Assembly: GCA_963784675.1 (NCBI GenBank)
Contig: CAWASE010000013.1
Location: 226,660-290,659, forward strand
Length of the DNA stretch: 64,000 nt
DNA from: an uncultured Actinomycetes bacterium
GTDB lineage: Bacteria > Actinomycetota > Actinomycetes > Mycobacteriales > SCTD01
Direction: 5' to 3'
Position 1 is the stretch's first letter. The number at the start of each line of letters is the position of its first letter. The position numbers were made by a program, and so were the translations under genes. Shown one piece after another: positions 1 through 64,000 of the stretch. The notes below the pieces were generated by a model. The model made no database searches and was not told the DNA's origin. It saw only the letters and a list, made by a program, of their open reading frames with translations.

Positions 1-425
1 GGCGAGGTGACGGCGCGCTCCTTCCAGGCCCGCACCGGGGCGGACGTGTACGGCTTGCGCATCAACAACGTCATCGAGCCGCACGAGTACGCCGAGAAGT
101 TCCCGCGTTCCTCGCCGACCCGTCGCTGCGGCGCCGCAACCTGTTCGCCTACATCGACGTCCGCGACCTGGGCCAGCTGGTGCAGCACTGCCTCCAGACC
201 GATGGACTGGGCTACGAGGTCTTCAACGTCGCGAACGCGGACCTTTCTGTCGCGGCGACCACGCGCGAGCTCCAGGACCGCTTCTACGACGGGGTAGAGG
301 TGCGTCGGGAGATGAGGCGTGACGAGACCTTCTACTGCATCGACAAGGCACGCGACCTCCTAGGGTTCGCCCCGAGCCACTCCTGGCGTGAGGTACTTGC
401 CGATCCCGCAGCCGGACCCGACTGA
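1..425 (+). pseudogene. NAD-dependent epimerase/dehydratase family protein, C-terminal part (5' end outside window), apparent frameshift
   Basis: nt 7-105 (frame 1) read ...GADVYGLRINNVIEPHEYAEKFP. From nt 105 (frame 3) the sequence reads AFLADPSLRRRNLFAYIDVRDLGQLVQHCLQTDGLGYEVFNVANAD...IDKARDLLGFAPSHSW, with a stop at 423-425. The two pieces are collinear parts of one SDR-type epimerase C-terminus and need a 1-nt frame change near nt 100-108. Confidence 0.5.
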
Positions 426-629
426 TCCCTTGGCCCTCGTGCTGCCGCCCCGGCCGGCGTCGGCAGCGCCCGACGTCGGCCCTCGGCGACCGGGGCGTGC
501 GATGACGCGGCGTCTGTGCCTAGAGTCGCGGGGTCGTCGCGAGGGCCGACGTTCCCCCGCTCCGGCGTCCTCGCGTCACCTGAGTGTCGCGGTCCGTCGA
601 GCGATGGTCCGCCTGCAACAGAAGGGCAG

Positions 630-2097
630 ATGCTCGTGAGCTCCGAGATCCCCGGCACCGTGAACATCAGCGACGTCCCGGCGTGGAGCGACGAGGTCGA
701 CGTGCTCGTCGTCGGCTTCGGCATCGCCGGTGGGTGCGCGGCCGTCGAGGCGGCTGCAGCCGGCGCCACGGTGCTCGTGCTCGAGCGGGCCGCGGTCGTC
801 GGCGGCACCAGCGCCATGGCCGGCGGTCACTTCTACCTCGGCGGCGGCACCGTCGTGCAACGGGCCACCGGGCACGACGACTCTGCGGAAGCAGATGTTC
901 GCCTACCTGATGCGGTCACCCCGCACCCGGAGCCGGACAAGATCCGCGACTACTGCGAGGGCAGCGTCGCGCACTGCGACTGGCTCGAGTCGCTCGGTTT
1001 CGAGTTCGAGCGCTCCTACTACCCGGAGAAGGCCGTCATCCAGCCCGGCACCGAGGGGCTGATGTACACCGGCAACGAGAAGTGCTGGCCCTACCTGCAG
1101 CACGCCAAGCCGGCCCCGCGCGGGCACAAGGTGCCCGGTTCCCGGCGACACCCAGGGCGCCTCTCTGGTGACCGGGCTGCTGGAGCGAGCGCGCCGCGGC
1201 GCTCGGCGTCGAGGTCCGGCTCGAGACGGGTGCGACGGCAGCTGGTCGTCGACGGCGAGCAGGTGGTGGGCGTGGCGTGGCGGCGCTTCGAACAGACGCG
1301 GGTTCGTCAAGGCTGCTGCGGTCGTGATCTGCGCGCGGCGGCTTCGTCATGAACGCGGACATGGTCGCCGAGCACACCCCAGAGCTGGCCAAGAAGCCCT
1401 TCCCGCTCGGCAGCACCTACGACGACGGGCTCGGCATCCGGCTCGGGCAGTCGGTCGGTGGCCAGGCGCTGCACATGGACCAGGCCTTCCTCACCGCCCC
1501 CGTGTACCCGCCGTCGATCCTGCTCACCGGCATCATCGTGAACAACCGCGGCAGAGCGCTTCGTGGCCGAGGACGGATATCACTCGCGGACGTCCGGCCA
1601 CGTCCTGGACCAGCCGGGGCAGGCGGCCTATCTCATCGTCGACAGCGAGCACCTCGAGCAGCCCGTCTTCCCGCTGACGCCGTTCATCGACGGTTGGGAG
1701 ACCGTACGCGGAGATGGAGCAGGCCCTCCGACTGCCCGCGGGCTCGTTGGTGGCGACGCTCGACCGCTACAACGAGCACGCGGCTCGTGGTGAGGATCCG
1801 GACTTCCACAAGAGCGAGCCCTGGGTGCAGCCGCAGACCGTCGGACCGTGGGGTGCGTTCGACCTGACGCTGGGGACGGCGCTGTATGCCGGGTTCACCC
1901 TCGGTGGGCTCCGCACGTCCCGCCACGGGCAGGTGCTGCGCGAGGACGGTCGCCCCGTCCGCGGTCTCTACGCCGCCGGTGCGTGCGCGGCGAACATCGC
2001 GCAGGACGGCAAGGGCTACAGCAGCGGCACCCAGCTCGGGGAAGGCTCCTTCTTCGGACGCGCTGCGGGGCGGCACGCCGCCGGCAAGGACACTTGA
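630..2097 (+). pseudogene. FAD-binding dehydrogenase (fumarate reductase / 3-ketosteroid dehydrogenase flavoprotein family), reading frame broken about 7 times
   Basis: ATG at 630. N-terminal dinucleotide fold VDVLVVGFGIAGGCAAVEAAAAGATVLVLERAAVVGGTSAMAGG. C-terminal GLYAAGACAANIAQDGKGYSSGTQLGEGSFFGRAAG. The protein can be followed only by hopping frames 3>1>2>3>1>2>3>1 near nt 1143, 1201, 1241, 1299, 1336, 1553 and 1703. 1468 nt minus 7 equals exactly 487 codons. Confidence 0.65.
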
Positions 2098-2167
2098 CCG
2101 ACCTCGCGAGCGCTGCGACTGAGCGCCACGCTGCGCTCCAGCGGCATCGCGGGGCGGGCGCCTGGCG

Positions 2168-2746
2168 TCAACCGAGCCCGTCGAGCAGCGAGACCACGCG
2201 CCCCAGCAGCAGCTCGGCGGCCGCCGCGTCGTAGTCGGGCAGGCTGCTGTCCGCGAACAGGTGGGCCCGGCCCGGATAGACGAACAGCTCGGCACCGGAC
2301 GTCGACGCCACCAGCTCGCGCGCGGCCTCCAGATCGCCCTCGTCGGCGAAGACGGGGTCGGCGTCCATGCCATGGACCTGGACGGGGACGCCCGCCGGCC
2401 ACGGACCACCGAACTCTGCCGGGGGCAGGCAGGAGCTGCACAGGACGGCGGCCCGCGCACCTGGCCGGTTCTGCGCGAGATCCTGCGCGGCCATGACGCC
2501 CATCGAGAAACCCACGTAGACGAGCTCGGCCGGCAGCCCGTCGGCGGCGGCCTTGCCCCGTTCGGCAACCGCGGCGAAGCCGACGCTGCGCGCGTAGGCC
2601 AGGCCGGCGTCGAGGTCGTCGAACACGTGGCCGTCGTAGAGGTCGGGCGCGTGCACGGTGTGGCCCGCCCTGCGCAGATCCTCAGCAAAGCTGCGGACGC
2701 CTGCGGTGAGCCCTTGCGCGTGGTGGAGCACGAGTACTTCAGCCAT
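2168..2746 (-). CDS. dienelactone hydrolase family protein
   Basis: MAEVLVLHHAQGLTAGVRSFAEDLRRAGHTVHAPDLY...VGFSMGV...HLFAD is a typical DLH layout. The second ATG (2746) is preferred because GGAG lies 6 nt upstream. The longest ORF starts at 2752. Confidence 0.8.
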   Translation of the reverse strand: MAEVLVLHHAQGLTAGVRSFAEDLRRAGHTVHAPDLYDGHVFDDLDAGLAYARSVGFAAVAERGKAAADGLPAELVYVGFSMGVMAAQDLAQNRPGARAAVLCSSCLPPAEFGGPWPAGVPVQVHGMDADPVFADEGDLEAARELVASTSGAELFVYPGRAHLFADSSLPDYDAAAAELLLGRVVSLLDGLG

Positions 2747-2848
2747 GAGCATCTCCTGTTCGGCGGTGGAGACGTCTCTACCCCCTCAACGGCCCGCTCA
2801 CCGGGACGTCGCGGACTGTCGCCCGTGCCGCGTGCCAGGCTCCGCTGC

Positions 2849-4087
2849 ATGAGTCGGCTGGCCCGAATGGCCTCAGGGAAGCTGCCCGAGACGGCGCGTG
2901 CCCTCTCCGAGCGGGCGGTGCTGCCCGTCCCGGAAGCGACGCCGGAGACCGCCGCCGCCTTCGGGCAGCTGGCCGGCAGCTATGCCCGGCTGGCCGCACG
3001 CCGGGCACCCGGACTGGCCACGGGGGTGGGCTTCACGGCGCTGGCCACGGTAGGGCTCGGCCCGGTCGCGTCCGACGTCCGCGCCACCGGACCGCTGTTC
3101 GACGCTGCGCTCGCGGAGGCCTTCGGTCCCGGTTGGCAGGGTGCGGTCGCCCGCCCCGCCTGGCTGCAGGCCGAGCCGGCCCGGCGCCGGGAGGGTCCGT
3201 TCGGCGCTGCCGTCGCGCGACGTCGCTATGCCCTCGGACGCGACCAGCGCTACGGCGACGGTCCGCGGGGCCTGCTCGACGTCTGGCGACGGCCGGACCT
3301 GCCGCCGGGAGCGCAGGCGCCGATCGTGCTGCAGATCCCGGGTGGGGCGTGGGTCATGGGCTCACGCCGGGGGCAGGCGCACCCGCTGATGAGTCACCTG
3401 GTCGGACGCGGTTGGATCTGTGCCTCGATGAGCTATCGGCTCTCACCTCGGCACGCCTGGCCGGCCCACGTCGTCGACGTCAAGCGCGCCATCGGCTGGC
3501 TACGCCGCCACGCCGCCAGCTTCGGTGGCGACGGCCGCACCATCGTCGTCACGGGGGGATCTGCGGGAGGTCACCTCGCCGCGCTGGCGGCGCTCACGCC
3601 GGGCGACGTGCAGTTCCAGCCTGGGTTCGAACAGGTGGATACGTCGGTGGCTGCGGCGGTCCCGTTGTACGGACGCTACGACTGGGTGGCGCGCGAGGGC
3701 GAGGGACGCGAGCACTTCATGCGCTTCCTGGAGCGGGTGGTCGTCAAGCAGCGGCAAGCCCGTGCCCCGCACGCGTTCGAAGCCGCGTCACCGTTGCACC
3801 GCATCCGTGCAGACGCGCCACCGTTCCTGGTCGTCCACGGCCGCAGCGACACCATCATCCCGATCGAGCAGGGGCGTCAGTTCGCAGCGACCCTGCGGGT
3901 GCACAGCGACAACCCCGTGGCCTGGGTCGAGCTCCCCGGCGCCCATCACGCCTTCGACGTGGTCGCCACGCGACGCACGGCGCGGGTGTGTCAGGGCGTC
4001 GGTGACTTCCTCGGGGTGGTGCTCGGCAACGAGCAGCGCCGGCTCGCCGCGCTGCCGGCGACGCCCGTGGCGCGGGCGCACGCATGA
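2849..4087 (+). CDS. alpha/beta hydrolase (esterase/lipase family)
   Basis: IVLQIPGGAWVMG oxyanion region, nucleophile elbow VTGGSAGGHLAA, and C-terminal VVHGRSDTIIP...HHAFD. The ORF upstream of ATG 2849 is antisense overlap with the DLH gene and is not coding-like. Confidence 0.8.
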   Translation: MSRLARMASGKLPETARALSERAVLPVPEATPETAAAFGQLAGSYARLAARRAPGLATGVGFTALATVGLGPVASDVRATGPLFDAALAEAFGPGWQGAVARPAWLQAEPARRREGPFGAAVARRRYALGRDQRYGDGPRGLLDVWRRPDLPPGAQAPIVLQIPGGAWVMGSRRGQAHPLMSHLVGRGWICASMSYRLSPRHAWPAHVVDVKRAIGWLRRHAASFGGDGRTIVVTGGSAGGHLAALAALTPGDVQFQPGFEQVDTSVAAAVPLYGRYDWVAREGEGREHFMRFLERVVVKQRQARAPHAFEAASPLHRIRADAPPFLVVHGRSDTIIPIEQGRQFAATLRVHSDNPVAWVELPGAHHAFDVVATRRTARVCQGVGDFLGVVLGNEQRRLAALPATPVARAHA

Positions 4088-4869
4088 TCCTTCAGGTCGA
4101 CGACGTCCACCGCGTGCGCACCCTGACGCTGAACCGTCCTGAGCAGCTGAACGCGTTCAACGAGGCGCTCTACGACGCCACCGCCGACGCGCTGCTGGAG
4201 GCGGACGCCGATCCGTCGGTGGCCGTCGTGCTGCTGACCGGCAGCGGCCGGGCGTTCTGCGCCGGGACTGATCTGGGGGAGATGGCGACGCGGCTGAGCG
4301 ACGCCGACTTCCGGCCGGGGCGGCACGGTTTCACCGGGCTGCTCGATGCGCTGCAGAACCTGCGCAAGCCCTTGGTGCTGGCGGTGAACGGACTCGGTCT
4401 GGGGATCGGCGTCACCCTGGTCGGCTTCGCGGATCTCGTCTTCATGTCCGCCGAAGCGCGTTTCAAGTGCCCGTTCACCAGCCTGGGCGTCGCGCCGGAG
4501 GCAGCCTCGAGCTACCTTCTGCCGCTGCTCGTCGGCCGGCAGAACGCCGCCTGGACGTTGCTGTCCTCGGAGTGGATCAGCGCGGAGCAGGCCCGCGAGA
4601 TGGGGCTCGTCTGGCAGCTGTGCGACCCGTCGGACCTGCTCGCGACCGCACACCGGCACGCCGCGCTGCTGGCTGCGCGACCGCTGTCGAGCCTGATCGC
4701 CGTCAAGCAGGCCATGACCGCTCCGCTGCGGGAGCAGATCGCCCAAGCGCGGGTCCGCGAGAACGCCGCCTTCGCCGAGCTGATGGGCGGTCCGGCCAAC
4801 CTCGAAGCCCTCGCGGCCTTCGCCGAGGGACGGCCACCGGACTTCACCACCCTGCCCCCTGGTTGGTAG
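4084..4869 (+). CDS. enoyl-CoA hydratase/isomerase (crotonase) family protein
   Basis: LTLNRPEQLNAFN...VVLLTGSGRAFCAGTDL...AVNGLGLGIGVTL. ATGA start/stop overlap with the esterase gene. Confidence 0.85.
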   Translation: MILQVDDVHRVRTLTLNRPEQLNAFNEALYDATADALLEADADPSVAVVLLTGSGRAFCAGTDLGEMATRLSDADFRPGRHGFTGLLDALQNLRKPLVLAVNGLGLGIGVTLVGFADLVFMSAEARFKCPFTSLGVAPEAASSYLLPLLVGRQNAAWTLLSSEWISAEQAREMGLVWQLCDPSDLLATAHRHAALLAARPLSSLIAVKQAMTAPLREQIAQARVRENAAFAELMGGPANLEALAAFAEGRPPDFTTLPPGW

Positions 4870-5035
4870 CCACCGCGGCCGCAGGATCGCGGACGTCCGC
4901 CGCTCGGGAGCCCGGCCGCCCCGACGGGTCCCGCACCAGAGGTCGCCGGTCGGGATGACGGCGGCGCCAGAGCGACTTGTCTCCGGTGGAGGAGGTCGTG
5001 ATGACGTGTGACCGGCACCCGGGCTCGGCGGGCGC

Positions 5036-7033
5036 ATGACCCTGCTGACCGCTGCGGCAGGACCGCCTGCCTACCTCACCCCGGTGGCCGCGCTGCTCGT
5101 CGCCGCCGCCCTGATCGGTTACGCGAGCGTGCGGCTGCGGGTCGTGCCGATCGTCGGGTTCCTGCTCGCCGGGGTGCTGCTGGGCCCCCACGCGGTCGGG
5201 CTGCTGCGCGAGCGCGAGGTGCTGGCGGCGGCCGCCGAGGTGGGGGTGATCCTGCTGCTGTTCACCATCGGCATCGAGTTCTCGCTGGGTCGGCTGAACA
5301 GCATCCGACGGCTCGTCCTGCTCGGCGGATCGGTGCAGGTGCTGGCCAGCATCGGTCTGGTCACCGGCCTGCTCACCGCCGTCGGCGTGGGCTGGCGCCC
5401 GGCGGTGTTCACGGGGTTCCTCGTCGCCCTGTCGTCCACGGCCATCGTGCTGAAGCTGCTGGGGGACCGTGGGGAGACGGGTTCGCGCGCAGGCCAGGCC
5501 GGGCTGGCGCTGCTGGTCTTCCAGGACCTCGCGGTCGTCGTGATGGTGCTGCTGCTGCCCGTCCTCGGCGGGCAGGGCGGGAGCGGGCTGCCGCAGATCG
5601 CGCGGGCGCTCGGCACCGCCGCGCTCGTCATCGCCGTGACCCTGCTGGCAGCGCGCCGGCTCGTCCCGCCCGTGCTGGAAGCCGTCGCGCGCTCGTGCTC
5701 GCCGGAGGTGTTCCTGCTGTCGGTGATCGCGCTGTGCCTCGGCACCGCGTACCTGACCTCGCTGGCCGGCGTGTCGGTGTCGCTCGGCGCGTTCCTCGCC
5801 GGTCTGGTCGTCAGCGAGTCCCGGCACAGCTCGCACGCCCTGTCGGAGGTGCTCCCGCTGCAGATCTTGTTCTCGGCGGTGTTCTTCGTGTCCGTCGGCA
5901 CGCTGCTGGACCTGCGCTTCCTGGTGCAGGAACCGCTGCTGGTGCTGGGTGCGATCGCCCTGGTCCTGGTCGTCAAGACCCTGACGACCTTCCTCGCGAC
6001 GCGGGTCGTCGGGCTACCCGTCGCTACCGGACTGACGCTCGCGCTGCTGCTGGCGCAGGTCGGCGAGTTCGCCTTCGTCCTGGACGCCGCGGGGCGGGCC
6101 GAGGGGCTGTCACCGGCCGGTCTCGGAGACGACGGAGCGCAGGCGTTCATCGCCGCGACGGTGCTGCTCCTGGTCGCGACGCCGGCCCTGGCCGCGTCCG
6201 GTCGCTCGCTCGCGGGGCGCCGGGACCGTCGACGCATGACGGTCGCCGCCCGGCTGCCGCAGCCGGCGCCGCCCCCGGACGGTCACGTGATCGTGTCGGG
6301 CTGGGGCGGCACGGCGCGCCACCTCGCCGGGGAGCTGCAGGCGGCGGGTGTCCCGCTGGTCGTGACCACCTTGAACCCGGACGGCGCGAAGGAGGCCGAG
6401 CTGCTCGGTCACACGGTCGTGCGCGGCGACTCCCGCCGGCCTCTCGTGCTGACCGAAGCCGGCTTGTCCACCGCCCGGCTCCTCGTCATCGGAGACGACG
6501 ATGCCGGGCAGACGGCCCTGATCGCGGCCGTGGTCGCGGCGCTGGCGCCAGGGGTGCCGATCATCGCGCGGGCTGACGTCGAGGACGTGATCGGCGACCT
6601 CGCGGAGGCCGGGGTCGGGCGGCTGGTGCTCAACGACCGCGCCGTGCAGCGGTCGTTCGCGCAGGCGGTGCGCGCGGCGCTCGGCAAGCCGCCGATGGCG
6701 CTGCCCGACGCTGCGGCGACCCGGATCGACACGACAGGTGTCGTGCGCTGGCGGGCGACCCCGGAGGAGTCCTGCGTCCACGCCGCGCAGACCCGACCCG
6801 TGGTGCCCCGCTCGCTGGGGTGCGGCGCCTGCCTGAAGCAGGGGCTGTCCTGGGTGCACCTGCGACTGTGCCTGACCTGCGGAGAGGTCGGCTGCTGCGA
6901 CTCCTCCCCGGGCCGGCACGCCACGGCGCACGCACAGGGCCACGTCGGGCACGACGTCATCACCTCGCTCGAGCCCGGCGAGAGCTGGGGCTGGTGCTAT
7001 CCCGACCAGCGTCGCCTCTCGCCGCAGGTCTAG
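5036..7033 (+). CDS. CPA2 (Kef-type) cation:proton antiporter with TrkA-N domain and C-terminal UBP-type zinc finger
   Basis: About 380 aa of polytopic membrane domain ([26 protein letters not shown]). A Rossmann-like [18 protein letters not shown] follows. The C-terminal about 85 aa read CVHAAQ...[62 protein letters not shown], the Cys/His pattern of zf-UBP. Confidence 0.85.
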
Positions 7034-8049
7034 AGGCTCGCCGACAAGCCCTTGAGAGGCATCTTCAGGTCGGCCAGCATCTCAAGGTCCTGCGTGGCCG
7101 GACGTCCCAGCGTCGTCAGGTAGTTGCCGACGATGACGGCGTTGATGCCGCCGAGCATGCCGTCGCGGGCCAGGTCGCCCAGGGTGATCTCGCGCCCGCC
7201 GGCGAACCGCAGGATCGTGCGCGGCAGGGCCAGCCGGAACACCGCGATCGCCTGCAAGGCCTCCTCGGCCGCGAGCACCGGCAGCTCGCCGAAGGGCGTC
7301 CCGGGCCGGGGGTTGAGGAAGTTCAGCGGGACCTCGTCCGGCTCGAGCTCGGCTAGCTGACAGGCGAACTCGGCTCGCTGCTCGAGCGTCTCCCCCATTC
7401 CGAGGATGCCTCCGCAGCAGACCTCCATCCCCGCTGCGCGGACCATCGACAGCGTCTGCCAGCGCTCCTCCCAGGTGTGCGTCGTGACGACCTTCGGGAA
7501 GTGGGAGCGCGCCGTCTCCAGGTTGTGGTTGTAGCGGTGGACGCCGATGGCGGTCAGTCGGTCCACCTGCTCCTGGGTCAGCATCCCGAGCGAGCAGGCC
7601 ACCTGGATGTCGACGGCAGCGCGGATCGCCGCGACGCCCTTCTCGACCTGCGCCATCAGCTTCTCGTCGGGACCGCGCACCGCTGCCACGATGCAGAACT
7701 CGGTCGCGCCCGTCGCTGCTGTCTCCACGGCTGCCTTGACGAGCGCGGGGACGTCCAGCCAGGCAGCGCGGACCGGCGAGGGGAACAGGCCCGACTGCGA
7801 GCAGAAGTGGCAGTCCTCGGGACAGCCGCCGGTCTTGAGGCTGACGATCCCCTCGACCTCCACCTCGGGGCCGCAGTGCCGCATCCGCACCTCGTGGGCC
7901 AGCGCGAGCAGGTCCGGCAGCTGCTCGACGGGCAGCTGCAGCAGCGCCAGGGCCTGCGCCTGCGTGACGCCGACGCCGCGCTCGAGCACCTGCTCGCGGC
8001 ACTCGTCCAGCAGCGGCGACAGGGGGGTCGGCTCGAGCAGCTCGGTCAC
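7030..8049 (-). CDS. bioB: biotin synthase
   Basis: Radical-SAM motif [13 protein letters not shown] and near full-length resemblance to mycobacterial BioB ([23 protein letters not shown]...[15 protein letters not shown]). The GTG at 8049 has GAGGA 5 nt upstream. The longest ORF (to 8226) would overlap the divergent atuA-like start. Confidence 0.9.
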
Positions 8050-8188
8050 GTCGGTCCTCGTTCGAAGGGGCTCAGCAGGGGGTTCCGCGACGACGACGCT
8101 AGCGGTCCCCCGGTGCGCTGCCGGCCGGCCCGGGAGCCCCTCGGTGGAGCCGGTCGGGGCTGGAGCGCGGCGTGCAAAGATCCGACGG

Positions 8189-10039
8189 GTGACCCGAGCC
8201 CCCGACCGCGCGATCCGTATCGGCAACTGCTCCGGCTTCTACGGAGACCGCCACCTGGCCATGCAGGAGATGGTGGAGGGCGGGCCGCTCGACGTCCTCA
8301 CCGGCGACTACCTCGCCGAGCTGACGATGCTGATCCTGTGGAAGGCCCGCCGCAAGGACCCGACCGCCGGCTATGCGAGGTCGTTCCTGCTGCAGCTGGA
8401 GAGCTGCCTCGGGACCGCTCTGGACGGCGGCGTCAAGATCGTGGTGAATGCGGGCGGGCTGAATCCCGCCGGGCTGGCCGAGCAGGTGAGCCTGCTGGCC
8501 GACCGTCTCGGGCTCTCGCCGAAGGTGGCCTACCTGGACGGCGACGACCTCACCCCGCGCCTGGCGGAGCTGATGGCCGCCGGTCACCCGCTCACCCACC
8601 TGGATACCGGGCGCTCGCTGCGCGAGGTGGACGTCGTCCCCGTCACCGCCAACGCCTATCTCGGGGGGTGGGGCATCGCCGCCGCGCTGGAGGCCGGGGC
8701 CGACATCGTCATCGCGCCACGGGTCACCGACGCGTCCCTGGTCGTCGGTCCGGCGGCCTGGTGGCACGGTTGGTCGCGCGAGGACCACGACGCCCTCGCC
8801 GGAGCCGTCGCTGCTGGGCACGTGATCGAGTGCGGGCCCCAGGCGACCGGTGGCAACTACTGCTTCGCCGACGAGGTCGTCGACCGGCGCTACCCGGGCT
8901 TCCCGATCGCGGAGGTCGCCGCCGACGGCAGCGCCGTCATCACCAAGCACGACGGCACCGGGGGCGTCGTCAGCGAGGGCACCGTCACCGCGCAGCTGCT
9001 GTACGAGATCGCCGGCCCGGCGTACGCGAACCCGGACGTCGTCGCGCACTTCGACACCCTCGAGGTCGCGCAGGAGGGCCCCGACCGGGTCCGCCTGAGC
9101 GGGTGCCGGGGTTCGGCCCCCACCGGGTCGCTGAAGGTGGCCATCGACTACCTCGGCGGCTATCGCAACACCATGACGATGGTGCTCACCGGTCTGGACA
9201 TCGAGCGCAAGGCGGCCTGGGCCGAACGACTGCTCTTCGAGGTCCTCGGCGGCGCTGAGCAGTTCGACGACGTCGACGTGCGGCTGCTGCGCTTCCAGCA
9301 GGACGACGCGCCGACCAACGAGCAGGCCACCGCCCACCTGCGCATCACGGTCAAGCACCGCGACAAGGCCGTGGTCGGACGGCGCTTCTCGCACGCGACG
9401 ATGGAGCTGGCCCTGGGTGGGTACGCGGGTTTCCACACCACCACCCCTCCCACGGACGCCCAGGACTACGGCGTCTACTGGCCGGCGCTGGTTCCGGCCG
9501 ACGTCGTCACGCACCGCCTGGTCCTGCCCGACGGGAGCACGCGGACGATCCCGCACAGCCGCGCCGCGGCGGGTTCCTGGCCGAGCCCGGTCCCGTCCGC
9601 ACCCGAGGTCGCCCCGGTCCTGGACGCCGGCGCCGAGGGCACGGTCCGGGTCCCGCTCGGGCTGGTCTGCGGGGCCCGCTCGGGGGACAAGGGCGGCAAC
9701 GCGAACCTGGGTCTGTGGGTTCGTACCGACGACGAACACCGCTGGCTGCAGGCCTATCTCACCGTGCAGCGGCTGCGCGAGCTGCTGCCGGAAGCGGCGG
9801 ACCTGGACATCCACCGGTACGAGCTGCCGAACCTGAGAGCGCTCAACTTCGTCGTCGTCGGGCTGCTCGGCAGCGGGGTCGCCGACTCCTCCCGTCCCGA
9901 TCCGCAGGCGAAGGGGCTCGGCGAGTACGTCCGGTCGCGGCTGGTGGACCTCCCCCTGGCGCTCCAGCCGTCGCCTGCGGCGCAGGAGCGACCCGGGGAG
10001 GCCCAGTCAGCAGACGACGACCGTCGCCCAGCCGGCTGA
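8189..10039 (+). CDS. acyclic terpene utilisation AtuA family protein (DUF1446 plus C-terminal DUF4387-like region)
   Basis: [39 protein letters not shown]...[11 protein letters not shown]...[15 protein letters not shown]...[15 protein letters not shown] start at 8189 is in frame. The ORF upstream of it is antisense to bioB. Confidence 0.8.
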
Positions 10040-10063
10040 CAGCACTGACAGCACGGACACCAC
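10037..10063. repeat. 9-nt tandem repeat (tgacagcac x2 plus ggacaccac) between convergent genes
   Basis: Read directly: tgacagcac tgacagcac ggacaccac. It starts at the atuA-like stop codon. Confidence 0.7.
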
Positions 10064-10086
10064 GCGCGTCGCGCCCAGCAGCACCC

Positions 10087-10617
10087 TCAGACCGGTACGA
10101 GGTGGAACACCCGTAGCTCGCGTCCACCGCTGAGCTCGACATAGCGGTCGTACGTCGGCCACACGCGGGTCAGGCGGGGCCAGACCGCCTGCTTCTCGAG
10201 GCCGTCGAGCAGACGAGCCTGCACCGCCACCGTCGCGCCGCGGAAGGTGACCTTCGCCGCCGGGGTCTGCAACAGGTTGCCGGTCCAGGCCGGGTGCTTG
10301 GGCTGGCCGAAGTTGCTGCCCACGACGTAGAAGCTGCCGTCGTCCTCGGGCAGGCAGGCCAGCGGGGTCTGGCGTTCCTGGCCGCTGCGGGCGCCGGTCG
10401 CGGTGAGGACCAGGCTGGGGACGATCAGCCGGCTGAGCACGAAGTGACCGCGGGTCAGGGTGGCGAGGGCGCGGTCCACCCGCGGGACGACGTGCCTGGC
10501 GACCGGGGCGAACTGGCGCGACCCGGCAACGTGCTGGACGACTCGACCGATCCCGCCGTTGACGTCCATCGCGCGACCGTAGCGTCCGCTGCGCGAGCCC
10601 GCCAGGCTCGCGGTCAC
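10087..10617 (-). CDS. nitroreductase-family deazaflavin (F420)-dependent oxidoreductase (Ddn/DUF385 type)
   Basis: LVLTATGARSGQERQTPLACLPEDDGSFYVVGSNFGQPKHPAWTGNL...VWPTYDRY. The GTG at 10617 overlaps the TetR stop (GTGA). An alternative ATG lies at 10569. Confidence 0.8.
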   Translation of the reverse strand: MTASLAGSRSGRYGRAMDVNGGIGRVVQHVAGSRQFAPVARHVVPRVDRALATLTRGHFVLSRLIVPSLVLTATGARSGQERQTPLACLPEDDGSFYVVGSNFGQPKHPAWTGNLLQTPAAKVTFRGATVAVQARLLDGLEKQAVWPRLTRVWPTYDRYVELSGGRELRVFHLVPV

Positions 10618-11195
10618 ACCGCCAGGCTGCGCAGCGCCATCTGCTCGAGGAGGTCCCGCGTGGTCGCCTCGTCGCGACCCGGGGCGCTGTGCGGGGTGGA
10701 GTTGAGCAGGCCGAACACGGCTTGCGCCTTCGTCCGGGCGACCGGGTCGGTGAGACTGGGGTCGAGCCGCCGGAGCACCCCCACCCAGACCTGCACGTAC
10801 GCGCGTTGCAGCCGACGGACGCGTCGCTCCTCGGGGGCCGACAGGCTGGTCAGGTCGCGGTCCTGGACCCGGATCAGCTCCGGCTCCCCGATGGCGAAGG
10901 CCGCATGGAACCGGACCAGGCGCTGGAGCGCGTCGGTATCGTCCGCGGCGCCCTCGACCTCGGCGGCTCCCCCGTCCAGCAGCCGCTGACTGATCGTCAC
11001 GAGCACGTCGGCGAGCAGGGCCTCCTTGCTGGCGAAGTGGCGGTAGAGCGCCGGTCCGCTCATGCCGACCGCGCTGCCGAGGTCGTCGATGGAGACGCCG
11101 TGGAAGCCCCGGTCGGCGAACAGCCGGGCGGCAGCCGTCAAGAGCTGCCGACGACGCTGCGCCTTCTGCTGCTCCCGGATCCGTGGCTGTGCCAT
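10614..11195 (-). CDS. TetR/AcrR family transcriptional regulator
   Basis: N-terminal HTH RRRQLLTAAARLFADRGFHGVSIDDLGSAVGMSGPALYRHFASKEALL. It is divergent from the carboxylase operon. Confidence 0.85.
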   Translation of the reverse strand: MAQPRIREQQKAQRRRQLLTAAARLFADRGFHGVSIDDLGSAVGMSGPALYRHFASKEALLADVLVTISQRLLDGGAAEVEGAADDTDALQRLVRFHAAFAIGEPELIRVQDRDLTSLSAPEERRVRRLQRAYVQVWVGVLRRLDPSLTDPVARTKAQAVFGLLNSTPHSAPGRDEATTRDLLEQMALRSLAV

Positions 11196-11237
11196 GGCCC
11201 TCCCTGGACGTCCGGGCCGGTTGTCGATACCCTGCGA

Positions 11238-11257
11238 CAGTTAGCGAACACTAACTG
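11238..11257. promoter_or_regulatory. candidate TetR operator (7-bp inverted repeat CAGTTAG-N6-CTAACTG)
   Basis: A perfect inverted repeat in an AT-enriched stretch of the 93-nt divergent intergenic region between the TetR gene and the carboxyltransferase gene. Confidence 0.45.
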
Positions 11258-11288
11258 ACTTTCAGGACGACGTCGAGGAGCCCCACGC

Positions 11289-12884
11289 ATGCGCGTGCTC
11301 ACGAGTGCGATCGATCCGCGCAGCGACGCAGCGGTCGCCGCGGAGGCCGTGCAACAGAGCCTGGTCGACGACCTGCAGCAGCGGTTGGCCACGACCGCCC
11401 TCGGTGGGTCCGCCTCCTCCCGCGAGCGCCATCTCGCTCGAGGAAAGCTGTTGCCCCGCGAACGCGTCGACACCCTGCTCGATCCCGGCAGCCCCTTCCT
11501 GGAGCTCTCGCCGCTGGCTGCGAACGGGCTCTACGACGACGAGGCACCGGGCGCGGGGGTGATCACCGGCATCGGGCGGATCTCGGGGCGCGAGTGCGTG
11601 GTGGTCGCCAACGACGCCACGGTCAAAGGCGGCACCTACTACCCGCTGACGGTCAAGAAGCACCTGCGCGCGCAGGAGGTGGCGCTGCACAACCGGCTGC
11701 CGTGCGTGTACCTCGTCGACTCGGGCGGTGCGTTCCTGCCGCGCCAGGACGAGGTGTTTCCCGACCGCGAGCACTTCGGCCGCATCTTCTTCAACCAGGC
11801 CACGATGTCCGCGCAGGGCATCCCGCAGATCGCCGCGGTGCTCGGCTCCTGCACCGCAGGCGGGGCCTACGTCCCGGCGATGTCGGACGAGGCCGTCATC
11901 GTGCGGGACCAGGGCACCATCTTCCTGGCCGGTCCGCCGCTGGTGAAGGCCGCGACCGGCGAGGTCGTCACCGCTGAGGACCTGGGCGGCGGACTGCTGC
12001 ACTCGCGCACCAGCGGCGTCACCGACCACCTCGCCGACGACGACACGCACGCGCTCGAGCTGGTCCGGTCGATCGTCGCGGGGCTGGGGCCGCGGACGCC
12101 CCGACCCTGGGAGGTGCAGGCGTCGGAGGCTCCGTCCGTCGACCCGTCGACGCTGTACGGAGTGCTCCCGGCCGACAGCCGGACGCCGTACGACGTCCGT
12201 GAGGTCATCGCGCGGATCGTGGACGGCAGCCGATTCCAGGAGTTCAAGGCCGAGTACGGACCGACGCTGGTCACCGGCTTCGCGCACGTGCACGGCCACC
12301 CCGTCGGCATCATCGCCAACAACGGCGTGCTCTTCGGCGAGAGCGCTCTGAAGGGGGCGCACTTCATCGAGCTGTGCGACCAGCGCGCGGTGCCGCTGGT
12401 CTTCCTGCAGAACATCACGGGCTTCATGGTGGGCCGGGAGTACGAGGCGGCGGGTATCGCCAAGCACGGGGCCAAGATGGTGAACGCGGTCGCCACCGCG
12501 CGCGTACCCAAGCTCACCGTCGTGGTCGGCGGATCGTTCGGCGCGGGCAACTACTCGATGTGCGGGCGGGCCTACTCCCCGCGCTTCCTGTGGATGTGGC
12601 CCGGGGCCCGGATCTCGGTGATGGGCGGCGAGCAGGCGGCGTCGGTGCTGGCGACCGTCCGCCGCGACCAGCAGCCGGACTGGCCGGCCGAGGACGAGGA
12701 AGCCTTCAAGCAGCCGATCCGGCAGCAGTACGAGGACCAGGGCAATCCCTACTACTCCACCGCGCGGTTGTGGGACGACGGGGTCATCGACCCCAAGGAC
12801 ACCCGGACCGTGCTCGGTCTCGCGCTGGCCGCCTGTGCGAACGCCCCGCTGGCCCCGGCCGGCTACGGCATCTTCCGGATGTGA
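11289..12884 (+). CDS. accD1: methylcrotonyl-CoA carboxylase carboxyltransferase (beta) subunit
   Basis: [27 protein letters not shown]...[15 protein letters not shown]...[16 protein letters not shown]...NITGFMVG. Cluster synteny with Mtb accD1-accA1-fadE19. Confidence 0.85.
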
Positions 12885-12916
12885 TGACGGTGTCTGAGAG
12901 CGTGACGAGGAGCCCG

Positions 12917-14941
12917 ATGTTCCGCACCGTGCTGGTGGCCAACCGCGGCGAGATCGCGGTCAGGGTCATCCGTACCCTGCGCCGCCTGGGCGTGCGGTCG
13001 GTGGCCGTCTACAGCGATGCCGATGCCGGCGCCCGGCACGTGCGCGACGCCGACGTCGCCGTGCGGCTGGGCCCGGCCCCTGCCCGCGAGAGCTACCTGT
13101 CGATCGAGCGCGTGCTCGACGCCGCCCGTAGCACCGGGGCCGAGGCGATCCACCCGGGCTACGGCTTCCTGGCCGAGAACGCCGCCTTCGCCCGGGCGTG
13201 CGCCGAGGCGGGCGTCGTGCTGGTCGGCCCGGCTGCCGCCGCGATGGAGACGATGGGTGACAAGATCCGCGCCAAGATCGCCGTCGCGGCTGCCGGGGTT
13301 CCAGTGGTCCCCGGACGCGCCGAGCTGGGCATGACCGACGCCGACCTCGTCGACTCCGCGGCCGAGATCGGCTTCCCCGTGCTGGTGAAGCCCTCGGCAG
13401 GCGGCGGCGGCAAGGGCATGCACGTCGTCCGGTCGGTGGCCGACCTGGCCGAGGCTCTGCGGACGGCGCGACGGGAGGCCGCGGCGTCCTTCGGCGACGA
13501 CACCCTGTTCCTCGAGCGTTACGTCGACCGTCCGCGGCACATCGAGGTCCAGGTGCTGGCCGACGCGCACGGCACGACGCTGCACCTGGGGGAGCGTGAG
13601 TGCAGCCTGCAGCGACGACACCAGAAGATCGTCGAAGAGGCCCCGTCGCCCTTGCTCACCCCGGAGCAGCGCGAGCGCTACGGCGCGCTCGCGGTCGCCA
13701 CCGCGCGGGCCGTCGACTACACCGGCGCCGGCACGGTCGAGTTCATCGTCGCCGCGGAGCGTCCCGACGAGCCCTTCTTCATGGAGATGAACACCCGACT
13801 GCAGGTCGAGCACCCGGTCACCGAGCTCGTCACCGGGCTCGACCTCGTCGAGCTGCAGCTGCGCGTCGCCGCCGGCGAGCCCCTCGGCCTGGTGCAGTCC
13901 GACGTGGCGCTGACCGGTCACGCCGTCGAGGCGCGGATCTACGCGGAGGACCCGGCGCGCGGCTTCCTGCCCACCGGCGGTCGCGCCCTGGTCCTGCGCG
14001 AACCGGTCGTCGAGGGCGTGCGCGTCGACAGCGGGTTGCTGGAGGGGGCCGACGTCGGCACCACCTATGACCCCATGCTCAGCAAGGTCGTCGCCTGGGG
14101 CGCGGACCGCCCCGAAGCCTTGGCCCGGCTGGACGCCGCCCTGGCCGCGAACGTCGTGCTCGGCGTCGGCACCAACACCGGCTTCCTGCGTGCGCTGCTC
14201 CGGGCACCTGACGTTGCCGCCGGTCGGCTCGATACCGGTCTGGTCGAGCGCGAGGGCGCCGCGCTCGCTGTCGCCGAGCTGCCGGAGGCGGTGCTGGCGG
14301 CGTACGCGCTGATCGGTCTCCACGGCCTCTGGCCGTCGACCCCCGGGGAGGTGTGGGACCTCCCTACCGGATGGCGCGTCGGCGCTCCACGACCACTGCG
14401 CTCGGAGGTCGCCGGCCCCGACGGCGAACGTCTGCGGCTCGAGGTCACCGGTCCACCGCAGGCCGCGCTCGTGCGCGTGGGCGACCGCACCCTGCGGGGC
14501 AGCGTCGTCGCCGCCGCGGACGGCGTCCTCGTCACGGTCGACGACGTGTCGCGGACGGTGCTGTCGGCCGTGGACGGGAGCACGACGTGGTTGGCCATGG
14601 ACGGCGCGACCTGGGCGGTGCACGCCCTGCCGGCCCTGCGTCGCGGCCGTGCCGACGGCGTCGCCGAGGCGGACGTGCGCAGCCCGATGCCCGGCGCGGT
14701 CATCGCGCTGCGCGCCGCCGCCGGCGACACCGTGGCAGCCGGTGACCCGCTGCTGGTCGTGGAGGCGATGAAGATGGAGCACGTGCTGACCGCCCCCAGC
14801 GGCGGTGTGCTCGACCTGCTCGTGCGCGAAGGCGACCAGGTGGTCGTCGACCAGGTCGTGGCGCGGGTCGTCGCCGACACCCGCAGCCCTGACGTCCAGC
14901 CCTACCCGGAACCCGACCCGGCCCGACCCCAGGAGGCCTGA
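12917..14941 (+). CDS. accA1: biotin carboxylase / biotin carboxyl carrier (alpha) subunit of acyl-CoA carboxylase
   Basis: [23 protein letters not shown]-grasp GGGGKGM, and C-terminal biotinylation motif [11 protein letters not shown]. The ATG at 12917 has GAGGAG 4 nt upstream. Alternative starts at 12881 and 12884 overlap the upstream stop. Confidence 0.85.
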
Positions 14942-14943
14942 CC

Positions 14944-16095
14944 ATGCTCGACACCCGTCTGACCGAGGAGCAGCGGCAGCTGCGCAAGACCGTCGAGGAC
15001 TTCGCGCGGACCGTGGTCGCACCGGTCGCGGCCCATCACGACGAGACCAAGACGTTCCCGTACGACGTCGTGCGCGGCATGGCCGACATGGGGCTGTTCG
15101 GCCTGCCGTTCCCGGAAGAGCACGGCGGCATGGGGGGCGACTACTTCGCGCTGTGCCTGGTGCTGGAGGAGCTCGCTCGCGTCGACCAGAGCGTCGCCAT
15201 CACGCTCGAGGCCGCGGTCTCGCTGGGCGCCATGCCTGTCTACCGGTTCGGCACCGACGCGCAGAAGCAGCAGTGGCTGCCGTCGCTGTGCGCGGGCCAG
15301 GCGCTGGGGGCGTTCGGCCTCACCGAGCCCGGTGCCGGCAGCGACGCCGGCGGCACCCGCACGACGGCCCGGCTGGAGGACGGCCAGTGGGTCATCAACG
15401 GCAGCAAGGCCTTCATCACCAACAGCGGGACCGACCTCACCACGCTGGTCACCGTCACCGCGGTCACGGGGACGACGGCGGCAGGAAAGAAGGAGATCTC
15501 GTCCTTCCTGGTCCCGGTGCCGACCGACGGCTTCACGGTCGAGCCGGCCTACAGCAAGGTCGGCTGGCACGCCTCGGACACCCACCCGCTGACCTTCGAG
15601 GACGTGCGGGTCCCGGAGCAGAACCTGCTCGGGGAGCGCGGTCGTGGCTACGCCAACTTCCTGCACATCTTGGACGAGGGCCGCATCGCCATCAGTGCGC
15701 TGGCCGTCGGCGCTGCCCAGGGCTGCGTCGACGAGAGCGTGAAGTACGCGCACGAGCGCGAAGCCTTCGGCCGCAGCATCGGCAAGAACCAGGCCATCGC
15801 GTTCAAGATCGCCCGGATGGAGGCGCGGACGCACACGGCGCGCACGGCGTACTACGACGCGGCCGCGCGCATGCTCTCCGGACGCCCGTTCAAGAAGCAG
15901 GCCGCGATCGCCAAGATGGTCTCCGGCGAGGCCGCCATGGACAACGCCCGCGACGCCACCCAGATCCACGGTGGCTACGGCTTCATGAACGAGTACCCGG
16001 TGGCACGCCAGTACCGCGACTCCAAGATCCTGGAGATCGGCGAGGGAACGACCGAGGTGCAGCTCATGCTGATCGCCCGCGAGCTGGGATTGTGA
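14944..16095 (+). CDS. acyl-CoA dehydrogenase (isovaleryl-CoA dehydrogenase-like)
   Basis: GLTEPGAGSDAGG...GSKAFITNSG...IHGGYGFMNEYPVARQYRDSKILEIGEGTTEVQ. Confidence 0.85.
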   Translation: MLDTRLTEEQRQLRKTVEDFARTVVAPVAAHHDETKTFPYDVVRGMADMGLFGLPFPEEHGGMGGDYFALCLVLEELARVDQSVAITLEAAVSLGAMPVYRFGTDAQKQQWLPSLCAGQALGAFGLTEPGAGSDAGGTRTTARLEDGQWVINGSKAFITNSGTDLTTLVTVTAVTGTTAAGKKEISSFLVPVPTDGFTVEPAYSKVGWHASDTHPLTFEDVRVPEQNLLGERGRGYANFLHILDEGRIAISALAVGAAQGCVDESVKYAHEREAFGRSIGKNQAIAFKIARMEARTHTARTAYYDAAARMLSGRPFKKQAAIAKMVSGEAAMDNARDATQIHGGYGFMNEYPVARQYRDSKILEIGEGTTEVQLMLIARELGL

Positions 16096-16102
16096 GCGCG
16101 TG

Positions 16103-16846
16103 ATGGACAAGGTCGTGGCGAGCGCCGCCGAGGCCGTCGCCGACATCGCCTCCGGCTCCTCGCTCGCCGTCGGCGGCTTCGGGTTGTGCGGTATCCCCAG
16201 CGCGCTCCTCGCCGCCCTGATGGCGTCCGGGGTCGACGAGCTGGAGACCGTCAGCAACAACTGCGGCGTCGACCAGTGGGGGCTGGGCATGCTGCTGGCC
16301 GCCAAGCGGATCCGTCGCACGACAGGGTCCTACGTCGGGGAGAACAAGGAGTTCGAGCGCCAGTTCCTGGGCGGGGAGCTCGAAGTCGAGCTGACCCCGC
16401 AGGGCACCCTCGCCGAGCGCCTGCGGGCCGGCGGCGCAGGCATCCCCGCCTTCTACACCCCTGCCGGCGTCGGTACGCAGGTCGCGCAGGGGGGGCTGCC
16501 GTTGCGCTACGACGGCAGCGGCGGCGTGGCGCTGGCGAGCGAGCCGAAGGAGGTCCGCACCTTCGACGGCGTGCCGTACGTGCTGGAACGGGCGATCCGC
16601 ACCGACTTCGCCCTGGTGCACGCGCGGCTGGGCGACCGGCACGGAAACCTCGTCTACGAGAAGTCGGCGCAGAACTTCAACCCGCTCTGCGCCGCCGCCG
16701 GGCGCATCACCATCGCCGAGGTCGAGGAGCTGGTCGAGCCCGGCGAGATCGACCCGGGACAGGTCCACACCCCGGGCATCGTCGTCCAACGGGTCGTGCA
16801 CGCCCCGGGCACGGAGAAGCGGATCGAGAAGAGGACGGTGCGCTGA
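16103..16846 (+). CDS. scoA: CoA transferase subunit A (3-oxoacid/succinyl-CoA type)
   Basis: [19 protein letters not shown]...[50 protein letters not shown] at 16100 is an alternative start. Confidence 0.85.
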
Positions 16847-17481
16847 TGGCTCTCACCCGTGACCAGCTGGCTGCCCGCGTGGCCGCCGAGCTCACCGACG
16901 GTCAGTACGTGAACCTGGGCATCGGTCTGCCCACGCTGGTGCCCAACCACATCCCGGCCGGGATGACCGTCGTGCTGCAGAGCGAGAACGGCGTGCTCGG
17001 CGTCGGACCGTATCCGGCCGAGGCGGACGTCGATGCCGATCTCATCAACGCCGGCAAGGAGACCGTGACCGTGCTGCCGGGCGCGTCGTACTTCGACTCG
17101 GCGCTGTCGTTCTCGATGATCCGCGGCGGTCACGTCGATGTGGCCGTGCTCGGGGCGATGCAGGTCTCGGCGCGTGGCGACCTCGCCAACTGGATGATCC
17201 CCGGCAAGATGGTGAAGGGCATGGGTGGGGCGATGGATCTCGTGCACGGGGCCAAGCGCGTGATCGTCATGATGGAGCACGTCTCCCGCGACGGCAGCCC
17301 CAAGCTCGTCCGCGAGTGCACGCTGCCCCTCACCGGGGCCCGCTGCATCCAGCGGGTCATCACCGACCTCGCCGTGATCGACGTCGAGGAGTCAGGGTTC
17401 GTGCTGCGCGAGACGGCGCCGGGAGTCAGCGTCGACGACGTCCGGTCGGCCACCGAGCCTGAGCTGCGGGTGGCGCTGTGA
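16846..17481 (+). CDS. scoB: CoA transferase subunit B
   Basis: [12 protein letters not shown]...[12 protein letters not shown]...[19 protein letters not shown]. The ATG overlaps the scoA stop (TGATG). Confidence 0.85.
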
Positions 17482-17969
17482 CGACCGCAGAGTCCTCGCC
17501 GCGTACGCCGGTCGAGCAGCGCGGGCTGTGGTTCGAAGAGCTGGACCTGGCCGCGCGCTACCTGCACCGTCCGGGCCGCACGGCGACCGAGGCCGACAAC
17601 GTGCTGTTCACGACGCTGACCATGAACACCCAGGCGCTGCACCTGGACGCCGCGTTCAGCGACGCGCAACCGTTCGGGTCGCGGCTGATGAACAGCATGT
17701 GGACCCTGTCGACGCTGGTCGGGCTGTCCGTCGCCCAGCTCACCCAGGGCACCATCGTCGCGAACCTCGGCTTCAGCGACATCCGCTTTCCCAAACCGGT
17801 CCTGCACGGGGACACGCTCTACGGCGAGACGGTGGTCCTGGACAAGCGCCTGTCGAGCAGCCGTCCCGGCGAAGGCATCGCGACCTTCGAGCACACCGGC
17901 CGCAACCAGCACGGCGACGTCGTGGCGCTCGCCGTCCGCAAGACGCTCGTCCGGGTGCGACCGGCATGA
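17478..17969 (+). CDS. MaoC-family (R)-hydratase, itaconyl/methylglutaconyl-CoA hydratase-like
   Basis: Hot-dog fold sequence: [20 protein letters not shown]...[23 protein letters not shown] overlap with scoB. Its position matches Mtb Rv2499c. Confidence 0.8.
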
Positions 17970-18775
17970 CGTGGCCGCCCGGTCCGGCGCTGCTGTTCTG
18001 CCCTGCCGACCGACCGGAGCGGTTCGCCAAGGCGGCTGCGGCGGCCGACGTCGTGCTGCTCGACCTCGAGGACGGGGTCGCCGCGGCAGACAAGCCGGCT
18101 GCGCGAGAGGCGCTGCGCGAGACGCTCCTGGATCCTGAGCGGACGGTGGTCCGGGTGAACCCGGCAGGTACCGAGGACCAGGCTCTCGACCTCCAGGCGC
18201 TGTCCGCCACCCCCTACCGCCTCGTCATGCTCGCGAAGGCTGAGTCGGCCGCTCAGGTGAGCGCGCTCGCTCCGCGCCAGGTCGTGGTCCTGTGCGAGAC
18301 CCCGGCGGGCGTGATCGCGGCGGAGGCGCTGGCTGCGGTCGAGAACACGCTCGCGCTGATGTGGGGCGCCGAGGACCTCGTCGCGGCGCTCGGCGGTCGC
18401 AGCAGCCGCTTCGCCGACGGGACCTATCGCGACGTCGCCCGGCAGGCGCGCGCCAGGACCCTGCTGGCAGCCGGTGCGTCCGGGAGGGTGGCGATCGACG
18501 CGGTCCACCTGGACATCGCCGATCTTGACGGCCTGGCCGGCGAGGCCGACGACGCGGCTGCCTCGGGCTTCGCGGCGACCGCGTGCATCCACCCGAGCCA
18601 GGTGGCGGTGGTCCGCGCGGCCTACCGGCCCTCGGAGCAGGACGTCGCCTGGGCGACCCGGGTGCTCGCCGCCGTCGCCGAGAACCGCGGGGTCTTCGCC
18701 TTCGAGGGGCAGATGGTCGACGCGCCGGTGCTGCGGCACGCCGAGCACGTCCTGGCCAGGGCAGCAACGCCCTGA
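17966..18775 (+). CDS. citE: HpcH/HpaI aldolase-citrate lyase beta family acyl-CoA lyase (CitE-like)
   Basis: LLFCPADRPERFAKA...VVLLDLEDGVA...MLAKAES...LMWGAEDL...CIHPSQV. ATGA overlap with the MaoC gene. It is the counterpart of Mtb Rv2498c by context. Confidence 0.8.
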   Translation: MTWPPGPALLFCPADRPERFAKAAAAADVVLLDLEDGVAAADKPAAREALRETLLDPERTVVRVNPAGTEDQALDLQALSATPYRLVMLAKAESAAQVSALAPRQVVVLCETPAGVIAAEALAAVENTLALMWGAEDLVAALGGRSSRFADGTYRDVARQARARTLLAAGASGRVAIDAVHLDIADLDGLAGEADDAAASGFAATACIHPSQVAVVRAAYRPSEQDVAWATRVLAAVAENRGVFAFEGQMVDAPVLRHAEHVLARAATP

Positions 18776-18800
18776 CCGCGACGTGCGCGACGATGGAGGG

Positions 18801-20060
18801 GTGACCACTGCGAGGACCCTGGTGAACGCTCTGGACGTGGAGCAGGCTGCGGAGCGCCTGGCCGGGGTCACGCAGCCGACCCCGCTGCAGCGCAACGAGC
18901 GCCTCTCGGCCCGGGTCGGCAGCGACGTCTGGCTCAAGCGCGAAGACCTGCAGGTCGTCCGCTCCTACAAGGTGCGCGGGGCCTACAACCTCATCGCCCA
19001 GCTCTCGTCGCACGAGACCGCCGCCGGGGTCGTGTGCGCGAGCGCCGGCAACCACGGGCAAGGGGTGGCCTACGCGTGCAGCGCGCTGCGGGTACGGGGT
19101 CGGGTCTATCTGCCGCGCACGACGCCGCGGCAGAAGCGCGACCGGATCGCCTGGCTGGGAGGCGAGTTCGTCGAGGTGCTCGTCACCGGTGATACCTACG
19201 ACGACGCCGCTGCGGCTGCCCTGGCGGACGTCGCCGGGTCCGGGGCCACGCTGGTACCGGCCTTCGACGACCCGCGCACCGTCGCGGGGCAGGGCACGCT
19301 GGTGCGCGAGGTGTTCGCCCAGCTCGGGAGGGCGCCGGATCTGCTGGTCGTCCCGGTCGGAGGCGGTGGACTGCTCGCCGGCACGCTGGTCTGGCTCGCC
19401 GCCCATGCTCCGCAGACACGCATCGTCGGGGTCGAGCCGACGGGGGCAGCGTCCATGGCCGCAGCGGTGGCGGCCGGTGAGCCGGTCGTGCTCGACAGCA
19501 TCGACTCCTTCGTCGACGGCGCTGCGGTGCGTCGGGTGGGGGACACGACGTTCGCGATCGTGCAGCAGGCTGCTCCCCGGCTGGTGACCGTCGCCGAAGG
19601 CCGCATCTGCACCGAGATGCTCAGCCTCTATCAGGCCGACGGCATCATCGCCGAGCCGGCCGGCGCGTTGGCCGCGGCGGCGCTGGGCGACGTCGTGCAC
19701 CCCGAGCCGGGCACGACGACCGTCTGCGTGCTCTCCGGTGGCAACAACGACGTGAGCCGGTACGCCGAGATCGTCGAGCGGGCCCTCATCCACGAGGGAC
19801 GCAAGCACTACTTCCTGGTCGACTTCCCGCAGGAGCCGGGCGCGCTGCGGCGCTTCCTGGACGAGGTGCTCGGCGAGGACGACGACATCACGCTGTTCGA
19901 GTACGTGAAGCGCTCCAACCGCGAGACCGGACCAGCGCTGGTCGGCATCGAGCTGGGCCGACCGGAGGACCTGCCGGCGCTGCTGCAGCGCATGGACGAC
20001 TCGCCGCCGACCATCCAGCCGGTCGACCCGGACAGCCCGCTGTTCCGGTTCCTGCAGTAG
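18801..20060 (+). CDS. ilvA: threonine ammonia-lyase (biosynthetic type with C-terminal regulatory domain)
   Basis: PLP site LKREDLQVVRSYKVRGA, SAGNHGQGVA and GGGGLLAG. The C-terminal regulatory region reads HYFLVDFPQEPGALRRFLDEVLG...LFEYVKRSN. The start is uncertain between GTG 18801 and GTG 18783. Confidence 0.85.
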   Translation: MTTARTLVNALDVEQAAERLAGVTQPTPLQRNERLSARVGSDVWLKREDLQVVRSYKVRGAYNLIAQLSSHETAAGVVCASAGNHGQGVAYACSALRVRGRVYLPRTTPRQKRDRIAWLGGEFVEVLVTGDTYDDAAAAALADVAGSGATLVPAFDDPRTVAGQGTLVREVFAQLGRAPDLLVVPVGGGGLLAGTLVWLAAHAPQTRIVGVEPTGAASMAAAVAAGEPVVLDSIDSFVDGAAVRRVGDTTFAIVQQAAPRLVTVAEGRICTEMLSLYQADGIIAEPAGALAAAALGDVVHPEPGTTTVCVLSGGNNDVSRYAEIVERALIHEGRKHYFLVDFPQEPGALRRFLDEVLGEDDDITLFEYVKRSNRETGPALVGIELGRPEDLPALLQRMDDSPPTIQPVDPDSPLFRFLQ

Positions 20061-20064
20061 CGAC

Positions 20065-20670
20065 TCACGGTGCGGCCCGCAGCCCGTGCAGCGTCAACCG
20101 CACCAGCGTGTCGCCGATCTGCTCCGCGGTGTCTTCGCCGTCTGGCCGGTACCACTCGATCAGTCCGTTCACGGCGCCGAAGATCAGCCGGGTGACCAGC
20201 CGAGGATCGGTGTCGGCCGCCAGCGAGCCCTCCACGACGGCGAGCGCCACCAGCTCGGCGACCCGTCGGTCCAGCTCGCGGCGCCGGGCGAGCGCCCACC
20301 GTTCCGCCTCGGTGTTGCCCCGGACCCGGAGCAGCAGGGTCACGTAGGGAAGCTCTTCGGCCAGCACCTGCACGCTCCGTCGCAGGACGTGCTCCACCCG
20401 CTGGACCGCTGGTCCGCGTCGGGCTGCGGGCTCGTCGAGGACGGCGAACAGCGCCTCCAGCCCGCGCGCGACGCCGCGCCGCAGCAGCTCCTGCTTCCCG
20501 GACGCGTGCTGGTAGAGCGAGGACTTCGTGAGCCCCACGGCGCGGGCCAGATCGGCCATCGACGTCGCGTCGTAGCCACGGGTGTTGAACTCGGTGACGA
20601 CCAGCAGGAGCAGCGCTTCCGGAGCGTGCCTCGGCGGGCGGCCGACCGGTCGTGCGTTGACACCCGCCAT
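20065..20670 (-). CDS. TetR family regulator, PaaR-like by context
   Basis: HTH region FNTRGYDATSMADLARAVGLTKSSLYQHASGKQELL. It is divergent from paaA. ATG 20670 is preferred over the longest ORF (20730). Confidence 0.75.
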   Translation of the reverse strand: MAGVNARPVGRPPRHAPEALLLLVVTEFNTRGYDATSMADLARAVGLTKSSLYQHASGKQELLRRGVARGLEALFAVLDEPAARRGPAVQRVEHVLRRSVQVLAEELPYVTLLLRVRGNTEAERWALARRRELDRRVAELVALAVVEGSLAADTDPRLVTRLIFGAVNGLIEWYRPDGEDTAEQIGDTLVRLTLHGLRAAP

Positions 20671-20684
20671 GGTCTGGGAGAGTA

Positions 20685-20702
20685 TCCGAACGATCGGTCG
20701 GA
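20685..20702. promoter_or_regulatory. candidate PaaR operator (imperfect palindrome TCCGAACGATCGGTCGGA)
   Basis: It lies in the 59-nt paaR-paaA intergenic region. The core TCCGAACGATCGGT fits the ACCG-N2-CG-N2-CGGT pattern reported for corynebacterial PaaR sites, as I recall it. Confidence 0.5.
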
Positions 20703-20729
20703 TATGTGTGAACGACGGAAGGACCGGCA

Positions 20730-21671
20730 ATGACGCCGCAGGCTGAGCAGGAGTTCCAGGCGCACCTCGACGCCGACCAGCGGATCGAGCCCCGGGACGA
20801 CGTGCCGGACGCCTACCGGGCGACGCTGGTCCGCCAGATCGCCCAGCACGCGCACTCCGAGATCATCGGCATGCAGCCCGAGGGGGGCTGGATCACCCGG
20901 GCGCCGTCGTTGCGGCGCAAGGCGGTGCTCGTCGCCAAGGTGCAGGACGAGGCGGGGCACGGCCTCTACCTGTACAGCGCGGCCGAGACCCTCGGCGTCG
21001 ACCGGGCCGACCTGCTCGACCAGCTGCACACCGGTCGGCAGAAGTACTCGACGATCTTCAACTATCCGGCCACCTGCTGGGCTGACGTGGCCGCGATCGG
21101 CTGGCTCGTCGACGGGGCAGCCATCATGAACCAGGTGCCGCTGACCCGCTGCTCCTACGGGCCGTACGCACGGGCGATGACGCGGGTGTGCAAGGAGGAG
21201 AGCTTTCATCAGCGGCAGGGCTTCGAGGCCATGACCGTGCTTGCGCACGGCACCGCGGAGCAGCAGCGCATGGCGCAGGCAGCCCTGGACCGGTGGTGGT
21301 GGCCGGCGTTGATGATGTTCGGCCCGACCGACACCGACTCGCCGAACTCGGCCCGGTCGATGGCCTGGGGCATCAAGCGTTTCGGCAACGACGAGCTGCG
21401 CCAGCGCTTCGTCGACGCGACGGTGCCGCAGGCCCAGCACCTGGGTCTGCGGGTCCCGGACGACGACCTCAGGTTCGACGACGCCACGGGCCACTGGATC
21501 TCCGGCGAGATCGACTGGAGCGAGTTCGCGCGCGTCATGCGCGGCGACGGACCGTGCAACCGCGAGCGGATGGCGTTCCGCGTGCAGGCTCACGAGGACG
21601 GCGCCTGGGTGCGCGAGGCGGCGGCGGCCTACGCCGTGAAGCAGGCCGCTCGCGCCCAGACCGCGGCGTGA
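20730..21671 (+). CDS. paaA: 1,2-phenylacetyl-CoA epoxidase subunit A
   Basis: Di-iron ferritin-like motifs QHAHSEIIG...[13 protein letters not shown]...[11 protein letters not shown]. Confidence 0.9.
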
Positions 21672-21997
21672 CGACCCCCCCGCTGTCACCTTCGAGCGGC
21701 CCGCCGCTGTCCTCTCTGAGCGGCCCGCCGCTGTGGGAAGTCTTCGTGCGGAGCGCCCGCGGCCTCTCGCACACGCACGTCGGCAGCCTGCACGCCGCCG
21801 ACGCGCACCTCGCCCTGCGCAACGCCCGCGACGTGTACACGCGCCGGCAGGAGGGCGTCTCGATCTGGGTCGTCCCCGCCGCGGAGGTGGTGGCCAGCAG
21901 CCCGGACGAGAAGGATGCCTTCTTCGAACCGGCCGGTGACAAGGTCTACCGCCACCCGACCTTCTACGACGTCCCGGACGGGTTGACCCACCTGTGA
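21668..21997 (+). CDS. paaB: 1,2-phenylacetyl-CoA epoxidase subunit B
   Basis: [47 protein letters not shown]...[10 protein letters not shown]. The GTGA overlap start gives a longer N-terminus than I expect for PaaB, and that N-terminus contains a tandem duplication. Confidence 0.8.
21694..21734 (+). repeat. 24-nt-period tandem duplication (gagcggcccgccgctgt x2) inside the paaB 5' end
   Basis: The 17-mer gagcggcccgccgctgt occurs at 21694-21710 and 21718-21734. In the paaB frame it encodes SGPPLS/SGPPLW. Confidence 0.7.
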
Positions 21998-22776
21998 CCG
22001 GTGCGGTGCGATCCCTGGAGGCCAGCGATCCGGACGTGGCGGCCTACGCCCTACGGCTGGGCGACGACGCGCTCGTGCTTGCGCAGCAGCTCTGCGGCTG
22101 GGCCGCACGGGCACCCGAGATCGAACAGGACGTGGCCCTGCTGAACCTCGCACTGGACCTGCTCGGCCAGGCCCGCTCGCTGCTGTCGCTTTCCGGGCGG
22201 CTGGACGGCACCGCCCGCGACGAGGACGCGCTGGCCTACCTGCGGCACGAACGCGAGTTCACCTGCACCCAGCTCGTCGAGGTCGACAACGGTGACTTCG
22301 GTCAGACGATGGCCCGCCAGCTCGTCTTCACCGCGTACGCCCTGCCGCTGTGGCGCACGCTCTGCGGCTCGAGCGACCCGGACCTCGCGGCCATCGCGGG
22401 CAAGGCGGTCAAGGAGACCGCCTACCACCTGGACCACGCACGTACCTGGGTCGTCCGGCTCGGTGACGGCACCCCCGAGAGCGCGCGCCGCATGCAGGCG
22501 GGGCTGGACGCCGTCTGGCCCTTCGCCGCCGACCTGTTCGCACCTGACCCGCTGCTCGACCGGCTGGTCCGGGCCGGGGTCGCCGCCGACCCCGCCGCGC
22601 TGGAGCAGCAGTGGCGCGGCACGGTCGAGCAGGTGCTCGCCGAGGCGACGCTGACCGTGCCGGCGACCACCTGGCGACCGACAGGCGGCCGGACGGGCCA
22701 GCACCTGAGCAGCTTCGGGCTGCTGCTCGCCGAGCTGCAGAGCCTGCACCGTGCCCACCCGGGGGCCCGATGGTGA
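21994..22776 (+). CDS. paaC: 1,2-phenylacetyl-CoA epoxidase subunit C
   Basis: YALRLGDDALVLAQQLCGWAARAPEIEQDVALLNLALDLLGQAR. GTGA overlap with paaB. Confidence 0.85.
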   Translation: MTGAVRSLEASDPDVAAYALRLGDDALVLAQQLCGWAARAPEIEQDVALLNLALDLLGQARSLLSLSGRLDGTARDEDALAYLRHEREFTCTQLVEVDNGDFGQTMARQLVFTAYALPLWRTLCGSSDPDLAAIAGKAVKETAYHLDHARTWVVRLGDGTPESARRMQAGLDAVWPFAADLFAPDPLLDRLVRAGVAADPAALEQQWRGTVEQVLAEATLTVPATTWRPTGGRTGQHLSSFGLLLAELQSLHRAHPGARW

Positions 22777-23264
22777 CCGCGGGCCTCGACGAGGCTGATG
22801 TGCGCCGACTGCTGGACGCCGTGCACGACCCGGAGATCCCGGTGCTCAGCCTCGCCGACCTCGGCGTCCTGCGCGGGGTCGAGATCGACGGCCGTTGCGT
22901 CACCGTCACCCTCACGCCGACCTACTCCGGGTGCCCGGCCCTGGAGGAGATGCGCGCTGACGTCGAGACCTGCTTGCGCGCAGCGGACCTGGAGCCGGTC
23001 GTGCGCATCGTGCTGGCCCCGGCGTGGACGACCTCCGAGATCACGGCGGCCGGCCGCCAGGCGCTGCGCGACTACGGCATCGCCCCGCCCACGGTCGCCC
23101 CCGACCAGCCGGTGCCCCTGACCCTGGCGCGGCGCGTCCTGGACTGTCCGCAGTGCGGGTCGACCGACACCGAACAGCTGTCGCGCTTCGGGTCGACGGC
23201 GTGCCAGGAGATGTGGCGGTGCCGCTCCTGCCGGGAGCCGTTCGACCATCTGCGCGACCTGTGA
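22770..23264 (+). CDS. paaD: phenylacetate-CoA oxygenase subunit PaaD (PaaJ)
   Basis: VHDPEIPVLSLADLGVLRGV...TPTYSGCPA and a C-terminal zinc ribbon CPQCGS...CRSC. The start overlaps the paaC stop. Confidence 0.85.
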   Translation: MVTAGLDEADVRRLLDAVHDPEIPVLSLADLGVLRGVEIDGRCVTVTLTPTYSGCPALEEMRADVETCLRAADLEPVVRIVLAPAWTTSEITAAGRQALRDYGIAPPTVAPDQPVPLTLARRVLDCPQCGSTDTEQLSRFGSTACQEMWRCRSCREPFDHLRDL

Positions 23265-23274
23265 GCCGGCTCTC

Positions 23275-24333
23275 GTGAGCGGGGCCAGCGGCTTCCACCC
23301 GCTGCGGGTGGCGGCGGTCGACCGACTCACCGACGACGCGGTCGCCGTCACGTTCGAGGTGCCCGAGCGGCTCCGCGACGCCTTTGCGTTCCGCGCGGGG
23401 CAGCACGTCACGCTGCGCCGCGACGTCGGCGGTCAGGACGTACGACGGACGTACTCGCTCTGCACCAGCGCGGTCGACGGACCGCTACGGGTCGCCATCA
23501 AGGCCCTGCCCGCAGGCGTGCTGTCCAGCTGGGCGTGCCAGGAGCTCAGGGCGGGCGACAGCGTCGAGGTCGGCCCGCCCTCCGGTGCTTTCGGGCCCGT
23601 CCTGCCGGGAACGTCCCGTCGCTACGGACTCGTCGGAGCCGGCAGCGGGATCACGCCGCTGCTCTCGATCGCGACGACCGTCCTGGCGGTCGAGCCCGAC
23701 AGCGAGGTGGCGCTGATCCTGGGGAACCGGACCAGCCGCGACGTGATGCTGCTGGACGACCTGGCCGACCTGAAGGACCGCCACCCGCAGCGGCTGCAGG
23801 TGCTGCACGTGCTGTCCCGCGAGGAGCAGGCCGCGCCGCTGCTGTCCGGACGGCTGGACGGCGACCGGCTCCGGCAGGTGCTCGACGCCCTGCTGCCGCC
23901 CGAGACCGTCGACGCCTGGTACCTCTGCGGACCGTTCGGCGTGGTGACCGGCGCACGCGACACCCTGCTCGCCCTGGGGGTGCCGGCCACGGACGTGCAC
24001 GTCGAGCTGTTCCACGCCGACGCCCCGCCGCCTCGTCCGGCGGTGGAGCACCGTTCGACCGGGACCGCCGTCACCGCCACGCTGCACGGACGCACCAGCG
24101 AGCTCATCTGCCCTCCCGGCCAGGTGGTGCTCGACGCGGTGCTGGCCGTCCGGGCGGACGCGCCGTTCGCCTGCCGGGGCGGGGTGTGCGGCACGTGTCG
24201 TGCGCACGTGGATCACGGTGCGGTCCAGATGGACGTCAACTGGGCCCTGGAGCCCGACGAGCTCGCGGCCGGCGTCGTGCTCACCTGCCAGGCGCGACCG
24301 GTGACCGAGGCTCTCGGGCTGACCTTCCTCTGA
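23275..24333 (+). CDS. paaE: phenylacetyl-CoA epoxidase reductase subunit (FNR-like plus 2Fe-2S ferredoxin)
   Basis: RAGQHVTLR...RTYSL (FAD), GAGSGITP (NAD), C-terminal CRGGVCGTCRA. Confidence 0.9.
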   Translation: MSGASGFHPLRVAAVDRLTDDAVAVTFEVPERLRDAFAFRAGQHVTLRRDVGGQDVRRTYSLCTSAVDGPLRVAIKALPAGVLSSWACQELRAGDSVEVGPPSGAFGPVLPGTSRRYGLVGAGSGITPLLSIATTVLAVEPDSEVALILGNRTSRDVMLLDDLADLKDRHPQRLQVLHVLSREEQAAPLLSGRLDGDRLRQVLDALLPPETVDAWYLCGPFGVVTGARDTLLALGVPATDVHVELFHADAPPPRPAVEHRSTGTAVTATLHGRTSELICPPGQVVLDAVLAVRADAPFACRGGVCGTCRAHVDHGAVQMDVNWALEPDELAAGVVLTCQARPVTEALGLTFL

Positions 24334-24394
24334 GGTCGAGCGCTCGGCCGCGGATAGCCTGAGGGCTCCCGTCCCCGAGCCCGACGAGGTCACC

Positions 24395-24820
24395 GTGTCC
24401 GTGCCTGCTGCCCGCCTGCGGTCCGCGCTGGTGGCCGGTGGCCTCCTGCTGGTCGCGGCCTGCTCCTCGCAGACGACGGGGCAGCAGGCGGAGTCGAACC
24501 CGACGACCGCCGGCGCCGGCGCGGCGAGCGCTGAGCTGGTCTCGGTGCAGGCTGACGTCGGCCGGTTGGCGCCCGAGCTGGAGAGCTTCGTGCGTGGGGG
24601 TGCCTATCCGACCGACCTCGCCGGCGCTCTCGCAGCCCTGGCGAAGGCGGGGCTCGCGCCGTCGGCGGGCAACACCGTCGCCGGGTATGTCTACGACTTG
24701 CAGACGGTCGAGTTCACGCTGTGCGTCGAGAGTGCGTCCGGAGCCTTTGCCACCTACGACACCCGGCCGATGTCGTTGCGCCAGCAGGGCGAGAGCGGCG
24801 GCTGCGCGGCGGCGTCCTAG
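24395..24820 (+). CDS. hypothetical lipoprotein
   Basis: Signal peptide with lipobox: [18 protein letters not shown]. No recognisable domain. GC3 bias supports coding. Confidence 0.6.
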
Positions 24821-24945
24821 CTCGAAGGCCCCTGGGACGCCCCGGACGGGAGGTCGTGGCCGGCGGGAGACCGGCGGAGGACGGCGGACGGGGTGCCGCT
24901 GGAGGCCGACGCTCGTACCCTGGGAGCGTGGAGACGACCCCGATC

Positions 24946-26268
24946 ATGCGCGTCCTCGACCTTCGTGGCACGGAGCTGGCTGCGGGGTCGCCGGTCGTGC
25001 TGCCGCGTGCCGCGCTCGATGTGGAGGCTGCGCTCGACACCGTGCGACCGATCGTCGCGCAGGTGCGCGACGGCGGGGTCCAGGCCCTGCTGGAGCTCGG
25101 CGAGCGGCTGGACGGCGTCCGGCCGCCGTCGCTGCGCGTGCCGGCCCAGGCGCTGGCCGACGCCCTCGCGGCGCTGGACCCCACGGTGCGGAGCGCCCTG
25201 GAGGAGGCCGTCCGACGGGCTCGACAGGTGCATGCCGACCAGCGACGCGAGGAGCACACGACCCGCCTGTCCGACGGCGGCAGCGTCACGGCACGGTGGA
25301 TCCCGGTCGACCGCGTCGGGCTGTACGTGCCGGGTGGCCGCGCGGTCTATCCCAGCTCGGTGGTGATGAACGTGGTGCCGGCGCAGGAGGCGGGGGTGCC
25401 GTCGTTGGCCATCGCCTCGCCTCCTCAGCGAGAGCACGGCGGGCTGCCGCACCCGACCATCCTCGCGGCGGCGGCGCTGCTCGGCGTCGAGGAGGTGTAT
25501 GCCGTCGGTGGCGCCCAGGCGGTGGCGATGTTCGCCTACGGGGCGAGCGACGCCGAGGGCGCGCTCGTCTGCCGCAAGGCTGACCTGGTCACCGGGCCCG
25601 GCAACATCTACGTCACGGCGGCCAAGCGTCTGCTCAAGGGCTTGATCGGCATCGACGCGGAGGCCGGACCGACCGAGATCGCGGTGCTCGCCGACGACAC
25701 GGGCGACGCCGCCTTCATCGCCGCCGACCTCATCAGCCAGGCTGAGCACGACGTCGTCGCCGCGTCGGTCCTGGTCACCGACAGCGTGCCGCTGGCCGAC
25801 GCGGTCCAGGCCGCGCTGCGCGAACAGGTTCCGGCCACCAAGCACGCCGAACGCATCCGCGAGGCGCTGGAGGGCCAGCAGTCGTCGATCGTGCTCGTCG
25901 ACGATCTCGAGGCCGGCCTGGTGGTGGTGAACAGCTACGCGGCCGAGCACCTGGAGATCCACACCCGCGATGCCGCCGCGGTGGCCCGCCGCGTCCGCAA
26001 CGCCGGTGCCGTCTTCGTCGGCCCCTATGCGCCGGTGTCGTTGGGGGACTACTGCGCGGGCTCCAACCACGTGCTGCCGACCGGGGGCTGCGCCTGCCAC
26101 TCCAGCGGCCTGTCGGTGCAGACGTTCCTTCGTGGCGTGCACCTGATCGAGTACGACCAGGGGGCGCTGCGCGAGGTCGGCGGGCACGTGCTCGCGCTGT
26201 CGCAGGCCGAGGACCTGCCGGCGCACGGCCAGGCGGTGTCGGTCCGCTTCCCCGGCGAGCAGCTCTAG
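24946..26268 (+). CDS. hisD: histidinol dehydrogenase
   Basis: MRVLDLRG...[24 protein letters not shown]...[12 protein letters not shown]...DLISQAEHD...[13 protein letters not shown] is collinear with mycobacterial HisD. A GTG at 24928 is an alternative start. Confidence 0.85.
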
Positions 26269-27620
26269 CCGGCCAGACCGATCGCGTTGCCCCGTGCCAC
26301 CGGACCGAACAGCAACGTCACCAGGTCAGGGACGTCGTCGGGTGCGACGCCGAGCACGGGACCGGCGACCACGCCCAGGGCCAGCTTCTCGCGTCGGGTC
26401 TGCGACAGCGCCCGGGCCGGGTCGCGCTGCGCGTCCGGACCTGCTGCCGGCGGGCCCTGGCTGCCCCGGCCCACGCACTCCCGCTGCACCCCCGGAGCGG
26501 CTTCCTGGTCGTCGCAGTATCCGTCGGTGTACTCGTCGGGCACCGGGAACGGGACGACAGGAGCGTTCGGCGGCAGGCCGAGGCACGTCGGACCGTTGTC
26601 AGCGCCGTAGCGGGGCTCGTCACCGGGCTGATAGCCGCCCTGGTCCCGCACCGTCTCGACGGTGATGTGCAGACCCGGCTGCAGTCCGCCGAACGTCTTG
26701 TTGGCGAGGACAGCCTGCTTCTCGAGCCCCCGCGCCAGACAGGAGAACTCGGGGCTGTAGCGCTGGTAGACCTGCAGGCTGGGCAGGCTGTCTGCGGCGA
26801 GGCGGACCAGGCGCTGCTCGTTGTCGCCCAGCAAGGTCTGCAGCTCTTGGTCGAAGGTCGTCGTGGTGCGCAGAAAGGTGCTCAGCTGGCCGGAGGTGTC
26901 GACCAGGCTCCGGGAGAGGAAGGACAGGTTGTCCAGCACGGCGAGCAGGTCGGGGCGGGTCGCGTCGACGGTGTCCGCGAAGTCGGCCAGTCCACCGAAG
27001 TCCTGTCCGAGGGTCGTCAGGTCGGGATTGATCCCCCGCACGTACTGCTCGGTGATCTCCAGGTTCTGACCGATCTGCTCACCGCGGCCCCGCAGCGCCG
27101 TGCTCACGGCGTTCAGGGTGGTGCTGACCTCGGCCGGCTTCAGGGCCTGGAGCAGCGGGAGCAGGTTGTCGAGCGCGCGGCTGGTCTCCCGGGCGGCGGC
27201 GGTGCGGTCCTGGCTGATGACGTCGCCCTCTCGCAACGACCGGGCGGTGCTGGTGCTGTCGACGACGATGTCGACGAACTTCTCCCCGAACAACGTCTTC
27301 GGCAGCAGCATCACCGAGGAGTCGGCGGGCAGCCGGCCGATCTGCTGCGGCATGAGCTCCAGCGTGATCCGGGCGCCGTCGCCGGTGCTGTCGACCTCGG
27401 TGATGCGACCGACCAGGACGCCCCGGGCCTTGACGTCACCACCCTTGGTGAGCTGGCTGCCCACGCGGTCGGCATCGACGTAGACGGTGACCGAGGGGGT
27501 GAACGACTGCCGGTAGAGGGCGACGGTGACGCCCACCAGGCCGGCGATGACCCCGAGGAACAACAGGCCCACCAGCTGCTGGCGCAGCCGGCGGCGACCT
27601 GTCAGCAGAGGGGCGGACAT
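26265..27620 (-). CDS. MCE (MlaD-domain) family protein, solitary
   Basis: N-terminal [23 protein letters not shown]. Mce domain [31 protein letters not shown]...[15 protein letters not shown]. Long helical region and a Cys/Pro-rich tail. The ATG at 27620 overlaps the TetR stop (TGATG). Confidence 0.8.
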
Positions 27621-28294
27621 CAGCTCTCCCTGGGACTGTTCGGGGTGACCGGACTCACAGTAGGGCCAGTCATCGCTTTCAGTGCAGACCGGGCGAAGTC
27701 GGTGAACTCCTGCACACAGCGCTGGTCCGGCTGCTCCAGCAGCATCCGGGCGCTGCCCTCGGCCAGGGTGAACACGGCGCGCGCGAACAGGTCTCGGTCC
27801 AGCGTCGGACCGCCGCGGCGCGGCAGTCCCCACTCCAGCAGGTCGCGCAGCGTGGAGAACATGACCCGGCGCTGGGACTGCACCCGGGCGGCCACCTCGG
27901 TCGGCGCACCCTCCGGCGGCAGCAGCACGACCCGCCAGGTCCTCGGGTCGCTGCAGACCGACCGAAGATAGGCGTCCAGCCCGTCGACGAGCAGGGCGTC
28001 GGGGTCGATGTCGTCGTCGGGCTCGGGCAGGGCCGGGAAGACCTGGGCCAGCTGCGCCAGGACCCGTCGCTCCGAGCGCTCGAACAGCCCGGTGAGCAGC
28101 GCGTCGCGGTCGGCGAACAACCCGTAGACGACCGGTCGCGTCACCCGGCACGCGCGTGCGACGCCGTCGACGGTGACGGCGTGGAAGCCCCGCTCGAGGG
28201 CGATGTCCAGCACGGCGTCCAGCAGCTGCTCACGACGCTGCTCGGGGGGCAGCCGCGGGGCGTACGCGCGCTTGGCCGTAGTTGCGGAGGGCAC
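27620..28294 (-). CDS. TetR family transcriptional regulator
   Basis: HTH REQLLDAVLDIALERGFHAVTVDGVARACRVTRPVVYGLFADRDALL. GTG start at 28294. Confidence 0.8.
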   Translation of the reverse strand: MPSATTAKRAYAPRLPPEQRREQLLDAVLDIALERGFHAVTVDGVARACRVTRPVVYGLFADRDALLTGLFERSERRVLAQLAQVFPALPEPDDDIDPDALLVDGLDAYLRSVCSDPRTWRVVLLPPEGAPTEVAARVQSQRRVMFSTLRDLLEWGLPRRGGPTLDRDLFARAVFTLAEGSARMLLEQPDQRCVQEFTDFARSALKAMTGPTVSPVTPNSPRES

Positions 28295-28300
28295 CGGACA

Positions 28301-28324
28301 ATGCTACATCTATGTTGCTACATC
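28301..28324. promoter_or_regulatory. AT-rich divergent promoter/operator region (direct repeat TGCTACATC x2; possible leaderless -10 TAGCAT for the TetR gene)
   Basis: The + strand reads atgctacatctatgttgctacatc. TGCTACATC occurs at 28302-28310 and 28316-28324. On the minus strand TAGCAT lies 6 nt before the TetR GTG. It is an imperfect palindrome, GCTACATCTATGTTGC. Confidence 0.4.
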
Positions 28325-28348
28325 AGTGAAGGATTATGAGGAGCGTCC

Positions 28349-29896
28349 ATGAGCACGGGCATCGCCCCCAACCTCGCGAGCACCCGTCCGCAGGTGCCGC
28401 TGCCGGCCCGCGTCCGGACGGTCGTCGTCGGGACCGGTTTCGCGGGGCTCGGGACGGCCGCGCGGCTGCGGCAGCGCGGCGACCGCGACTTCGTCGTGCT
28501 GGAACGGGCCGACGACGTCGGTGGTACCTGGCGTGACAACAGCTATCCGGGCTGCGCGTGCGACGTGCCCAGCCACCTGTACTCGCTCTCCTTCGCCCCG
28601 AATCCTGCCTGGACCAGGGCGTTCTCGCCGCAGCCGGAGATCCAGGCCTATCTGCAGCAGGTCGCGGCCGACTCCGGGGTGCTGCCGCACGTGCACTTCC
28701 GCACCGAGGTGCAGCAGGCCCGCTGGGACGAGGCGGCCTCGACGTGGGAGGTCCGCACGGACCGGGGCACGGTGGTGGCGGACGTCCTCGTGCTCGGCAC
28801 CGGCGGACTCTCGGACCCGAGCGTGCCGGACCTGCCCGGGCTGGATCGCTTCACCGGTACGACGTTCCATTCCGCGACGTGGAAGCATGACCACGACCTC
28901 ACTGGTCGCCGCGTCGCTGTCGTCGGGACCGGCGCCTCGGCCATCCAGTTCGTCCCCCACGTGCAGCAGGCGGCGGCCCACCTGACGCTCTTCCAGCGCA
29001 CGCCGCCGTGGGTGCTGCCACGACGGGACCGGGCGATCACCGCCCTGGAGCGGCGGCTGCACGCGCGGCTGCCGGCGACGCGGCTGCTCCGACGTGCCGG
29101 TCTGTACGTCGCCCGCGAGAGCTGGTTGGTCGCCTTCACGGTGCAGCCCGCGATCATGAAGCTGGCGGAGCGGGTGGCTCGTGCACTGCTGGCCCGCCAG
29201 GTGCCGGACCCGGTCCTGCGGGCCAAGCTCACCCCGCGCTACCGGCTCGGCTGCAAGCGCGTGCTGCTCAGCAACGCCTACTACCCGGCGCTCGCGCAGG
29301 ACGACGTCGACGTCGTGACCGACCCGATCGTCGGGGTCACCGAGGATGCCGTGCTCACCCGCACCGCGGACGGCGGGACCACGCAGCACCCGGTGGACAC
29401 CATCATCTTCGGCACCGGCTTTCGCATCACGAACCCGCCGATCGCGGAGCGGGTCGTCGGACGAGGCGGACGCACGCTGCGCGAGGCGTGGGACGACGAC
29501 GGCATGACCGCCTTCCACGGCACCACCGTGGCCGGCTTCCCGAACCTGTTCTTCCTCGTCGGCCCGAACACGGGCCTGGGGCACACCTCGATCGTGTACA
29601 TGATCGAGTCCCAGATCGCCTATCTAATGGGTGCTCTGGACGTGCTTCGCGACCAGGGACTGGCCGCCTTCGAGCCGTTGCCCGAGCGGCAGCAGCAGTG
29701 GAACGACCGGCTGCAGGACGACCTCGCGGACACCGTCTGGAACGCCGGCGGCTGCTCGTCGTGGTACCTGGACGCGTCCGGGCGCAACACGACCCTGTGG
29801 CCGACCTTCACCCTGCCCTACCGCCGGGCGCTCGCGCGCTTCGACGTGGCCGACTACCGGACCACCCGCCGCAACGACCAGGAGGACGCCGCATGA
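28349..29896 (+). CDS. flavin-containing (Baeyer-Villiger type) monooxygenase
   Basis: VVVGTGFAGLG (FAD), DVGGTWRDNSYPGCACDVPSHLY, VAVVGTGASAIQ (NADP). GAGGAG lies 5 nt upstream of the ATG. Confidence 0.85.
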   Translation: MSTGIAPNLASTRPQVPLPARVRTVVVGTGFAGLGTAARLRQRGDRDFVVLERADDVGGTWRDNSYPGCACDVPSHLYSLSFAPNPAWTRAFSPQPEIQAYLQQVAADSGVLPHVHFRTEVQQARWDEAASTWEVRTDRGTVVADVLVLGTGGLSDPSVPDLPGLDRFTGTTFHSATWKHDHDLTGRRVAVVGTGASAIQFVPHVQQAAAHLTLFQRTPPWVLPRRDRAITALERRLHARLPATRLLRRAGLYVARESWLVAFTVQPAIMKLAERVARALLARQVPDPVLRAKLTPRYRLGCKRVLLSNAYYPALAQDDVDVVTDPIVGVTEDAVLTRTADGGTTQHPVDTIIFGTGFRITNPPIAERVVGRGGRTLREAWDDDGMTAFHGTTVAGFPNLFFLVGPNTGLGHTSIVYMIESQIAYLMGALDVLRDQGLAAFEPLPERQQQWNDRLQDDLADTVWNAGGCSSWYLDASGRNTTLWPTFTLPYRRALARFDVADYRTTRRNDQEDAA

Positions 29897-30708
29897 AGGC
29901 CGACCTGACCGGCAAGGTCGTCGTCATCACCGGGGCGGCGACGGGCATCGGCGCGGCGCTGGCCACCGAGCTGTCCGGCCGCGGAGCCTGCATCGCGCTG
30001 CTCGGCCTCGGCGACCTGGACGAGGCCGCACGCGTGCTGCCGCGGGCCAGGTGCTGGCAGGTGGACGTGACGGACCCCGTGCGGCTGGTCGCGGTCGCGG
30101 AACAGGTCCGCGAGCACTACGGACGCGTCGACGTGCTCGTCGTGAACGCCGGCATCGGCGGCGGCGGCTCGCTGCTCGGCAGCGACGCCGACAGCTACGA
30201 CCGCATGATCGAGGTGAACCTGATGGGCAGCGTGCGCACCGTCCGCGCGTTCCTGCCGGCGTTGGTCCAGAGCCGCGGCTATGTGCTGCAGATCGCCTCG
30301 ATGGCGGCGCTGGTGCATGCCCCGCTGATGAGCTCCTACTGCGCCAGCAAGGCCGGGGTCGAGGCCTTCGCCCACAGCCTGCGGGCCGAGCTCGCCCACC
30401 GGGGTGTCGCCGTCGGCGTCGCCTACCTGGCGTTCACCGACACCCCGATGGTGCAGGGGGTCGACCGGGACGTCGCCCTGGCCGAGTTCAGGCAGTCGAT
30501 CCCCGGACCGCTGGGCCGTACCTATCCGCTGGCCCCCGCCGTGCTCCGCCTCGCCGACGGCATCTGCCGCCGCGCCCCGGCGGTGTACGCGCAGGCCTGG
30601 CTGCGGCTGCTGCCGGCGCTGCACGGGCTGCTGCCCGGCCTGGTCGTGCGTACGCAGGCGTCGGCAGCGGGTCGTACCGAGGCCAGGCTGGTCCGTGCTG
30701 AGCCCTAG
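29893..30708 (+). CDS. short-chain dehydrogenase/reductase
   Basis: VVVITGAATGIGAA, NAG, and catalytic SYCASKAG. ATGA overlap with the monooxygenase gene. Confidence 0.85.
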   Translation: MKADLTGKVVVITGAATGIGAALATELSGRGACIALLGLGDLDEAARVLPRARCWQVDVTDPVRLVAVAEQVREHYGRVDVLVVNAGIGGGGSLLGSDADSYDRMIEVNLMGSVRTVRAFLPALVQSRGYVLQIASMAALVHAPLMSSYCASKAGVEAFAHSLRAELAHRGVAVGVAYLAFTDTPMVQGVDRDVALAEFRQSIPGPLGRTYPLAPAVLRLADGICRRAPAVYAQAWLRLLPALHGLLPGLVVRTQASAAGRTEARLVRAEP

Positions 30709-30753
30709 CATCGCGCCTGCAGTCCCGGCCCGGCACGCGAGAGGCAGGTCCCG

Positions 30754-32133
30754 ATGGCCCTGATGCCCATCACCGACTCGATGTTCATGCTGCCCGAGTC
30801 GCGCGAGCAGCCCATGCACGTCGGCGGGCTCCAGCTGTTCGACCTGCCGCCCGGCGCCGACAAGCACTGGCTCGGCGACCTGTACCGGCAGGCCATCCAG
30901 AGCGACGAGGTCGACCCGGTCTTCCGGCGGCGGCCGCACCGGTCGGCCCTGACGCTCGGTCAGTGGACCTGGCAGGACGAGCCCGGCATCGACCTCGAGC
31001 ACCATGTGCGGCACTCGGCGCTGCCGGAGCCGGGTCGCGTCCGCGAGCTGCTGGCGCTCACCTCCCGCCTGCACGGGACCCTGCTGGACCGGAAGCGGCC
31101 GCTGTGGGAGGCGCACCTCATCGAGGGGCTGGAGGGCGACCGCTTCGCCGTCTACATCAAGCTGCACCACGCCCTGATGGACGGGGTCTCGGCGCTGGCC
31201 CTGCTGCAGCGCAGCCTCACCACCGACCCGGACGACCGCAGCGTGCCTGGGCCGTGGGCGCCACGCTCGGTCGAGCGGGCTCGGCGGAGCTCGGGCCCGC
31301 TGTCCGCGCTCTCGGTGCCCCTGTCGATGCCGCGCCTGGCGCTCGGGATGGCGGGCGACGTGGTCGGGCTGGTGCCGACGCTGGCCCGGCTCGCCAGCGA
31401 CGCGCTGCGCTCGCAGACGACGGCGCTCCCGATGCAGGCGCCCCGCTCGATGTTCAACGTCGGCATCACGGGCAGCCGTCGCTTCGCCGCCGAGTCGTGG
31501 TCCATCGAGCGCATCAAGCGCGTGGCGAAGGCCGCCGACGCCACCCTCAACGACGTCGTGCTGGCGATGTGCAGCGGCGCCCTGCGCGCCTACCTGCTCG
31601 ACCTGGACGCCCTGCCGGACAGCCCGCTCATCGCCATGACCCCGGTGTCGCTGCGCAACGAGGACACCCCCGAGCACAGCAACGCCGTCGGCACGATCCT
31701 GTGCAACCTCGCGACCGACCTGGAGAACCCCGGGGCCCGGCTGGTGGCCGTGCGGGCCTCGATGCTGCAGGGCAAGGCCGTGCTGGCGGGCCTGAACCAG
31801 AACCAGGTCACGGCGCTGTCGGCGGTGGTGATGGCGCCGCTGCTGCTCAACTCCGTGCTGGCGCTGCACCGGGTGTCGCCCCCGCCGTTCAACCTGGTCA
31901 TCTCCAACGTGCCCGGCCCGAAGGACCCGCTCTACTGGAACGGCGCGCGGCTGCGCGGTACCTATCCGCTGTCCATCCCGCTGGACGGCCAGGCGCTGAA
32001 CATCACGCTGACCAGCTACGACGGCCAGCTGCACGTCGGGCTGATCGGGTGCCGTCGCACCGTGCCGCGGCTGCAGACGCTGCTGGTGCACCTCGAGCAG
32101 GCGCTCCAGGAGCTGGAGAGCGTCGTGCTCTGA
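30754..32133 (+). CDS. wax ester synthase/diacylglycerol acyltransferase (WS/DGAT)
   Basis: Active-site HHALMDG and the N-terminal sequence PMHVGGLQLF, which I recognise as typical of this family. Confidence 0.85.
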   Translation: MALMPITDSMFMLPESREQPMHVGGLQLFDLPPGADKHWLGDLYRQAIQSDEVDPVFRRRPHRSALTLGQWTWQDEPGIDLEHHVRHSALPEPGRVRELLALTSRLHGTLLDRKRPLWEAHLIEGLEGDRFAVYIKLHHALMDGVSALALLQRSLTTDPDDRSVPGPWAPRSVERARRSSGPLSALSVPLSMPRLALGMAGDVVGLVPTLARLASDALRSQTTALPMQAPRSMFNVGITGSRRFAAESWSIERIKRVAKAADATLNDVVLAMCSGALRAYLLDLDALPDSPLIAMTPVSLRNEDTPEHSNAVGTILCNLATDLENPGARLVAVRASMLQGKAVLAGLNQNQVTALSAVVMAPLLLNSVLALHRVSPPPFNLVISNVPGPKDPLYWNGARLRGTYPLSIPLDGQALNITLTSYDGQLHVGLIGCRRTVPRLQTLLVHLEQALQELESVVL

Positions 32134-32163
32134 CCGAGGTCGGCGGTCGGCTCGCACGCACGG

Positions 32164-32191
32164 ACGGCCGGTCCCTCGCGGGACCGGCCGT
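32164..32191. terminator. bidirectional stem-loop terminator between convergent genes
   Basis: A perfect 12-bp stem, acggccggtccc-tcgc-ggggaccggccgt read as acggccggtccc / gggaccggccgt. No U-tract, as I would expect for a high-GC actinobacterial terminator. Confidence 0.6.
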
Positions 32192-32205
32192 CGACGTGGA
32201 GGTGC

Positions 32206-32898
32206 TCAGGCGTTCGCGACCGTGGCCTGGCTCGGCGTCTGGACCGAGGTCGGTGACTGCTGCGGCGAGGGGGTCGTCGCCGCGTCGGTGTCGGGGCCGG
32301 GCCCGTCCCCGTGCTTGCTGGCGGGGCCGTGCCCGCCTCCGTGGTGGCCGCGACCGCCCCGCGGCGGTCCGGTCCGATCGACCCGGTCCGCCACCTCTGC
32401 GGCGAGACCGGCCTTGCGGGCGTCGGCCTGCGCCTGCGTGAGACGACCCGCGGCGACCGCCTCGGTCAGCCGCTGCTGGCCGGCGGCGACGAGCGAGTCG
32501 ATCAGGGCCTGCTTGGCGACGCCGTGAGCAGCAGCCACCTGGGCCAAGGTCTTGCCGGACTGCAGCTCGGTGCGCAGCTGGGCCGGCGTCAGGCCGAGCA
32601 GGTCGGCGATCTCCTGGGCGCCGGCTTCCCGTCCGCCGGGTCCGGCGGCGCGCTGGTCTCCGGCGGCGCGCTGGGGCGGCGTCGCCTGCAAGGTGCTCGC
32701 GACCTTGTCGGCCTGCGCCTGGGTGAGGGTGCCGTCGGTGACGAGACCCTTGAGGGCGTCCGTCAGCGCCGACAGCCGGCCGCCCACGCCCGATCCGGGG
32801 TCGGCCTGAGCGGCAGCGGGCAGCAGCACGGCCCCGGCCAGCCCGAGGGAGCCGGCCAGGGCGGTGCCGGCGACCGTGGTCACGAGGCGCTTGCGCAT
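32206..32898 (-). CDS. secreted LTxxQ-motif protein with Gly/His-rich tail (paralog of 39453-40115)
   Basis: The ATG at 32898 is preceded by GGAGGA. Signal peptide ...LLPAAAQA-DPG. Motifs TLTQAQADKV, GLTPAQLRTEL and RLTQAQADAR. The tail reads PPRGGRGHHGGGHGPASKHGDGPGPD. Confidence 0.7.
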   Translation of the reverse strand: MRKRLVTTVAGTALAGSLGLAGAVLLPAAAQADPGSGVGGRLSALTDALKGLVTDGTLTQAQADKVASTLQATPPQRAAGDQRAAGPGGREAGAQEIADLLGLTPAQLRTELQSGKTLAQVAAAHGVAKQALIDSLVAAGQQRLTEAVAAGRLTQAQADARKAGLAAEVADRVDRTGPPRGGRGHHGGGHGPASKHGDGPGPDTDAATTPSPQQSPTSVQTPSQATVANA

Positions 32899-32961
32899 GG
32901 GTCCTCCGTCGTCAGGGCCCGCGTCGTCGCGGGCGCTCTGGCGTCCACTGTGGCCGCGCAC

Positions 32962-32990
32962 CCTGTGACGCGGCTGTGACGGGCCTGTGA
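32962..32990 (-). promoter_or_regulatory. three 11-nt-phased PhoP-box-like heptamers (TCACAGG, TCACAGC, TCACAGG on the minus strand)
   Basis: The + strand reads cctgtgacgcggctgtgacgggcctgtga. The heptamer T residues are at 32990, 32979 and 32968. The element lies 63 nt upstream of the ATG at 32898, in the same orientation as the gene. Confidence 0.55.
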
Positions 32991-33006
32991 GTGCGGTGCC
33001 GGTCGC

Positions 33007-33956
33007 TCACAGGGCCCGCGGCGCCCACGCGACCGCTGCCGCCGCGGCGCCGACCGTGGCCAGCAGCGCGAGCCCGGCCGCTGGCGCGCCGACCGGCTGT
33101 CGTTCGGTGGTGGTCCCGAGACTGCTGCCGATGTCGGCATAGACCGCGGTGAGCTGCTCGCCGTCGGCCGCCTCGTACGCGCTGCCGTCGGTGCCGGCGG
33201 CGAGCTGGGCGAGGGCGGGGGCGTCGACCGGGACGCCGCAGGGACCGCCGGTCGACGGTGACGGTGCCCTGCTGGGTGCCGTACGCGATGGTCGAGACGG
33301 GGACGTGCGCCGCCGTGGCCAGGGCCGCCGCGGCGTCGATGCTGCGGCCGGCGGTGTTCGCGCCGTCGGACAGCAGGACGATGTGCGCGGGGACCGGGTC
33401 GCCGCCACCAGGGACGGCGTCGACGGCCGACAGGGAGGCTGCGACGGCTTCGCCGACGGCGGTGCCGTTGCCCGAGCCGCAGCGGTGCCGATGGCCCGCT
33501 CGACAGCGAGGTGCTCCTGCGTGGCGGGGACGACGACGGCGGCGGTGCCGGAGAAGGCGACCAGGCCGACGTTGAAGCGCGCAGGCAGCCCGTCGACGAA
33601 GGACTGGGCGGCCGCCTTGGCGGCGGTGAAGCGGTCCGGAGCGACATCGGTCGCCGCCATCGACAGCGAGACGTCCAGGGCCACCACGACGGTGGCCCGC
33701 TCGCGTGGCACCTGGACCTCGGCGGACGGGTCGGCGAACGCCGCCGTCGACCCGGCCAGCGCCGTCAGCACCAGAGCCGCGCCGGACGTGCCGGCGCCAG
33801 CCGAGCCGGGGCGCGACCGACGCAGCAGGTCCAGGCCGGTGAGCCGGACGGCATAGCGGCTGCGCCGGCGTTGCGCGAGCACGTACGCCGCGCCGAGGGC
33901 GACGACGACGAGAGCAGCCAGAGCCGCCCGGGATGGTCGAAGACGAGCCCGGTCAT
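33007..33956 (-). pseudogene. VWA domain-containing protein (BatA-like), reading frame broken about 3 times
   Basis: MTGLVFDHPGRLWLL..., MIDAS VVVALDVSLSMAATDVAPDRFTAAK, FNVGLVAFSG, then GNGTAVGEAV...HIVLLSDGANTAG...VSTIAYGT in another frame, then VPVDAPALAQLAAGTDGSAYEA back in the first. It is collinear with the intact paralog at 35975-36949. Frame changes lie near 33905, 33485 and 33253. Confidence 0.6.
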
Positions 33957-34891
33957 GCCGCACCCGCCCGGACGCGCGGCGCCGCGGGTGCGGCGCCGGA
34001 CGGTGAGGAAACGGGCGAGCTGCGGGAGCCAGTCGGTCGTCGGTCAGCACGACCAGGTGCCCGGCGCCGGCGCGCGTACCGCCTGGCGCTGCGCGCTCGC
34101 CCGCTCTGCGGCCGCGGCGGCATAGCGCGCACGCGTCCGGGCGTCCGTGCGCAGGGTGACCCCGGCCCCGCCGGTCCGGGATCGGCGAGCTCAGGACGCC
34201 GACCGCGGGCAGGCTCGAGCTCGCGGCGGTCGACGACCTGGGCGACGAGCGACGTCGTGCCGGGCGGCGAGCAGCCGCAGCGGGCGCGCCAGTCTCGACC
34301 GGGTCGAGCAGGTCGCTGACCACGACCACCATGCCGCGGCGGCGCGGGCGGGCGACCACCGCCCGCGGGCCGGCGGCGAGGTCGAGGGGGCCCTCGCGGT
34401 GCGACGCGGGGCTGGCGCAGCAGCGCCGGACGAGCGCGCGTGGACCCGGCGCGTCCGGCGCGGGCCGGCAGCGTGGCGCACGGCGTGCCCGTCGACCACC
34501 AGGGCCCCGACGCGGTCGCCGGGCCGGGTGCCCAGGTGCAGGAACGCCGCGGCGAGCGCCAGCGCGACCTCGCGCTTCTCCGCGGTGGCCGTCCCGAAGG
34601 ACATGGACGCGGAAAGGTCTACCAGCACGGTGGTCTCGAGCTCCCGCTCGGCCACGGTCATCCGTACGTGCGGGGTCGTGCTGCGGGCGGTCACGGCCCA
34701 GTCGATGCGGCGGACGTCGTCACCGGGTGCATAGGCGCGGGCCTCGGCGGCCTCGGTACCGGGCCCCGGCAGAGAGCCCAGGTGGTCGCCCTGCACGAGC
34801 CCGTCCAACCGTCGGGAGACGTCGTACGGGAGCCGGCGCAGCCGGGCGGGCGCGGCGAGAGGGGGCGGCGGCAAGGCCGTCGGCGCGCCTC

Positions 34892-34895
<4 letters not shown>
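33953..34895 (-). pseudogene. DUF58 domain-containing protein, reading frame broken many times
   Basis: The ATG at 34895 sits in an ATGA overlap with the inferred moxR stop. YAPGDDVRRIDWAVTARS...TVLVDLSASM is in one frame. RRRGMVVVVSDLLDP, WARPLRLLAARHDV, LVAQVVDRRELE, LPAVGVL, ELADP, GVTLRTDARTRARYAAAAAERA, HLVVLTDD and DWLPQLARFL are scattered over all three frames, indicating at least 8 indels. Confidence 0.55.
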
Positions 34896-35936
<1,041 letters not shown>

Positions 35937-35974
35937 GGTGCGGACTCCTTGCAAGAGGGACGGGACGGGACAGG

Positions 35975-36949
35975 TCAGACCAGGCGCGAGAACCACGCCA
36001 GGGACAGGGCAGAGCCGGCAGCGAGCAGGGCGAGCGCGCCGCCGGCGAACAGGTCGGCCAGGTCGGTGCGCCGGGTCAGCTGCACCAGCTGGGAGGTGAT
36101 GTCGTCGTAGGTGGCGCGCAGCTGCTCGGCCGAGGCAGCGGTGTAGGCGGTCCCGCCGGTCTCGGCGGCGACCTGCGCGAGGGCCTCGCTGTTGACGGGC
36201 ACCTGGTAGGTGATGCCGTTCGCGACCACGATCCCGCCGGGGGTGCCGTAGGCGATCGTCGAGACGGGGACGCCGGCGGTCTGCACCGCCGTGGTGGCGT
36301 CCGGGAGCGGCGTGCCGATCGTGCTGTCTCCGTCGGAGAGCAGCACGATGCGACCGGCTCTGGAGAGGTCGGCCTGCGGCAGCGCCGAGGCGACCGCGTC
36401 CAGCGAGGTGAGCAGGGCGTCGCCGGCCGCGGTGCCGCCGGACATCGTCAACCCGTCGACGGCCCGGGCCACCTGCTCGTGCTCGGCGGTGGGCGCGGCG
36501 ACGAGGGTGACGGCGGCGTCGTAGGACACCAGCCCCACGTCGACGTCGGCCGGCAGGTCGCGGACGAAGGCCTTGGCCGCGGCGGTCGCGGCAGTGAACC
36601 GGTCCGGGGCGACGTCGGTCGCCATCATCGAGGAGCTGGTGTCCAGGGCGACCAGGACGACGGCCCGCTCGGTGGCGTGGTCGGCGAGCACCTGCGGTCG
36701 GGCGAAGGCGGTCGTCAGGGCGAGGACCGCGAGGACCAGCCCGCCGGCCGCGACCGGCCGTCGCCAGCCGGGCCGGTGCGGCGCGACGGACGGCAGCAGG
36801 GCGGCCTCGGCGTACTGCTCGCTCCCGCGCCGGTGCCTCCACCGGACGAGCAGGCCGACGACCCCGGCTACCGCCAGGACCGCGAGCAGCCACAGCCGGC
36901 CGGGGGCGTCGAAGCGGAAGTCGGCGGCAGCGAAGGTGTGAGCGTCCAT
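35975..36949 (-). CDS. VWA domain-containing protein (BatA-like), intact
   Basis: MDAHTFAAADFRFDAPGRLWLL, TM segments, MIDAS VVLVALDTSSSMMATDVAPDRF, VGLVSYD, GGTAAGDAL, IVLLSDGDST, and a C-terminal TM. Confidence 0.8.
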   Translation of the reverse strand: MDAHTFAAADFRFDAPGRLWLLAVLAVAGVVGLLVRWRHRRGSEQYAEAALLPSVAPHRPGWRRPVAAGGLVLAVLALTTAFARPQVLADHATERAVVLVALDTSSSMMATDVAPDRFTAATAAAKAFVRDLPADVDVGLVSYDAAVTLVAAPTAEHEQVARAVDGLTMSGGTAAGDALLTSLDAVASALPQADLSRAGRIVLLSDGDSTIGTPLPDATTAVQTAGVPVSTIAYGTPGGIVVANGITYQVPVNSEALAQVAAETGGTAYTAASAEQLRATYDDITSQLVQLTRRTDLADLFAGGALALLAAGSALSLAWFSRLV

Positions 36950-37037
36950 GGCCAGAACGGTGCGGCGCGGTCCTGGCACCGACCTGCGCACCGGCTGGAC
37001 GTCCGCTGTGCACTCCCGCGGCTACCGTGCGACGGGC

Positions 37038-37077
37038 TCACAGCAAGCTCACAGCAAAGGCCCAGACTGGTGACAGG
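37038..37077 (+). promoter_or_regulatory. PhoP-box direct repeats in the divergent promoter (TCACAGC-N4-TCACAGC, plus in-phase GCCCAG and TGACAGG)
   Basis: Read directly: gcTCACAGCaagcTCACAGCaaaggcccagactggTGACAGGcc. The heptamers start at 37038, 37049, (37060) and 37071. The element lies 66 nt upstream of the RR ATG and 89 nt from the vwa1 ATG. Confidence 0.65.
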
Positions 37078-37142
37078 CCACCGCCAGACGATGGTGCGGC
37101 AGGCCGGGGACCCGGCGGCGAACCGCGTACCGAGGAGCTCGC

Positions 37143-37877
37143 ATGACCACCGCCACCCGCCCGGACAGCGAAGCCCGGCTGCTCGTCGTGGACGACGAGC
37201 CCAACATCCTGGAGCTGTTGTCGGTGAGCCTGCGCTTCGCTGGCTTCGACGTCGCGACGGCGACGAACGGCGTGGACGCCCTGAACCGGGCGCGCGAGTT
37301 CCGTCCCGAGCTGATGGTGCTCGACGTGATGATGCCCGGCATGGACGGGTTCGAGGTGGCCCGGCAGCTGCGCAGCACCGGCGACCAGGTGCCGGTGCTG
37401 TTCCTGACCGCCAAAGACGCCACCGAGGACCGTGTGCAGGGCCTGACCCTGGGCGGCGACGACTACGTCACCAAGCCGTTCAGCCTGGAGGAGGTCGTGG
37501 CCCGCATCCGCGCGGTGCTGCGTCGCACCGGCGGAGCGGCCGCACCGGACCCCGTCCAGAGCCGCTCGCGACTGTCCTACGCCGACATCGTCCTGGACGA
37601 CGACACGCACGAGGTGTGGAAGGGGGAGCAGGAGGTCGACCTGTCCCCGACGGAGTTCAACCTGCTGCGGTACCTGCTGCAGAACCCGGGTCGGGTGCTG
37701 TCCAAGCGGCAGATCCTCGAGCACGTCTGGAACTACGACTTCGGTGGTGACGGCAACGTCGTGGAGTCCTACATCTCCTACCTGCGCCGCAAGGTCGACA
37801 CCGCCGAGCCCCGGCTGCTGCACACGGTGCGCGGGGTCGGCTACGTCCTGCGGCTGCCGAAGTCGCCGGGCGCGTGA
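37143..37877 (+). CDS. phoP: OmpR/PhoB-family response regulator, closest in my reading to M. tuberculosis PhoP (Rv0757)
   Basis: ARLLVVDDEPNILELLSVSLRFAGFDVATATNG...MVLDVMMPGMDGFEV...LTLGGDDYVTKPFSLEEVVARIRAVLRR...LSPTEFNLLRYL...NVVESYISYLRRKVD...LHTVRGVGYVLR. This is near-collinear with Mtb PhoP as I remember it. GAGGAG RBS. Confidence 0.8.
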   Translation: MTTATRPDSEARLLVVDDEPNILELLSVSLRFAGFDVATATNGVDALNRAREFRPELMVLDVMMPGMDGFEVARQLRSTGDQVPVLFLTAKDATEDRVQGLTLGGDDYVTKPFSLEEVVARIRAVLRRTGGAAAPDPVQSRSRLSYADIVLDDDTHEVWKGEQEVDLSPTEFNLLRYLLQNPGRVLSKRQILEHVWNYDFGGDGNVVESYISYLRRKVDTAEPRLLHTVRGVGYVLRLPKSPGA

Positions 37878-39352
37878 GCCCCGGCCCGGACGTCGCTCCG
37901 AGGACGGGGCGGCTCTCGCGGGTGCCGCTGCGCACCCAGCTCGTGGCCCTGCTGCTCGGCACCGTCGCCCTGGTCGTCGCGCTGACCAGCGTCGCGGGCA
38001 GCGTCGCCCTGCACGACTACCTGGTGAACCGCATCGACGTGCAGCTCGCCGCGGCGCTCGAGGATCCCGGCGGCCCCGGCGGTGCCGGGTTCGGGCGACC
38101 GCGTCGCGGTGGGGGGCCCGACGAGGGCGGCCGGGACGTCGCCGTCACGACCCTCGACTACGACGCCGAGGGGCGGCTGTCCCCCCGCGACGTCGCTGAG
38201 CTCGCTGCCTTCGGCGGGCCGGAGGTCGACGACCCGACGGCGCTGCCCGACGGGCCCTCCGACGTGCCCGCCGTCTCCGGTGCCGGCAGCTGGCGGGTGC
38301 TGGCCGGCGACGGCTCGCGCACCGGCGGGGTCCGCGTGGTCGCCGTGTCGCTGGACGGGGTGCGCGACACCGGCTCGCAGCTGCTGCTCATCAACGCTGC
38401 CGTCGGCCTGATCGCCTTGGCCGGGGCGGGCGTGCTGGCGTGGGCCGCGGTGCGCCGCAGCCTCGCGCCGCTGGTGTCGGTGGAGGAGACCGCCGAGGCG
38501 ATCGCGGCAGGAGACCTGACCCGTCGGGTCCGCGAGGGAGACCCGCGCACCGAGGTCGGCTCGCTCGCTGCCTCTTTCAACAGCATGGTCGACCGCTTCG
38601 AGAGCGCGTATTCGGCCCAGCAGCAGTCGGAGTCGGCGGCGCGCGCGTCGGAGGAGCGGATGCGTCGTTTCGTCGGCGACGCCAGCCACGAGCTGCGCAC
38701 GCCGTTGACGTCCATCCGCGGGTTCGCCGAGCTCTTCCGGCAGGGAGCGGCGCGCGAGCCCGAACAGCTCGCCCGGGTGATGCGTCGCATCGAGGACGAG
38801 GCAGCCCGGATGGGGCTGCTGGTCGAGGACCTGCTGCTGCTCGCGCGGCTGGACCAGCAACGGCCGCTGCGACAGGAGACGGTCGACCTGCTGTCGGTCG
38901 TGGCCGACGTCGTGCACGACGCGGCGACGGTGTACGAGGACCACACCGTGCGCCTGGTCGCCCCCACCGGGCCGGGGCTGCCGGAGGTCGTCGGCGACGA
39001 CCCGCGGCTGCGGCAGGTGTTCAGCAACCTGGTCACCAACGCCGTCACGCACACCGCTCGCGGGACCACGGTCGACGTCGCGCTGCACGCCGACCACGTC
39101 ACCGTCACCGTCACCGTCACCGACGACGGAGCCGGCATGGCCCCGGACGTCGCGGAGCGCGTGTTCGAGCGGTTCTACCGCGCCGACGCCTCCCGCTCGC
39201 GCACGGCGCCGCAGGCCAGCGGCAGCGGCCTGGGCCTGTCCATCGTGGCTGCCCTGGTGGCGGCGCACGGGGGCAGCGTCGAGGTCACCAGCACGGTCGA
39301 CGTCGGTACGTGCTTCCTGGTGCGGCTGCCGGCCCGGCCCGTCCAGGACTGA
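37874..39352 (+). CDS. phoR: sensor histidine kinase (PhoR-like: TM-loop-TM, HAMP, HisKA, HATPase_c)
   Basis: GTGA overlap with the RR gene. Two TM segments flank an extracytoplasmic loop of about 150 aa. H-box RRFVGDASHELRTPLTSIRGFAELFRQGAA. DDGAGM and GSGLGLSIV. Confidence 0.8.
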   Translation: MSPGPDVAPRTGRLSRVPLRTQLVALLLGTVALVVALTSVAGSVALHDYLVNRIDVQLAAALEDPGGPGGAGFGRPRRGGGPDEGGRDVAVTTLDYDAEGRLSPRDVAELAAFGGPEVDDPTALPDGPSDVPAVSGAGSWRVLAGDGSRTGGVRVVAVSLDGVRDTGSQLLLINAAVGLIALAGAGVLAWAAVRRSLAPLVSVEETAEAIAAGDLTRRVREGDPRTEVGSLAASFNSMVDRFESAYSAQQQSESAARASEERMRRFVGDASHELRTPLTSIRGFAELFRQGAAREPEQLARVMRRIEDEAARMGLLVEDLLLLARLDQQRPLRQETVDLLSVVADVVHDAATVYEDHTVRLVAPTGPGLPEVVGDDPRLRQVFSNLVTNAVTHTARGTTVDVALHADHVTVTVTVTDDGAGMAPDVAERVFERFYRADASRSRTAPQASGSGLGLSIVAALVAAHGGSVEVTSTVDVGTCFLVRLPARPVQD

Positions 39353-39367
39353 CAGCCGGGTCACAGC
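39350..39367 (+). promoter_or_regulatory. PhoP-box-like direct repeat TGACAGC-N4-TCACAGC
   Basis: It starts at the phoR stop codon and lies 86 nt upstream of the ATG at 39453. The spacing is 11 nt, and the orientation is the same as at the phoP promoter. Confidence 0.45.
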
Positions 39368-39452
39368 AGCAGCGGGGACTCCTGCCAGCCGGGAGGACGA
39401 GGTTGATGACATCGCAGGCCGACCAGGCCCGCCCCGCTCCCAGGAGAACCTC

Positions 39453-40115
39453 ATGCGCACCAAGCTCGCCACCGCCGCTCTGATCGGCTCCCTCGGCCTG
39501 ACCGGCGTCGCCGGCGCGGCCCTGCTCTCCCCGGCCGTGTCCTACGCGGCGACCGGTGCCGCGACCGCCGTCTCGGACCGCGCCGCCTCTCTCGCCAGCA
39601 CGCTGAAGGGTCTGGTGAGCGACGGCACCATCACCCAGGCGCAAGCCGACAAGGTCGCCTCCACGCTCGCCGCGGCGGCTCCGGCCCGCGGTGACGGCGG
39701 CCCCGGGCACGGCCGCGACGGAGGCGGCGGCGGCCGGGTCGACCAGGCCGCTGCCGCCACCGCGCTGGGCCTGTCCGCCGACGCGCTGCGGACGCAGCTG
39801 GACGCGGGCAAGACCCTCGCGCAGGTCGCCGACGCCCAGGGCGTGGACCAGGCGACGCTGGTGAAGGCGCTGGTCACCTCGGCGAAGGGGCGGCTGGCCG
39901 ACCAGGTCGCCTCCGGCCGGATCACCCAGGCGCAGGCCGACACCCGGGCCAGCACCCTGCAGGCCGAGATCACCGAGCACCTGGACGACGTCTGCCTGCC
40001 CGGGGGCGGCGGCCCGGGCCACGGCCCGCGCGGCAACGACGGTGACGCCGACGACGCCCCGGCCACCACCGCGTCGCCCGCTCCCGCGACGGCGGGCGCC
40101 GGCAGCGCCGCCTGA
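39453..40115 (+). CDS. secreted LTxxQ-like protein with Gly/His/Asp-rich tracts (paralog of 32206-32898)
   Basis: AGGAGA RBS. Signal peptide ...LLSPAVSYA-ATG. LKGLVSDGTITQAQADKVASTL is nearly identical to the paralog. GKTLAQVADAQGVDQATLVKALV...RITQAQADTR. Tracts GDGGPGHGRDGGGGG and PGGGGPGHGPRGNDGD. Confidence 0.7.
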   Translation: MRTKLATAALIGSLGLTGVAGAALLSPAVSYAATGAATAVSDRAASLASTLKGLVSDGTITQAQADKVASTLAAAAPARGDGGPGHGRDGGGGGRVDQAAAATALGLSADALRTQLDAGKTLAQVADAQGVDQATLVKALVTSAKGRLADQVASGRITQAQADTRASTLQAEITEHLDDVCLPGGGGPGHGPRGNDGDADDAPATTASPAPATAGAGSAA

Positions 40116-40131
40116 CCCCGCTCCACCCCTA

Positions 40132-40165
40132 CGACAGCCGGCTCCCGAGAGGGGGCCGGCTGTCG
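40132..40165 (+). terminator. stem-loop terminator
   Basis: cgacagccggctccc-gaga-gggggccggctgtcg. A 15-bp stem with one G-U pair, 17 nt after the stop codon. Confidence 0.6.
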
Positions 40166-40251
40166 GCGTCCCGGGCCGGCCAGGCGGCCTCGGGTCTGCC
40201 TCGGTGACGCAGGGCCGGTCGGCGGCCGCGCCTGCGGTGGACACTGTCAGG

Positions 40252-41550
40252 GTGTCCCATTCCACGCCGTCCCGTCCTCCTGGCGGGGAGCTGGCCCCCG
40301 CCGTCGCCCGCGCGCTCGACGAGGTGCGCGCGGAGGATCTCGTCGCGCTGGTGCAGGAGCTCGTAGCGGTCCCGACCGTCACCGGCAGCGACGCCGAGAG
40401 CGAGGGACAGCACCTGCTCGAGCGACGCTGGCGCTCGGCCGGGCTCGAGACCGACCTGTGGTCGGTGGACCTCGCGGAGCTGCGGGCGCACCCGGACTTC
40501 CCCGGCTCGGAGGCGCCGCGGACCGAGGCCTGGGGGCTGGTCGGGTCCTGGGGCGGTGACGACGGGCCCACCGTCGTGCTCAACGGCCATCTGGACGTCG
40601 TCCCGCCCGGCGACGTCGCGCGCTGGTCCGACGGCCCCTTCTCCGGCCCGGTGCGGGACGGTCGCGTGTTCGGCCGCGGCAGCTGCGACATGAAGGGCGG
40701 GCTCGCCTGTCAGCTCGTCGCCGTCCAGGCCCTGCGACGGGCGGGGGTGCAGCTGCGCGGCCGCGTCCAGCTGCAGAGCGTCGTGAGCGAGGAGGACGGC
40801 GGGCTGGGCACCTTCGCGACCCTGCAGCGGGGGCACCGCGGTGACCTGGCCGTCATCGGTGAGCCGACCGCCGGCGCGCTGGTGACGGCGGCGGCCGGGG
40901 CGCTGACCTTCCGGCTCACGCTCACCGGCCGCGCTGCCCATGCGTCGCTGCGCGGCCGCGGGGTCGACGCCGTGGAGAAGTACCTGCTCGTGCACCAGGC
41001 GCTCCGACGCCTGGAGCAGCAGCGCAACACCGACGTCCCGCCCCTGTTCGGTGGCCTGGCCACGCCGTACGCCGTCTCGGTGGGGTCGCTGCGCGCCGGC
41101 GACTGGCCCAGCACCGTGCCGGAGTCGCTGGTGGCCGAGGGTCGGCTCGGGGTCGCGCTGGGTGAACCGGTGGCACACGCCCGCGCAGCCCTGGAGGCCT
41201 GCCTCGCCGAGCTGGGCGCCGAAGATGCCTGGCTGGCAGCACATCCGGTGCAGGTCGAGTGGTTCGGGGGGCAGTTCGCCAGCGGTCAGGTCGCGGCCGA
41301 CGCACCCGTCGTGCAGCTGGTCGCCGCCGCCCATGCGCGCGTCCACGGGCAGGCGCCGGCGCACGCCGCCGTTCCCGCCGGCACCGACCAGCGGCTGCTC
41401 ACCGGGCTGGGGGCCACCCCGGCGCTGCACTACGGCCCGGGCGACCTCGCGCTGGCGCACGCGCCCGACGAGTCGGTGCCCGTCGCCGAGCTCGTCTCGG
41501 TCGCGCAGGCGCTCGTGCTGGTGGTCGCCCAGGGGTGCGGCGTGCGGTGA
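40252..41550 (+). CDS. M20 family metallopeptidase (ArgE/DapE/ACY1/CPG2 type)
   Basis: VVLNGHLDVVPPG...FGRGSCDMKGGLA...QSVVSEEDGGLG...HAPDESV. The start is uncertain between GTG 40252 and GTG 40237. Confidence 0.8.
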   Translation: MSHSTPSRPPGGELAPAVARALDEVRAEDLVALVQELVAVPTVTGSDAESEGQHLLERRWRSAGLETDLWSVDLAELRAHPDFPGSEAPRTEAWGLVGSWGGDDGPTVVLNGHLDVVPPGDVARWSDGPFSGPVRDGRVFGRGSCDMKGGLACQLVAVQALRRAGVQLRGRVQLQSVVSEEDGGLGTFATLQRGHRGDLAVIGEPTAGALVTAAAGALTFRLTLTGRAAHASLRGRGVDAVEKYLLVHQALRRLEQQRNTDVPPLFGGLATPYAVSVGSLRAGDWPSTVPESLVAEGRLGVALGEPVAHARAALEACLAELGAEDAWLAAHPVQVEWFGGQFASGQVAADAPVVQLVAAAHARVHGQAPAHAAVPAGTDQRLLTGLGATPALHYGPGDLALAHAPDESVPVAELVSVAQALVLVVAQGCGVR

Positions 41551-41569
41551 CGCCGCCCCCGACGACAGG

Positions 41570-42289
41570 TCAGCGGCTGCGTAGGCGGTAGCGGCCGAGC
41601 AGCACGCCGTCGTCGCCGTCGAGCAGGTGCACGGTCTCCCACGGCACCGGGCCCGGCAGCAGCCGGTCGAGCAGGTGGGGCCCGCCGCCGACCAGCAGCG
41701 GCGCGTGCGTCAGGCACAGCTCGTCGACCAGACCGGCGACGAGCAGGTCGCCGAGCAGCCGGGGACCGCCCTCGCAGTGCAGCCGCGTCAGGCCGCGCTC
41801 GTGCAGCGCGGTCCGCGCCGCCGCCAGATCGATCTCGTGCGTCCCTGCCACGACGACGGCCGCGACGCGCTCGGCCAGCCGGCGTCGCCGCGAGGAGTCG
41901 GCGGCCTCGCAGGTGACCAGGACGGTGTCGGGGAGCAGGACCTGTTCCGGTAGGTCCAACGACGTGCTGACGATGACGAGCGGCGGCCGCCCGGAGCGTC
42001 CGTGGGCGGCGCGCCAGGCCTGCCCGGCAGGTCGGGGCCGCACCGGGCCGTAACCCTCGTCGCGGACGGTGCCGGCGCCGACGAGCACCGCGTCGCAGCC
42101 GGCCCGCAGCACGTGGAACACCTCTTGGTCGGCCGGGGACTGCAGGCCGCGGCTGCCTCCGTCGACCGCCACGACACCGTCGGCGCTGAGCACGAAGCCA
42201 CCGCGCAGCAGCGGTCCGTCGCCGGGGTCGTACAGGTCGAGCAGGTCGTCGGAGGTGAGCCGGTCCGGCTGCGGGGCGAGCAGCCGCAC
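41570..42289 (-). CDS. RibD C-terminal domain / dihydrofolate reductase-like pyrimidine reductase family protein
   Basis: SADGVVAVDGGSRGLQSPADQEVFHVLRAGCDAVLVGAGTVRDEGY...LHCEGGPRLLGDLLVAGLVDELCLTHAPLLVGGG. Confidence 0.75.
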   Translation of the reverse strand: MRLLAPQPDRLTSDDLLDLYDPGDGPLLRGGFVLSADGVVAVDGGSRGLQSPADQEVFHVLRAGCDAVLVGAGTVRDEGYGPVRPRPAGQAWRAAHGRSGRPPLVIVSTSLDLPEQVLLPDTVLVTCEAADSSRRRRLAERVAAVVVAGTHEIDLAAARTALHERGLTRLHCEGGPRLLGDLLVAGLVDELCLTHAPLLVGGGPHLLDRLLPGPVPWETVHLLDGDDGVLLGRYRLRSR

Positions 42290-42294
42290 CGTGG

Positions 42295-42972
42295 TCAGCC
42301 CTTGCGGCGGAAGCGTCCGGACAGCGAGCTCTTGCCGGCCTGCTCGGCGGGCTTCTCCAGGGCGGCGATGCGCGCGCTGAGGGTGTCGAGCCGGGCCTCG
42401 ACCAGAGCCATCCGGTGCTCGGGGGTCTGCGCGACCGGGCGGCCGGTGCTCTCGGTGGTCGCGGGCTTCGGGTTCGTGGCGTCGGACCGGTCGAGGTCGG
42501 CCTCGTCGGCGGCAGGCTGCGCGGCAGCAGCCTTGGCCTTGGCGGGCGCGACGCGAGCGGCGGCCGCAGCGGCGCGCGGCCGGACCGCCGGAGCCGTGCG
42601 AGGGGCCCGGTCGCGGTCAGCCGGCGTGCGGTCGGTGGTCGGACGGCTCGCGGCGGTGCGCCCGGGCGGCGTCGGAGCGACGTCCTCGACGGCGGCGGCC
42701 GGAGCGGGGACGCGGGCGCCACCGGTGCTCCCGCCCGTGCCGGCGCGGGCCGTGCCGGCGCTGCTCCTGGTCGTGCGTGACCCGGCCGGCTTCGCCGCCT
42801 TCGCGGCCGGCTTCTTCGTCGTCCGCGTCGCTGTTCCGGCCGATCCACCACCGCCGTCGGGCGCGGCGAGGTAGGCATCGCGCAGGTCAGCAGGCAGGCG
42901 GCCGCGGTCCGCGACCTCGATGCCGTTCTTGCGGGCCCAGGCCCGCACGTCCGAAGTCTCAGGTGTTGTCAC
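42295..42972 (-). CDS. Lsr2-type DNA-binding domain protein with inverted architecture (N-terminal DBD, disordered Ala/Pro/Lys region, C-terminal coiled coil)
   Basis: N-terminal VTTPETSDVRAWARKNGIEVADRGRLPADLRDAYLAA matches the Lsr2 C-terminal DNA-binding motif ([29 protein letters not shown] in Mtb). The GTG at 42972 is preferred because the identical leader occurs at another start codon. The longest ORF starts at 43005. Confidence 0.7.
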   Translation of the reverse strand: MTTPETSDVRAWARKNGIEVADRGRLPADLRDAYLAAPDGGGGSAGTATRTTKKPAAKAAKPAGSRTTRSSAGTARAGTGGSTGGARVPAPAAAVEDVAPTPPGRTAASRPTTDRTPADRDRAPRTAPAVRPRAAAAAARVAPAKAKAAAAQPAADEADLDRSDATNPKPATTESTGRPVAQTPEHRMALVEARLDTLSARIAALEKPAEQAGKSSLSGRFRRKG

Positions 42973-42987
42973 GCCGCTGATCCTAGG
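42973..42987 (-). promoter_or_regulatory. start-proximal motif CCTAGGATCAGCGGC (possible leaderless promoter, -10 TAGGAT 7 nt from GTG)
   Basis: The same 15-mer abuts the DUF3039 start codon at 61513-61527. TAGGAT fits the actinobacterial TANNNT -10 pattern. Confidence 0.45.
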
Positions 42988-43005
42988 GTAGTCAGCGGGG
43001 AACAC

Positions 43006-43713
43006 TCAGTGACCCATGCCGAGCCCGCCGTCCACGGGGAGCACTGCCCCGGTCACGTAGGACGCTCCGTCCGAGGCCAGAAATCCGATGACGGCGGCGA
43101 TCTCGTCCGGGGTGGCGGTGCGTCCGAGCGGGATCGCCGAGAGCAGCTCTGTGCGTCGGGTCGCACCGAGCTCGGCGGTCATGTCGGTGTCGACGTAGCC
43201 CGGCGCCAGCACGTTGCTGGTGATGCCGCGGCTGCCGAGCTCGCGGGCCAGCGAGCGCGACAGACCCACCAGCCCGGCCTTGCTCGCCGCGTAGTTGGCC
43301 TGCCCCGCGGCGCCCGACAGCCCGACGACGCTGGAGACGAAGACCAGGCGTCCCCACCGGTTCTTCAGCATCGCGCGGCTGGCCCGCTTGGCGACCCGGT
43401 AGGCGGCCGTCAGGTTCGTGTCCAGGACCGACGTGAACTGCTGCTCGCTCATGCGCAGCAGCAGGCCGTCGGCGGTGATCCCGGCATTGCTGACCAGGAT
43501 CTCGACGGGGCCCTGCGCCTGCTCGACCTCGGTGAAGGCGCGGTCGACGTCCTCGCTGGAGGTGACGTCGCAGCGCACGCCGAGCAGGTCCTCCGGCGGG
43601 TCGGAGCGGTAGGTGACCGCGACGCGGTGGCCGGCTGCGGCCAGGTGGCGTGCGGTGGCCAGGCCGATGCCGCGGTTGCCGCCGGTGACCAGGACCGAGC
43701 GAGTGCTCTGCAT
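43006..43713 (-). CDS. fabG: 3-oxoacyl-ACP reductase (SDR)
   Basis: VLVTGGNRGIGLA, NAG, NYAASKAG, and the C-terminal YVTGAVLPVDGGLGMGH. Confidence 0.85.
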   Translation of the reverse strand: MQSTRSVLVTGGNRGIGLATARHLAAAGHRVAVTYRSDPPEDLLGVRCDVTSSEDVDRAFTEVEQAQGPVEILVSNAGITADGLLLRMSEQQFTSVLDTNLTAAYRVAKRASRAMLKNRWGRLVFVSSVVGLSGAAGQANYAASKAGLVGLSRSLARELGSRGITSNVLAPGYVDTDMTAELGATRRTELLSAIPLGRTATPDEIAAVIGFLASDGASYVTGAVLPVDGGLGMGH

Positions 43714-43771
43714 GCGGGCAACCTACGTGTCGCGCCCGGAGACTGTCGGTGGTGCGTGGTGCCATACGGGC

Positions 43772-44338
43772 ATGGACGACTCCCGCGCTCCGGCTCCGTC
43801 CGGGCAGCACCGCACCGACGTCTTCAGCCAGCTGCCGAGCCTGCTGATGCGGGCCCTGGACACCGCGGAGGTGGGCGCTGCCGTCGACGCCCTGGTGGCC
43901 GGCGGCTGGCGGCCGGGGCAGCTGCGGCACCGCATCGGGTCGGCGCCGTCCCAGGGCAGCCTGGAGAACGACGCCCGCGCGGTGCTGGCCCTGTTGCGCA
44001 GCCTGCTCGAGACCGTCCCGCCCGATGTCGCGCACGCCCGCGCCTGGGCCGAGCGCCAGCGCGAGCGGGCCGAGCGCGCCGAGGCGCCGGCCGCCGCGCC
44101 AGAGGTCCGCGACCGTTACGTCGCGCAGATCAGGGCCGGGCTCACCGGTACCCCGCGGACCCGTCGCACTCCCGAGCCCCGGGCGCGGCCGGCCTGCAAC
44201 CTGTGCGAGGGCGACGGGGTCTTCTTCGTCTCGCACGAGGTGCACCTGTGCCGACGCTGCGTGGCCGTCATCGCCACCGGAGAGGCGCGCCTGGCTGCGC
44301 AGGGTGAGCCCGGCACCGGGTGGCACCGCACCGGCTGA
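43772..44338 (+). CDS. hypothetical protein with C-terminal Cys4 zinc-ribbon-like motif
   Basis: The ATG at 43772 comes after the fabG-antisense part of the ORF. CNLCEGDG...HLCRRC lies near the C-terminus. GC3 bias is moderate. No family was recognised. Confidence 0.45.
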   Translation: MDDSRAPAPSGQHRTDVFSQLPSLLMRALDTAEVGAAVDALVAGGWRPGQLRHRIGSAPSQGSLENDARAVLALLRSLLETVPPDVAHARAWAERQRERAERAEAPAAAPEVRDRYVAQIRAGLTGTPRTRRTPEPRARPACNLCEGDGVFFVSHEVHLCRRCVAVIATGEARLAAQGEPGTGWHRTG

Positions 44339-44380
44339 ACGCGCGAGAATCCGGCCAGCGGGCTCGGACGAACTCCCCTC

Positions 44381-46636
44381 GTGAGCGCCGCTGTGACCCG
44401 GCCAGAGGTGGCGCGGCAGACTGTCGCGGTGCCCTCCGTCGCTGCGTCACCACCTCCTGCCGCGCAGGGCGGGCTGGCGCACGAGCTCGACCGCGAGCAG
44501 CAGGTGCTCGACCGGGCGCTGGCGCGGCTGCAGGTGCTGCGGGCCGAAGCCGTGCAGCGCGAGAGCGAGAGCGTCCGGCCGACCGGCGGATCGCCCCAGG
44601 CCGTCTACGAGCGCGACGTCGCGGCGCAGGCAGCGGCCAACCGCCGGGCCGATCTGGACACCGCCGGCGAGGGGCTGCTGTTCGGGCGGCTGGACCGCGA
44701 CGACGGCACGGTCCACCACCTCGGGCGCACGGGGCTGCGCACCGACGCCCAGGAACCGATTGTGCTCGACTGGCGGGCGCCGGCGGCCGCCGCCTTCTAC
44801 CGGGCGACGGCGGCGGACCCGCAGGGCGTGCTGCGGCGCCGCACCATCACCTGCCGTCGCACCTCGGTGGTGGGCATCGACGACGAGCTCCTGGATCCCG
44901 AGGCCGCCGACCGGCTCGAGGGCTCGGTCGTCGTCGGCGACGGCGCTTTCCTCGCGGCCGTCTCTCGCGAGCGCACCGGACAGATGCGCGACATCGTCGC
45001 GACCATCCAGCGTGAGCAGGACGAGGCGGTCCGGGCGCCCGACGACGGGGCGCTGGTCGTGACGGGCGGCCCCGGTACGGGCAAGACCGCGGTGGCTCTG
45101 CACCGCGTCGCGTACCTGATGTACGCCCGACGGGAGTTCTACTCACGCCGCGGCGTCCTCGTCGTCGGGCCGTCGCCGGTGTTCGTCGACTACATCGGTG
45201 GGGTGCTACCCGGGCTCGGTGAGACGAGCGTCCGGCTGGCGAGCCTGGCCGACCTGCCCGATCTGCCGCGCGGCGAGCGTGTGACCGGCTGGGACGCCCC
45301 GGAGGCGGTCGCGGTCAAGGGCTCGCCGCGGATGGCCGAGCTGTTGCGGCTGCTCGTGCGGTCGCTGGGTGGCGCCAAGCGGGTCAGCGACCTGCCGATC
45401 GACCGTTGGGGGGCCACCGTCACGGTGCGCGGCCACGAGATCGCCCGCAAGCGCGCGCAGGTCTCGCGGGGAGCCCGCAGCCACAACAGCGGGCGTGCGG
45501 CGTTCACGGCCGGCCTGGTCGAGCTGGCCTGGCGGGCCTGGCAGCGGCGACCGGAGGCTCCGCGCGAGGAACCCGACGACCGTGAGGACTTCGGGGCCTG
45601 GGTGCGTGGCGACTCGGCCTTCCGGCGGGCCCTGGACGAGGCCTGGCCGGTGCTGCTGCCCTGGCCGCTGCTGACCCGGCTGCGCACCGGCGACGTCGTG
45701 CTGCGCGAGCTGGCCGGCGGGCTGCTGAGCGAGCGCGAGATCGCAGCGCTGGAGGACAGCTGGCGCAGCCGCCCGCAGGGTCCGGCGCCGTTGACGGCCG
45801 CTGACGCGGCCGTGTTCGACGAGCTCGCCGAGCTGCTCGGCGCGCCCCCCGTCGAGCTGGAGCCCGAGGACGACGGTTGGGACGAGCTGGCCGAGCTCGA
45901 CGCGCTGGCCCGCGAGTCGGAGGTGACCACGCACGCCGACCGCACCTCGCGGGCTCGACGCAGCGTCGCCGAGGAGCGCGACTACCGCACCTTCGCCCAC
46001 GTCGTCGTCGACGAGGCGCAGGACGTCACGCCGATGCAGTGGCGCATGCTCGGTCGTCGCGCGAGGGGGGCCACCTGGACCATCGTCGGCGACTGGGTCC
46101 AGTCGGCGTGGCCGGACGTCCAGGAGGTGCGCGACGCGCTCACCGGGGTGCTGGGACGCAGCCGGCTGCGCGAGGCCGAGCTGACGACGAACTACCGCAC
46201 GAGCACCGAGGTCGCGGTGCTGGCCGCCCGGCTGCTGCACCGGATCGATCCGTCGCTGCAGGCCCCCGCCGCCGTGCGCAGCACCGGTGTCGAGCCGCTG
46301 CTGCTCGTCGACGCGGATCCGCTCTCAGCCCTGCCGGCGGCGGTGTCGAGCCTGCTGGCGCAGGTCGGCGGCACGGTGGGCGTGGTCGCGCCGTACGCGC
46401 TCGCCGAGCAGGTCCGGCACCTGCTCCCGGCAGACCCGCGGCTGTCGGTGGTCGACCCGTGGCAGGTCAAGGGGCTGGAGTACGACGGCTGCCTGGTGCT
46501 GGACCCGCACGGGCTCGTCCAGGAGAGCCAGCATCCGGTCGCCGGGCTGCGCAGCCTCTATGTGGCCCTCACGCGCGCCACCCAGCGCCTGGTCGTGCTC
46601 GGCGAGCGCCCCCTGGAGAGTCTGCTGCAGCCCTGA
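44381..46636 (+). CDS. HelD/HelR-like UvrD-family (SF1) helicase, RNA polymerase-associated type
   Basis: N-terminal coiled-coil region, FGRLDRDDG...LGRTGL, and VLDWRAPAAAAFYRAT, which I recognise as typical of HelD. Walker A VVTGGPGTGKTAVALHR. VVDEAQDVTPMQWRML. C-terminal LYVALTRATQRLVVL. Confidence 0.8.
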   Translation: MSAAVTRPEVARQTVAVPSVAASPPPAAQGGLAHELDREQQVLDRALARLQVLRAEAVQRESESVRPTGGSPQAVYERDVAAQAAANRRADLDTAGEGLLFGRLDRDDGTVHHLGRTGLRTDAQEPIVLDWRAPAAAAFYRATAADPQGVLRRRTITCRRTSVVGIDDELLDPEAADRLEGSVVVGDGAFLAAVSRERTGQMRDIVATIQREQDEAVRAPDDGALVVTGGPGTGKTAVALHRVAYLMYARREFYSRRGVLVVGPSPVFVDYIGGVLPGLGETSVRLASLADLPDLPRGERVTGWDAPEAVAVKGSPRMAELLRLLVRSLGGAKRVSDLPIDRWGATVTVRGHEIARKRAQVSRGARSHNSGRAAFTAGLVELAWRAWQRRPEAPREEPDDREDFGAWVRGDSAFRRALDEAWPVLLPWPLLTRLRTGDVVLRELAGGLLSEREIAALEDSWRSRPQGPAPLTAADAAVFDELAELLGAPPVELEPEDDGWDELAELDALARESEVTTHADRTSRARRSVAEERDYRTFAHVVVDEAQDVTPMQWRMLGRRARGATWTIVGDWVQSAWPDVQEVRDALTGVLGRSRLREAELTTNYRTSTEVAVLAARLLHRIDPSLQAPAAVRSTGVEPLLLVDADPLSALPAAVSSLLAQVGGTVGVVAPYALAEQVRHLLPADPRLSVVDPWQVKGLEYDGCLVLDPHGLVQESQHPVAGLRSLYVALTRATQRLVVLGERPLESLLQP

Positions 46637-46679
46637 CCTGCCGGCCCTGACCTGTGCCGGCTCAGTCGCCGCGGCGGCG

Positions 46680-47102
46680 TCAGTCGCAGCCGCAGACGCC
46701 GCTGGCCGAGCGCACCTGGAAGCAGTCCGGGCAGGTGTTGGACTTGATGACGGCCTTCTCGACCTCGGCCTCGCGGGCGAGCGTGGCGGCGCGGGTGGCC
46801 GCGGCCTTCGCCGAGCGCTGCTTGGCCTTGGCCTCGACCGCGTCCCGCTCGGCGGTGACCGCCGCGTTGGCCGCGATCACGTCGGCGTTGTCCGCCTCGA
46901 AGACGCGACGCCGCACGGTGTCGGGGATGAAGTCCATCGACTGCTCGCACAGCAGCACCGCGACGTCCAGCGGCTGCTCGAGCGCGACCGTCTCGACGAT
47001 GTCGCCGAAGACGAGCTCGGGGTCGGCCTCGGCGAGGGCGTTGACGCGCAGCAGGGCGGCGTCGACGGCCTCCTGCAGCTCCGGAGCAACGGTGTCAGTC
47101 AC
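46680..47102 (-). CDS. conserved hypothetical protein with C-terminal CPDC...CGC motif
   Basis: Strong GC3 bias. GTG start with AGAGG upstream. It ends ...NTCPDCFQVRSASGVCGCD. It lies downstream of cspA on the same strand. Confidence 0.6.
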   Translation of the reverse strand: MTDTVAPELQEAVDAALLRVNALAEADPELVFGDIVETVALEQPLDVAVLLCEQSMDFIPDTVRRRVFEADNADVIAANAAVTAERDAVEAKAKQRSAKAAATRAATLAREAEVEKAVIKSNTCPDCFQVRSASGVCGCD

Positions 47103-47230
47103 GGTGGGGCCTCTGTTCGGTGCGGGGGGTGTGGGGTGCTGCGGGGATGTCGGTGCAGGGGCGGCACACTCGGCCGCTGCCTCCTGAGCTCAGTCTGCCC
47201 CAGATGGGCCGGCGTCGTGGTCGGCACGTG

Positions 47231-47266
47231 CGAAGGCCCGGCCCCCCGAGGGGAGCCGGGCCTTCG
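47231..47266 (-). terminator. stem-loop terminator after cspA
   Basis: cgaaggcccggccccc...gggagccgggccttcg. About 15 bp of stem with one mismatch and a 4-nt loop, 16 nt after the csp stop. Confidence 0.5.
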
Positions 47267-47281
47267 TGACGAGCGGTGGAG

Positions 47282-47485
47282 CTAGACCGGGCGGACGTTC
47301 TCCGCCTGCGGGCCCTTCGGACCCTGGGTGATGTCGAACTCGACGCGCTGGTTCTCGTCGAGCGACTTGTAGCCGTCCGTCTGGATGGCGGAGAAGTGGA
47401 CGAAGACGTCGGCGCCGCCGCCATCCTGCGCGAGGAAGCCGAAGCCCTTCTCGGCGTTGAACCACTTCACGGAACCCTGAGCCAT
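47282..47485 (-). CDS. cspA: cold-shock protein (CspA family)
   Basis: [67 protein letters not shown], with RNP1/RNP2 motifs. Confidence 0.95.
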
Positions 47486-47556
47486 TGTGTCTCCTGTGTC
47501 GACCAGTCGGGCCGCACACGGTGTGTGGCCCGGAGTGGGAGCTGTCGAAGACGCAT

Positions 47557-47589
47557 GAACGCCCGCGACTCACACGTCCGCGGGCGTTC
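47557..47589 (-). other. 11-bp perfect hairpin in the presumed cspA 5' leader
   Basis: gaacgcccgcg-N11-cgcgggcgttc, 72-104 nt upstream of the csp ATG. csp genes usually have long structured leaders. Confidence 0.35.
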
Positions 47590-47689
47590 AAGAAACACGA
47601 GCAGAGAGGTGCAACTGCAACCAGCGCACAGCCTAACAGCACGAGGACCGCTGTGGGGTAGTTCTCCACCACCTCACCCGCAGGAGACA

Positions 47690-49105
47690 GTGGGGGACAC
47701 CCCTCTCGGATCGGATGGTTCCGTGGTCGACAGTGCTGCGCAACAGGTCGCTCGTCGCCGGGCCGTCAGCGGATTCGCCCTCTACGACGTCGCGAACAGC
47801 GCTTTCGTGACCACCGTGGTCACCGCGCTCGGGGGGCCGTTCCTCACCGCCCTGGCGAAGGACGCCGCGGGCCCGGACGGCCGGGTCTCCCTGCTGCTGT
47901 ACGCGCCGCGGGCCACGTCGCTCTACGCCTACGCCGTGACGCTCTCGGTGCTGCTGCAGGTGGCGCTGCTGCCGCTGCTCGGGGCGCTCGCCGATCGTCC
48001 GCAGGCCAAGCGACGGCTGCTGGCCACCGCGACCGCCGTCGGGTCCGTCGCCGCGCTCGGGCTCGCCCTGGTGCCGTCCGGCGCCGTCGTGCTGGGGCTG
48101 GTGGCCCTGGTCGTCGCCAACCTGTCCTTCGGGGCTGCGGTCCTCGCCTACAACGCCTACCTCGCCGACGTCGCGGAGGTGCCCGACCGCGACCGCGTCT
48201 CGGCCCGCGGCTTCGCGGCCGGGTACGCCGGAGGCGCTTTCGTGCTGGCGGTGGCGCTGGTGCTGGTCACGTCGGCGGGTCCGCTCGGGATCAGCCGCGG
48301 GACGGCGGTGCGGCTGGCGATCGCCCTTTCTGCGGTCTGGTGGGCCGGCGTCGGGATGGTGGCGCTGCGCCGACTGGACGCGGTGCAGCAGCTGCCGGGC
48401 TACGACCCGGGACCGCCCGCAGAGCCGCTCGGCCGGATCGTCGCCGGCTCGCTGCAGCGCCTGCGCGGATCGCTGGTGGCGCTGCGCGGGCTGCCGCTGA
48501 CCGCGCGCTACCTGGTGGCGTTCCTGCTGTTCAACGACGCCATCCAGGCGGTGATCGCGCTGTCGTCGGTGGTGCTGGAGAACGAGCTGTTCGTCGCGAA
48601 GGGCCGGCCCGCCGAGGACGCCACGCCGTTCCTGCTGATGCTCATCCTGCTCATCCAGGTCGTCGGCATCGCCGGCGCGATCGTGTCGGCCCGCCTCGCC
48701 GCCCGCTACGGCGCCGCGCCCGTCCTGCTCGCGACGCTCGTGATCTGGGTCGGCGTCGTGGCGTACGCGGTCTTCGGGCTGGACACCACCACCGGCGCCT
48801 ACGGCCTCGGGGTCGTGATCGCCCTGGTGCTCGGCGGCTCGCAGGCGCTCGCGCGCTCGTTGTTCTCCTCGATGACCCCGCAGCACCGGCAGGCCTCGTT
48901 CTTCGGCTTCTTCGAGATCGCCGAGCGGGGGACCGCCTGGATCGGGTCGCTGATCTTCGCCGTCGTGCTGGACGCCACCGGCTCCTACCGGGGCGCGCTG
49001 GGGAGCCTGGTGGTGCTGTTCGTCGCCGGTGGTCTGCTGCTGGCGCGGACCGACACCGACGCGGCGATCGAGGCCTCCCGGCTGGCCGAGGCGGCGGAGA
49101 CCTGA
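47690..49105 (+). CDS. MFS transporter (UMF1/Atg22-like)
   Basis: About 12 predicted TM segments: GFALYDVANSAFVTTVV, LGALADRPQAKRR, FFGFFEIAERGTAWIG. The start is uncertain between GTG 47690 and GTG 47723. Confidence 0.75.
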   Translation: MGDTPLGSDGSVVDSAAQQVARRRAVSGFALYDVANSAFVTTVVTALGGPFLTALAKDAAGPDGRVSLLLYAPRATSLYAYAVTLSVLLQVALLPLLGALADRPQAKRRLLATATAVGSVAALGLALVPSGAVVLGLVALVVANLSFGAAVLAYNAYLADVAEVPDRDRVSARGFAAGYAGGAFVLAVALVLVTSAGPLGISRGTAVRLAIALSAVWWAGVGMVALRRLDAVQQLPGYDPGPPAEPLGRIVAGSLQRLRGSLVALRGLPLTARYLVAFLLFNDAIQAVIALSSVVLENELFVAKGRPAEDATPFLLMLILLIQVVGIAGAIVSARLAARYGAAPVLLATLVIWVGVVAYAVFGLDTTTGAYGLGVVIALVLGGSQALARSLFSSMTPQHRQASFFGFFEIAERGTAWIGSLIFAVVLDATGSYRGALGSLVVLFVAGGLLLARTDTDAAIEASRLAEAAET

Positions 49106-49115
49106 GCGCTGCCGG

Positions 49116-50069
<954 letters not shown>

Positions 50070-50143
50070 GCCGTCCGGTCTACCACCGGCTCAGGGGTGC
50101 TCGCCGGCTGGCAGCAGGCGCGGTCGCGGCGCACGATGAGGCC

Positions 50144-50575
50144 GTGCACCTCACCCTGTCGGCCTCCGGTCCGGCCGAACCGGCCGAGGTGTGGGAGCGG
50201 TACGTGCGTCCGTCGCTGTGGTCGGGCTGGTCCCCGCAGGTCAGACGCGTGCAGACCGACGCCGCTACCGGCGACCGGCTGCGCGCAGGCAGCACCGGCA
50301 CCGTGCTCGGGCCGCCGGGGATCGGGGTGCGCTTCGTCGTCGAGGACCTGGACGAGCAGGCGCGCACGTGGCACTGGCGGGTCCGGCCGGCGACGCTGTC
50401 GGTACCGCTGCCGGTGTCGCTGCGGCTGGGGCACGGGGTGGTCGGGTCCCCGGCCGGCACGTCCACGTGGCTGACGCTGACCGGGCCGCCCGCCCTCGTG
50501 CTGGCCTATGCGCCCGTGGCGCGCTGGGCGCTGCACCGCCTCGTCCACGCGGGACCGGTCGCCCCGACCGCGTGA
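50144..50575 (+). CDS. SRPBCC (polyketide cyclase/dehydrase-like) family protein
   Basis: The size and the PAEVWERYVRPSLWSGWSPQV pattern resemble SRPBCC proteins. GTG start with GAGG upstream. Confidence 0.6.
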   Translation: MHLTLSASGPAEPAEVWERYVRPSLWSGWSPQVRRVQTDAATGDRLRAGSTGTVLGPPGIGVRFVVEDLDEQARTWHWRVRPATLSVPLPVSLRLGHGVVGSPAGTSTWLTLTGPPALVLAYAPVARWALHRLVHAGPVAPTA

Positions 50576-50606
50576 GCGGCGTCCGGCGCCGGCCGCGGGC
50601 TGGGTA

Positions 50607-50625
50607 GAACCGGTTCCTGTAACCT
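50607..50625 (+). promoter_or_regulatory. perfect 10-bp palindrome GAACCGGTTC followed by TAACCT 7 nt before the ATG (candidate operator plus leaderless -10)
   Basis: The sequence reads gtaGAACCGGTTCctgTAACCTtggtcacATG. No Shine-Dalgarno sequence lies between it and the ATG. Confidence 0.35.
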
Positions 50626-50632
50626 TGGTCAC

Positions 50633-51544
50633 ATGATCGGAGGCCGGCTCGCCCTGCGCACCGCCAAGCGGGTCATCCCGCTCCCCCGGGTCGAGGCGGT
50701 GCCCGCCGGCAGCGTCGTCACCCTGCCCGGGCGCGGCAGCACCTTCGTGGTCGACGCCCCCGGGCCGCCTGGCGCACCGACCGTGGTGCTGCTGCACGCG
50801 CTGTCGTGCACCGCCTACCTCTCCTGGTTCCCGGTGCTCGCCGAGCTGACCAAGACCTACCGCGTCATCGCCTTCGACCAGCGCTGGCACGGACGCGGCA
50901 TCCGGTCGCCGCGCTTCCGCCTGGAGGACTGCGCCGACGACGTCGCCGCGGTGCTCGACCACTGCGGCGTGAGCAGCGCGATCATCTGCGGCTACTCGAT
51001 GGGCGGCGCCGTCGCGCAGCTCACCTGGCAGCGACAGGTGGAGCGCGTCGAGGGTCTCGTCCTCTGCGCGACGTCACGCAACTTCCGTGGCGCCCGGCTC
51101 GAGCGCGCCGTCTACCCCGCCGTGACCGCCGCCTTCGCGCCGCTGACCGGCTACGCCTCGCGCCGGGTCCAGCGCTACGGCGCCCTGCTGCCCGACCTGC
51201 CCGGGACCGTCTGCACCGACGACGACTGGGGACGTTCGGAGTTCCGCGCCACCAGCGCCTGGTCGGCGCCGTCGGTGCTCGCCGCGATCGGGCGCTTCAA
51301 CTCGGCCGCCTGGATCAGCAACGTCGACGTCCCGACGTCGGTCGTCGTCGCGACCAGGGACCGGACCGTCCCGGTGGCGCGGCAGCGGCGGCTGGCCGCC
51401 GCCATCTCCGGCGCCGAGGTCTTCGAGGCCGAGGGCGGGCACGCCGTGCTGGTCGTCGGCGCCGAGCGCTTCTCGCCGGTGCTGGACGCCGCCCTGGCGT
51501 CGGTCGTGTCGCGCCTGCGCGGAGACCCGGCCAGCACTTCCTGA
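50633..51544 (+). CDS. alpha/beta hydrolase
   Basis: VVLLHALSCTAYLSW...FDQRWHGRG...CGYSMGGAVAQ (nucleophile elbow)...GGHAVLV. Confidence 0.8.
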   Translation: MIGGRLALRTAKRVIPLPRVEAVPAGSVVTLPGRGSTFVVDAPGPPGAPTVVLLHALSCTAYLSWFPVLAELTKTYRVIAFDQRWHGRGIRSPRFRLEDCADDVAAVLDHCGVSSAIICGYSMGGAVAQLTWQRQVERVEGLVLCATSRNFRGARLERAVYPAVTAAFAPLTGYASRRVQRYGALLPDLPGTVCTDDDWGRSEFRATSAWSAPSVLAAIGRFNSAAWISNVDVPTSVVVATRDRTVPVARQRRLAAAISGAEVFEAEGGHAVLVVGAERFSPVLDAALASVVSRLRGDPASTS

Positions 51545-51600
51545 GCGGCGGGGCCGTCGCGTCCACCCCGCCCGGGTCGCGACTCCGGCAGGATGTCCCG

Positions 51601-54492
51601 GTGCGGGCGGACGGGTGGGACAGGTGCGCCTTTCCCGGTGCCCTGCGCCGTTACCAGCTCCTCGCGCTCGACGCGGTCGACCAGCTGCGCGCGGACGGCG
51701 AGCGACGCGCCTACCTGGTGCTTCCGCCCGGTGCCGGCAAGACCGTCGTCGGGCTGGAGGCGGCGCGCCGGATCGGCCGGCGCACCCTCGTCCTGACGCC
51801 GAACACCGCCGTGCAGGGGCAGTGGTTGCGTGCGTGGGACGGGTTCGGCGGGGCTGCCGGCCAGCACCCGCAGCCGGCCAGCGCGACGCGCGAGCTCGCC
51901 TCCGGCCTGACCGTCCTGACCTACCAGGGGGTGACCGTGTGGGACCGTGGCGCCGACGACGAGGACGTCGCCGACGACACCTCCGCCGATGTCGCCGAGC
52001 AGCGCCGCGCCGCGCTGCGCGGTGAGGCCGGCAGCGACCTGCTCTCGCTGCTGCACCCGCGCGGACGCGAGATGGTCGGCCGGGCCCGTGCGCTCGGCCC
52101 GTGGACCCTGGTGCTGGACGAGTGCCACCACCTGCTCGAGACCTGGGGCGCGCTGGTCCGGGCGCTGGTGCGCGAGCTGGGCCAGGACACCTGGGTGGTC
52201 GGCCTGACCGCCACGCCCCCCGCCGACCTCACCGAGCGGCAGAAGCGCCTGCACGACGAGCTTTTCGCCGACCTGGACTTCTGCGTGCCGACGCCGGCGG
52301 TGGTGAAGGAGGCCGAGCTGGCCCCGTTCCAGGAGCTGGTCTTCCTCACCGCCCCGAGCGTGGAGGAGGACACCTGGATCGCGTCGGAGAGCCTGCGCTT
52401 CAGCGAGCCTGCAGCACGAGCTGGTGGCCCAGCGGCACGGCACGCTGCCGTTCGCCGACTGGCTCTGGCGCCGCCTGCACGGTCGTCGCAGCGCTGCCGA
52501 GGCGGACCGCAGCTGGGCTGGCCGGAGGTCGAGGCGGCCGAGCCGGCCTTCGCCCGCGCGGGACTGCGCCTGGCGCACGCCGGTGTGATCGGTCTGCCGG
52601 TGGGGGCGCGTCTGCGCGAGCAGCACCGGGTGCCGACCGACGCGCAGGACTGGGCGGTGCTGCTGGGCGGCTACGCCCGCGAGCACCTGCTGGACAGCAC
52701 CGACCTCGCCGACCAGCGCCTGCTGCACGGCATCCGCGAGGTGCTGCCGGGGCTCGGCTGGCTGCTGACCCGCAAGGGCCTGCGCGCCACGACCTCACCG
52801 GTCGACCGCGTCTGTGCCCTGTCGGAGTCCAAGGCTGCCGCGGCCGTCCAGGTGCTCGCGGCCGAGAGCGACACGCTCGGCGAGGACCTTCGGGCCGTCG
52901 TGCTGTGCGACTTCGAGGACCAGGCGGCGGTCACCGCCTCCCGCGTCGACGACGGGACGCAGGGCCGGCAGACCGGGTCGGCCCGGCTGGCCTTCCTCAC
53001 GCTGGCGCGGTGCGACCGCGCTGCCACGCTGCGCCCGGTGCTGTGCACCGGTCGGACCGTCGCGATGCGCCGCGAGGACCTCGCGGCCTTCCGCGCGTTC
53101 GCGCCGCCGGGCCTGGCCGACCGCCTGCTGGCCGAGCCGTTCGAGGGGACCCGTTCGCTGGTCAGCCTCACGATCGGGTCCGGCTGGTCGGCACGCACCT
53201 GGACCCCCCTGATGACCGACTGGCTCGTCGCCGGCGGGACCCAGGTGGTGGTGAGCACGCGGGCGCTGCTCGGCGAGGGCTGGGACTGCCCCCCGTTGAA
53301 CGTCGTCCTGGACCTGTCCAGCGCGGCGACGGCGACGTCGGTGACGCAGGTGCGCGGGCGTTCGCTGCGGCTGGACCCGGAACGACCGGACAAGGTGGCG
53401 GACAACTGGAGCATCGTCTGCGTCGCCGACGGTCACCCGCGCGGCGACGCCGACTACCTGCGCACGGTGCGCAAGCACGAGCACCATCTCGTCCTGGGCC
53501 GCGACGGTCTGATCGAGTCGGGCATCGGCCACTGCGACGAGGCGCTGAGCCCCTATGCGGCGCCGGACGCCGGCACCCGCGCCGCCGTGAACGGCCGGGC
53601 GCTGCTGCGGGTCGGTGAGCGTGCCGCCGTCCGGGCCGGCTGGGGCATCGGCGAGCCGTACGTCGGCAGCGAGCTGTCGACGCTGCGGCTGCGGACGGGG
53701 CGCCCGTTCGGCCTGCCGGGTGGTCTGGTGCCGACGCGGCTGCTCGACGTCCGCACCACGCTGGGCGCCCCGGCGCCGGCCGCGCTGCCCCCCCGCGCGG
53801 GGACCCCGGCGCGGCTGTGGCCGTTGCCGATCGCCACCGCGGTCGTCGGCAGCGCCGCGGTGACGGCTACCGGCGGGCCGGTGTGGGGGGCGGCGACCGG
53901 CCTCGGGGCGGGGCTGCTGACGGGCGGCGCCGTGGCCGGTCGTCGCTACACGCGTCAGCTGCGCGCCCTCCGCCGGCTCCCGGCCGACGGCGACACCGCG
54001 GGGGTGGTGCAGCTCGCCCGGGCGGTGGCGGACGCGCTGCGTGCGACCGGCGGCACCAGCGCTGCCTCGGAAGCGGTCCGCGTCGTCTCCCGGCCCGGCG
54101 GCTGGCTCGCCGTCGAGCTCGATGCCCCGCCGGAGCAGTCGCTGCTGTTCGCGACCTGCCTGGACGAGCTGGTCTCGCCGCTGGGGGCTCCGGGCTGGCT
54201 GGTGTCGCGGCTGGTCCTGCCGAGCCCGGCGGCGGCGGCTGACCGACGCCGCCTGGCGCGGGCCCGGGCGGTCGGGCGGCCGGTCGAGGCTGCCGTCGCC
54301 TGGCATGCGGTGCCGGCCTGGCTGGGGCGCAGCAAGGCCAAGGTCGCGGCCTTCGACACCGCCTGGCGCGAGCACGTCGGCGCGGGCCGGCTGGTGCGCG
54401 GCAGCGATCCCGAGGGCGCGGCGCTGCTGGACCTGCTGCGGGGCGAGGACCCGTTCGCGGTCACCAGCCGGCTGCGGACGACCTGGCGGTAG
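51601..54492 (+). CDS. large SF2 (DEAD/DEAH, ResIII-like) helicase family protein with long C-terminal extension; internal compensated frame change
   Basis: LRRYQLLALD, Walker A LVLPPGAGKTVVG, DECHH, GLTATPP, and motif VI VTQVRGRSLR. The C-terminal extension of about 400 aa includes a Gly/Ala-rich hydrophobic stretch. The GTG at 51601 is the first in-frame start after the hydrolase stop. Between 52408 and 52519 GC3 bias supports a different frame. Confidence 0.75.
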   Translation: MRADGWDRCAFPGALRRYQLLALDAVDQLRADGERRAYLVLPPGAGKTVVGLEAARRIGRRTLVLTPNTAVQGQWLRAWDGFGGAAGQHPQPASATRELASGLTVLTYQGVTVWDRGADDEDVADDTSADVAEQRRAALRGEAGSDLLSLLHPRGREMVGRARALGPWTLVLDECHHLLETWGALVRALVRELGQDTWVVGLTATPPADLTERQKRLHDELFADLDFCVPTPAVVKEAELAPFQELVFLTAPSVEEDTWIASESLRFSEPAARAGGPAARHAAVRRLALAPPARSSQRCRGGPQLGWPEVEAAEPAFARAGLRLAHAGVIGLPVGARLREQHRVPTDAQDWAVLLGGYAREHLLDSTDLADQRLLHGIREVLPGLGWLLTRKGLRATTSPVDRVCALSESKAAAAVQVLAAESDTLGEDLRAVVLCDFEDQAAVTASRVDDGTQGRQTGSARLAFLTLARCDRAATLRPVLCTGRTVAMRREDLAAFRAFAPPGLADRLLAEPFEGTRSLVSLTIGSGWSARTWTPLMTDWLVAGGTQVVVSTRALLGEGWDCPPLNVVLDLSSAATATSVTQVRGRSLRLDPERPDKVADNWSIVCVADGHPRGDADYLRTVRKHEHHLVLGRDGLIESGIGHCDEALSPYAAPDAGTRAAVNGRALLRVGERAAVRAGWGIGEPYVGSELSTLRLRTGRPFGLPGGLVPTRLLDVRTTLGAPAPAALPPRAGTPARLWPLPIATAVVGSAAVTATGGPVWGAATGLGAGLLTGGAVAGRRYTRQLRALRRLPADGDTAGVVQLARAVADALRATGGTSAASEAVRVVSRPGGWLAVELDAPPEQSLLFATCLDELVSPLGAPGWLVSRLVLPSPAAAADRRRLARARAVGRPVEAAVAWHAVPAWLGRSKAKVAAFDTAWREHVGAGRLVRGSDPEGAALLDLLRGEDPFAVTSRLRTTWR

Positions 54493-54549
54493 CGCCGGTC
54501 TGCTGGCGGCGCTCACGACGCAGCGACAGCAGCGTCTAGCGTTGCGCTC

Positions 54550-55455
54550 GTGACATCGAACCGGCGCGGCGTGCTCTACGGTGTCGGCGCCTATCTGCTG
54601 TGGGGGCTGTTCCCGCTCTACTGGCCGCTGCTGAAGCCGGCCGCCGCGCTGGAGGTGCTGGGGCAACGCATCGTCTGGTCCTTCGTCGTCGTGCTGCTGC
54701 TCGTGGCGCTGACGGCCGGCGCCAGCCGGTTGCGTGCCGTGGTGGCCGACCGCGGCACGCTGATCCGGCTGGCCCTCGCTGCCCTGTTCGTCGCCGGCAA
54801 CTGGGGCACCTACATCTACGGCGTCAACAGCGGGCAGGTGATCGAGACCTCGCTGGGCTACTTCGTGAACCCGATCGTCACGGTGCTGCTGGGGGTGCTC
54901 GTGCTGGGCGAGCGGCTGCGGCCGGTGCAGTGGACGGCGCTCGGGGTCGCGTTCCTCGCGGTCGTGGTGCTGACCCTGCAGAACGGACGGCCGCCGTACA
55001 TCGCCCTGGTGCTCGCGTTCTCCTTCGGCACGTACGGGCTGCTGAAGAAGACCGCCGGGGTAGGCGCGGTCGAGGGTCTGGCCGTCGAGAGCGCGGTGCT
55101 GCTGCCGGTGGCGGTGGCCTATCTGTTCGTGCTGCACGCCACCGGCGGCGGCACGTTCACGACCGAGGGACCGGGGCACGCCGTGCTGCTCGCGACCACC
55201 GGCGTCGTCACCGCCGTCCCGCTGCTGCTGTTCGCCGGGGCGGCCTCGCGGGTTCCGCTGTCGACGCTCGGCCTTCTGCAGTATCTCGCGCCGACGATGC
55301 AGTTCCTGCTCGGCGTGGTCGTGCTCCACGAGCCGCTGCCGCTGGTGCGCCTGCTCGGGTTCGCGCTGGTCTGGTTCGCCCTGGCGCTGTTCACCAGCGA
55401 CGTGGTGCGCCACCACCGGCGCACGCTCCGGCTGGCCGTGACGGCGCCGGTGTGA
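54550..55455 (+). CDS. rarD: EamA-family transporter RarD
   Basis: GVLYGVGAYLLWGLFPLYW...NWGTYIYGVNSGQVIETSLGYFVNPI...LLQYLAPT. Ten TM segments. Confidence 0.85.
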   Translation: MTSNRRGVLYGVGAYLLWGLFPLYWPLLKPAAALEVLGQRIVWSFVVVLLLVALTAGASRLRAVVADRGTLIRLALAALFVAGNWGTYIYGVNSGQVIETSLGYFVNPIVTVLLGVLVLGERLRPVQWTALGVAFLAVVVLTLQNGRPPYIALVLAFSFGTYGLLKKTAGVGAVEGLAVESAVLLPVAVAYLFVLHATGGGTFTTEGPGHAVLLATTGVVTAVPLLLFAGAASRVPLSTLGLLQYLAPTMQFLLGVVVLHEPLPLVRLLGFALVWFALALFTSDVVRHHRRTLRLAVTAPV

Positions 55456-55503
55456 GGCGGGACGGCCGGCCGACGCTGCTGCACACGTCCTGATCGTCGA
55501 GCC

Positions 55504-56578
55504 TCACCGGATCGTGCCGGCGCCCGGGATCAGCGGCAGGTCCAGCGCAGTCACCCAGCCGGGCGGCAGCTCGTTGACGGCCGGGACGGCGTTGAGCGCG
55601 CGCATGCCCGTGGCGAGGCAGCCGGCGGTGGCGGCGTCGCGACCGCTGCCGTCGGTGAACCGGAACGCCGTCTCCTGCACGATCGACGGGCTGCCGGTGA
55701 TCTCGACCCGGTAGACGTCGCTGTCGGTGCCGCGGGGCCAGTCGGGGGCGGCGTCCGGGCCGATGCGGTTGACGTGCTCGAGCTGGATGCGGGTGCGGCC
55801 GCGGTGGACGCCGTTGATGGTGAAGTTGATCGCCGCGACGTTGCCCGGCCCGATGACGCCCTTCACGGTGGTGATCGGGTACGTCGGTGACCCACTTGTC
55901 CCAGGTGGTCGTGATCTCGTCGAGCTCGATGCCGACGGCGTGCGCCATCATCGGCACGGTGGCGCCCCAGGCCATGACCAGCAGGTCGGTGTGCTCCAGC
56001 AGCGGCACGAACTCCGGGGTCCGGCCGATGCCCATCTCGTCCTCGTAGTCGCCCTCGTAGTTCTGGTAGTCGAGGATCTCCAGCGCGCGGACCAGCTCGA
56101 CCTCACCGCACAGGCCCATCAGCGTCATCGGGAACAGGTCGTTGGCGAAGCCTGGGTCGATGCCGGTGGTGAAGCAGCGAGGAGCCGCCGGCCTCGCACG
56201 CCTCGCGCACGGGCTCGATCCAGGCGGCCGGGTTGAGCGACATCGCCGGCCACACCCACGGCGTCATGGCGGTCGAGACGACGTCGATGCCGGCCCGCAG
56301 GAACGCCGTCATGACGCGCAGGTTGTCCGCGGCCTTCGCGGCGGTGGGCCCGTAGTGCACGAGGGCGTCGGGGGCAGTGGCGAGGAGCACCTCGAGGTCG
56401 TCGGTGCAGGTCACCCCGACCGGTGGCGCTGCCGAGCAGCTCGCCGACGTCCTTGCCGACCTTGGCGGGGTTGCTGACCCCGACCCCGACGAGCTCGAAC
56501 CCGGGGTGCCGCAGCACCTCCGTCGAGCACGAGCCGGCCGACGAACCCCGTCCCCCACACCACGATGCGCTTGGTCAT
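55504..56578 (-). pseudogene. NAD(P)H-dependent amine dehydrogenase / DapB-like oxidoreductase family protein, reading frame broken 4 times
   Basis: MTKRIVVWGTGFVGRLVL / EVLRHPGFELVGVGVSNPAKVGKDVGELLG / VGVTCTDDLEVLLATAPDALVHYGP...GIDVVST / FTTGIDPGFANDLFPMTLMGLCG...WDKWVTDVP / ITTVKGVIGPGNVAAINF... Each piece lies one frame on from the last, with breaks near 56522, 56425, 56165 and 55878. 1075 nt minus 4 equals 357 codons. Confidence 0.65.
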
Positions 56579-56670
56579 GCACCGTTCCTAGACCATCGCG
56601 GCCGCGTCCGGGGCGGACAGGACTGCTGCGGTCCCGACCGGTCGGCGGCCGGCGCCGTAGCCTCGGGCGC

Positions 56671-57735
56671 GTGCTCGACCGTCGCGACGCCCCGCTCGCC
56701 CCCCTCACCACCCTGCAGCTCGGGGGTCCGGCGAAGCGGCTGCTCACGGTGCACACCGAGGACGAGCTCGTCGACGCCGTGACGGCGGCCGACCGCAGCG
56801 CCGAGCCGCTGCTGGTGCTCGGTGGCGGCAGCAACGTGGTCCTGCCCGACGCCGGCTTCGACGGCACCGTCGTGCGCATCGCCGTGCACGGGCTCACCGC
56901 GCGGACCGACGGCGCGCAGGTGCTGCTCACCGCGGCCGCCGGCGAGGACTGGGACGGGCTCGTCGCGCTGACCGTGACCGACGGGTTGGCCGGGATCGAG
57001 GCGCTGTCCGGCATCCCCGGCCTGGTCGGCGCCAGCCCGGTGCAGAACGTCGGCGCCTACGGGCAGGACGTCGCGCAGACCGTCCGCGCGGTGCGCGCGC
57101 TGGACCGGCGCAGCGGGCAGGTCGTCACCCTCCCCGCAGCCGAGTGCGCGTTCGCCTACCGACAGAGCCGGTTCAAGCGCGAGCCCGGACGGTGGGTCGT
57201 GCTGGCGGTGACGTTCGCCCTGCAGGCGTCGCACGCGTCCCAGCCGGTCGCGTACGCCGAGCTGGCGCGGCGCCTCGGCGTCCCCGTGGGCGAGCGCGCG
57301 CCGCTCGGCGAGGTGCGCGCGGCCGTGCTCGCGCTGCGCCGCGGCAAGGGCATGGTGCTGGACGCCGCCGACCCCGACACCCGCAGCTGCGGGTCGTTCT
57401 TCACCAATCCGCAGCTCACCGCCGAGCAGGCGGCCCGGCTGGATCCCGCCGCCCCGCGCTGGCCCGGCGACGGCGCCCTGGTCAAGACCAGCGCGGCCTG
57501 GCTCATCGAGCACGCCGGGTTCGGCAAGGGCCACTTCGCCGGTCCGGTGGGCATCTCGAGCAAGCACACGCTGGCGCTGGTGCACCGCGGCGGCGGCACC
57601 AGCGGCGAGCTGCTCGCGGTGGCCCAGCAGGTGCGCGACGGGGTGCGCGCGGCCTTCGGCGTCGAGCTCGTCCCGGAGCCGGTCCTCGTCGGCGCGTCGC
57701 TGCCGGTCGGGCAGGCGGCACGCCCGGGCACGTAG
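56671..57735 (+). CDS. murB: UDP-N-acetylenolpyruvoylglucosamine reductase
   Basis: PLAPLTTLQLGGPA...LVLGGGSNVVL...GIEALSGIPGLVGASPVQNVGAYGQ...SCGSFFTNP...KTSAAWLIE. Confidence 0.85.
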   Translation: MLDRRDAPLAPLTTLQLGGPAKRLLTVHTEDELVDAVTAADRSAEPLLVLGGGSNVVLPDAGFDGTVVRIAVHGLTARTDGAQVLLTAAAGEDWDGLVALTVTDGLAGIEALSGIPGLVGASPVQNVGAYGQDVAQTVRAVRALDRRSGQVVTLPAAECAFAYRQSRFKREPGRWVVLAVTFALQASHASQPVAYAELARRLGVPVGERAPLGEVRAAVLALRRGKGMVLDAADPDTRSCGSFFTNPQLTAEQAARLDPAAPRWPGDGALVKTSAAWLIEHAGFGKGHFAGPVGISSKHTLALVHRGGGTSGELLAVAQQVRDGVRAAFGVELVPEPVLVGASLPVGQAARPGT

Positions 57736-57783
57736 CGGGCAGACTGGGCGTCCTACCCGGGGACGACGCACGGAGGTGGACCG

Positions 57784-58506
57784 ATGGGGCTGGGCAAGCG
57801 GTTGTCCGCGCTGTTCGCGCGCGAGCAGGACCCGCAGGAGGTCCTGGACGCGTCCTACGACCGGCAGCAGCAGCTCCTGCAGCAGACCCGTCGCGGCGCG
57901 GCCGACGTCGCGACGTCCGCACGCCGCCTCGAGCTGCAGCTGCGCCAGCTGGAGACCGAGGCCGACTCCCTGCACGACGACGCCACCGCTGCGGTGCGCG
58001 GTGGCGACGACGACCGTGCGCGCGCCCTGCTCACGCGCCGGGCCGGGCTGCTCCAGCAGGTCGAGGAGCTGCGCCCGCAGCAGCAGCAGCTGGCGACGCA
58101 GCAGGAGACGCTCGAGACCGCCGTGTCCAGGCTGGCGGCGAAGGTCGAGGCGTTCCGCGGGCAGAAGGAGGCGCTGTCGGCCGGCCTCACCGCCGCGCAG
58201 GCGCAGGAGAAGGTCGGACAGGCGCTGGCCGGCGTCGACGAAGAGCTGGGCGACGTGGGCTTCGCGCTGCAGCGGGCGCGCGAGCGCACCGACGCCGCGC
58301 AGGCCCGGGCCGGAGCGCTCGAGGAGCTCGCCGAGATCAGCAGCACCAGCCGCCTCACGCCGGGGGAGGCCGCGCAGCGCACCCTCGCCCAGCTCTCCGG
58401 CGGCGGTGTCGAGGACGAGCTGGCGGCGCTCCGAGGCGATCGCGCCCTCCCCGGCCCGCTCGGGCTGCCGCCGACCTCCACGACCAGCGCCCAGGAGCAG
58501 CAGTGA
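57784..58506 (+). CDS. pspA: PspA/IM30 family protein
   Basis: Coiled-coil sequence DPQEVLDASYDRQQQLLQQTRRGAADVATSARRLELQLRQLE...AKVEAFRGQKEALSA. Confidence 0.85.
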   Translation: MGLGKRLSALFAREQDPQEVLDASYDRQQQLLQQTRRGAADVATSARRLELQLRQLETEADSLHDDATAAVRGGDDDRARALLTRRAGLLQQVEELRPQQQQLATQQETLETAVSRLAAKVEAFRGQKEALSAGLTAAQAQEKVGQALAGVDEELGDVGFALQRARERTDAAQARAGALEELAEISSTSRLTPGEAAQRTLAQLSGGGVEDELAALRGDRALPGPLGLPPTSTTSAQEQQ

Positions 58507-58781
58507 TCGTCCGTATCCTCGGGGAGGGGCAGTTCGACCTGCCCGACAGCGCCCTCGACGCCCTCAACGCGCTCGACGCCGTGGCCGAGAGCGCGGTCGA
58601 CGCCGACGACCAGCCGGCCTTCACCGCAGCGCTCACGGCGCTGCTCGACGCGGTCCGCCGCCTCGGTGCGCCGACCGCTCCGGACCTGCTCGTCCCGTCG
58701 TCGTTCGTCCTGCCCCCTGCGGACGTCACCCTCGCCGAGGTGCGCCACCTGTTCGAGGCCGACGGGCTGGTGCCCGGATGA
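58503..58781 (+). CDS. small PspA-associated protein (PspAA-like)
   Basis: 92 aa: VIVRILGEGQFDLPDSALDALNALD... GTGA overlap with pspA and ATGA overlap with htpX. The family name is from memory and needs an HMM check. Confidence 0.6.
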   Translation: MIVRILGEGQFDLPDSALDALNALDAVAESAVDADDQPAFTAALTALLDAVRRLGAPTAPDLLVPSSFVLPPADVTLAEVRHLFEADGLVPG

Positions 58782-59725
58782 GCAGCCGCCGCGGCCGGTT
58801 CGCCGCCGACAGCGGGCTGACCTCGCGGATGCTGCTCGTGCTCTTCCTGCTCGGGCTGCTGTACGTCGTCGCGATCGGTGCGCTCATCGGCCTCGGGATC
58901 AGCCCGGTGGTGGTGCTCGTGGTGGTCGGCGGGTTCTTCGTCTTCCAGTACGTCGCCAGCGACAAGATCGCGCTGTACGCGATGAACGGTCGGCTGGTCG
59001 AGCCTGCGGAGGCCGCTGAGCTGCACGGGGTCATCGACCGGCTCTGCGCGCTGTCGGACACCCCGAAGCCGCGCGTGGCCGTCGCCGACAGCGACGTGCC
59101 CAACGCCTTCGCCACCGGGCGCAGCCCGTCCAAGGCCGTCGTCTGCGTGACCACCGGCCTGCTGCGGCGGCTCGAGCCGGACGAGCTGGAGGGCGTGCTC
59201 GCGCACGAGCTGTCGCACGTCGCGCACCGCGACGTCGCCGTGATGACCATCGCCTCCTTCCTCGGCGTCCTGTCCGGGCTCATCACCCGCTTCGTGCTGC
59301 AGTCGATGGCCTTCGGCGGCTTCGGCCAGGGCTACGGCGGTCGCGGCTACGGTCGCGACCGCAGCGACAACCGCGACAGCAACAGCGGCATCCCGATCGT
59401 CATCGCCGTGATCGTGGTGTCGGCCCTGGTCTACGCCGTCAGCTTCCTGCTCATCCGGGCGCTGTCGCGCTACCGCGAGCTGTCGGCCGACCGCACGGCC
59501 GCGCAGCTCACCGGCCGGCCGTCCTCGCTCGCCTCGGCCCTGACGAAGGTCACCGGCGAGATGGCCCGCGTCCCCACCCGCGACCTGCGCGAGGCCGAGC
59601 CGTTCAACGCCTTCTTCTTCACCCCGGCGCTGGCGCAGGGCTTCAGCCTGTCCTCGCTGTTCTCCACCCACCCGTCGCTGGACACCCGGCTGGCGCAGCT
59701 GGCGAAGATGTCGGCGACGTCATGA
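58778..59725 (+). CDS. htpX: zinc metalloprotease HtpX (M48)
   Basis: N-terminal TM pair, PNAFATG, HELSHVAHRD (HExxH), YRELSADRTAAQLTG, and THPSLDTRL. Confidence 0.9.
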   Translation: MSSRRGRFAADSGLTSRMLLVLFLLGLLYVVAIGALIGLGISPVVVLVVVGGFFVFQYVASDKIALYAMNGRLVEPAEAAELHGVIDRLCALSDTPKPRVAVADSDVPNAFATGRSPSKAVVCVTTGLLRRLEPDELEGVLAHELSHVAHRDVAVMTIASFLGVLSGLITRFVLQSMAFGGFGQGYGGRGYGRDRSDNRDSNSGIPIVIAVIVVSALVYAVSFLLIRALSRYRELSADRTAAQLTGRPSSLASALTKVTGEMARVPTRDLREAEPFNAFFFTPALAQGFSLSSLFSTHPSLDTRLAQLAKMSATS

Positions 59726-60291
59726 CGTTCCTCGACGCGCTGCTGGGGCGCAAGAAGCCGGTGCCGCCGGACCTCGACGCCCTGTTCGCGCTGCCGTCGG
59801 CGGCGGTCGGCCTGCAGGCCTCCCTGGCGCTCGTGCCGACCGGCCTCGGGTCGGTCTGCATCAAGCCGGTGGAGGGTGCCGCCTTCACCCGCACCCAGAC
59901 CGAGGTGCAGGCGCTGCTGCGCGTCGACGACACCTCCCGCGTCGACGTCACGCGCGACGACTACGGCTATGCCTGGACGACGGTCGCCGCCGACCGGAGC
60001 CGGCTGCCCGACGTCGTCAGTGCGCTGCACGCGGCCAACACCACCTACGCCCGCGACGAGTTCGGGACCGGCCTGCTCTGCTCGCTGGTGGGCTTCCAGG
60101 GCCCGGACGGGCGAGCGGTCGCGCTGGTCTACCTCTACAAGCGGGGGACGTTCTACCCGTTCGCCCCGCGCGGCGCACAGCAGCGCGACACGGCCCTGGA
60201 GCTGCAGGTGCGCGCCGCGATCGGTGCTGACCTCAAGATCGAGCCGGACCTGTCCCGCTGGTTCCCGGTCTGGGGTGCTCCGGGGCTGTGA
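59722..60291 (+). CDS. PspA-associated protein (PspAB-like), conserved hypothetical
   Basis: MTFLDALLGRKKPVPPDLDALFALPSAA...YLYKRGTFYPFAP... ATGA overlap with htpX. It is the last gene of the operon. Confidence 0.6.
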   Translation: MTFLDALLGRKKPVPPDLDALFALPSAAVGLQASLALVPTGLGSVCIKPVEGAAFTRTQTEVQALLRVDDTSRVDVTRDDYGYAWTTVAADRSRLPDVVSALHAANTTYARDEFGTGLLCSLVGFQGPDGRAVALVYLYKRGTFYPFAPRGAQQRDTALELQVRAAIGADLKIEPDLSRWFPVWGAPGL

Positions 60292-60380
60292 CGTCCCGGG
60301 CTGTGACGTCCCGGGCTGTGACGTCCGGGCGTGACGTTCGGGCTGTGACGTCCGCGCGGTGACGTCCGCGCGGTGACCCG
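60285..60380. repeat. 7-unit tandem repeat array (13-15-nt period, core GTGACG; four units carry GCTGTGA, which is TCACAGC on the minus strand)
   Basis: gctgtgacgtcccgg gctgtgacgtcccgg gctgtgacgtccgg gcgtgacgttcgg gctgtgacgtccgcgc ggtgacgtccgcgc ggtgacccg. It fills the whole gap between two convergent stop codons (60291 and 60381). Confidence 0.85.
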
Positions 60381-61256
60381 TCAGAGCGTCCCGACGTCGT
60401 GGCCGAGCAGCTGCAGCGCCAGCGCGCCGGCGCCGATCAGCGGCGCGTCCCGGCCGAGCCCCACCGGCGCGATGCGGCAGCCGTCCGTCGAGCTCAACCG
60501 GCTGGTCGCGCGTAGGCCCCGGCTGGCGGCCGAGAAGAACGGTCCGCCGTAGCCGAGGGCCACCGACCCGCCGATGGCGACCAGCGACAGGTCCAGCAGG
60601 TTCACCACCGACGCCAGCCCCTGACCCAGCAGCCGGCCGGCCCGCAGCACCTCCGCCATCGGCGCCCGGGCGGCCGGCGCGCCGGTGCGGGCGGCGATCG
60701 CCGTGCCGCTGATCTCGGCCTCCAGGCACCCCTGCCCGCCGCAGGAGCACGGCGCACCGTCCGGCACCACGACCACGTGACCGATGAAGCCGGCGTTGCC
60801 TGCCCGGCCGTGCAGCAGCCGTCCGTCGAGCACGAGCCCGCCGCCGACGCCGGTGGACACCACCATCGCCAGGTAGTCGCGGGTGCCTGCGGCCGCGCCC
60901 TTCCACCCCTCGCCGACGGCCAGCGCCTTCGCGTCGCCGTCGACGACCACCGGCATCCGGAGCGCCCGCTCCAGCCGGGCGTGCAGCGGGAACTGCCGCC
61001 AGGCGGGCATGTTCAGCGGCGAGACCGCCTCGCCTCCCCGGGTCATCGGACCCGTCGTCCCGACTCCGGCGGCCGCGACCCCCTCGGGCGAGACCTGCTG
61101 CACCGCTGACAGGACGGCGGCCAGCAGCACCTCGGGATCCTCGCCCCGCGGCGTCAGGGCGGTCGCCGAGCGGTGCAGGACACCGTCGCCGTCGAGGATG
61201 CCGGCGGCGATCTTCGTGGCGCCGATGTCGATCGCCAGGACGGTCTGCGCGGGCAC
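60381..61256 (-). CDS. ROK family sugar kinase
   Basis: LAIDIGATKIAAG, VVDGDAKALAVGE, GAGNAGFIGH, and zinc motif CSCGGQGCLE. Confidence 0.85.
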   Translation of the reverse strand: MPAQTVLAIDIGATKIAAGILDGDGVLHRSATALTPRGEDPEVLLAAVLSAVQQVSPEGVAAAGVGTTGPMTRGGEAVSPLNMPAWRQFPLHARLERALRMPVVVDGDAKALAVGEGWKGAAAGTRDYLAMVVSTGVGGGLVLDGRLLHGRAGNAGFIGHVVVVPDGAPCSCGGQGCLEAEISGTAIAARTGAPAARAPMAEVLRAGRLLGQGLASVVNLLDLSLVAIGGSVALGYGGPFFSAASRGLRATSRLSSTDGCRIAPVGLGRDAPLIGAGALALQLLGHDVGTL

Positions 61257-61284
61257 CCTCAGCGGGACGCCGGGCGAGACCGGC

Positions 61285-61512
61285 TCACTGCATCGCCTCC
61301 AGCATCCCCATCATGTCCTTGCAGGCCGGACAGACGGGGAACTTGTCGGGATCGCGGCCCGGCAGCCAGGTCTTGCCGCAGAGGGCCACCACCGGGACAC
61401 CGTCGACCGCGCTGCGCAGGATGTCCTCCTTGCGCACGTAGTGGCTGTAGCGCTCGTCGTCGCCGTCGTCCAGCCGTGGCTCGACGACAGGCCTGGTGTC
61501 CAGCTCGGTCAT
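61285..61512 (-). CDS. DUF3039 domain-containing protein
   Basis: ERYSHYVRKEDILRSAVDGVPVVALCGKTWLPGRDPDKFPVCPACKD. I recognise this as a small protein family conserved in actinobacteria. Confidence 0.75.
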   Translation of the reverse strand: MTELDTRPVVEPRLDDGDDERYSHYVRKEDILRSAVDGVPVVALCGKTWLPGRDPDKFPVCPACKDMMGMLEAMQ

Positions 61513-61527
61513 GCCGCTGATCCTAGG
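61513..61527 (-). promoter_or_regulatory. start-proximal motif CCTAGGATCAGCGGC (possible leaderless promoter), second copy
   Basis: It is identical to 42973-42987. The TAG of the motif is also the stop codon of the upstream GGDEF-EAL gene. Confidence 0.45.
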
Positions 61528-63565
61528 CCCGGGCCCCGGAGGCGGTCACGGGGACGGGGGGCGTGCGCAGCGGGCGCTGGTAGTCGCGCAGCCAGGGCCA
61601 CAGGGTCTCCGGCGGCATGGGGCGGGACAGGTGATAGCCCTGGATGACGTCGCAGCCCAGCGCCCGCAGCATCGACCACGTCGCAGCGTCCTCGACGCCT
61701 TCGGCCACCAGGCTCAGGCCCAGGTTGTGACCGAGCTCGATCGTCGAACGGACGATCACGGCGTCGTTGCTGTTGCTGGTCATGGCGAACACGAACGAGC
61801 GGTCGATCTTGAGCTCGTTGGCCTCCAGCCGCTTGAGATAGGCGAGCGAGGAGTAGCCGGTCCCGAAGTCGTCGATCGACAGCACGACCCCCAGGTCGCG
61901 CAGCAGCCCGAGCACGTTCATCGTCCGGGTGGGGTCGGCCATGATGGACGTCTCGGTGACCTCGAGCGTCAGCCGCGACGGTGGCACGCCCCACCGGCCG
62001 AGCAGCGAGGCCACCTGTCGGGGCAGGTCCAGGTCGGTCAGCAGCCGCACCGACAGGTTCACCGCGACGCCGAGGGCGTGGCCGGCGTCGTGCAGCTGGC
62101 GGGCCACCTGCAGCGACTGGTCCAGCACCTCCAGCGTCAGCGGGCCGATCAGCCCGGAGTTCTCGGCGATGGTGATGAACTCGTCCGGGTACACCAGGCC
62201 GCGCGCCGGGTGCTGCCAGCGGACGAGCGCCTCCAGCCCGACCAGCGCCCCGCCGTCGGCGGCACACTTGGGCTGGTAGTGCACGCGCAGCTCGCCCCGT
62301 TCGATGCCCTCGCGCAGCTGACCGAGCAGCGCCAGCTTCTCCAGGCTGTGCTGGTCCTCGCTGGCCGAGTAGACCTCGTAGCGCCCGCGGTGCTCCTTGG
62401 CCGAGTACAGCGCGACATCGGCCCGCTGCAGCAGCGTCGTCGCCTCGTTGCCGTGGTCGGGCGCCAGGGCGATACCGACGCTGGCCTGCACGTCCAGCCG
62501 CACCCCGTCGATCGTGAACGGTTGCGCCAGCGCCTGGACGATGCGGCGGGCGACGTCCTCGGCGTCGGCGAGCCCCGGCAGGTCGGTGGCCAGGACGGCG
62601 AACTCGTCGCCACCGAGGCGGGCGACGGAGTCCCCGTCGCGCAGGGCGTCGCGCAGGCGTCGGCCGACCTCGCACAGCAGCAGGTCGCCGACGTAGTGGC
62701 CCAGCGTGTCGTTGATCTCCTTGAAGTGGTCCAGGTCGATGAGCAGCACGGCGGTGCTGAGGCCGGACCGGCCGGCGTCGTCCAGCACCCGCGCCGTGCG
62801 CTGCTGGAGCATGACGCGGTTGGGCAGCCCGGTCAGCGCGTCGTGCAGCGACTCGCGCTCGCGGTCGGCGGCCAGCTTCGCGCTGCGGTGCACCGCGGCG
62901 ATGGGCAGCAGCATGAGCGGCAGCATGAGCAGCGAGAAGTCCAGCGCCACGATGACGACGGGGGCGAAGCTGAGCAGCACGCCCGACGTGGAGAGCTGGA
63001 AGCGCACGTCGTCACGCAGCAGCGGGACGATCGGCCGGTCCAGCCACAGCGCCACCACGATGCCGGTGAGGCCGTTGTTGACGACGAAGAAGACGATGCC
63101 GGCCGCCAGGGCGGGGGCGACGTCGGTCAGGCCGAAGGCGGTGTCGTCGGCCAGGTAGCTGCGGCCGGTGAGCAGGCAGAAGGCGAGCCGGGTCGCGGCC
63201 GCGCTGATCATCAGCTGGCTGATGTTGAAGGCGATCCGGCGCAGGTCCTTGCCGCGCCGCAGGTCGTCCCAGCCGGCGCTGAGGATCTGTGCGGGGATCA
63301 GCAGCCAGACCGGGCCCAGGACCGCTACGGCCAGGATGAAGGTCGCGGAGATGGTGACCTCGTCGGACTCCTCGTCACCCCGCGAGATCATGATCGGCTG
63401 GGACTCGCCGATCACCATGCAGGCGAGCAGGACGAGCACCGTCAGGCTGGGACGGGACACCCCCTCGCCGAGGATGCGGTGGCTGAGGTCGAGCAGGACC
63501 AGCGCGCCGCCGGTCAGGACGGCGCCGATGTACAGGGACAGCCGCGGGGGGACCCGGAGGGTCAT
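61523..63565 (-). CDS. membrane-anchored GGDEF-EAL (diguanylate cyclase/phosphodiesterase) protein
   Basis: N-terminal polytopic membrane domain of about 230 aa. RLGGDEFAVL (GGDEF). LEALVRW, DDFGTGYSSLAYLK and EGVE (EAL domain). Confidence 0.85.
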   Translation of the reverse strand: MTLRVPPRLSLYIGAVLTGGALVLLDLSHRILGEGVSRPSLTVLVLLACMVIGESQPIMISRGDEESDEVTISATFILAVAVLGPVWLLIPAQILSAGWDDLRRGKDLRRIAFNISQLMISAAATRLAFCLLTGRSYLADDTAFGLTDVAPALAAGIVFFVVNNGLTGIVVALWLDRPIVPLLRDDVRFQLSTSGVLLSFAPVVIVALDFSLLMLPLMLLPIAAVHRSAKLAADRERESLHDALTGLPNRVMLQQRTARVLDDAGRSGLSTAVLLIDLDHFKEINDTLGHYVGDLLLCEVGRRLRDALRDGDSVARLGGDEFAVLATDLPGLADAEDVARRIVQALAQPFTIDGVRLDVQASVGIALAPDHGNEATTLLQRADVALYSAKEHRGRYEVYSASEDQHSLEKLALLGQLREGIERGELRVHYQPKCAADGGALVGLEALVRWQHPARGLVYPDEFITIAENSGLIGPLTLEVLDQSLQVARQLHDAGHALGVAVNLSVRLLTDLDLPRQVASLLGRWGVPPSRLTLEVTETSIMADPTRTMNVLGLLRDLGVVLSIDDFGTGYSSLAYLKRLEANELKIDRSFVFAMTSNSNDAVIVRSTIELGHNLGLSLVAEGVEDAATWSMLRALGCDVIQGYHLSRPMPPETLWPWLRDYQRPLRTPPVPVTASGARA

Positions 63566-63603
63566 CGTTGTGGGTCCCTCTCCTGCTGGCGGGGCTGGTG
63601 CGA

Positions 63604-63635
63604 CGCCCGACCCCGGAGCGTCCCGGGGTCGGGCG
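63604..63635 (-). other. 13-bp perfect stem-loop in the GGDEF-EAL leader
   Basis: cgcccgaccccgg-agcgtc-ccggggtcgggcg, 39-70 nt upstream of the ATG at 63565. No U-tract. Confidence 0.4.
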
Positions 63636-63941
63636 ACGGATCACCACTTGTGGCTGGCGTTCCTCACAAAGCTCTCCTGGTGTCTCGGGACGGCTGGCGC
63701 CGCCTTGAGCGGAAAGGACGGAACAGTGCTCACCAACGCACTGCGAGGCGTCGCGTTCGACGCTGCATGGCTTTCCTCCTTCGCAGCGAGGGCCGGCTGT
63801 GCACCGGCCGTCCGGACTGGTCCCCGCACTGTTCGACAGGTTTGCCGCTGGAGATAAGGGCCGTTCGGCCCATCGTCGGCACTTCACCTGCAGGCTCCAT
63901 CTGCCGAGACCTCCGGAGACCCACCCGACAGGAGGCGAGCG

Positions 63942-64000
63942 GTGAACCGGTATGCGGCGGTGCTGCGGCGCCCGGGGATCGCCGTCGCCCTGCTGCCGTA
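63942..64000 (+). CDS. 5' end of an unidentified gene (runs off the window)
   Basis: The GTG at 63942 is preceded by AGGAGG at 6-nt spacing. It reads VNRYAAVLRRPGIAVALLP. The fragment is too short to name. Confidence 0.4.
   Translation, partial: MNRYAAVLRRPGIAVALLP

Follow-up and report, generated by a model that had tools for sequence, protein, structure and literature searches.

The window analyzed here, a 64,000-nucleotide stretch of DNA with a GC content of 73%, contains a target gene with an apparent signal peptide, a response regulator/histidine kinase pair 4.2 kb away, and a paralog of the target, with a MoxR/DUF58/VWA cluster separating the target from the pair (Table 1). The GC3 of the target (0.91) is like that of the neighboring genes. 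An alternative 251-residue reading from a GTG at 32961 would overrun the upstream repeats and the homologs all begin MRK, and the ATG is therefore the real start. The GC hairpin just past the stop codon folds at -43.6 kcal/mol (z = -3.4, with none of 200 shuffles as good in RNA folding) and is without a T-run; a scan for consensus promoters and terminators gave no match, as expected at such a high GC content. The N-terminal segment (MRKRLVTTVAGTALAGSLGLAGAVLLPAAAQA) has the organization of a Sec-type signal peptide with predicted cleavage before D33, and harbors neither a twin-arginine motif nor a cysteine, including the cysteine of a lipobox. The same n-region, h-region and AxA pattern is common to 98 of 100 homologs, and in the family P27, A30 and A32 show little or no variation. 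The target is thus predicted, from these sequence features, to be Sec-exported and extracytoplasmic.

Table 1. Features of the target gene and of the neighboring regulator/kinase locus, in window coordinates; export, domain and binding-site assignments are predictions.
Feature	Position	Strand	Detail
Terminator-like GC hairpin	32163-32192	minus	13-bp stem just past the stop codon, between convergent genes
Target CDS	32206-32898	minus	230 aa; predicted exported helical protein of a DUF2680-related family
Disordered tail	32209-32376	minus	residues 175-230; pLDDT 50-68
Gly/His-rich part of tail	32290-32370	minus	GPPRGGRGHHGGGHGPASKHGDGPGPD, then a Pro/Ser/Thr/Gln-rich end
Core module	32377-32628	minus	residues 91-174; long hairpin preceded by three short helix-turn-helix-like helices
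LTQAQ no. 3	32428-32442	minus	within core module
LTPAQ	32578-32592	minus	within core module
Gly/Pro-rich flexible linker	32629-32682	minus	residues 73-90; pLDDT 55-59
N-terminal helical hairpin	32683-32787	minus	residues 38-72; AlphaFold helices 38-54 and 60-72; pLDDT 75-82
LTQAQ no. 1	32713-32727	minus	at turn of N-terminal hairpin
Sec-type signal peptide	32803-32898	minus	residues 1-32; MRKR, hydrophobic core and AQA, read directly from the sequence
RBS GGAGGA	32902-32907	minus	4-9 nt 5' of ATG
Three predicted PhoP-box half-sites	32963-32990	minus	cTCACAGgccc gTCACAGccgc gTCACAGggtg; 11-bp period
MoxR ATPase/DUF58/two-VWA cluster	33007-36991	minus	between target and phoP
Predicted PhoP box pair 5' of phoP	37038-37054	plus	gcTCACAGcaa gcTCACAGcaa; predicted autoregulation site
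Response regulator, M. tuberculosis PhoP type	37143-37877	plus	E = 2e-101 to PDB 3r0j/5ed4; 68% identity
Sensor histidine kinase, PhoR-like	37874-39352	plus	HAMP, HisKA and HATPase_c domains
Predicted PhoP box pair 5' of paralog	39350-39366	plus	TGACAGccgggTCACAG; overlaps the phoR stop codon
Target paralog	39453-40115	plus	220 aa; 47% identical; BLASTP E = 1e-33; directly 3' of phoR

The mature protein is modeled as an assembly of helical segments joined and followed by flexible ones. The core module is predicted with a pLDDT of ~95 in two AlphaFold models, with helices spanning residues 91-101, 105-113, 118-124, 129-149 and 155-174. Across the family, this building block of ~85 residues consists of three short helix-turn-helix-like helices and a hairpin with the turn G-x-[LI]-T-Q-A-[QE]-A-D, flanked by flexible arms rich in Gly and His. 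Conservation is strongest in the folded module, which is without His, and not in the arms. The target has three LTxxQ sites, TLTQAQ (residues 57-62), GLTPAQ (102-107) and RLTQAQ (152-157), where composition shuffles predict 0.17 (P(>=3) = 5e-4). Family-wide, the first and third sites are retained within the sequence G-x-[LI]-T-Q-A-[QE]-A-D, while the middle site is not, the family consensus there being G-I-T-V-x-E-L. In the AlphaFold models, the helices that start at residues 60, 105 and 155 directly follow T59, T104 and T154. The LTxxQ sequence is, in established helix-capping terms, a helix N-capping box that combines a hydrophobic staple with T-x-x-Q. Because each site is placed at a helix N-terminus in the models, the target motifs read as generic capping boxes able to arise independently in helical proteins.

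The arms have a markedly different composition. Among 100 homologs, the His content is 8.1% in the linker and 5.9% in the tail versus 0.4-0.8% in the helices, the tail contains at least two His in 69, and the linker segment across the family is 38% Gly. The target itself carries RGGRGHHGGGHGPASKHGDGPGPD at residues 180-203, with only four His in the tail, no His in its own linker, though most homologs have a His-rich linker, and no clusters of Cys or Met. At the level of sequence features, the original prediction was accurate: the signal peptide ends in AQA, the three LTxxQ strings it listed are all present, above chance and located in helical segments (each at a helix N-terminus in the models), and the His/Gly-rich tail string that it quoted occurs in the target.

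The same prediction had drawn on the LTxxQ sites and the tail to liken the target to the LTXXQ family of CpxP, Spy and ZraP, and here the outcome was different. A Pfam scan of the target returned no match to LTXXQ (PF07813) or Metal_resist (PF13801) at E<=10, and none was found at E<=0.01 in 100 homologs, while E. coli CpxP, Spy and ZraP scored 8e-22, 2e-23 and 5e-23 as positive controls in the same scan. Comparison by hhalign with a CpxP/Spy/ZraP alignment gave a probability of 1.1% and aligned only 28 columns around one LTxxQ; this comparison profile was shallow (6 sequences, Neff about 2) because a protein-database search with Spy retrieved only near-identical enterobacterial Spy sequences. 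Foldseek searches of 350,542 PDB chains with the AlphaFold models (full-length and domain) yielded nothing at E<1, and neither CpxP, Spy nor ZraP was among the matches listed. Sequence searches of the PDB gave chance-level matches together with local ones to SPP1 GP23.1 and a designed helix-turn-helix repeat. The paralog contains ITQAQ twice and no strict LTxxQ. With Pfam negative beside positive controls, an hhalign probability near 1% and no PDB neighbor by Foldseek, homology to CpxP, Spy and ZraP is rejected. The caution in the original prediction that the likeness was confined to motif level is borne out, whereas family membership is not. LTxxQ alone is an unsafe basis for assigning CpxP/Spy membership, since the motif recurs without common ancestry.

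The target belongs instead to a very large, uncharacterized family related to DUF2680. Searches recovered 899 homologs at E<=1e-3, and the family profile finds 16,726 clusters at 50% identity. The target matches DUF2680 (PF10925) over residues 148-165 with E = 0.0034 and 17.9 bits, below the gathering score of 25 bits; a match at E<=0.01 is present in 64 of 100 homologs (best 2e-8), and precomputed PF10925 matches exist for many homologs. At this level of similarity, the target is most reasonably regarded as a distant relative. It is the long hairpin of the target family, with its turn G-x-LTQ-x-Q-AD, that corresponds to the profile of DUF2680 (the Bacillus YckD family), whose members are exported and found in Gram-positive-type bacteria. 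However, DUF2680 covers only the hairpin, to which the target family adds three preceding helices, and the paralog has no DUF2680 match. A literature search on DUF2680/YckD found no functional data and no link to two-component systems, nor was a discussion of LTXXQ in Gram-positives found. The turn 'aGrLTqeEad' between two helices is also shared with SHOCT and DUF1707 SHOCT-like motifs and with phage SPP1 GP23.1, but these motifs are short, generic and of unknown function, and their matches to the target are weak, local and below threshold. The module is present in one to seven copies in relatives, some of which are long multi-module proteins carrying fused trypsin or PKD domains. In one relative with several modules, the SHOCT match reaches 1e-16 when its repeats are summed.

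The regulator of the adjacent pair matches M. tuberculosis PhoP far ahead of PrrA (9e-58) and MtrA (4e-50), is 87% identical to the regulator of a Frankiales MAG, and retains the DNA-contact residues of the PhoP recognition helix (N212, V213, E215, S216, Y217 and Y220). By sequence, it is a PhoP orthologue with identical base-contact residues. PhoPR is a major virulence regulator in M. tuberculosis. The partner kinase has an extracytoplasmic loop of ~125 residues (residues ~45-169), read by eye, between two predicted membrane helices. The paralog has a GC3 of 0.95, and the intervening cluster has frameshifts in its DUF58 gene and in the proximal VWA gene.

The upstream repeats of the target conform to the consensus of the M. 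tuberculosis PhoP site, which consists of direct TCACAGC repeats with a 4-bp spacer (PMC4832192), and lie in the orientation of the gene 65-92 nt 5' of the ATG. A search of the 64-kb window for TCACAG-N5-TCACAG with at most one mismatch found four pairs versus 0.22 expected, a number that none of 100 shuffles reached. Each of the four precedes the target, phoP or the paralog in gene orientation, with none elsewhere in the window, and relaxing the search to two mismatches added only chance-level sites.

Both the boxes and the gene arrangement recur in other genomes. A response regulator or histidine kinase gene lies within 600 bp of 28 of 80 homologs (35%), about 25-fold above the ~1.4% expected from the density of response regulators in the flanks, and adjoins 20 of 55 homologs when only loci with full flanks are considered. 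These arrangements comprise three gene orders, and the adjacent regulators, drawn from Actinomycetota, Chloroflexota and Bacillota, fall into at least four recognition-helix types. The layout of the window is repeated at locus L002, with one copy on the regulator side of the pair and a second after the kinase; L002 is without the MoxR/DUF58/VWA cluster. PhoP boxes (at most one mismatch) number 15 in 24 kb upstream of homologs versus 2 in 1.04 Mb elsewhere, a difference of about 250-fold. In 11 orthologs they precede the start codon by 63-105 nt, and the box-bearing orthologs include ones unlinked to a regulator or kinase gene (L003, L005, L008, L019, L068 and L084). In Paenibacillus, a divergent regulator/homolog pair shares direct TTCACC repeats. 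About 65% of homologs are not beside a regulator/kinase pair, and many of the unlinked ones have no recognizable PhoP box at one mismatch or fewer. A connection to pH through a Na+/H+ exchanger was considered and rejected, as a single exchanger lies downstream of one homolog and the arrangement does not recur. The original prediction had tied the target to a PhoPR system by position and by shared upstream repeats. Each of these points is upheld, down to the identity of the system, and the association of an exported protein with a neighboring regulator/kinase pair extends beyond this genome. Taken as a whole, its export and its tie to PhoPR are strongly supported, and its placement in LTXXQ/Metal_resist is not.

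Comparison with known accessory proteins places these observations in context. The cpxP gene is divergent from cpxRA and strongly induced by CpxR, and CpxP inhibits CpxA via the periplasmic domain (PMC6737893). Like CpxP, the auxiliary inhibitor of E. coli CpxAR, the target is predicted to be exported and wholly helical, with LTxxQ marking helix starts, and in both cases the gene can lie beside or divergent from the regulator/kinase operon with binding sites for the regulator, which are predicted for the target. A CpxP-like divergence from the regulator gene is seen in the ancestral layouts of the target family (L002, L014 and L017). The two proteins nevertheless share no sequence, profile or fold similarity, differ in helix topology, and operate in different settings as the host of the target has no outer membrane and so no Gram-negative-type periplasm. 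ZraP, the modulator of ZraSR in E. coli and Salmonella, is similarly exported (as predicted for the target) and helical with Gly/His-rich ends (HGGHGMW... GGCGGGGHMGMGHW), and zraP is divergent from its two-component system in a manner resembling target-family layouts. In contrast to the target, however, ZraP is readily recognized by Metal_resist, and ZraSR is an NtrC-type sigma-54 system while that of the target is of the OmpR/PhoP type. Spy, an ATP-independent periplasmic chaperone of E. coli, has in common with the target its export, helical nature and LTxxQ, and is induced by envelope-stress two-component systems, but it is not homologous and its gene is not adjacent to those of its regulators. 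Within Actinomycetota, LpqB (MtrAB) and CseA (CseBC) are extracytoplasmic proteins encoded beside an OmpR-type regulator/kinase pair and thought to modulate the kinase. The target shares this gene context and, by prediction, this location, but LpqB and CseA are lipoproteins of unrelated families, whereas the target lacks a lipobox cysteine.

On this evidence, we consider it probable that the target is a PhoP-induced envelope protein exported as a dedicated output of PhoPR-type systems, possibly also their feedback modulator, and an analogue rather than a homolog of CpxP and ZraP. The PhoP-type regulator would be phosphorylated by the PhoR-like kinase and, as the boxes suggest, would then activate the monocistronic target from the three upstream TCACAG repeats, along with the paralog after phoR and phoPR itself. 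The protein would be exported, cleaved after AQA32 and act in the cell-envelope space as the output of the system. Counting against this reading, M. tuberculosis Rv0756c is divergent from phoP and bound by PhoP yet barely regulated. The most speculative step, which we offer tentatively by analogy with the logic of CpxP and ZraP, is that the His-rich arms may allow the protein to detect or buffer a condition in the envelope (protons, metal ions or unfolded proteins), after which it may feed back on the extracytoplasmic loop of the kinase.

Whether a signaling role is required at all depends on how the arms are weighed against the folded module. The target could simply be a PhoP-induced extracytoplasmic buffer of metals or protons resembling SilE or PcoE, with Gly/His-rich arms that sequester Zn, Ni or Cu or titrate protons. 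The 3- to 10-fold enrichment of His in linker and tail family-wide would fit such an effector, as would the PhoP boxes, which mark the gene as an output of the system, and plain regulon members also typically adjoin the regulator/kinase pair. We nonetheless regard this as unlikely, given that conservation peaks in the His-free module, that the target itself has no His in its linker, only four in its tail and no Cys or Met clusters, and that adjacency maintained with at least four regulator subfamilies and in three gene orders would be unusual for a simple metal sponge. More improbable again is a general extracellular binding or spacer module, attached to the wall or binding clients in the manner of a chaperone or of HtrA PDZ domains, which joined the PhoP regulon in this lineage by chance and has no specific relation to the kinase. 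The repeated modules and the fusions to secreted trypsin-like proteases and PKD domains do fit such a module better than a dedicated signaling accessory, and the unlinked majority of homologs points in the same direction. The enrichment of regulator/kinase adjacency, the two copies that flank phoPR both in the window and in L002, and the retention of boxes even at unlinked copies count against this reading.

The two remaining explanations concern the identity of the protein. Genuine but highly diverged membership of the CpxP/Spy/ZraP (LTXXQ/Metal_resist) superfamily, which is the original lead in its strong form, would account for LTxxQ at helix starts, a tail reminiscent of ZraP, linkage to a two-component system and the fact that the sole hhalign alignment lands on an LTxxQ-initiated helix. 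This is very improbable in view of the profile and structure searches described above, a paralog devoid of any strict LTxxQ, and a different number and order of helices, the CpxP/Spy/ZraP fold being a long bent helical hairpin and that of the target three short helices plus a hairpin. Least credible of all is a cytoplasmic helix-turn-helix DNA-binding protein that is not exported, as some automated annotations of homologs imply ("sigma subunit", "UPF0251"). Several helix-turn-helix families give weak matches and the JGI names of two homologs point that way, but every such match to a single-module protein is below the Pfam cut-offs, and the near-universal signal-peptide pattern and the relatives fused to secreted trypsin or PKD domains indicate an extracytoplasmic location.

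For a family of this size, which partly overlaps DUF2680 and for which no function was found in the literature, the data propose a role as a conserved exported partner of OmpR-type two-component systems. A bolder extension of the probable reading, more doubtful than the feedback step itself, is that the family may be the counterpart of CpxP and ZraP in single-membrane bacteria, independently evolved from a helix-turn-helix plus SHOCT-like module. Such a protein would be induced by the regulator and exported by Sec, and would bind PhoR-type and other OmpR-partner kinases at their extracytoplasmic loop; contact of its His-rich arms with protons, metal ions or unfolded envelope proteins would release or alter it. 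If correct, it would provide PhoPR-type systems in Actinomycetota, Chloroflexota and Bacillota with both their extracytoplasmic input and their negative feedback. Signal sensing by the kinase of M. tuberculosis PhoPR is still poorly understood, and a conserved, predicted secreted protein under predicted PhoP-box control, encoded on either side of phoPR in environmental relatives, gives a practical way into what PhoR-type kinases monitor.

The link between the target gene, which encodes a helical protein predicted to be exported, and a two-component system is real and conserved: an exported-type helical protein is found together with a PhoP-type regulator, conserved PhoP boxes and conserved adjacency. 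Direct repeats of TCACAGC with a 4-bp spacer make up the PhoP site, and the crystal structure of PhoP with DNA places the base contacts at N212, V213, E215, S216, Y217 and Y220 (PMC4832192). The response regulator (RR) of the window keeps all six of these residues, and its runner-up matches are far weaker than that to PhoP (PrrA, 9e-58; MtrA, 4e-50). Four PhoP boxes, taken as TCACAG-N5-TCACAG with at most one mismatch, are present in the 64-kb window versus 0.22 expected, with every pair oriented like its downstream gene. The original prediction had tied the target to a two-component system by position and upstream repeats, and both ties hold, the system being a PhoP-type RR with a PhoR-like histidine kinase (HK), and the boxes lying 5' of the target, phoP and a second family copy, the paralogue.

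Features of the target locus and its PhoP-type system (window coordinates unless residues are stated)
Feature	Position	Strand	Description
GC hairpin region	32134-32205		between convergent WS/DGAT acyltransferase gene (30754-32133) and target
Target ORF	32206-32898	-	230 codons, ATG start
LTxxQ motifs of target	residues 57-62; 102-107; 152-157		TLTQAQ; GLTPAQ; RLTQAQ
Tail stretch of target	residues 180-203		RGGRGHHGGGHGPASKHGDGPGPD
Predicted PhoP boxes of target	65-92 nt upstream		two overlapping pairs (three half-sites)
MoxR/DUF58/VWA cluster	33007-36991	-	between target and phoP
RR (phoP)	37143-37877	+	matches M. tuberculosis PhoP, E = 2e-101, 68% identity
HK	37874-39352	+	sensor histidine kinase, extracytoplasmic loop of 125 aa
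Predicted PhoP box of phoP			one pair, 5' of phoP
Predicted PhoP box of paralogue	39350-39366	+	one pair, 5' of gene 39453-40115; overlaps HK stop codon
Paralogue	39453-40115	+	directly 3' of HK; 220 aa, 47% identical to target, E = 1e-33

In other genomes, an RR or HK gene lies within 600 bp of the homologue at 28 of 80 loci, and at 20 of the 55 loci with full flanks, where RR density in distal flanks predicts about 1.4%. Gene order takes three forms (RR-HK-homologue, homologue-RR-HK, and a homologue divergent from RR), the adjoining regulators represent at least four recognition-helix types, and in Paenibacillus an unrelated OmpR-type pair is transcribed divergently from a two-module homologue. 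PhoP boxes are ~250-fold denser in the 300 bp 5' of homologues than in the rest of the 1.06 Mb (15 versus 2), and stand 63-105 nt 5' of the start codon in 11 orthologues. Boxed orthologues without a nearby regulator/kinase pair include those of loci L003, L005, L008, L019, L068 (Geodermatophilus obscurus) and L084. New here is that the family is coupled, by conserved position and cis-elements, to PhoPR-type systems and to others of OmpR type.

Two of these loci deserve separate mention. At L084, a perfect TCACAGGTCCGTCACAG box (5905-5921) stands 96 nt 5' of the unlinked homologue P0041, which is followed 3' by a Na+/H+ exchanger gene (6737-8326), an adjacency seen at none of the other 80 loci. 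At L042 (Paenibacillus sp. S-38), TTCACC-type direct repeats in both orientations occupy the divergent regulator/homologue intergenic region (7640-7720); the layout logic is that of the window, although the regulator belongs to a different subfamily.

The target ATG is preceded by GGAGGA, and GC3 (0.91) is similar to that of adjoining genes. A longer reading from GTG 32961 would run over the upstream repeats and lacks homologue support because all homologues begin MRK. The predicted AQA end, the motifs TLTQAQ, GLTPAQ and RLTQAQ and the tail were all recovered in the target translation, the AQA closing a signal-peptide-like N-terminus at residue 32; composition shuffles yield 0.17 LTxxQ motifs versus the three observed (P = 5e-4). 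The target is an apparent unit of its own because a strong 13-bp GC hairpin (-43.6 kcal/mol, z = -3.4) follows its stop codon; devoid of a T-run, this hairpin is probably a bidirectional terminator serving the acyltransferase gene and the target.

A word-indexed search returned 899 homologues at E<=1e-3, and a profile search 16,726 clusters at 50% identity, 9,754 of them at E<=1e-10. The usual member has ~200 aa and comes from Actinomycetota, with relatives in Chloroflexota and Bacillota (Paenibacillus, Brevibacillus, Cohnella), and is built from a signal peptide, a short hairpin, a Gly/His-rich linker, an 85-aa module (one to seven copies in relatives) and a Gly/His-rich tail. Histidine accounts for 8.1% of the linker, 5.9% of the tail and 0.4-0.8% of the helices. 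DUF2680 is matched by 64 of 100 homologues (best 2e-8) and weakly by the target (E = 0.0034; 17.9 bits versus a 25-bit cut-off), and a literature search on DUF2680 or YckD found no functional work; the family is known but uncharacterised and DUF2680-related. Among the relatives, P0245, P0320 and P0271 are multi-module proteins of 1,000-1,360 aa with an N-terminal trypsin-like protease or a C-terminal PKD domain, which suggests that their module binds partners or acts as a spacer outside the cell.

While the observation behind the original prediction was confirmed and its functional intuition supported, its assignment to the CpxP/Spy/ZraP family was not. No LTXXQ or Metal_resist match was found in a Pfam scan of the target, even at E<=10, or of 100 homologues at E<=0.01, with E. 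coli MG1655 CpxP (8e-22), Spy (2e-23) and ZraP (5e-23) as positive controls. Profile-profile comparison of the two family alignments gave a probability of 1.1% over only 28 columns around one helix begun by LTxxQ, the CpxP/Spy/ZraP profile being shallow because the Spy search gave near-identical sequences only. The paralogue carries ITQAQ twice and no strict LTxxQ. True CpxP homology is thus very improbable. The full-length model places helices at 38-54, 60-72, 91-101, 105-113, 118-124, 129-149 and 155-174, with pLDDT ~95 across residues 91-174, and a second model cut to residues 36-180 agrees. In both, each LTxxQ marks an exact helix start, T59, T104 and T154 preceding the helices from 60, 105 and 155. 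Here LTxxQ forms the classical hydrophobic staple and capping box, a local structural motif that can arise repeatedly in unrelated proteins; the argument for convergence with CpxP/ZraP is also new.

In the proposed mechanism, PhoP~P would activate the target, the paralogue and phoPR from the PhoP boxes, and the target protein would be exported, cleaved after AQA32 and act in the envelope as a dedicated output of the system. It may also report back to the extracytoplasmic loop of HK much as CpxP, encoded divergently from cpxRA, induced by CpxR and titrated by misfolded proteins, inhibits CpxA (PMC6737893). Such feedback is attractive because the linkage persists across regulator subfamilies and phyla and two copies bracket phoPR; drawn by analogy, it is offered tentatively, as a possible reading. 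The His-rich arms are possible binding sites for protons or metals, and an effector acting solely as a metal or proton buffer is rather unlikely; conservation of the folded module implies that it has a specific partner. A module with a general role in extracellular binding or spacing would suit the trypsin and PKD fusions of some long relatives and the two thirds of homologues unlinked to a regulator/kinase pair, and is judged improbable. SHOCT-like motifs, SPP1 GP23.1 and many helix-turn-helix families match weakly and locally, corresponding to the two module halves; a cytoplasmic helix-turn-helix protein is scarcely credible, as Sec-type signal-peptide features recur in 98 of 100 homologues and the trypsin and PKD domains confirm an extracellular setting. 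A very large, uncharacterised family gains a testable role as exported partner of two-component systems, which may shed light on the signals sensed by PhoR-type kinases.

The HK loop (residues ~45-169) contains a Gly/Pro/Arg-rich low-complexity stretch whose composition recalls the linkers of the secreted family. L002, a Frankiales MAG locus, matches the window layout exactly, with one copy on one side and RR-HK-copy on the other, minus the ~4-kb cluster. Comparison of window 33007-36991 with L002 2216-3629, where the target-type gene and RR are directly divergent, therefore suggests that an ancestral divergent promoter region was split by insertion of the cluster. A lone TCACAG (33007-33012, +) in the opposite orientation, overlapping the VWA stop codon just past the three target boxes, may be left over from the box on the phoP side of that promoter. 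The DUF58 gene and the target-adjoining VWA gene (33007-34950, -) contain several reading-frame changes: the DUF58 profile is divided over two frames, and the VWA_2 match stops at 68/107 positions, with proper VWA text resuming in a different frame. Either the two genes are decaying into pseudogenes or the sequence has local indel errors; the distal VWA gene (35975-36991) and MoxR appear intact.

Follow-up and report, generated by a model that had tools for sequence, protein, structure and literature searches.

A conserved, 11-nt-phased PhoP-type repeat array upstream of a secreted-protein gene beside an actinobacterial two-component system

PhoP/PhoR is a master virulence regulator of Mycobacterium tuberculosis, and a relative controls phosphate starvation in Corynebacterium; the natural signal of systems of this PhoP(Mtb) type is still debated. 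In Escherichia coli, the envelope-stress two-component system (TCS) CpxRA induces the adjacent cpxP gene, whose periplasmic LTXXQ product feeds back on the kinase. The sites of M. tuberculosis PhoP (Rv0757) have been defined to the base: the protein binds TCACAGC-N4-TCACAGC as a tandem dimer and tolerates no spacer other than 4 bp, while in vitro PhoP trimers and tetramers occupy three-motif and four-motif arrays with Kd values of 4.6 and 2.2 nM, respectively (He et al., PMC4832192). Base contacts are made by Asn212, Val213, Glu215, Ser216, Tyr217 and Tyr220, together with Arg237 of the wing (PMC4832192). In activation complexes of PhoP with RNA polymerase solved by cryo-EM, the two downstream protomers lie over the -35 element, where they displace sigma region 4 (PMC11825685).

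Corynebacterium glutamicum PhoR binds CCTGTGAA-N3-CCTGTGAA at the pstSCAB and phoRS promoters, according to the passage of PMC3353115 that summarises Schaaf & Bott 2007. PhoR is the orthologue of PhoP, and its site is the reverse complement of the motif found here, which on the other strand reads TTCACAGG with an 11-bp period. According to the same passage, the length of the linker influences binding and the TCS promoter has a site for autoregulation, as is predicted for the locus described here; there, however, the genes are those of phosphate starvation and the units are two, whereas we find no phosphate genes and three to four units. The PHO boxes of Streptomyces coelicolor PhoP, as cited in PMC4832192, are likewise 11-nt direct repeats of variable number that overlap the -35 position, but they have another unit sequence (GTTCACC) and their regulator belongs to a different clade.

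The DNA considered here is a 64,000-nt stretch (hereafter the window) from an uncultured, Frankiales-like actinobacterium of high GC, with a G+C content of ~73%, in which a PhoP-type TCS is flanked by two paralogous genes, LT1 and LT2, predicted to be its targets (Table 1). The kind of site, a PhoP-type direct-repeat array, is well known; new are this instance, the conserved family of target genes and the fixed promoter grammar, and for the LT1 site alone the biology is otherwise what one would expect. None of the papers that we found lists an uncharacterised secreted protein of the LT type among the targets of PhoP.

Table 1. Coordinates of the features at the LT1 array and around the neighbouring two-component system (positions within the window; RR, response regulator; TSS, transcription start site)
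Feature	Position	Strand	Remarks
LT1	32206..32898	-	secreted all-helical protein, 230 aa; signal peptide; predicted regulated gene
Shine-Dalgarno GGAGGA of LT1	32902..32907	-	read from the sequence
-10-like hexamer CACAGT	32947..32952	-	16-nt offset from the first base of unit 3
Unit 3, TCACAGG	32962..32968	-	predicted at ~-28 to -22; promoter-proximal
Unit 2, TCACAGC	32973..32979	-	predicted at ~-39 to -33; overlaps the -35 element position
Unit 1, TCACAGG	32984..32990	-	predicted at ~-50 to -44, counted from the inferred TSS; doubles as 3' arm of the hairpin
RNA hairpin at the vwa2 3' end	32979..33019	-	inverted copy plus unit 1
Inverted copy CTCACAGG	33006..33013	+	overlaps the vwa2 stop (TGA 33009-33007, minus strand)
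vwa2, VWA-domain gene	33007..33990	-	upstream of the array; disrupted by frame changes
RR promoter array, four units	37038..37077	+	TCACAGC-aagc-TCACAGC-aaag-GCCCAGA-ctgg-TGACAGG
-10-like hexamer GACGAT of the RR promoter array	37087..37092	+	16-nt offset rule
Response regulator, OmpR/PhoB family	37143..37877	+	~70% identical to M. tuberculosis PhoP
Cognate histidine kinase	37874..39352	+	HAMP, HisKA and HATPase_c domains
Array starting on the kinase stop codon	39350..39389	+	TGACAGC, TCACAGC, degenerate unit, TGCCAGC; upstream of LT2
-10-like hexamer GAGGTT of the LT2 array	39399..39404	+	16-nt offset rule
LT2, paralogue of LT1 (47% identity)	39453..40115	+	predicted second regulated secreted-protein gene

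Between the vwa2 stop codon and the ATG of LT1, the minus strand reads CTCACAGGcccGTCACAGCcgcGTCACAGGgtg and holds three exact TCACAG(G/C) units, arranged head-to-tail, with their cores at 32985-32990, 32974-32979 and 32963-32968. A reading of this DNA from its sequence alone had placed the first T of each unit at 32990, 32979 and 32968 and the element 63 nt (32962 to 32898) before the start codon; the sequence agrees base for base, and every coordinate given there is correct. The units recur every 11 nt without deviation, each of the two spacers measures 4 bp, and the seventh bases are G, C and G. Neither flank offers a fourth unit in phase (CGGCAC stands upstream and GCGGCC downstream), and a nearby CCACAGT, which contains the -10-like hexamer, is out of phase. 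The same reading had likened heptamer, period and orientation to those of the phoP promoter, and the promoter of the RR gene indeed carries such an array on the plus strand. In short, the array shares with the sites of M. tuberculosis PhoP the 7-bp unit, the head-to-tail order, the strict 4-bp spacer and the occurrence in arrays of three to four units.

The word TCACAG as such is not enriched in the window (16 found versus 27.5 expected), and dimers with two mismatches are no more frequent than chance would have it (6 found, 4.5 expected), so the signal is confined to exact or nearly exact phased copies. Exact TCACAG-N5-TCACAG dimers occur three times in the 64 kb; 100 Markov simulations produced none, and an i.i.d. 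model predicts 0.0016. Dimers of period 11 with at most one mismatch occur four times (0.24 expected). All four are intergenic, lie within 6.4 kb around the pair of regulator and kinase genes, and point to the gene downstream. When periods from 7 to 20 were scanned, exact dimers appeared at 11 and 15 only, the latter arising from an unrelated TCACAG-containing tandem array at 60.3 kb, which was rejected as a further binding site on account of its period of 14-15 nt and its position between convergent genes. Three-unit arrays matching at least 16 of 21 positions are limited to the one upstream of LT1 (20/21) and the one at the RR promoter, the mean of the null being 0.23.

The local regulator is a full-length match to M. 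tuberculosis PhoP (PDB 3r0j/5ed4; E 2e-101), the next solved structure being PrrA (9e-58). Its recognition helix GNVVESYISYLRRK and its wing RGVGY keep the equivalents of Asn212, Val213, Glu215, Ser216, Tyr217, Tyr220 and Arg237, so that all the base-contacting residues published for PhoP (PMC4832192) are conserved, and in both species an array lies at the regulator's own promoter. The differences from M. tuberculosis concern the host, the seventh base of the unit, which is mostly G in the LT gene family, and the two LT paralogues that flank the TCS as putative targets; binding here is predicted.

Eighty loci with relatives of this regulator were fetched and scanned for phased TCACAG dimers. 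Frankiaceae, Mycobacterium, Streptomyces, Nocardioides, Arthrobacter and further lineages have one 50-200 nt ahead of the RR gene, and the stop codon of the kinase gene is often followed by an array of four units. The TCACAG motif was found upstream of the own RR gene in 26 of the 36 loci with Asn at the position equivalent to 212 versus 7 of the 43 without it (odds ratio 13, p = 7e-7); the motif tracks the recognition helix of the regulator across loci. TCACAG arrays also accompany a second RR clade, whose helix reads ANVVELY. A literature search for a name of the Streptomyces-clade relative returned nothing.

The existence of this second clade is one of the points that would favour a different OmpR-family regulator, encoded elsewhere in the genome, as the true ligand of the array; phased direct repeats of 10-11 bp are general for OmpR-family regulators, and the analysis covers 64 kb of the genome. 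The local regulator nevertheless combines all the PhoP contact residues with an array of this kind in front of its own gene, the four phased dimers of the window cluster around that gene, which lies 4.2 kb from the LT1 array, and a search of the window for a second regulator of the OmpR family found none. We consider a regulator from elsewhere very unlikely, and the PhoP-type regulator of the neighbouring TCS is retained as the predicted ligand.

A homologue of the secreted protein is found near the regulator in only one of the 80 RR loci (L047), and conservation of the array was therefore tested through the secreted-protein family itself. LT1 has 899 detectable homologues, mostly in Frankiales, Mycobacteriales and metagenome-assembled genomes of other Actinomycetota. 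On a long contig without linkage to a TCS (L083), three exact units stand upstream of the homologue with the first T at -92, as in the window; on another (L082) there are four units, and a TCS is found 9 kb away. In Motilibacter (L081), by contrast, the strict motif is absent and a chain of relaxed units is weak. We collected 80 further metagenomic LT loci, 64 of which were testable for strict dimers; with gene starts assigned heuristically and loci that are not phylogenetically independent, strict dimers at -75 to -101 were present in 10 of the 64 homologous genes, compared with a single background match in 583 kb.

The phasing becomes apparent with a relaxed unit, N[CG][ACT]CAG, which was chosen after viewing the data but is borne out by a pattern-free test: across 51 non-identical upstream regions, lags of 11, 22 and 33 nt gave 42, 29 and 22 pairs, and every other lag at most 6. 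Controls at the same lags yielded no pairs on the opposite strand or in coding sequence and ~0.2-0.5 in random pieces. Without any assumed pattern, self-identity of the upstream regions peaked at lags 11 and 22 (0.366 and 0.355, versus a baseline of ~0.265). The family arrays comprise two to four units, the first of them 77-108 nt ahead of the start codon.

Physical linkage between LT genes and the TCS varies: the two are adjacent in the window, the LT gene follows the kinase gene in L047, LT and RR genes diverge in L143, and 9 kb separate the two in L082, while the available DNA of the remaining LT loci shows no PhoP-like regulator. Most members of the family are unlinked to a TCS, and the phased array is conserved in dozens of other genomes, even at LT genes with no regulator beside them. 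A chance product, or a selfish short tandem repeat devoid of a regulatory role, could point to the array at 60.3 kb as a precedent; yet only ~1.7e-7 exact three-unit arrays are expected per window, and phase, orientation and position are kept across the 51 non-identical loci, so that conservation effectively refutes this explanation and its probability is negligible. As a cis-element the array is genuine, its statistics are secure, and it has been conserved in evolution.

The ATG at 32898 is the true start of LT1: a Shine-Dalgarno sequence (32907-32902) precedes it, and an equivalent M(R/K) start is present in 30 of 30 aligned members. In 23 of 39 family arrays, a hexamer of the form NAnnnT begins precisely 16 nt downstream of the first base of the last unit (binomial P ~1e-31 at a background frequency of 0.016), and in a further 8 of the 39 it stands at 27 nt, that is 16 + 11. 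The three arrays of the window all obey the 16-nt rule, with CACAGT, GACGAT and GAGGTT. The same offset recurs in 11 of 11 arrays located downstream of the kinase gene in other lineages, where an ATG follows 6-8 nt after the hexamer, as expected for leaderless transcripts; this signature leads us to infer that the hexamer is a genuine -10 element. By the same geometry, transcription of LT1 would start at ~32940 +/- 1, with the hexamer at -12 to -7 and a leader of ~42 nt. Seen across the family, LT genes carry a PhoP-type array with a fixed promoter geometry in many actinobacterial lineages, and this grammar, made of units with an 11-bp period of which the last lies 16 nt before NAnnnT, should be usable for regulon prediction in uncultured actinobacteria.

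No promoter was found by a sigma-70 scan; CACAGT is a weak -10 and there is no recognisable -35, which fits an activator-dependent promoter. The promoter-proximal units would overlap the -35 position, as those of M. tuberculosis PhoP do, and the layout predicted for LT1 matches the cryo-EM layout of PMC11825685, although the scaffolds used there were different promoters. A point against activation by three protomers is the odd number of units: the activation complexes of that study hold dimers, tetramers and hexamers, and trimers are documented in vitro only (PMC4832192). The proposal of the sequence-only reading, by which the units are binding sites of the RR, is supported by regulator residues, published site, conservation and fixed -10 spacing, and we regard it as almost certain.

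With the evidence of comparative analysis pointing this way, the array most likely serves as an activator site that stands in for the -35 element of a promoter belonging to LT1 itself. In such a mechanism, the phosphorylated PhoP-type regulator would bind the three units in tandem. Each 11-bp turn would take up one protomer in head-to-tail order, at positions of about -50, -39 and -28 if transcription starts near 32940. The pair closest to the promoter would do duty for the -35 element and bring RNA polymerase to CACAGT (32952-32947), weak as this hexamer is. LT1 very likely has a regulator-dependent promoter of its own, from which it would be transcribed independently of read-through from vwa2. 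The same regulator would control its own gene through the four-unit array upstream of it, and the array that starts on the stop codon of the kinase gene would let it drive the paralogue LT2. Binding of the regulator, the direction of activation and the start site are all deduced from comparison of sequences.

The same site could also work with the opposite sign, the regulator occupying -50 to -22, blocking RNA polymerase and thereby repressing LT1. The last unit falls in the interval from the -35 to the -10 position, where polymerase can be occluded, and PhoP is able to act as a repressor; in M. tuberculosis it reportedly represses its own promoter through similar repeats, a negative autoregulation from which it follows that the boxes alone do not fix the sign of regulation. 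Set against this, a promoter with no recognisable -35 and a weak -10 is typical of dependence on an activator, array and -10 are equally far apart at 11 leaderless targets and at RR promoters, and the a1/b1 sites of the activation complexes overlap the -35 likewise. Repression of LT1 seems unlikely to us, and activation remains the preferred sign.

At the other end of the intergenic region, the sequence-only reading had drawn attention to an inverted fourth copy of the motif, CTCACAGG, lying over the vwa2 stop codon and forming an 8-bp inverted repeat with 32984-32991 (CCTGTGAG-N14-CTCACAGG). Both are present as described, and the repeat proves to be longer, GGGCC(C)TGTGAG-N14-CTCACAGGCCC, with 11 bp and one bulge. 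The corresponding RNA hairpin has a dG of -23.9 kcal/mol (z -3.28), and 0 of 200 shuffles were as good. The inverted copy is probably not accidental, since the chance of such an 8-mer within 60 nt is ~1e-3, and it is specific to this locus: it was absent from the other LT family loci, whereas the direct repeats are conserved there.

The proposal that this structure could equally be the terminator of vwa2 held only in part. A real and stable hairpin exists, but no U-tract follows the stem (GUCACAGCCGCG does), a scan for canonical terminators found none, and the terminator alternative leaves the repeats unexplained. A hairpin without a U-tract that is not conserved can be at most a local add-on. 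Its most plausible role is that of a 3'-end structure of the vwa transcript that re-uses unit 1; cooperative use of the inverted unit is not expected from PhoP oligomers, which are head-to-tail. That the hairpin has such a secondary, locus-specific function alongside the binding site is possible, though we hold it doubtful.

A stronger version would make the whole element chiefly a 3'-end structure of the vwa operon, with the hairpin terminating or stabilising the vwa2 transcript and the other units being incidental. The folding energy, the low chance expectation and the position exactly on the stop codon speak for it; yet, besides the missing U-tract and terminator and the restriction of the inverted copy to this locus, the wider region folds no better than its shuffles (z -0.66), and units 2 and 3 with their 11-nt phasing are left unaccounted for. 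This makes a role confined to the vwa transcript hardly credible, and the array is better read as an activator site to which the hairpin may have been added.

The genes on the minus strand upstream of LT1 are vwa1, a MoxR-type AAA ATPase gene, DUF58 and vwa2. The gene preceding the array, vwa2, encodes a VWA domain and is frameshifted in this sequence, as is DUF58; these frameshifts may reflect assembly errors. The MoxR/VWA operon was considered as a conserved neighbour of the TCS and rejected, with one distant match in the 80 RR loci.

The products of LT1 and LT2 share a signal peptide, two GxLTQAQAD helices, a conserved LGxTxxELRTxLxxGKTLAQ segment and Gly/His-rich linkers. The AlphaFold model of LT1 is all-helical, with a core predicted confidently over residues 90-175. 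LT1 had been introduced as a secreted LTxxQ gene. The label LTxxQ is only descriptive, because no relationship with CpxP, Spy or ZraP is detectable: a Pfam search gave a sub-threshold DUF2680 match only (17.9 bits versus a cutoff of 25), NCBIfam gave no match, Foldseek comparison of the model with the PDB gave none with E below 1, and the family profile retrieved no CpxP, Spy or ZraP from the PDB even at E <= 10. Membership of LT proteins in the CpxP/Spy/ZraP group is thus unsupported by any of these searches.

The resemblance to the Cpx system lies rather in the arrangement. Here as in E. coli, a TCS with an OmpR-family regulator has as its neighbour a gene that is preceded by direct repeats and whose small, secreted, helical product shows LTxxQ-like motifs; LT1 has the signal peptide, the all-helical model, the adjacent TCS and the RR-type array upstream, while induction by the TCS would follow from the predicted regulation. 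The two cases differ in that no relation in sequence, profile or fold was detected and that most LT members are unlinked to a TCS, and a CpxP-like role of LT proteins is an analogy. Speculatively, LT proteins may be dedicated extracytoplasmic partners of PhoPR, induced by the regulator and feeding back on, or assisting, the sensor domain of the kinase; we give this suggestion a rather low probability. If it were true, CpxP-like logic would have been realised on an unrelated fold, and the LT family would mark an ancestral core in the PhoP(Mtb)-type regulon of actinobacteria.

The LT family, with ~900 uncharacterised small secreted homologues whose genes are sometimes physically attached to the TCS, and with ~50 related promoters collected here, offers a candidate for a conserved output or an accessory protein in PhoP-type systems, and the locus bears on the questions of which PhoP targets are ancestral and what the kinase senses. 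In L143, the divergent arrangement of the LT gene and the RR gene is like that of cpxP and cpxRA in E. coli.

Both arrays of TCACAG-type units that precede the paralogous secreted-protein genes LT1 and LT2 abut the end of the gene upstream: the TGA stop codon of the histidine kinase gene (window 39350-39352) supplies the first three bases of TGACAGC, unit 1 of the LT2 array, and at the LT1 array the vwa2 stop codon is overlapped by the inverted copy. At its 3' end, LT1 is met by a convergent wax-ester synthase/diacylglycerol acyltransferase (WS/DGAT) gene, so its transcription unit ends with LT1.

In the genes upstream of LT1, full-length DUF58 and vwa2 domains require several frame changes (window 33007-34895, minus strand), and alignment of the vwa2 VWA domain with its paralogue vwa1 is split over two frames (33774-33511 and 33466-33251). 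DUF58 and vwa2 are either pseudogenes or carry assembly indels; unlike them, long genes elsewhere in the window are seemingly intact. The MoxR protein of metagenomic locus L132 (8648-9562) is 81% identical to that of the window and is encoded ~3 kb from a secreted-protein homologue, on the opposite strand. L132 probably stems from a bacterium that is fairly closely related to the source organism and has the locus rearranged.

Other linkages of regulator, array and secreted-protein gene were found in further loci. In L143 (1248-1558), the secreted-protein gene and the gene for a PhoP-like response regulator (RR; 58% identity) are divergently oriented, and the intergenic region between them holds phased arrays pointing both ways, an arrangement similar to that of cpxP and cpxRA. 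In L047, from an Acidimicrobiales MAG, the secreted-protein homologue is the next gene after that of the kinase; a variant dimer, TCCCAGG-N4-TCCCAGG (11689-11707), lies upstream of the homologue. Since the recognition helix of the L047 RR (SGVVENY) carries Gly instead of Asn at the position equivalent to Asn212 of M. tuberculosis PhoP, this pairing suggests co-variation of helix and motif.

A second RR clade, from Streptomyces, Nocardioides and others, has the recognition helix ANVVELY and a four-unit TCACAG-type array after the kinase gene (L038, L040, L044, L045, L046, L049, L050, L055, L057, L062 and L071), located ~2.1-3.1 kb past the RR start (~7.9 kb in L038). The predicted target of this array is a leaderless gene for a family-2 glycosyltransferase or a gene for a PMT-like membrane glycosyltransferase; a literature search turned up no paper that names the system.

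Features near the LT1 3' end and around the tandem array
Feature	Window position	Strand	Relation
WS/DGAT gene	30754-32133		converges on LT1 3' end
PspA/IM30 gene	57784-58506		
PspA-associated protein B gene	59722-60291	+	flanks tandem array
Tandem array	60279-60377		between convergent genes
ROK-family gene	60381-61256	-	flanks tandem array

Elsewhere in the window, ~6.5 tandem copies of the 14-15-nt unit GACGTCACAGCCCGG were observed. The core of this unit, GTCACAGCC, is identical to the PhoP-type unit, but a period of 14-15 nt does not suit cooperative binding by PhoP.

Follow-up and report, generated by a model that had tools for sequence, protein, structure and literature searches.

The window analyzed here, a stretch of 64,000 nucleotides of actinobacterial DNA with a G+C content of 73.4%, carries a two-component system together with a divergently transcribed MoxR-VWA operon and two genes for related secreted proteins. 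The regulator gene (37143-37877, plus strand) codes for a response regulator of the OmpR family (domains Response_reg and Trans_reg_C), and the gene of the PhoR-like sensor histidine kinase (37874-39352, plus strand; HAMP-HisKA-HATPase_c) has a start that overlaps the regulator stop. Among solved relatives, the regulator matches Mycobacterium tuberculosis PhoP best (341 bits, compared to 198 for PrrA and 174 for MtrA). Its identity to PhoP amounts to 69% across 232 residues, and we consider it the ortholog of this protein. In the PhoP-DNA crystal structure, the DNA is read by residues N212, V213, E215, S216, Y217, and Y220 of the recognition helix and by R237 of the wing (PMC4832192); all of these are invariant in the regulator of the window, its seven close relatives, and M. 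tuberculosis PhoP. The context of the phospho-acceptor, LDVMMPGMDG, is conserved as well. The kinase is 64-73% identical to those of the close relatives and 33-51% identical to the kinases of the ortholog loci described below, in most of which its gene is syntenic with the regulator gene.

Neither the two proteins of the two-component system nor the secreted proteins reached an NCBIfam equivalog. We rejected an assignment of the regulator to MtrA (213 bits, with a cut-off of 300) and to PhoB, for which two equivalog models scored 216 and 158 bits with cut-offs of 296 and 471, respectively. CutR of Streptomyces was likewise rejected as the closest characterized ortholog, its motif, TAWATAAA, being unrelated to the repeat found here (PMC12802291).

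The operon divergent from phoP (33007-36949, minus strand) comprises, by Pfam, vwa1 (35975-36949), a MoxR gene (AAA_3 ATPase), a DUF58 gene, and vwa2. In the region 33007-37013 of this strand, MoxR and DUF58 share one uninterrupted ORF of 940 codons, and the C-terminus of DUF58 runs on in another frame, where it makes up the N-terminal part of the 33007-34359 ORF. This points to a frameshift, fusion, or assembly error.

The two genes for secreted, all-alpha proteins are located at 32206-32898 (minus strand) and 39453-40115 (plus strand). Their products are paralogs (47% identity, E=1e-33) that both contain repeated TQAQAD motifs, and the only Pfam match of the pair is to DUF2680, which is weak and sub-threshold for the 32206-32898 product. 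An AlphaFold model of the secreted protein is all-helical (pLDDT 71.5), and a PDB fold search with this model produced no match with E below 0.8. Homologs are hypothetical proteins confined to Frankiales(-like) MAGs and Motilibacter. The family is often linked to phoPR: its genes adjoin phoP in two of the ortholog loci (L081, with two copies, and L087, where the genes are divergent and the arrays described below stand back-to-back), and several short contigs carry homologs of both the secreted protein and the regulator.

An exact direct repeat upstream of phoP

A preliminary description of this DNA had noted an exact TCACAGC-N4-TCACAGC direct repeat, plus two degenerate copies in phase with it, between phoP and vwa1, and the sequence itself, Tandem Repeats Finder, and heptamer scoring all confirm this arrangement. 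The segment 37036-37079 reads GCTCACAGCAA GCTCACAGCAA AGGCCCAGACT GGTGACAGGCC, and Tandem Repeats Finder detects an exact tandem of the 11-bp unit GCTCACAGCAA (2.0 copies, 37036-37057). The exact direct repeat occupies 37038-37055 on the plus strand, with the spacer aagc. We refer to its heptamers as H1 (37038-37044) and H2 (37049-37055), which both match TCACAGC at 7/7 positions and together form a predicted distal consensus PhoP box. H3 (GCCCAGA, 37060-37066; 4/7) and H4 (TGACAGG, 37071-37077; 5/7) follow, all four heptamers being phased at 11 nt, and constitute a predicted, degenerate proximal box (37060-37077). The distances given earlier are also correct: position 37077 lies 66 nt from the regulator ATG (37143), and 37038 lies 89 nt from the vwa1 ATG (36949). 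The PhoP consensus cited in that description is indeed the motif obtained by in vitro selection (SELEX) and the DNA used for crystallization, and ChIP-seq has yielded TCACAG-N5-TCACAG (PMC4832192, PMC4620462).

When up to one mismatch is allowed, TCACAGC-N4-TCACAGC occurs four times in the window, whereas 100 shuffles gave an expectation of 0.04 and never yielded four. The enrichment is gone at up to three mismatches (12 versus 8.4 expected). Single heptamers matching TCACAGC at 5/7 or better start at 1.5% of the positions in the window and those matching at 4/7 or better at 8.4%, and the degenerate copies H3 and H4 are therefore weak evidence when taken by themselves. The window contains ten exact TCACAGC heptamers in total. 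Four of these reside in a tandem repeat (60279-60377; 6-7 copies of a 14-15-nt unit, GACGTCACAGCCCGG on the minus strand), which sits between the convergent ends of two genes (59722-60291, plus strand, and 60381-61256, minus strand). The exact heptamers at 60291-60348 belong to this repeat and have the wrong period, and we discarded them as PhoP-phased sites. No phased partner was found for the exact heptamers at 44396 and 17481 (minus strand).

Predicted architecture of the phoP promoter

Nine nucleotides downstream of H4 lies a conserved hexamer of the form xANNNT, GACGAT (37087-37092), which we predict to be the -10 element and which would place the proximal box over the -35 region. Its A37088 and T37092 do not vary among the aligned close relatives. 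The hexamer is devoid of the first T. Transcription of phoP is predicted to start near 37099, resulting in an mRNA leader of about 44 nt, and a Shine-Dalgarno sequence, GAGGAG (37133-37138), is located 4 nt upstream of the regulator ATG. A generic scan of 32800-39600 for sigma-70 promoters and terminators found nothing, the scan being too stringent for DNA of 73% G+C.

A common grammar at four putative promoters of the window

Three strong sites in the window share a heptamer located 70-72 nt from the start codon, which is followed by exactly N9 and then by xANNNT. We condensed this arrangement into a composite model consisting of four heptamers with an 11-nt period, scored against TCACAGC, followed by N9 and xANNNT. 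Given that the model was drawn up after viewing the sites of the window, the relatives and the controls with altered gap or period serve as its independent test.

The phoP promoter obtains the highest score (S=23). The promoter of the 32206-32898 gene ranks second (S=22; 32947-33001, minus strand), with the heptamers (CGGCACC), TCACAGG, TCACAGC, and TCACAGG, of which the last three are separated by cccg and cgcg, and the hexamer CACAGT (32952-32947) after N9. At the promoter of its paralog, 39453-40115, the array (S=20; 39350-39404, plus strand) consists of TGACAGC, TCACAGC, GCGGGGA, and TGCCAGC, separated by cggg, agca, and ctcc, with GAGGTT (39399-39404) after N9, and this predicted PhoP-type promoter overlaps the kinase stop codon. 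The fourth array faces vwa1 (S=18; 36957-37011, minus strand) and comprises GCACAGC (37011-37005), GTCCAGC (37000-36994), GCGCAGG (36989-36983), and TGCCAGG (36978-36972), followed after N9 by a -10-like hexamer of its own, CACCGT (36962-36957).

These four promoter regions are the top four matches to the composite model on both strands of the window, compared to a mean of 0.087 and a maximum of one match with S of at least 18 per window in 300 Markov simulations. All four arrays are found within 4.2 kb of the phoPR genes. With their shared grammar, the promoters of phoP, the two secreted-protein genes, and vwa1 might form a small local PhoP regulon.

Two further features of this region deserve mention. 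One is a plus-strand TCACAGG (33007-33013) that overlaps the stop codon of vwa2. Sixteen nucleotides separate it from the first minus-strand heptamer (32984-32990), with which it makes up a 7-bp inverted repeat; this could be a weak hairpin at the end of the operon or a coincidence. In addition, a sub-threshold array (S=16; 37206-37260, minus strand) is located antisense within the phoP ORF and has a counterpart in one ortholog locus (L084, 6055-6109, minus strand); it is most likely a by-product of the conserved coding sequence.

The location of the direct repeat between two divergent genes had led to the proposal that it could control both arms. For the phoP arm, the sequence data support this proposal, whereas the vwa1 arm probably employs its own, weaker minus-strand array (37011-36972) rather than the repeat at 37038 alone. 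The heptamers of this array are weak (6, 4, 4, and 4 of 7 positions), and CACCGT is followed by 7 nt and the ATG at 36949, which is the geometry of a leaderless transcript. None of 28 distant VWA1 homologs from metagenomes (46% identity or less) had an array with S of at least 16 nearby, and control of vwa1 thus finds no counterpart in conservation; likewise, none of the 87 ortholog loci has a VWA operon beside phoP. Given these two results, the case for PhoP acting on vwa1 comes from the statistics within the window and from geometry.

Conservation of the phoP array among relatives

To the composite model we submitted 87 ortholog loci (2.03 Mb), 80 of them from reference genomes and seven from more closely related, Frankiales-like assemblies (80-88% identity). 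The model yielded 61 matches with S of at least 18. In 36 of the 87 loci, a single one of these precedes the regulator gene, on its sense strand and at a distance of 40-230 nt. Changing the gap from N9 to N8 or N10 reduced the 61 matches to five and four, respectively, and periods of 9, 10, 12, and 13 left 1, 0, 4, and 0 matches.

In all seven close relatives, the array precedes the start codon by about 85 nt. In an alignment of the eight genomes (the window and these relatives), the invariant positions are CTCACAG of H1, C.CAG of H2, CAG of H3, CAG of H4, and A2 and T6 of the hexamer, whereas the spacers between the heptamers vary. Because their CAG cores are invariant, we regard H3 and H4 as real, conserved half-sites despite their degeneracy. 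The succession of two strong, one weak, and one moderate heptamer recurs in many ortholog loci. In many lineages (e.g. L024, L027, L028, L050, and L055), the hexamer is followed by 6-7 nt and then by the phoP start codon, making these transcripts apparently leaderless.

Many of the 25 remaining matches reproduce other sites of the window. Eleven are located just downstream of the kinase gene, +2094 to +2593 from the regulator start, which is the place of the 39350 site, and five stand back-to-back with the phoP array on the opposite strand (L002, L040, L046, L071, and L087), which is the place of the vwa1 array. Owing to these matches, a layout of divergent gene, phoPR, and downstream gene, all driven by boxes, can be said to recur with changing cargo.

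With regard to this cargo, four-heptamer promoters are present downstream of the kinase (about +2.1 to +3.1 kb) in L003, L013, L040, L044, L045, L046, L049, L050, L055, L057, L062, and L071, and the lineages with such a predicted PhoP-type promoter include Streptomyces, Nocardia, and Mycobacterium. In L003, L013, L040, L045, L055, L057, L062, and L071, translation of the downstream ORF identified a GT2 or GT39 glycosyltransferase, whose gene the array would drive as a leaderless transcript. Further arrays precede an HtrA-like serine protease (L001, ~3032, minus strand) and HlyD-like periplasmic adaptor proteins (L025, ~2405, and L056, ~1675, both plus strand), and some of the remaining arrays precede small Gly/Pro-rich membrane proteins. 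The HtrA-like and HlyD-like genes give a hint that the regulon might be concerned with the envelope or with secretion stress.

Two regulator homologs of close relatives, L082 6001-6744 (84% identity) and L086 6001-6711 (80% identity), come without an intact adjacent kinase. Given that both keep the full array and an identical recognition helix, they may be orphan paralogs competing for the same boxes.

Discussion

We consider it likely that the repeat upstream of phoP is the high-affinity distal PhoP box of an autoregulated phoPR promoter acting in positive feedback. In this predicted circuit, the phosphorylated regulator would bind as two tandem, head-to-tail dimers, one on H1-H2 and one on H3-H4, with the perfect distal box taking the first dimer and cooperatively loading the degenerate proximal box. 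If GACGAT occupies -12 to -7, H3-H4 would cover about -39 to -22 and replace the -35 element, bringing PhoP into contact with sigma region 4 and the beta flap. At PhoB-activated promoters of Escherichia coli, the pho box is found ~10 bp upstream of the -10 element, and the proximal box of the window presumably lies within 1 bp of this position. Transcription from near 37099 would produce the 44-nt leader with its strong ribosome-binding site, and the outcome would be positive feedback on phoPR. The same grammar might drive the two paralogous secreted proteins and, more weakly, the leaderless vwa1-moxR-DUF58-vwa2 operon.

Several of these steps have precedents. As the preliminary description had stated, autoregulation of M. 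tuberculosis phoP through direct repeats is documented in the literature, and the same is true for PhoP of M. abscessus. A study cited in PMC4620462 is reported there to show positive autoregulation of the M. tuberculosis phoPR operon. The repeats of the M. tuberculosis phoP promoter are degenerate (ACTGTTAGC and ACTGGCAAC), and a perfect consensus is therefore not necessary for autoregulation. In M. abscessus, PhoPR mediates an induction of phoP by acidic pH, and the phoP promoter contains two direct repeats, each of which is required for binding of phosphorylated PhoP (PMC10715180). Tandem binding has been described (PMC4832192), and cryo-EM structures of activation complexes with two, four, and six PhoP protomers (2PhoP, 4PhoP, and 6PhoP) revealed tandem dimers on phased boxes, the proximal dimer overlapping the -35 region and displacing sigma region 4 (PMC11825685).

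The same boxes could, however, act negatively, with PhoP over the -35 region occluding RNA polymerase in negative autoregulation, or repressing the divergent vwa1 promoter. Early work on M. tuberculosis phoP reportedly observed repression of its own promoter, which would favor such a role. It would also be in line with the ability of PhoP to activate or repress depending on promoter architecture (PMC11825685, PMC4620462). Nevertheless, we consider negative control unlikely: no -35-like hexamer that polymerase could use without PhoP was detected at the phoP promoter, and the proximal box adopts, to within 1 bp, the placement of the E. coli pho box. Moreover, many leaderless genes carry the same grammar at their 5' side without another promoter signal, and the reports on M. 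abscessus and on M. tuberculosis H37Rv, the latter as represented by its citation in PMC4620462, favor positive autoregulation.

Another question concerns the protein that reads the boxes, which could mainly be a different OmpR-family regulator, either MtrA or a PhoP-like paralog or orphan encoded in the same genome. In mycobacteria, the MtrA box consists of directly repeated 9-mers similar to GTCACAgcg, and its half-site GTCACAGCG contains TCACAGC (PMC4285127, PMC13189361). The kinase-less PhoP-like regulators of L082 and L086, which retain array and recognition helix, illustrate how an orphan might share these sites. On the other hand, the repeat is flanked by C..A and not by the G..G of MtrA-type sites, and the regulator of the locus falls below the MtrA cut-off (213 versus 300 bits). 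Because the four arrays of the window cluster within 4.2 kb of phoPR and arrays track phoP ortholog loci throughout the phylum, we favor the cognate regulator and judge mainly non-cognate recognition to be quite unlikely, although an MtrA encoded elsewhere may bind as well. A repeat without function, produced by chance or by a recent tandem duplication of 11 bp, is very improbable. The two units are indeed identical in all 11 bp, including the spacer, as might be expected after fresh slippage, but the enrichment and the phase and spacing controls speak against chance, and the heptamers are kept in relatives whose spacers differ.

Positive autoregulation by PhoP would place the locus close to, yet distinct from, several known systems. 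In E. coli, the PhoB pho box likewise spans 18 bp, with two directly repeated 7-bp units at an 11-bp period, and it replaces the -35 element, as predicted for the proximal box here. Its half-site is CTGTCAT instead of TCACAGC, its gap to the -10 element is 10 bp instead of 9 bp, and the signal differs too, nothing in the window pointing to phosphate control. Similar to multi-site promoters of E. coli OmpR, a high-affinity distal site would cooperate with low-affinity proximal sites. The half-site TCACAGC also led us to reject the repeat as a PHO box of the phosphate regulon, for which GTTCACC (Streptomyces PhoP) and CTGTCAT (E. coli PhoB) are the known units (PMC4832192). The four-heptamer layout matches the 4PhoP complex studied by cryo-EM; however, those scaffolds were phosphate-metabolism promoters with a consensus -10 element (PMC11825685), in contrast to the weak predicted -10 element and degenerate proximal box found here.

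A close counterpart is the box of M. tuberculosis PhoP (Rv0757), in which half-site (TCACAGC), strict 4-bp spacing, and direct orientation are the same. The regulators are orthologous with identical DNA-contact residues, and in both cases the site is located upstream of phoP. The additional downstream repeat resembles the mycobacterial DR3, and for 9-bp units on an 11-bp period, H2 and H4 of our array are separated by the same 13 bp that have been reported as the minimum gap between DR2 and DR3. The systems differ in that the M. tuberculosis promoter is degenerate whereas the distal box of the window matches the consensus perfectly, in their hosts, a mycobacterium as opposed to a Frankiales-like actinobacterium, and in the neighbors of phoPR, the MoxR-VWA operon and DUF2680-like secreted proteins being unlike the mycobacterial context. 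The predicted phoP mRNA of the window is leadered, while those of many relatives, including Mycolicibacterium (L012), seem to be leaderless. PhoPR of M. abscessus likewise relies on two direct repeats in the phoP promoter, yet its autoregulation has been demonstrated experimentally, with acidic pH as the stimulus (PMC10715180), whereas ours is predicted from sequence.

A response regulator activating its own operon via direct repeats is a textbook concept, and the gain provided by this locus is thus incremental rather than conceptual. Autoregulation through PhoP boxes was already known, to which the analysis would add a strict grammar (period 11, N9) and a small regulon around the locus. While PhoPR is central to the control of virulence in M. 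tuberculosis, its role outside the mycobacteria has barely been studied, and the window now provides a predicted autoregulatory site of perfect consensus in a distant actinobacterium. A spacing rule of this type, with its period of 11 and gap of 9 and its presence in 36 of 87 ortholog loci, could serve to infer PhoP regulons from sequence alone. More tentatively, and with somewhat less than even confidence, we propose that a single, fixed PhoP promoter grammar of four 11-bp-phased heptamers, a 9-bp gap, and a -10 element, often leaderless, operates across the Actinomycetota, with an ancestral role in the envelope or secretion; in M. tuberculosis, the regulon would have specialized only later in lipids and virulence. 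Candidates for ancestral targets are the DUF2680-like family of secreted, all-alpha proteins and the MoxR-VWA operon and, elsewhere, GT2/GT39 glycosyltransferases and the HtrA-like protease. If this proposal is correct, the grammar alone would permit the prediction of PhoP regulons in uncultured lineages.

Follow-up and report, generated by a model that had tools for sequence, protein, structure and literature searches.

Two paralogous genes for predicted secreted helical proteins flank a mycobacterial-type phoPR operon and are probably controlled by PhoP

In Mycobacterium tuberculosis the PhoP-PhoR system is a master regulator of virulence, and both its ancestral role and the way in which it perceives its signal are debated. 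In the regulator family to which PhoP belongs, occupancy of the -35 region is the classic layout for activation of transcription. Small secreted proteins that work together with two-component systems are best described in Proteobacteria, where CpxP, Spy and ZraP, all members of the LTXXQ family, are periplasmic chaperone-modulators of CpxAR, BaeSR and ZraSR, respectively; ZraP, in addition, is Gly/His-rich at its ends. For three other families that will be relevant here, DUF2680 (to which Bacillus YckD belongs), DUF1707 and gp23.1 of phage SPP1, we know of no established function.

M. tuberculosis PhoP binds the direct repeat TCACAGC-N4-TCACAGC, with a strict spacer of 4 bp and hence a period of 11 bp, and its binding extends, cooperatively, to tri- and tetra-repeats (PMC4832192). 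According to the crystal structure of PhoP with DNA, the bases are read by N212, V213, E215, S216, Y217 and Y220, whereas K195, W203, F207, S219, R222, R223, R237 and Y241 contact phosphates and the minor groove (PMC4832192). The phoP gene is autoregulated via direct repeats in both M. tuberculosis and M. abscessus (PMC10715180), mycobacterial PhoR has been reported to be a sensor of acidic pH (PMC10723718), and the structure of its DHp domain is available (PDB 5UKV, PMC7005713).

The window analysed here, i.e. the whole 64-kb stretch of DNA, is actinobacterial sequence of 70-77% G+C from an uncultured soil organism to which, among named ones, Frankiales MAGs and Motilibacter are closest. It contains a regulator-kinase pair in which phoR overlaps phoP by 4 nt and is translationally coupled to it, and from which a second arm of genes diverges on the minus strand (Table 1). 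Paralog B starts 100 nt past the stop codon of the kinase (39352), and paralog A lies 109 nt beyond the second VWA gene, the final gene of the opposite arm. The preliminary description of this DNA, which had one copy closing each divergent arm, thus had the geometry right, with B after the kinase and A after the VWA, MoxR, DUF58 and VWA genes.

Table 1. Genes, candidate regulatory elements and protein segments at the phoPR locus (nucleotide positions are those of the window; residues are those of the paralog B product)
Feature	Position	Strand	Details
Paralog A	32206..32898	-	230 aa from MRKRL; BLASTP match to B
Paralog A, -10-like CACAGT(GG)	32947..32952	-	putative; +38 from box start
Paralog A, PhoP-box array	32958..32990	-	three perfect units: TCACAGGCCCG TCACAGCCGCG TCACAGGGTGC
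VWA gene of the minus-strand arm	35975..36991	-	diverges from the regulator; then MoxR, DUF58, second VWA, paralog A
phoP, PhoP-box array	37038..37081	+	units TCACAGCAAGC TCACAGCAAAG GCCCAGACTGG TGACAGGCCAC; putative autoregulation
phoP, -10-like GACGAT(GG)	37087-37092	+	putative; +49 from box start
phoP	37143..37877	+	OmpR-family response regulator; ortholog of M. tuberculosis PhoP
phoR	37874..39352	+	HAMP-HisKA-HATPase sensor kinase (Pfam domains)
Paralog B, PhoP-box array	39350..39393	+	four 11-bp units: TGACAGCCGGG TCACAGCAGCA GCGGGGACTCC TGCCAGCCGGG
Paralog B, -10-like GAGGTT	39399..39404	+	putative; +49 from box start
Paralog B	39453..40115	+	220 aa, helical, predicted secreted; from ORF and translation
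M20 deacylase		+	past paralog B, in the plus-strand arm
B, signal peptide	residues 1-32		...SYA/AT
B, hairpin 1	residues 36-75		helices 36-56 and 62-75; carries DGTITQAQAD
B, Gly/His linker	residues 76-97		disordered in AF2 model
B, five-helix core	residues 98-178		carries GRITQAQAD; AF2 pLDDT about 95
B, tail	after residue 178		Gly/His/Asp, then Ala/Thr/Pro; disordered in AF2 model

Paralog B had been described as a duplicate of the gene that we call paralog A, and the two are indeed true paralogs: BLASTP aligns their products (220 aa vs 230 aa) with 90 identities in 187 positions (48%, E 2e-38). The alignment starts in the signal peptide and runs through the last helix, and all three peptide pairs originally quoted in support (GRITQAQADTR/GRLTQAQADAR among them) are found inside it. 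The Gly/His/Asp tracts that had been pointed out in paralog B, GPGHGRDGGGGG and GGGGPGHGPRGNDGDADD, exist as well, and it is these stretches that fail to align. Since the similarity resides in the helical segments, it is not confined to low-complexity sequence. A tblastn search of the window returned exactly two copies. Outside it, 457 homologs were found by a word-indexed search at E<=1e-3, mostly in soil metagenomes and, among named organisms, in Frankiales MAGs and Motilibacter, while an exhaustive profile search yielded 16,335 cluster representatives with E<=1e-3, of which 1,499 reach E<=1e-30. With such numbers of homologs, both copies are real genes.

The regulator encoded between the two copies is, judged by its sequence, an ortholog of M. 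tuberculosis PhoP. It matches that protein (PDB 3r0j/5ed4/9ji3) with an E-value of 2e-101 over residues 8-240, compared with 9e-58 at best for the next families, PrrA and MtrA (about 1e-57 to 1e-50). All of the base-reading residues listed above, which lie in the recognition helix NVVESYISYLRRK (alpha-8), are identical between the two proteins, as are all of the listed backbone and minor-groove contacts. The kinase, which has an extracytoplasmic loop of ~130 aa, was compared with M. tuberculosis PhoR at the DHp domain, where it matches 5UKV with E 3.5e-24 (88.8 bits over 72 aa). The NCBIfam equivalogs, including those for the phosphate-type PhoR and PhoB, all score below their own cut-offs, and the heavy-metal sensor subfamily does so with 200.9 bits against a cut-off of 292.55. 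Therefore, the name phoR, already used in the preliminary description, is probably right in the mycobacterial, acid-sensing sense rather than in that of phosphate sensing.

In the intergenic regions of this locus the motif bound by M. tuberculosis PhoP could be seen by inspection, and we then searched the whole 64 kb for TCACAG-N5-TCACAG, allowing at most one mismatch. Four matches were obtained, against 0.22 expected (about 18-fold), a number that none of 100 shuffled sequences reached. All four fall in only three intergenic regions, namely those that precede phoP and the two paralogs, and each has the orientation of the gene that follows it and is phased with a -10-like hexamer. Single STCACAG heptamers show no enrichment in the window (16 found vs 21.9 expected), and therefore it is the phased pair that constitutes the signal. 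At paralog A two overlapping matches make up the three perfect units, within which Tandem Repeats Finder reports an 11-bp repeat (32962-32990). The match upstream of phoP, at 37038(+), reads TCACAGCAAGCTCACAGC, i.e. the exact consensus TCACAGC-N4-TCACAGC; a perfect tandem repeat of 11 bp was detected there (37036-37057), and two further, weaker units complete the array. The match upstream of paralog B, at 39350(+), reads TGACAGCCGGGTCACAG, and its first unit, which overlaps the phoR stop codon, is TGACAG (a single mismatch); one unit of this array is a perfect TCACAG and two are weak, the third being degenerate. The number and strength of the units are the only visible difference between the promoters of A and B. 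A generic sigma-70 promoter and terminator scan of 32000-41800 gave no predictions, but such a scan is unsuited to an actinobacterium of 75% G+C, and we therefore took the -10 candidates from conservation of phase instead.

The same arrangement recurs in relatives. We compared 26 loci from species-representative genomes and 80 metagenome loci, plus a few more obtained by exact protein look-up, and scanned the 74 homolog genes that had usable upstream sequence, counting as a match a best site with at most three mismatches. A box is present between -160 and -30 on the same strand in 65 of the 74 genes, on the opposite strand of that interval in two, and inside the gene in none. The sites are located 66-108 nt before the start codon. 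The figure of 65/74 overstates the number of independent events, because the metagenome populations behind many of the loci are close relatives of each other; once identical promoters are removed, 50 of 57 have a box, with the consensus tCACAGG..c.TCACAGG. Among these 50 non-redundant promoters, a hexamer of the form nAnnnT is placed +27 from the box start in 15 cases, +38 in 14 and +49 in 17, i.e. at one of three phased offsets in 46/50 and almost nowhere else. In other words, the distance from the first base of the last unit to that of the -10-like element is always 16 nt, in arrays of two, three and four units alike. The four-unit layout of paralog B is also seen in the relatives L002, L033, L034, L028 and L038. 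No exact box was found in the first 27 loci, since most of these belong to distant relatives linked to other regulators; the closer relatives that were added later do carry it.

Taken as a whole, these data are best explained, with a probability of roughly 0.7, by a PhoP-controlled unit that comprises phoPR and both paralogs, the products of which may protect the cell against acid or envelope stress. Control by PhoP is well supported by sequence statistics and comparative conservation, which make both paralogs, most likely, direct PhoP targets. PhoR, which in mycobacteria responds to acidic pH, would here be activated by acid or a related envelope cue, and phosphorylated PhoP would then stack in tandem (two, three or four molecules) along the 11-bp-phased TCACAG(C) units. 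Since the last unit precedes the -10-like hexamer by 16 nt, PhoP would occupy the -35 region, so that the direction of regulation is most likely activation. With an identical design in front of it, phoPR would be autoregulated. After cleavage of their signal peptides the two proteins would act in the cell-wall zone, where their likeliest role would be protection against acid or envelope stress in a self-associating form. The hairpins would be responsible for self-association, and the His-rich linkers might bind protons or metal ions. Feedback on PhoR is conceivable. The preliminary description had suggested functional partitioning between the copies, with one of them a sensor modulator and the other a stress-induced chaperone; having the same type of PhoP-box promoter in front of both points instead to co-regulation, and this shared control argues for co-expression of A and B.

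In comparison with the promoters of the M. tuberculosis PhoP regulon, the window has a PhoP with an identical recognition helix, direct repeats of 7+4 bp, tri- and tetra-arrays and apparent autoregulation of phoP, whereas the target genes appear to differ. Neither the papers on PhoP consulted here nor a literature search for DUF2680 turned up a relative of the A/B family. The pho-box promoters of E. coli PhoB (for the repeat patterns, see PMC4832192) are similar in that phased direct repeats of 11 bp take the place of the -35 element and keep a constant spacing to the -10, but they differ in recognition sequence and probably also in signal, which would be acid here rather than phosphate.

For paralog B one may also consider that it could be read through from phoPR instead of being transcribed from its own promoter. 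Consistent with this, the generic scan of 32000-41800 predicted no terminator, and the array in front of B is the one with a mismatched first unit and a degenerate third.

What the two proteins do may be approached through their architecture. Both copies look secreted, as had been noted before: inspection by eye shows a basic N-terminus followed by a hydrophobic core and an AxA site (SYA/AT in B, AQA/DP in A), and no lipobox Cys is present in either, so that export by Sec and cleavage by signal peptidase I look like the direct reading. The rest of paralog B, according to an AlphaFold2 model built on a 53-sequence family alignment (the paralogs and 51 relatives), consists of a helical hairpin, a linker, a five-helix core and a tail (Table 1), with a pLDDT of 84 when the core is modelled by itself. 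Paralog A has the same architecture, with a His-rich tail (GGRGHHGGGHG). Conservation across the 53 sequences is strongest in two copies of DG(T/R)(L/I)TQAQAD, and the invariant positions include Q62, Q64, A65, D66, G155 and D163. Each (L/I)TQAQ motif begins the second helix of a hairpin; ITQAQ is found in copy B at residues 60-64 and 157-161, and LTQAQ occurs twice in copy A.

The composition of the linkers raises the possibility, which we regard as tentative and on balance somewhat unlikely, that these are metal- or proton-buffering envelope proteins, in which the His/Gly/Asp linkers are the functional part (for Zn, Cu, Ni or acid) and the helices serve only for scaffolding or oligomerisation. 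The His content is 6.4% in linkers and tail but 0.4% in the helices (a 16-fold difference), and His is present in linker 1 of 50 of the 53 members and in the tail of 49, with acidic runs following. Many relatives string together two to seven linker-plus-core modules, and the kinase does score with the heavy-metal sensor subfamily, albeit below cut-off as given above. However, the linkers are conserved in composition only, whereas residue conservation peaks in the helices, where the invariant Q62, Q64, D66 and D163 lie; copy B has a single His per linker, and no known metal-binding motif or family was matched.

Family members are repeatedly linked to two-component systems. In the locus L054 the order is paralog, phoP, phoR, and in L068 it is phoP, phoR, paralog, with regulators 88% and 81% identical, respectively, to the PhoP of the window; in L047 a paralog follows a phoR whose product is 65% identical to the PhoR of the window, phoP being off the contig. 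L028 has the order paralog, phoP, phoR (regulator 88% identical) as well as a second, divergent copy of the paralog, so that two copies flanking phoPR are not unique to the window. In all four loci there is a box upstream of the family gene, and in L028 and L068 there is one upstream of phoP too. Among the 26 species-representative loci, distant homologs adjoin other OmpR-type systems in ten, from Actinomycetota, Chloroflexota and Bacillota, and these loci have 11-bp-phased repeats of their own, of different sequence. This linkage across phyla, together with the private repeats, suggests that the module of gene plus system is old. There are also members located away from any two-component system, as in Motilibacter peucedani (L030).

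Linkage of this kind is reminiscent of CpxP, Spy and ZraP, and paralog B had in fact been labelled an LTxxQ protein. As far as the motif goes this was accurate, since each copy has two, at helix starts; membership of the family, however, is not supported. Neither paralog matches Pfam LTXXQ (PF07813) or Metal_resist (PF13801) at E<=1, and none of the 53 members does so at E<=0.01; when the family profile was compared with E. coli Spy by hhalign, the probability was 0.9% over 23 columns; and Foldseek against the PDB, with either the full or the core-only model, found nothing significant, the structures of CpxP, Spy and ZraP included, so that the bent helical-hairpin "cradle" fold of Spy and CpxP is not matched by the family models. 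A sequence-profile search of the PDB likewise returned nothing below E 0.26, and neither paralog is covered by a family in NCBIfam. The LTXXQ motif by itself, then, does not define the LTXXQ family.

The affinities that do emerge lie elsewhere. Both paralogs score 17.9 bits (E 0.0034) with DUF2680 (PF10925), under its gathering cut-off of 25 bits, while 38 of the 53 aligned relatives match that family at E<=0.01 (best E 2.3e-7), and several relatives in the databases carry a precomputed PF10925 match. SPP1 gp23.1 (SPP1_GP23-1) is matched by 11/53 and the SHOCT-like DUF1707 by 8/53, and the gp23.1 structures (PDB 2xf5-7) align over 24 residues. What is shared with these families is a hairpin of the form helix, G-x-(L/I)-T-x-x-Q/E-A-D, helix, and going by the profile matches the (L/I)TQAQAD motif is part of this DUF2680/SHOCT-like hairpin; in contrast, the five-helix core of A and B, with its HTH-like stretch, is outside every Pfam model. 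The A/B family is thus best described as a longer, DUF2680-related one that appears to share the hairpin. Literature searches provided no functional account: that for DUF2680 gave only unrelated toxin-antitoxin work, and that for yckD only mentions in the context of sporulation, proteomics and signal peptides.

A function like that of CpxP, Spy or ZraP is the reading closest to the preliminary description. A and B would then be putative extracytoplasmic chaperones that damp PhoR via its sensor loop, in negative feedback, with the modulator and chaperone tasks divided between the copies, which we think unlikely. The resemblance is that of small, predicted secreted, all-helical proteins with two helix-capping (L/I)TxxQ motifs, with Gly/His tracts like those of ZraP, and encoded beside a two-component system that apparently regulates them. 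A division of labour might also be served by the three perfect boxes of A as opposed to the weaker ones of B, which could give different induction thresholds. The linkage to such systems across phyla, each with its own phased repeats, keeps a CpxP-like feedback role in play. Against it stand the Pfam, hhalign and Foldseek results, i.e. the lack of any sequence, profile or detectable fold similarity, and those members that, like the one in M. peucedani, are beside no kinase. Further differences from CpxP, Spy and ZraP are the plan (hairpin, linker, five-helix core) and a host that is an actinobacterium without an outer membrane.

In an even more doubtful extension, PhoR-type kinases throughout Gram-positive-type phyla would have the family as their dedicated partner outside the cytoplasm. 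It would exert CpxP-like feedback with an unrelated fold, and protonation or metal binding of the His linkers would switch either its self-association or its attachment to the kinase loop. If this were true, the family would be part of the mechanism by which PhoPR perceives acid.

Finally, that the paralogs merely happen to be near phoPR, with TCACAG repeats that are due to chance or belong to another regulator, is in keeping with the lack of enrichment of single heptamers and with those members that adjoin no two-component system, but is very improbable given the 18-fold excess of the phased pair and its confinement to three promoters, the conservation of position, strand and -10 phase across dozens of loci, and the identical design upstream of phoP itself.

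The PhoP-controlled unit proposed above provides a testable regulatory link from an M. tuberculosis-type PhoPR to a large family of predicted secreted orphan proteins, which is likely a conserved output of the system. In these free-living relatives, phoP itself aside, the PhoP boxes that are cleanest and best conserved are in front of a single secreted family, which may be a pointer to the original purpose of PhoPR, and two small genes with strong boxes and few confounding virulence circuits make for a simple test system. For the family itself (over 16,000 cluster representatives, up to seven tandem modules and repeated linkage to two-component systems) this is a lead to function, and in annotation CpxP/Spy function should not be transferred to A/B-type proteins via "LTxxQ".

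Several minor observations concern the window and its closest counterparts. A cluster of GTCACAG at 60286-60349 was rejected as a PhoP site, its period being 14-15 bp rather than 11 and its location being between convergent genes. An Rfam scan of 32000-41000 for leaders gave only sub-threshold chance matches. In L028 the gene P0018 has only a site with four mismatches. A protein identical to that of paralog B is annotated in public assemblies, and paralog A is annotated as a 230-aa gene in a public collection (P0121); the GTG at 32961, an alternative start of paralog A, would precede the -10 hexamer predicted for this gene.

The Gly/His linker and the five-helix core of the family behave together as a repeatable extracytoplasmic module: many relatives (proteins P0102 and P0122-P0196) are polymers containing two to seven tandem copies of this linker-plus-core unit, with lengths of up to about 1,200 aa. 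In the 53-member family alignment, the C-terminal residue is Ala in 42 proteins (endings such as ...TA, ...NA, ...DA and ...AA), preceded by a tail of Ser, Thr, Pro and Ala that is otherwise not conserved. About one fifth of the members, copy B among them, carry a single Cys directly past the last helix.

Between the predicted -10 element and the start codon of copy B lies a leader of about 40 nt, equivalents of which are conserved ahead of copy-B-like genes at eight other loci (L002, L028, L033, L034, L038, L047, L054 and L068). No Rfam match was found for this leader; transcription might start within it, it might form a structure in the 5'-UTR, or a second regulator might bind there. In the cultured relative Motilibacter peucedani (loci L030/L031), the family gene has no adjoining two-component system and is preceded by a set of ferric-reductase-like, FMN_bind and ApbE (flavin transferase) genes; the only box upstream of it, at position -107, carries three mismatches.

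More distant homologs (L004, L005, L006, L007, L010 and L016) adjoin other OmpR-type two-component systems. Within the 150 nt upstream of these homologs we spotted, by eye, direct repeats phased at 11 bp whose sequence differs from that of the PhoP box (three examples are listed in the table), and the pairing of regulator and target may have co-evolved across phyla.

Coordinates and sequences of the features discussed
Feature	Source	Position	Sequence
Leader of copy B	window	39413-39452	GCAGGCCGnCnGGCCCGCC...GACGAGGAG
Shared phoP/VWA-MoxR upstream region, 151 bp	window	36992-37142	
DUF58 and second VWA genes, MoxR/DUF58 junction	window	33007-35940 (-)	
Tandem repeat, ~6.5 copies, 14-15-bp unit	window	60279-60377	GGGCTGTGACGTCC; minus strand GACGTCACAGCCCGG
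Perfect hexamer repeat	window	39097-39122	(CGTCAC)x4.3
Family gene of M. peucedani	L030	8001-8672	
Phased repeat	L006		TTCTTAACTGT TTCTTAAATTG
Phased repeat	L010		CTCTCACCGAT CTCTCACGAAG
Phased repeat	L007		TTCTTACCTGA TTCTTGCTGCT

The region upstream of phoP, which houses the phoP box array, is common to phoP and the divergent VWA-MoxR operon. Since the first unit of the array is 47 nt from the start codon of that minus-strand operon, predicted PhoP binding there might influence the operon as well. Its DUF58 and second VWA genes are readable only through several frame switches, with no stop codon intervening at the MoxR/DUF58 junction, and are either decaying pseudogenes or the product of assembly indel errors.

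Two further repeats were observed. The longer one lies where gene 59722-60291(+) and the ROK-type kinase gene 60381-61256(-) converge. It contains TCACAGC, but its period is wrong for PhoP and it was rejected as a PhoP site. The hexamer repeat encodes VTVTVTVT in the ATPase-domain coding region of phoR, and is a possible site of in-frame slippage.
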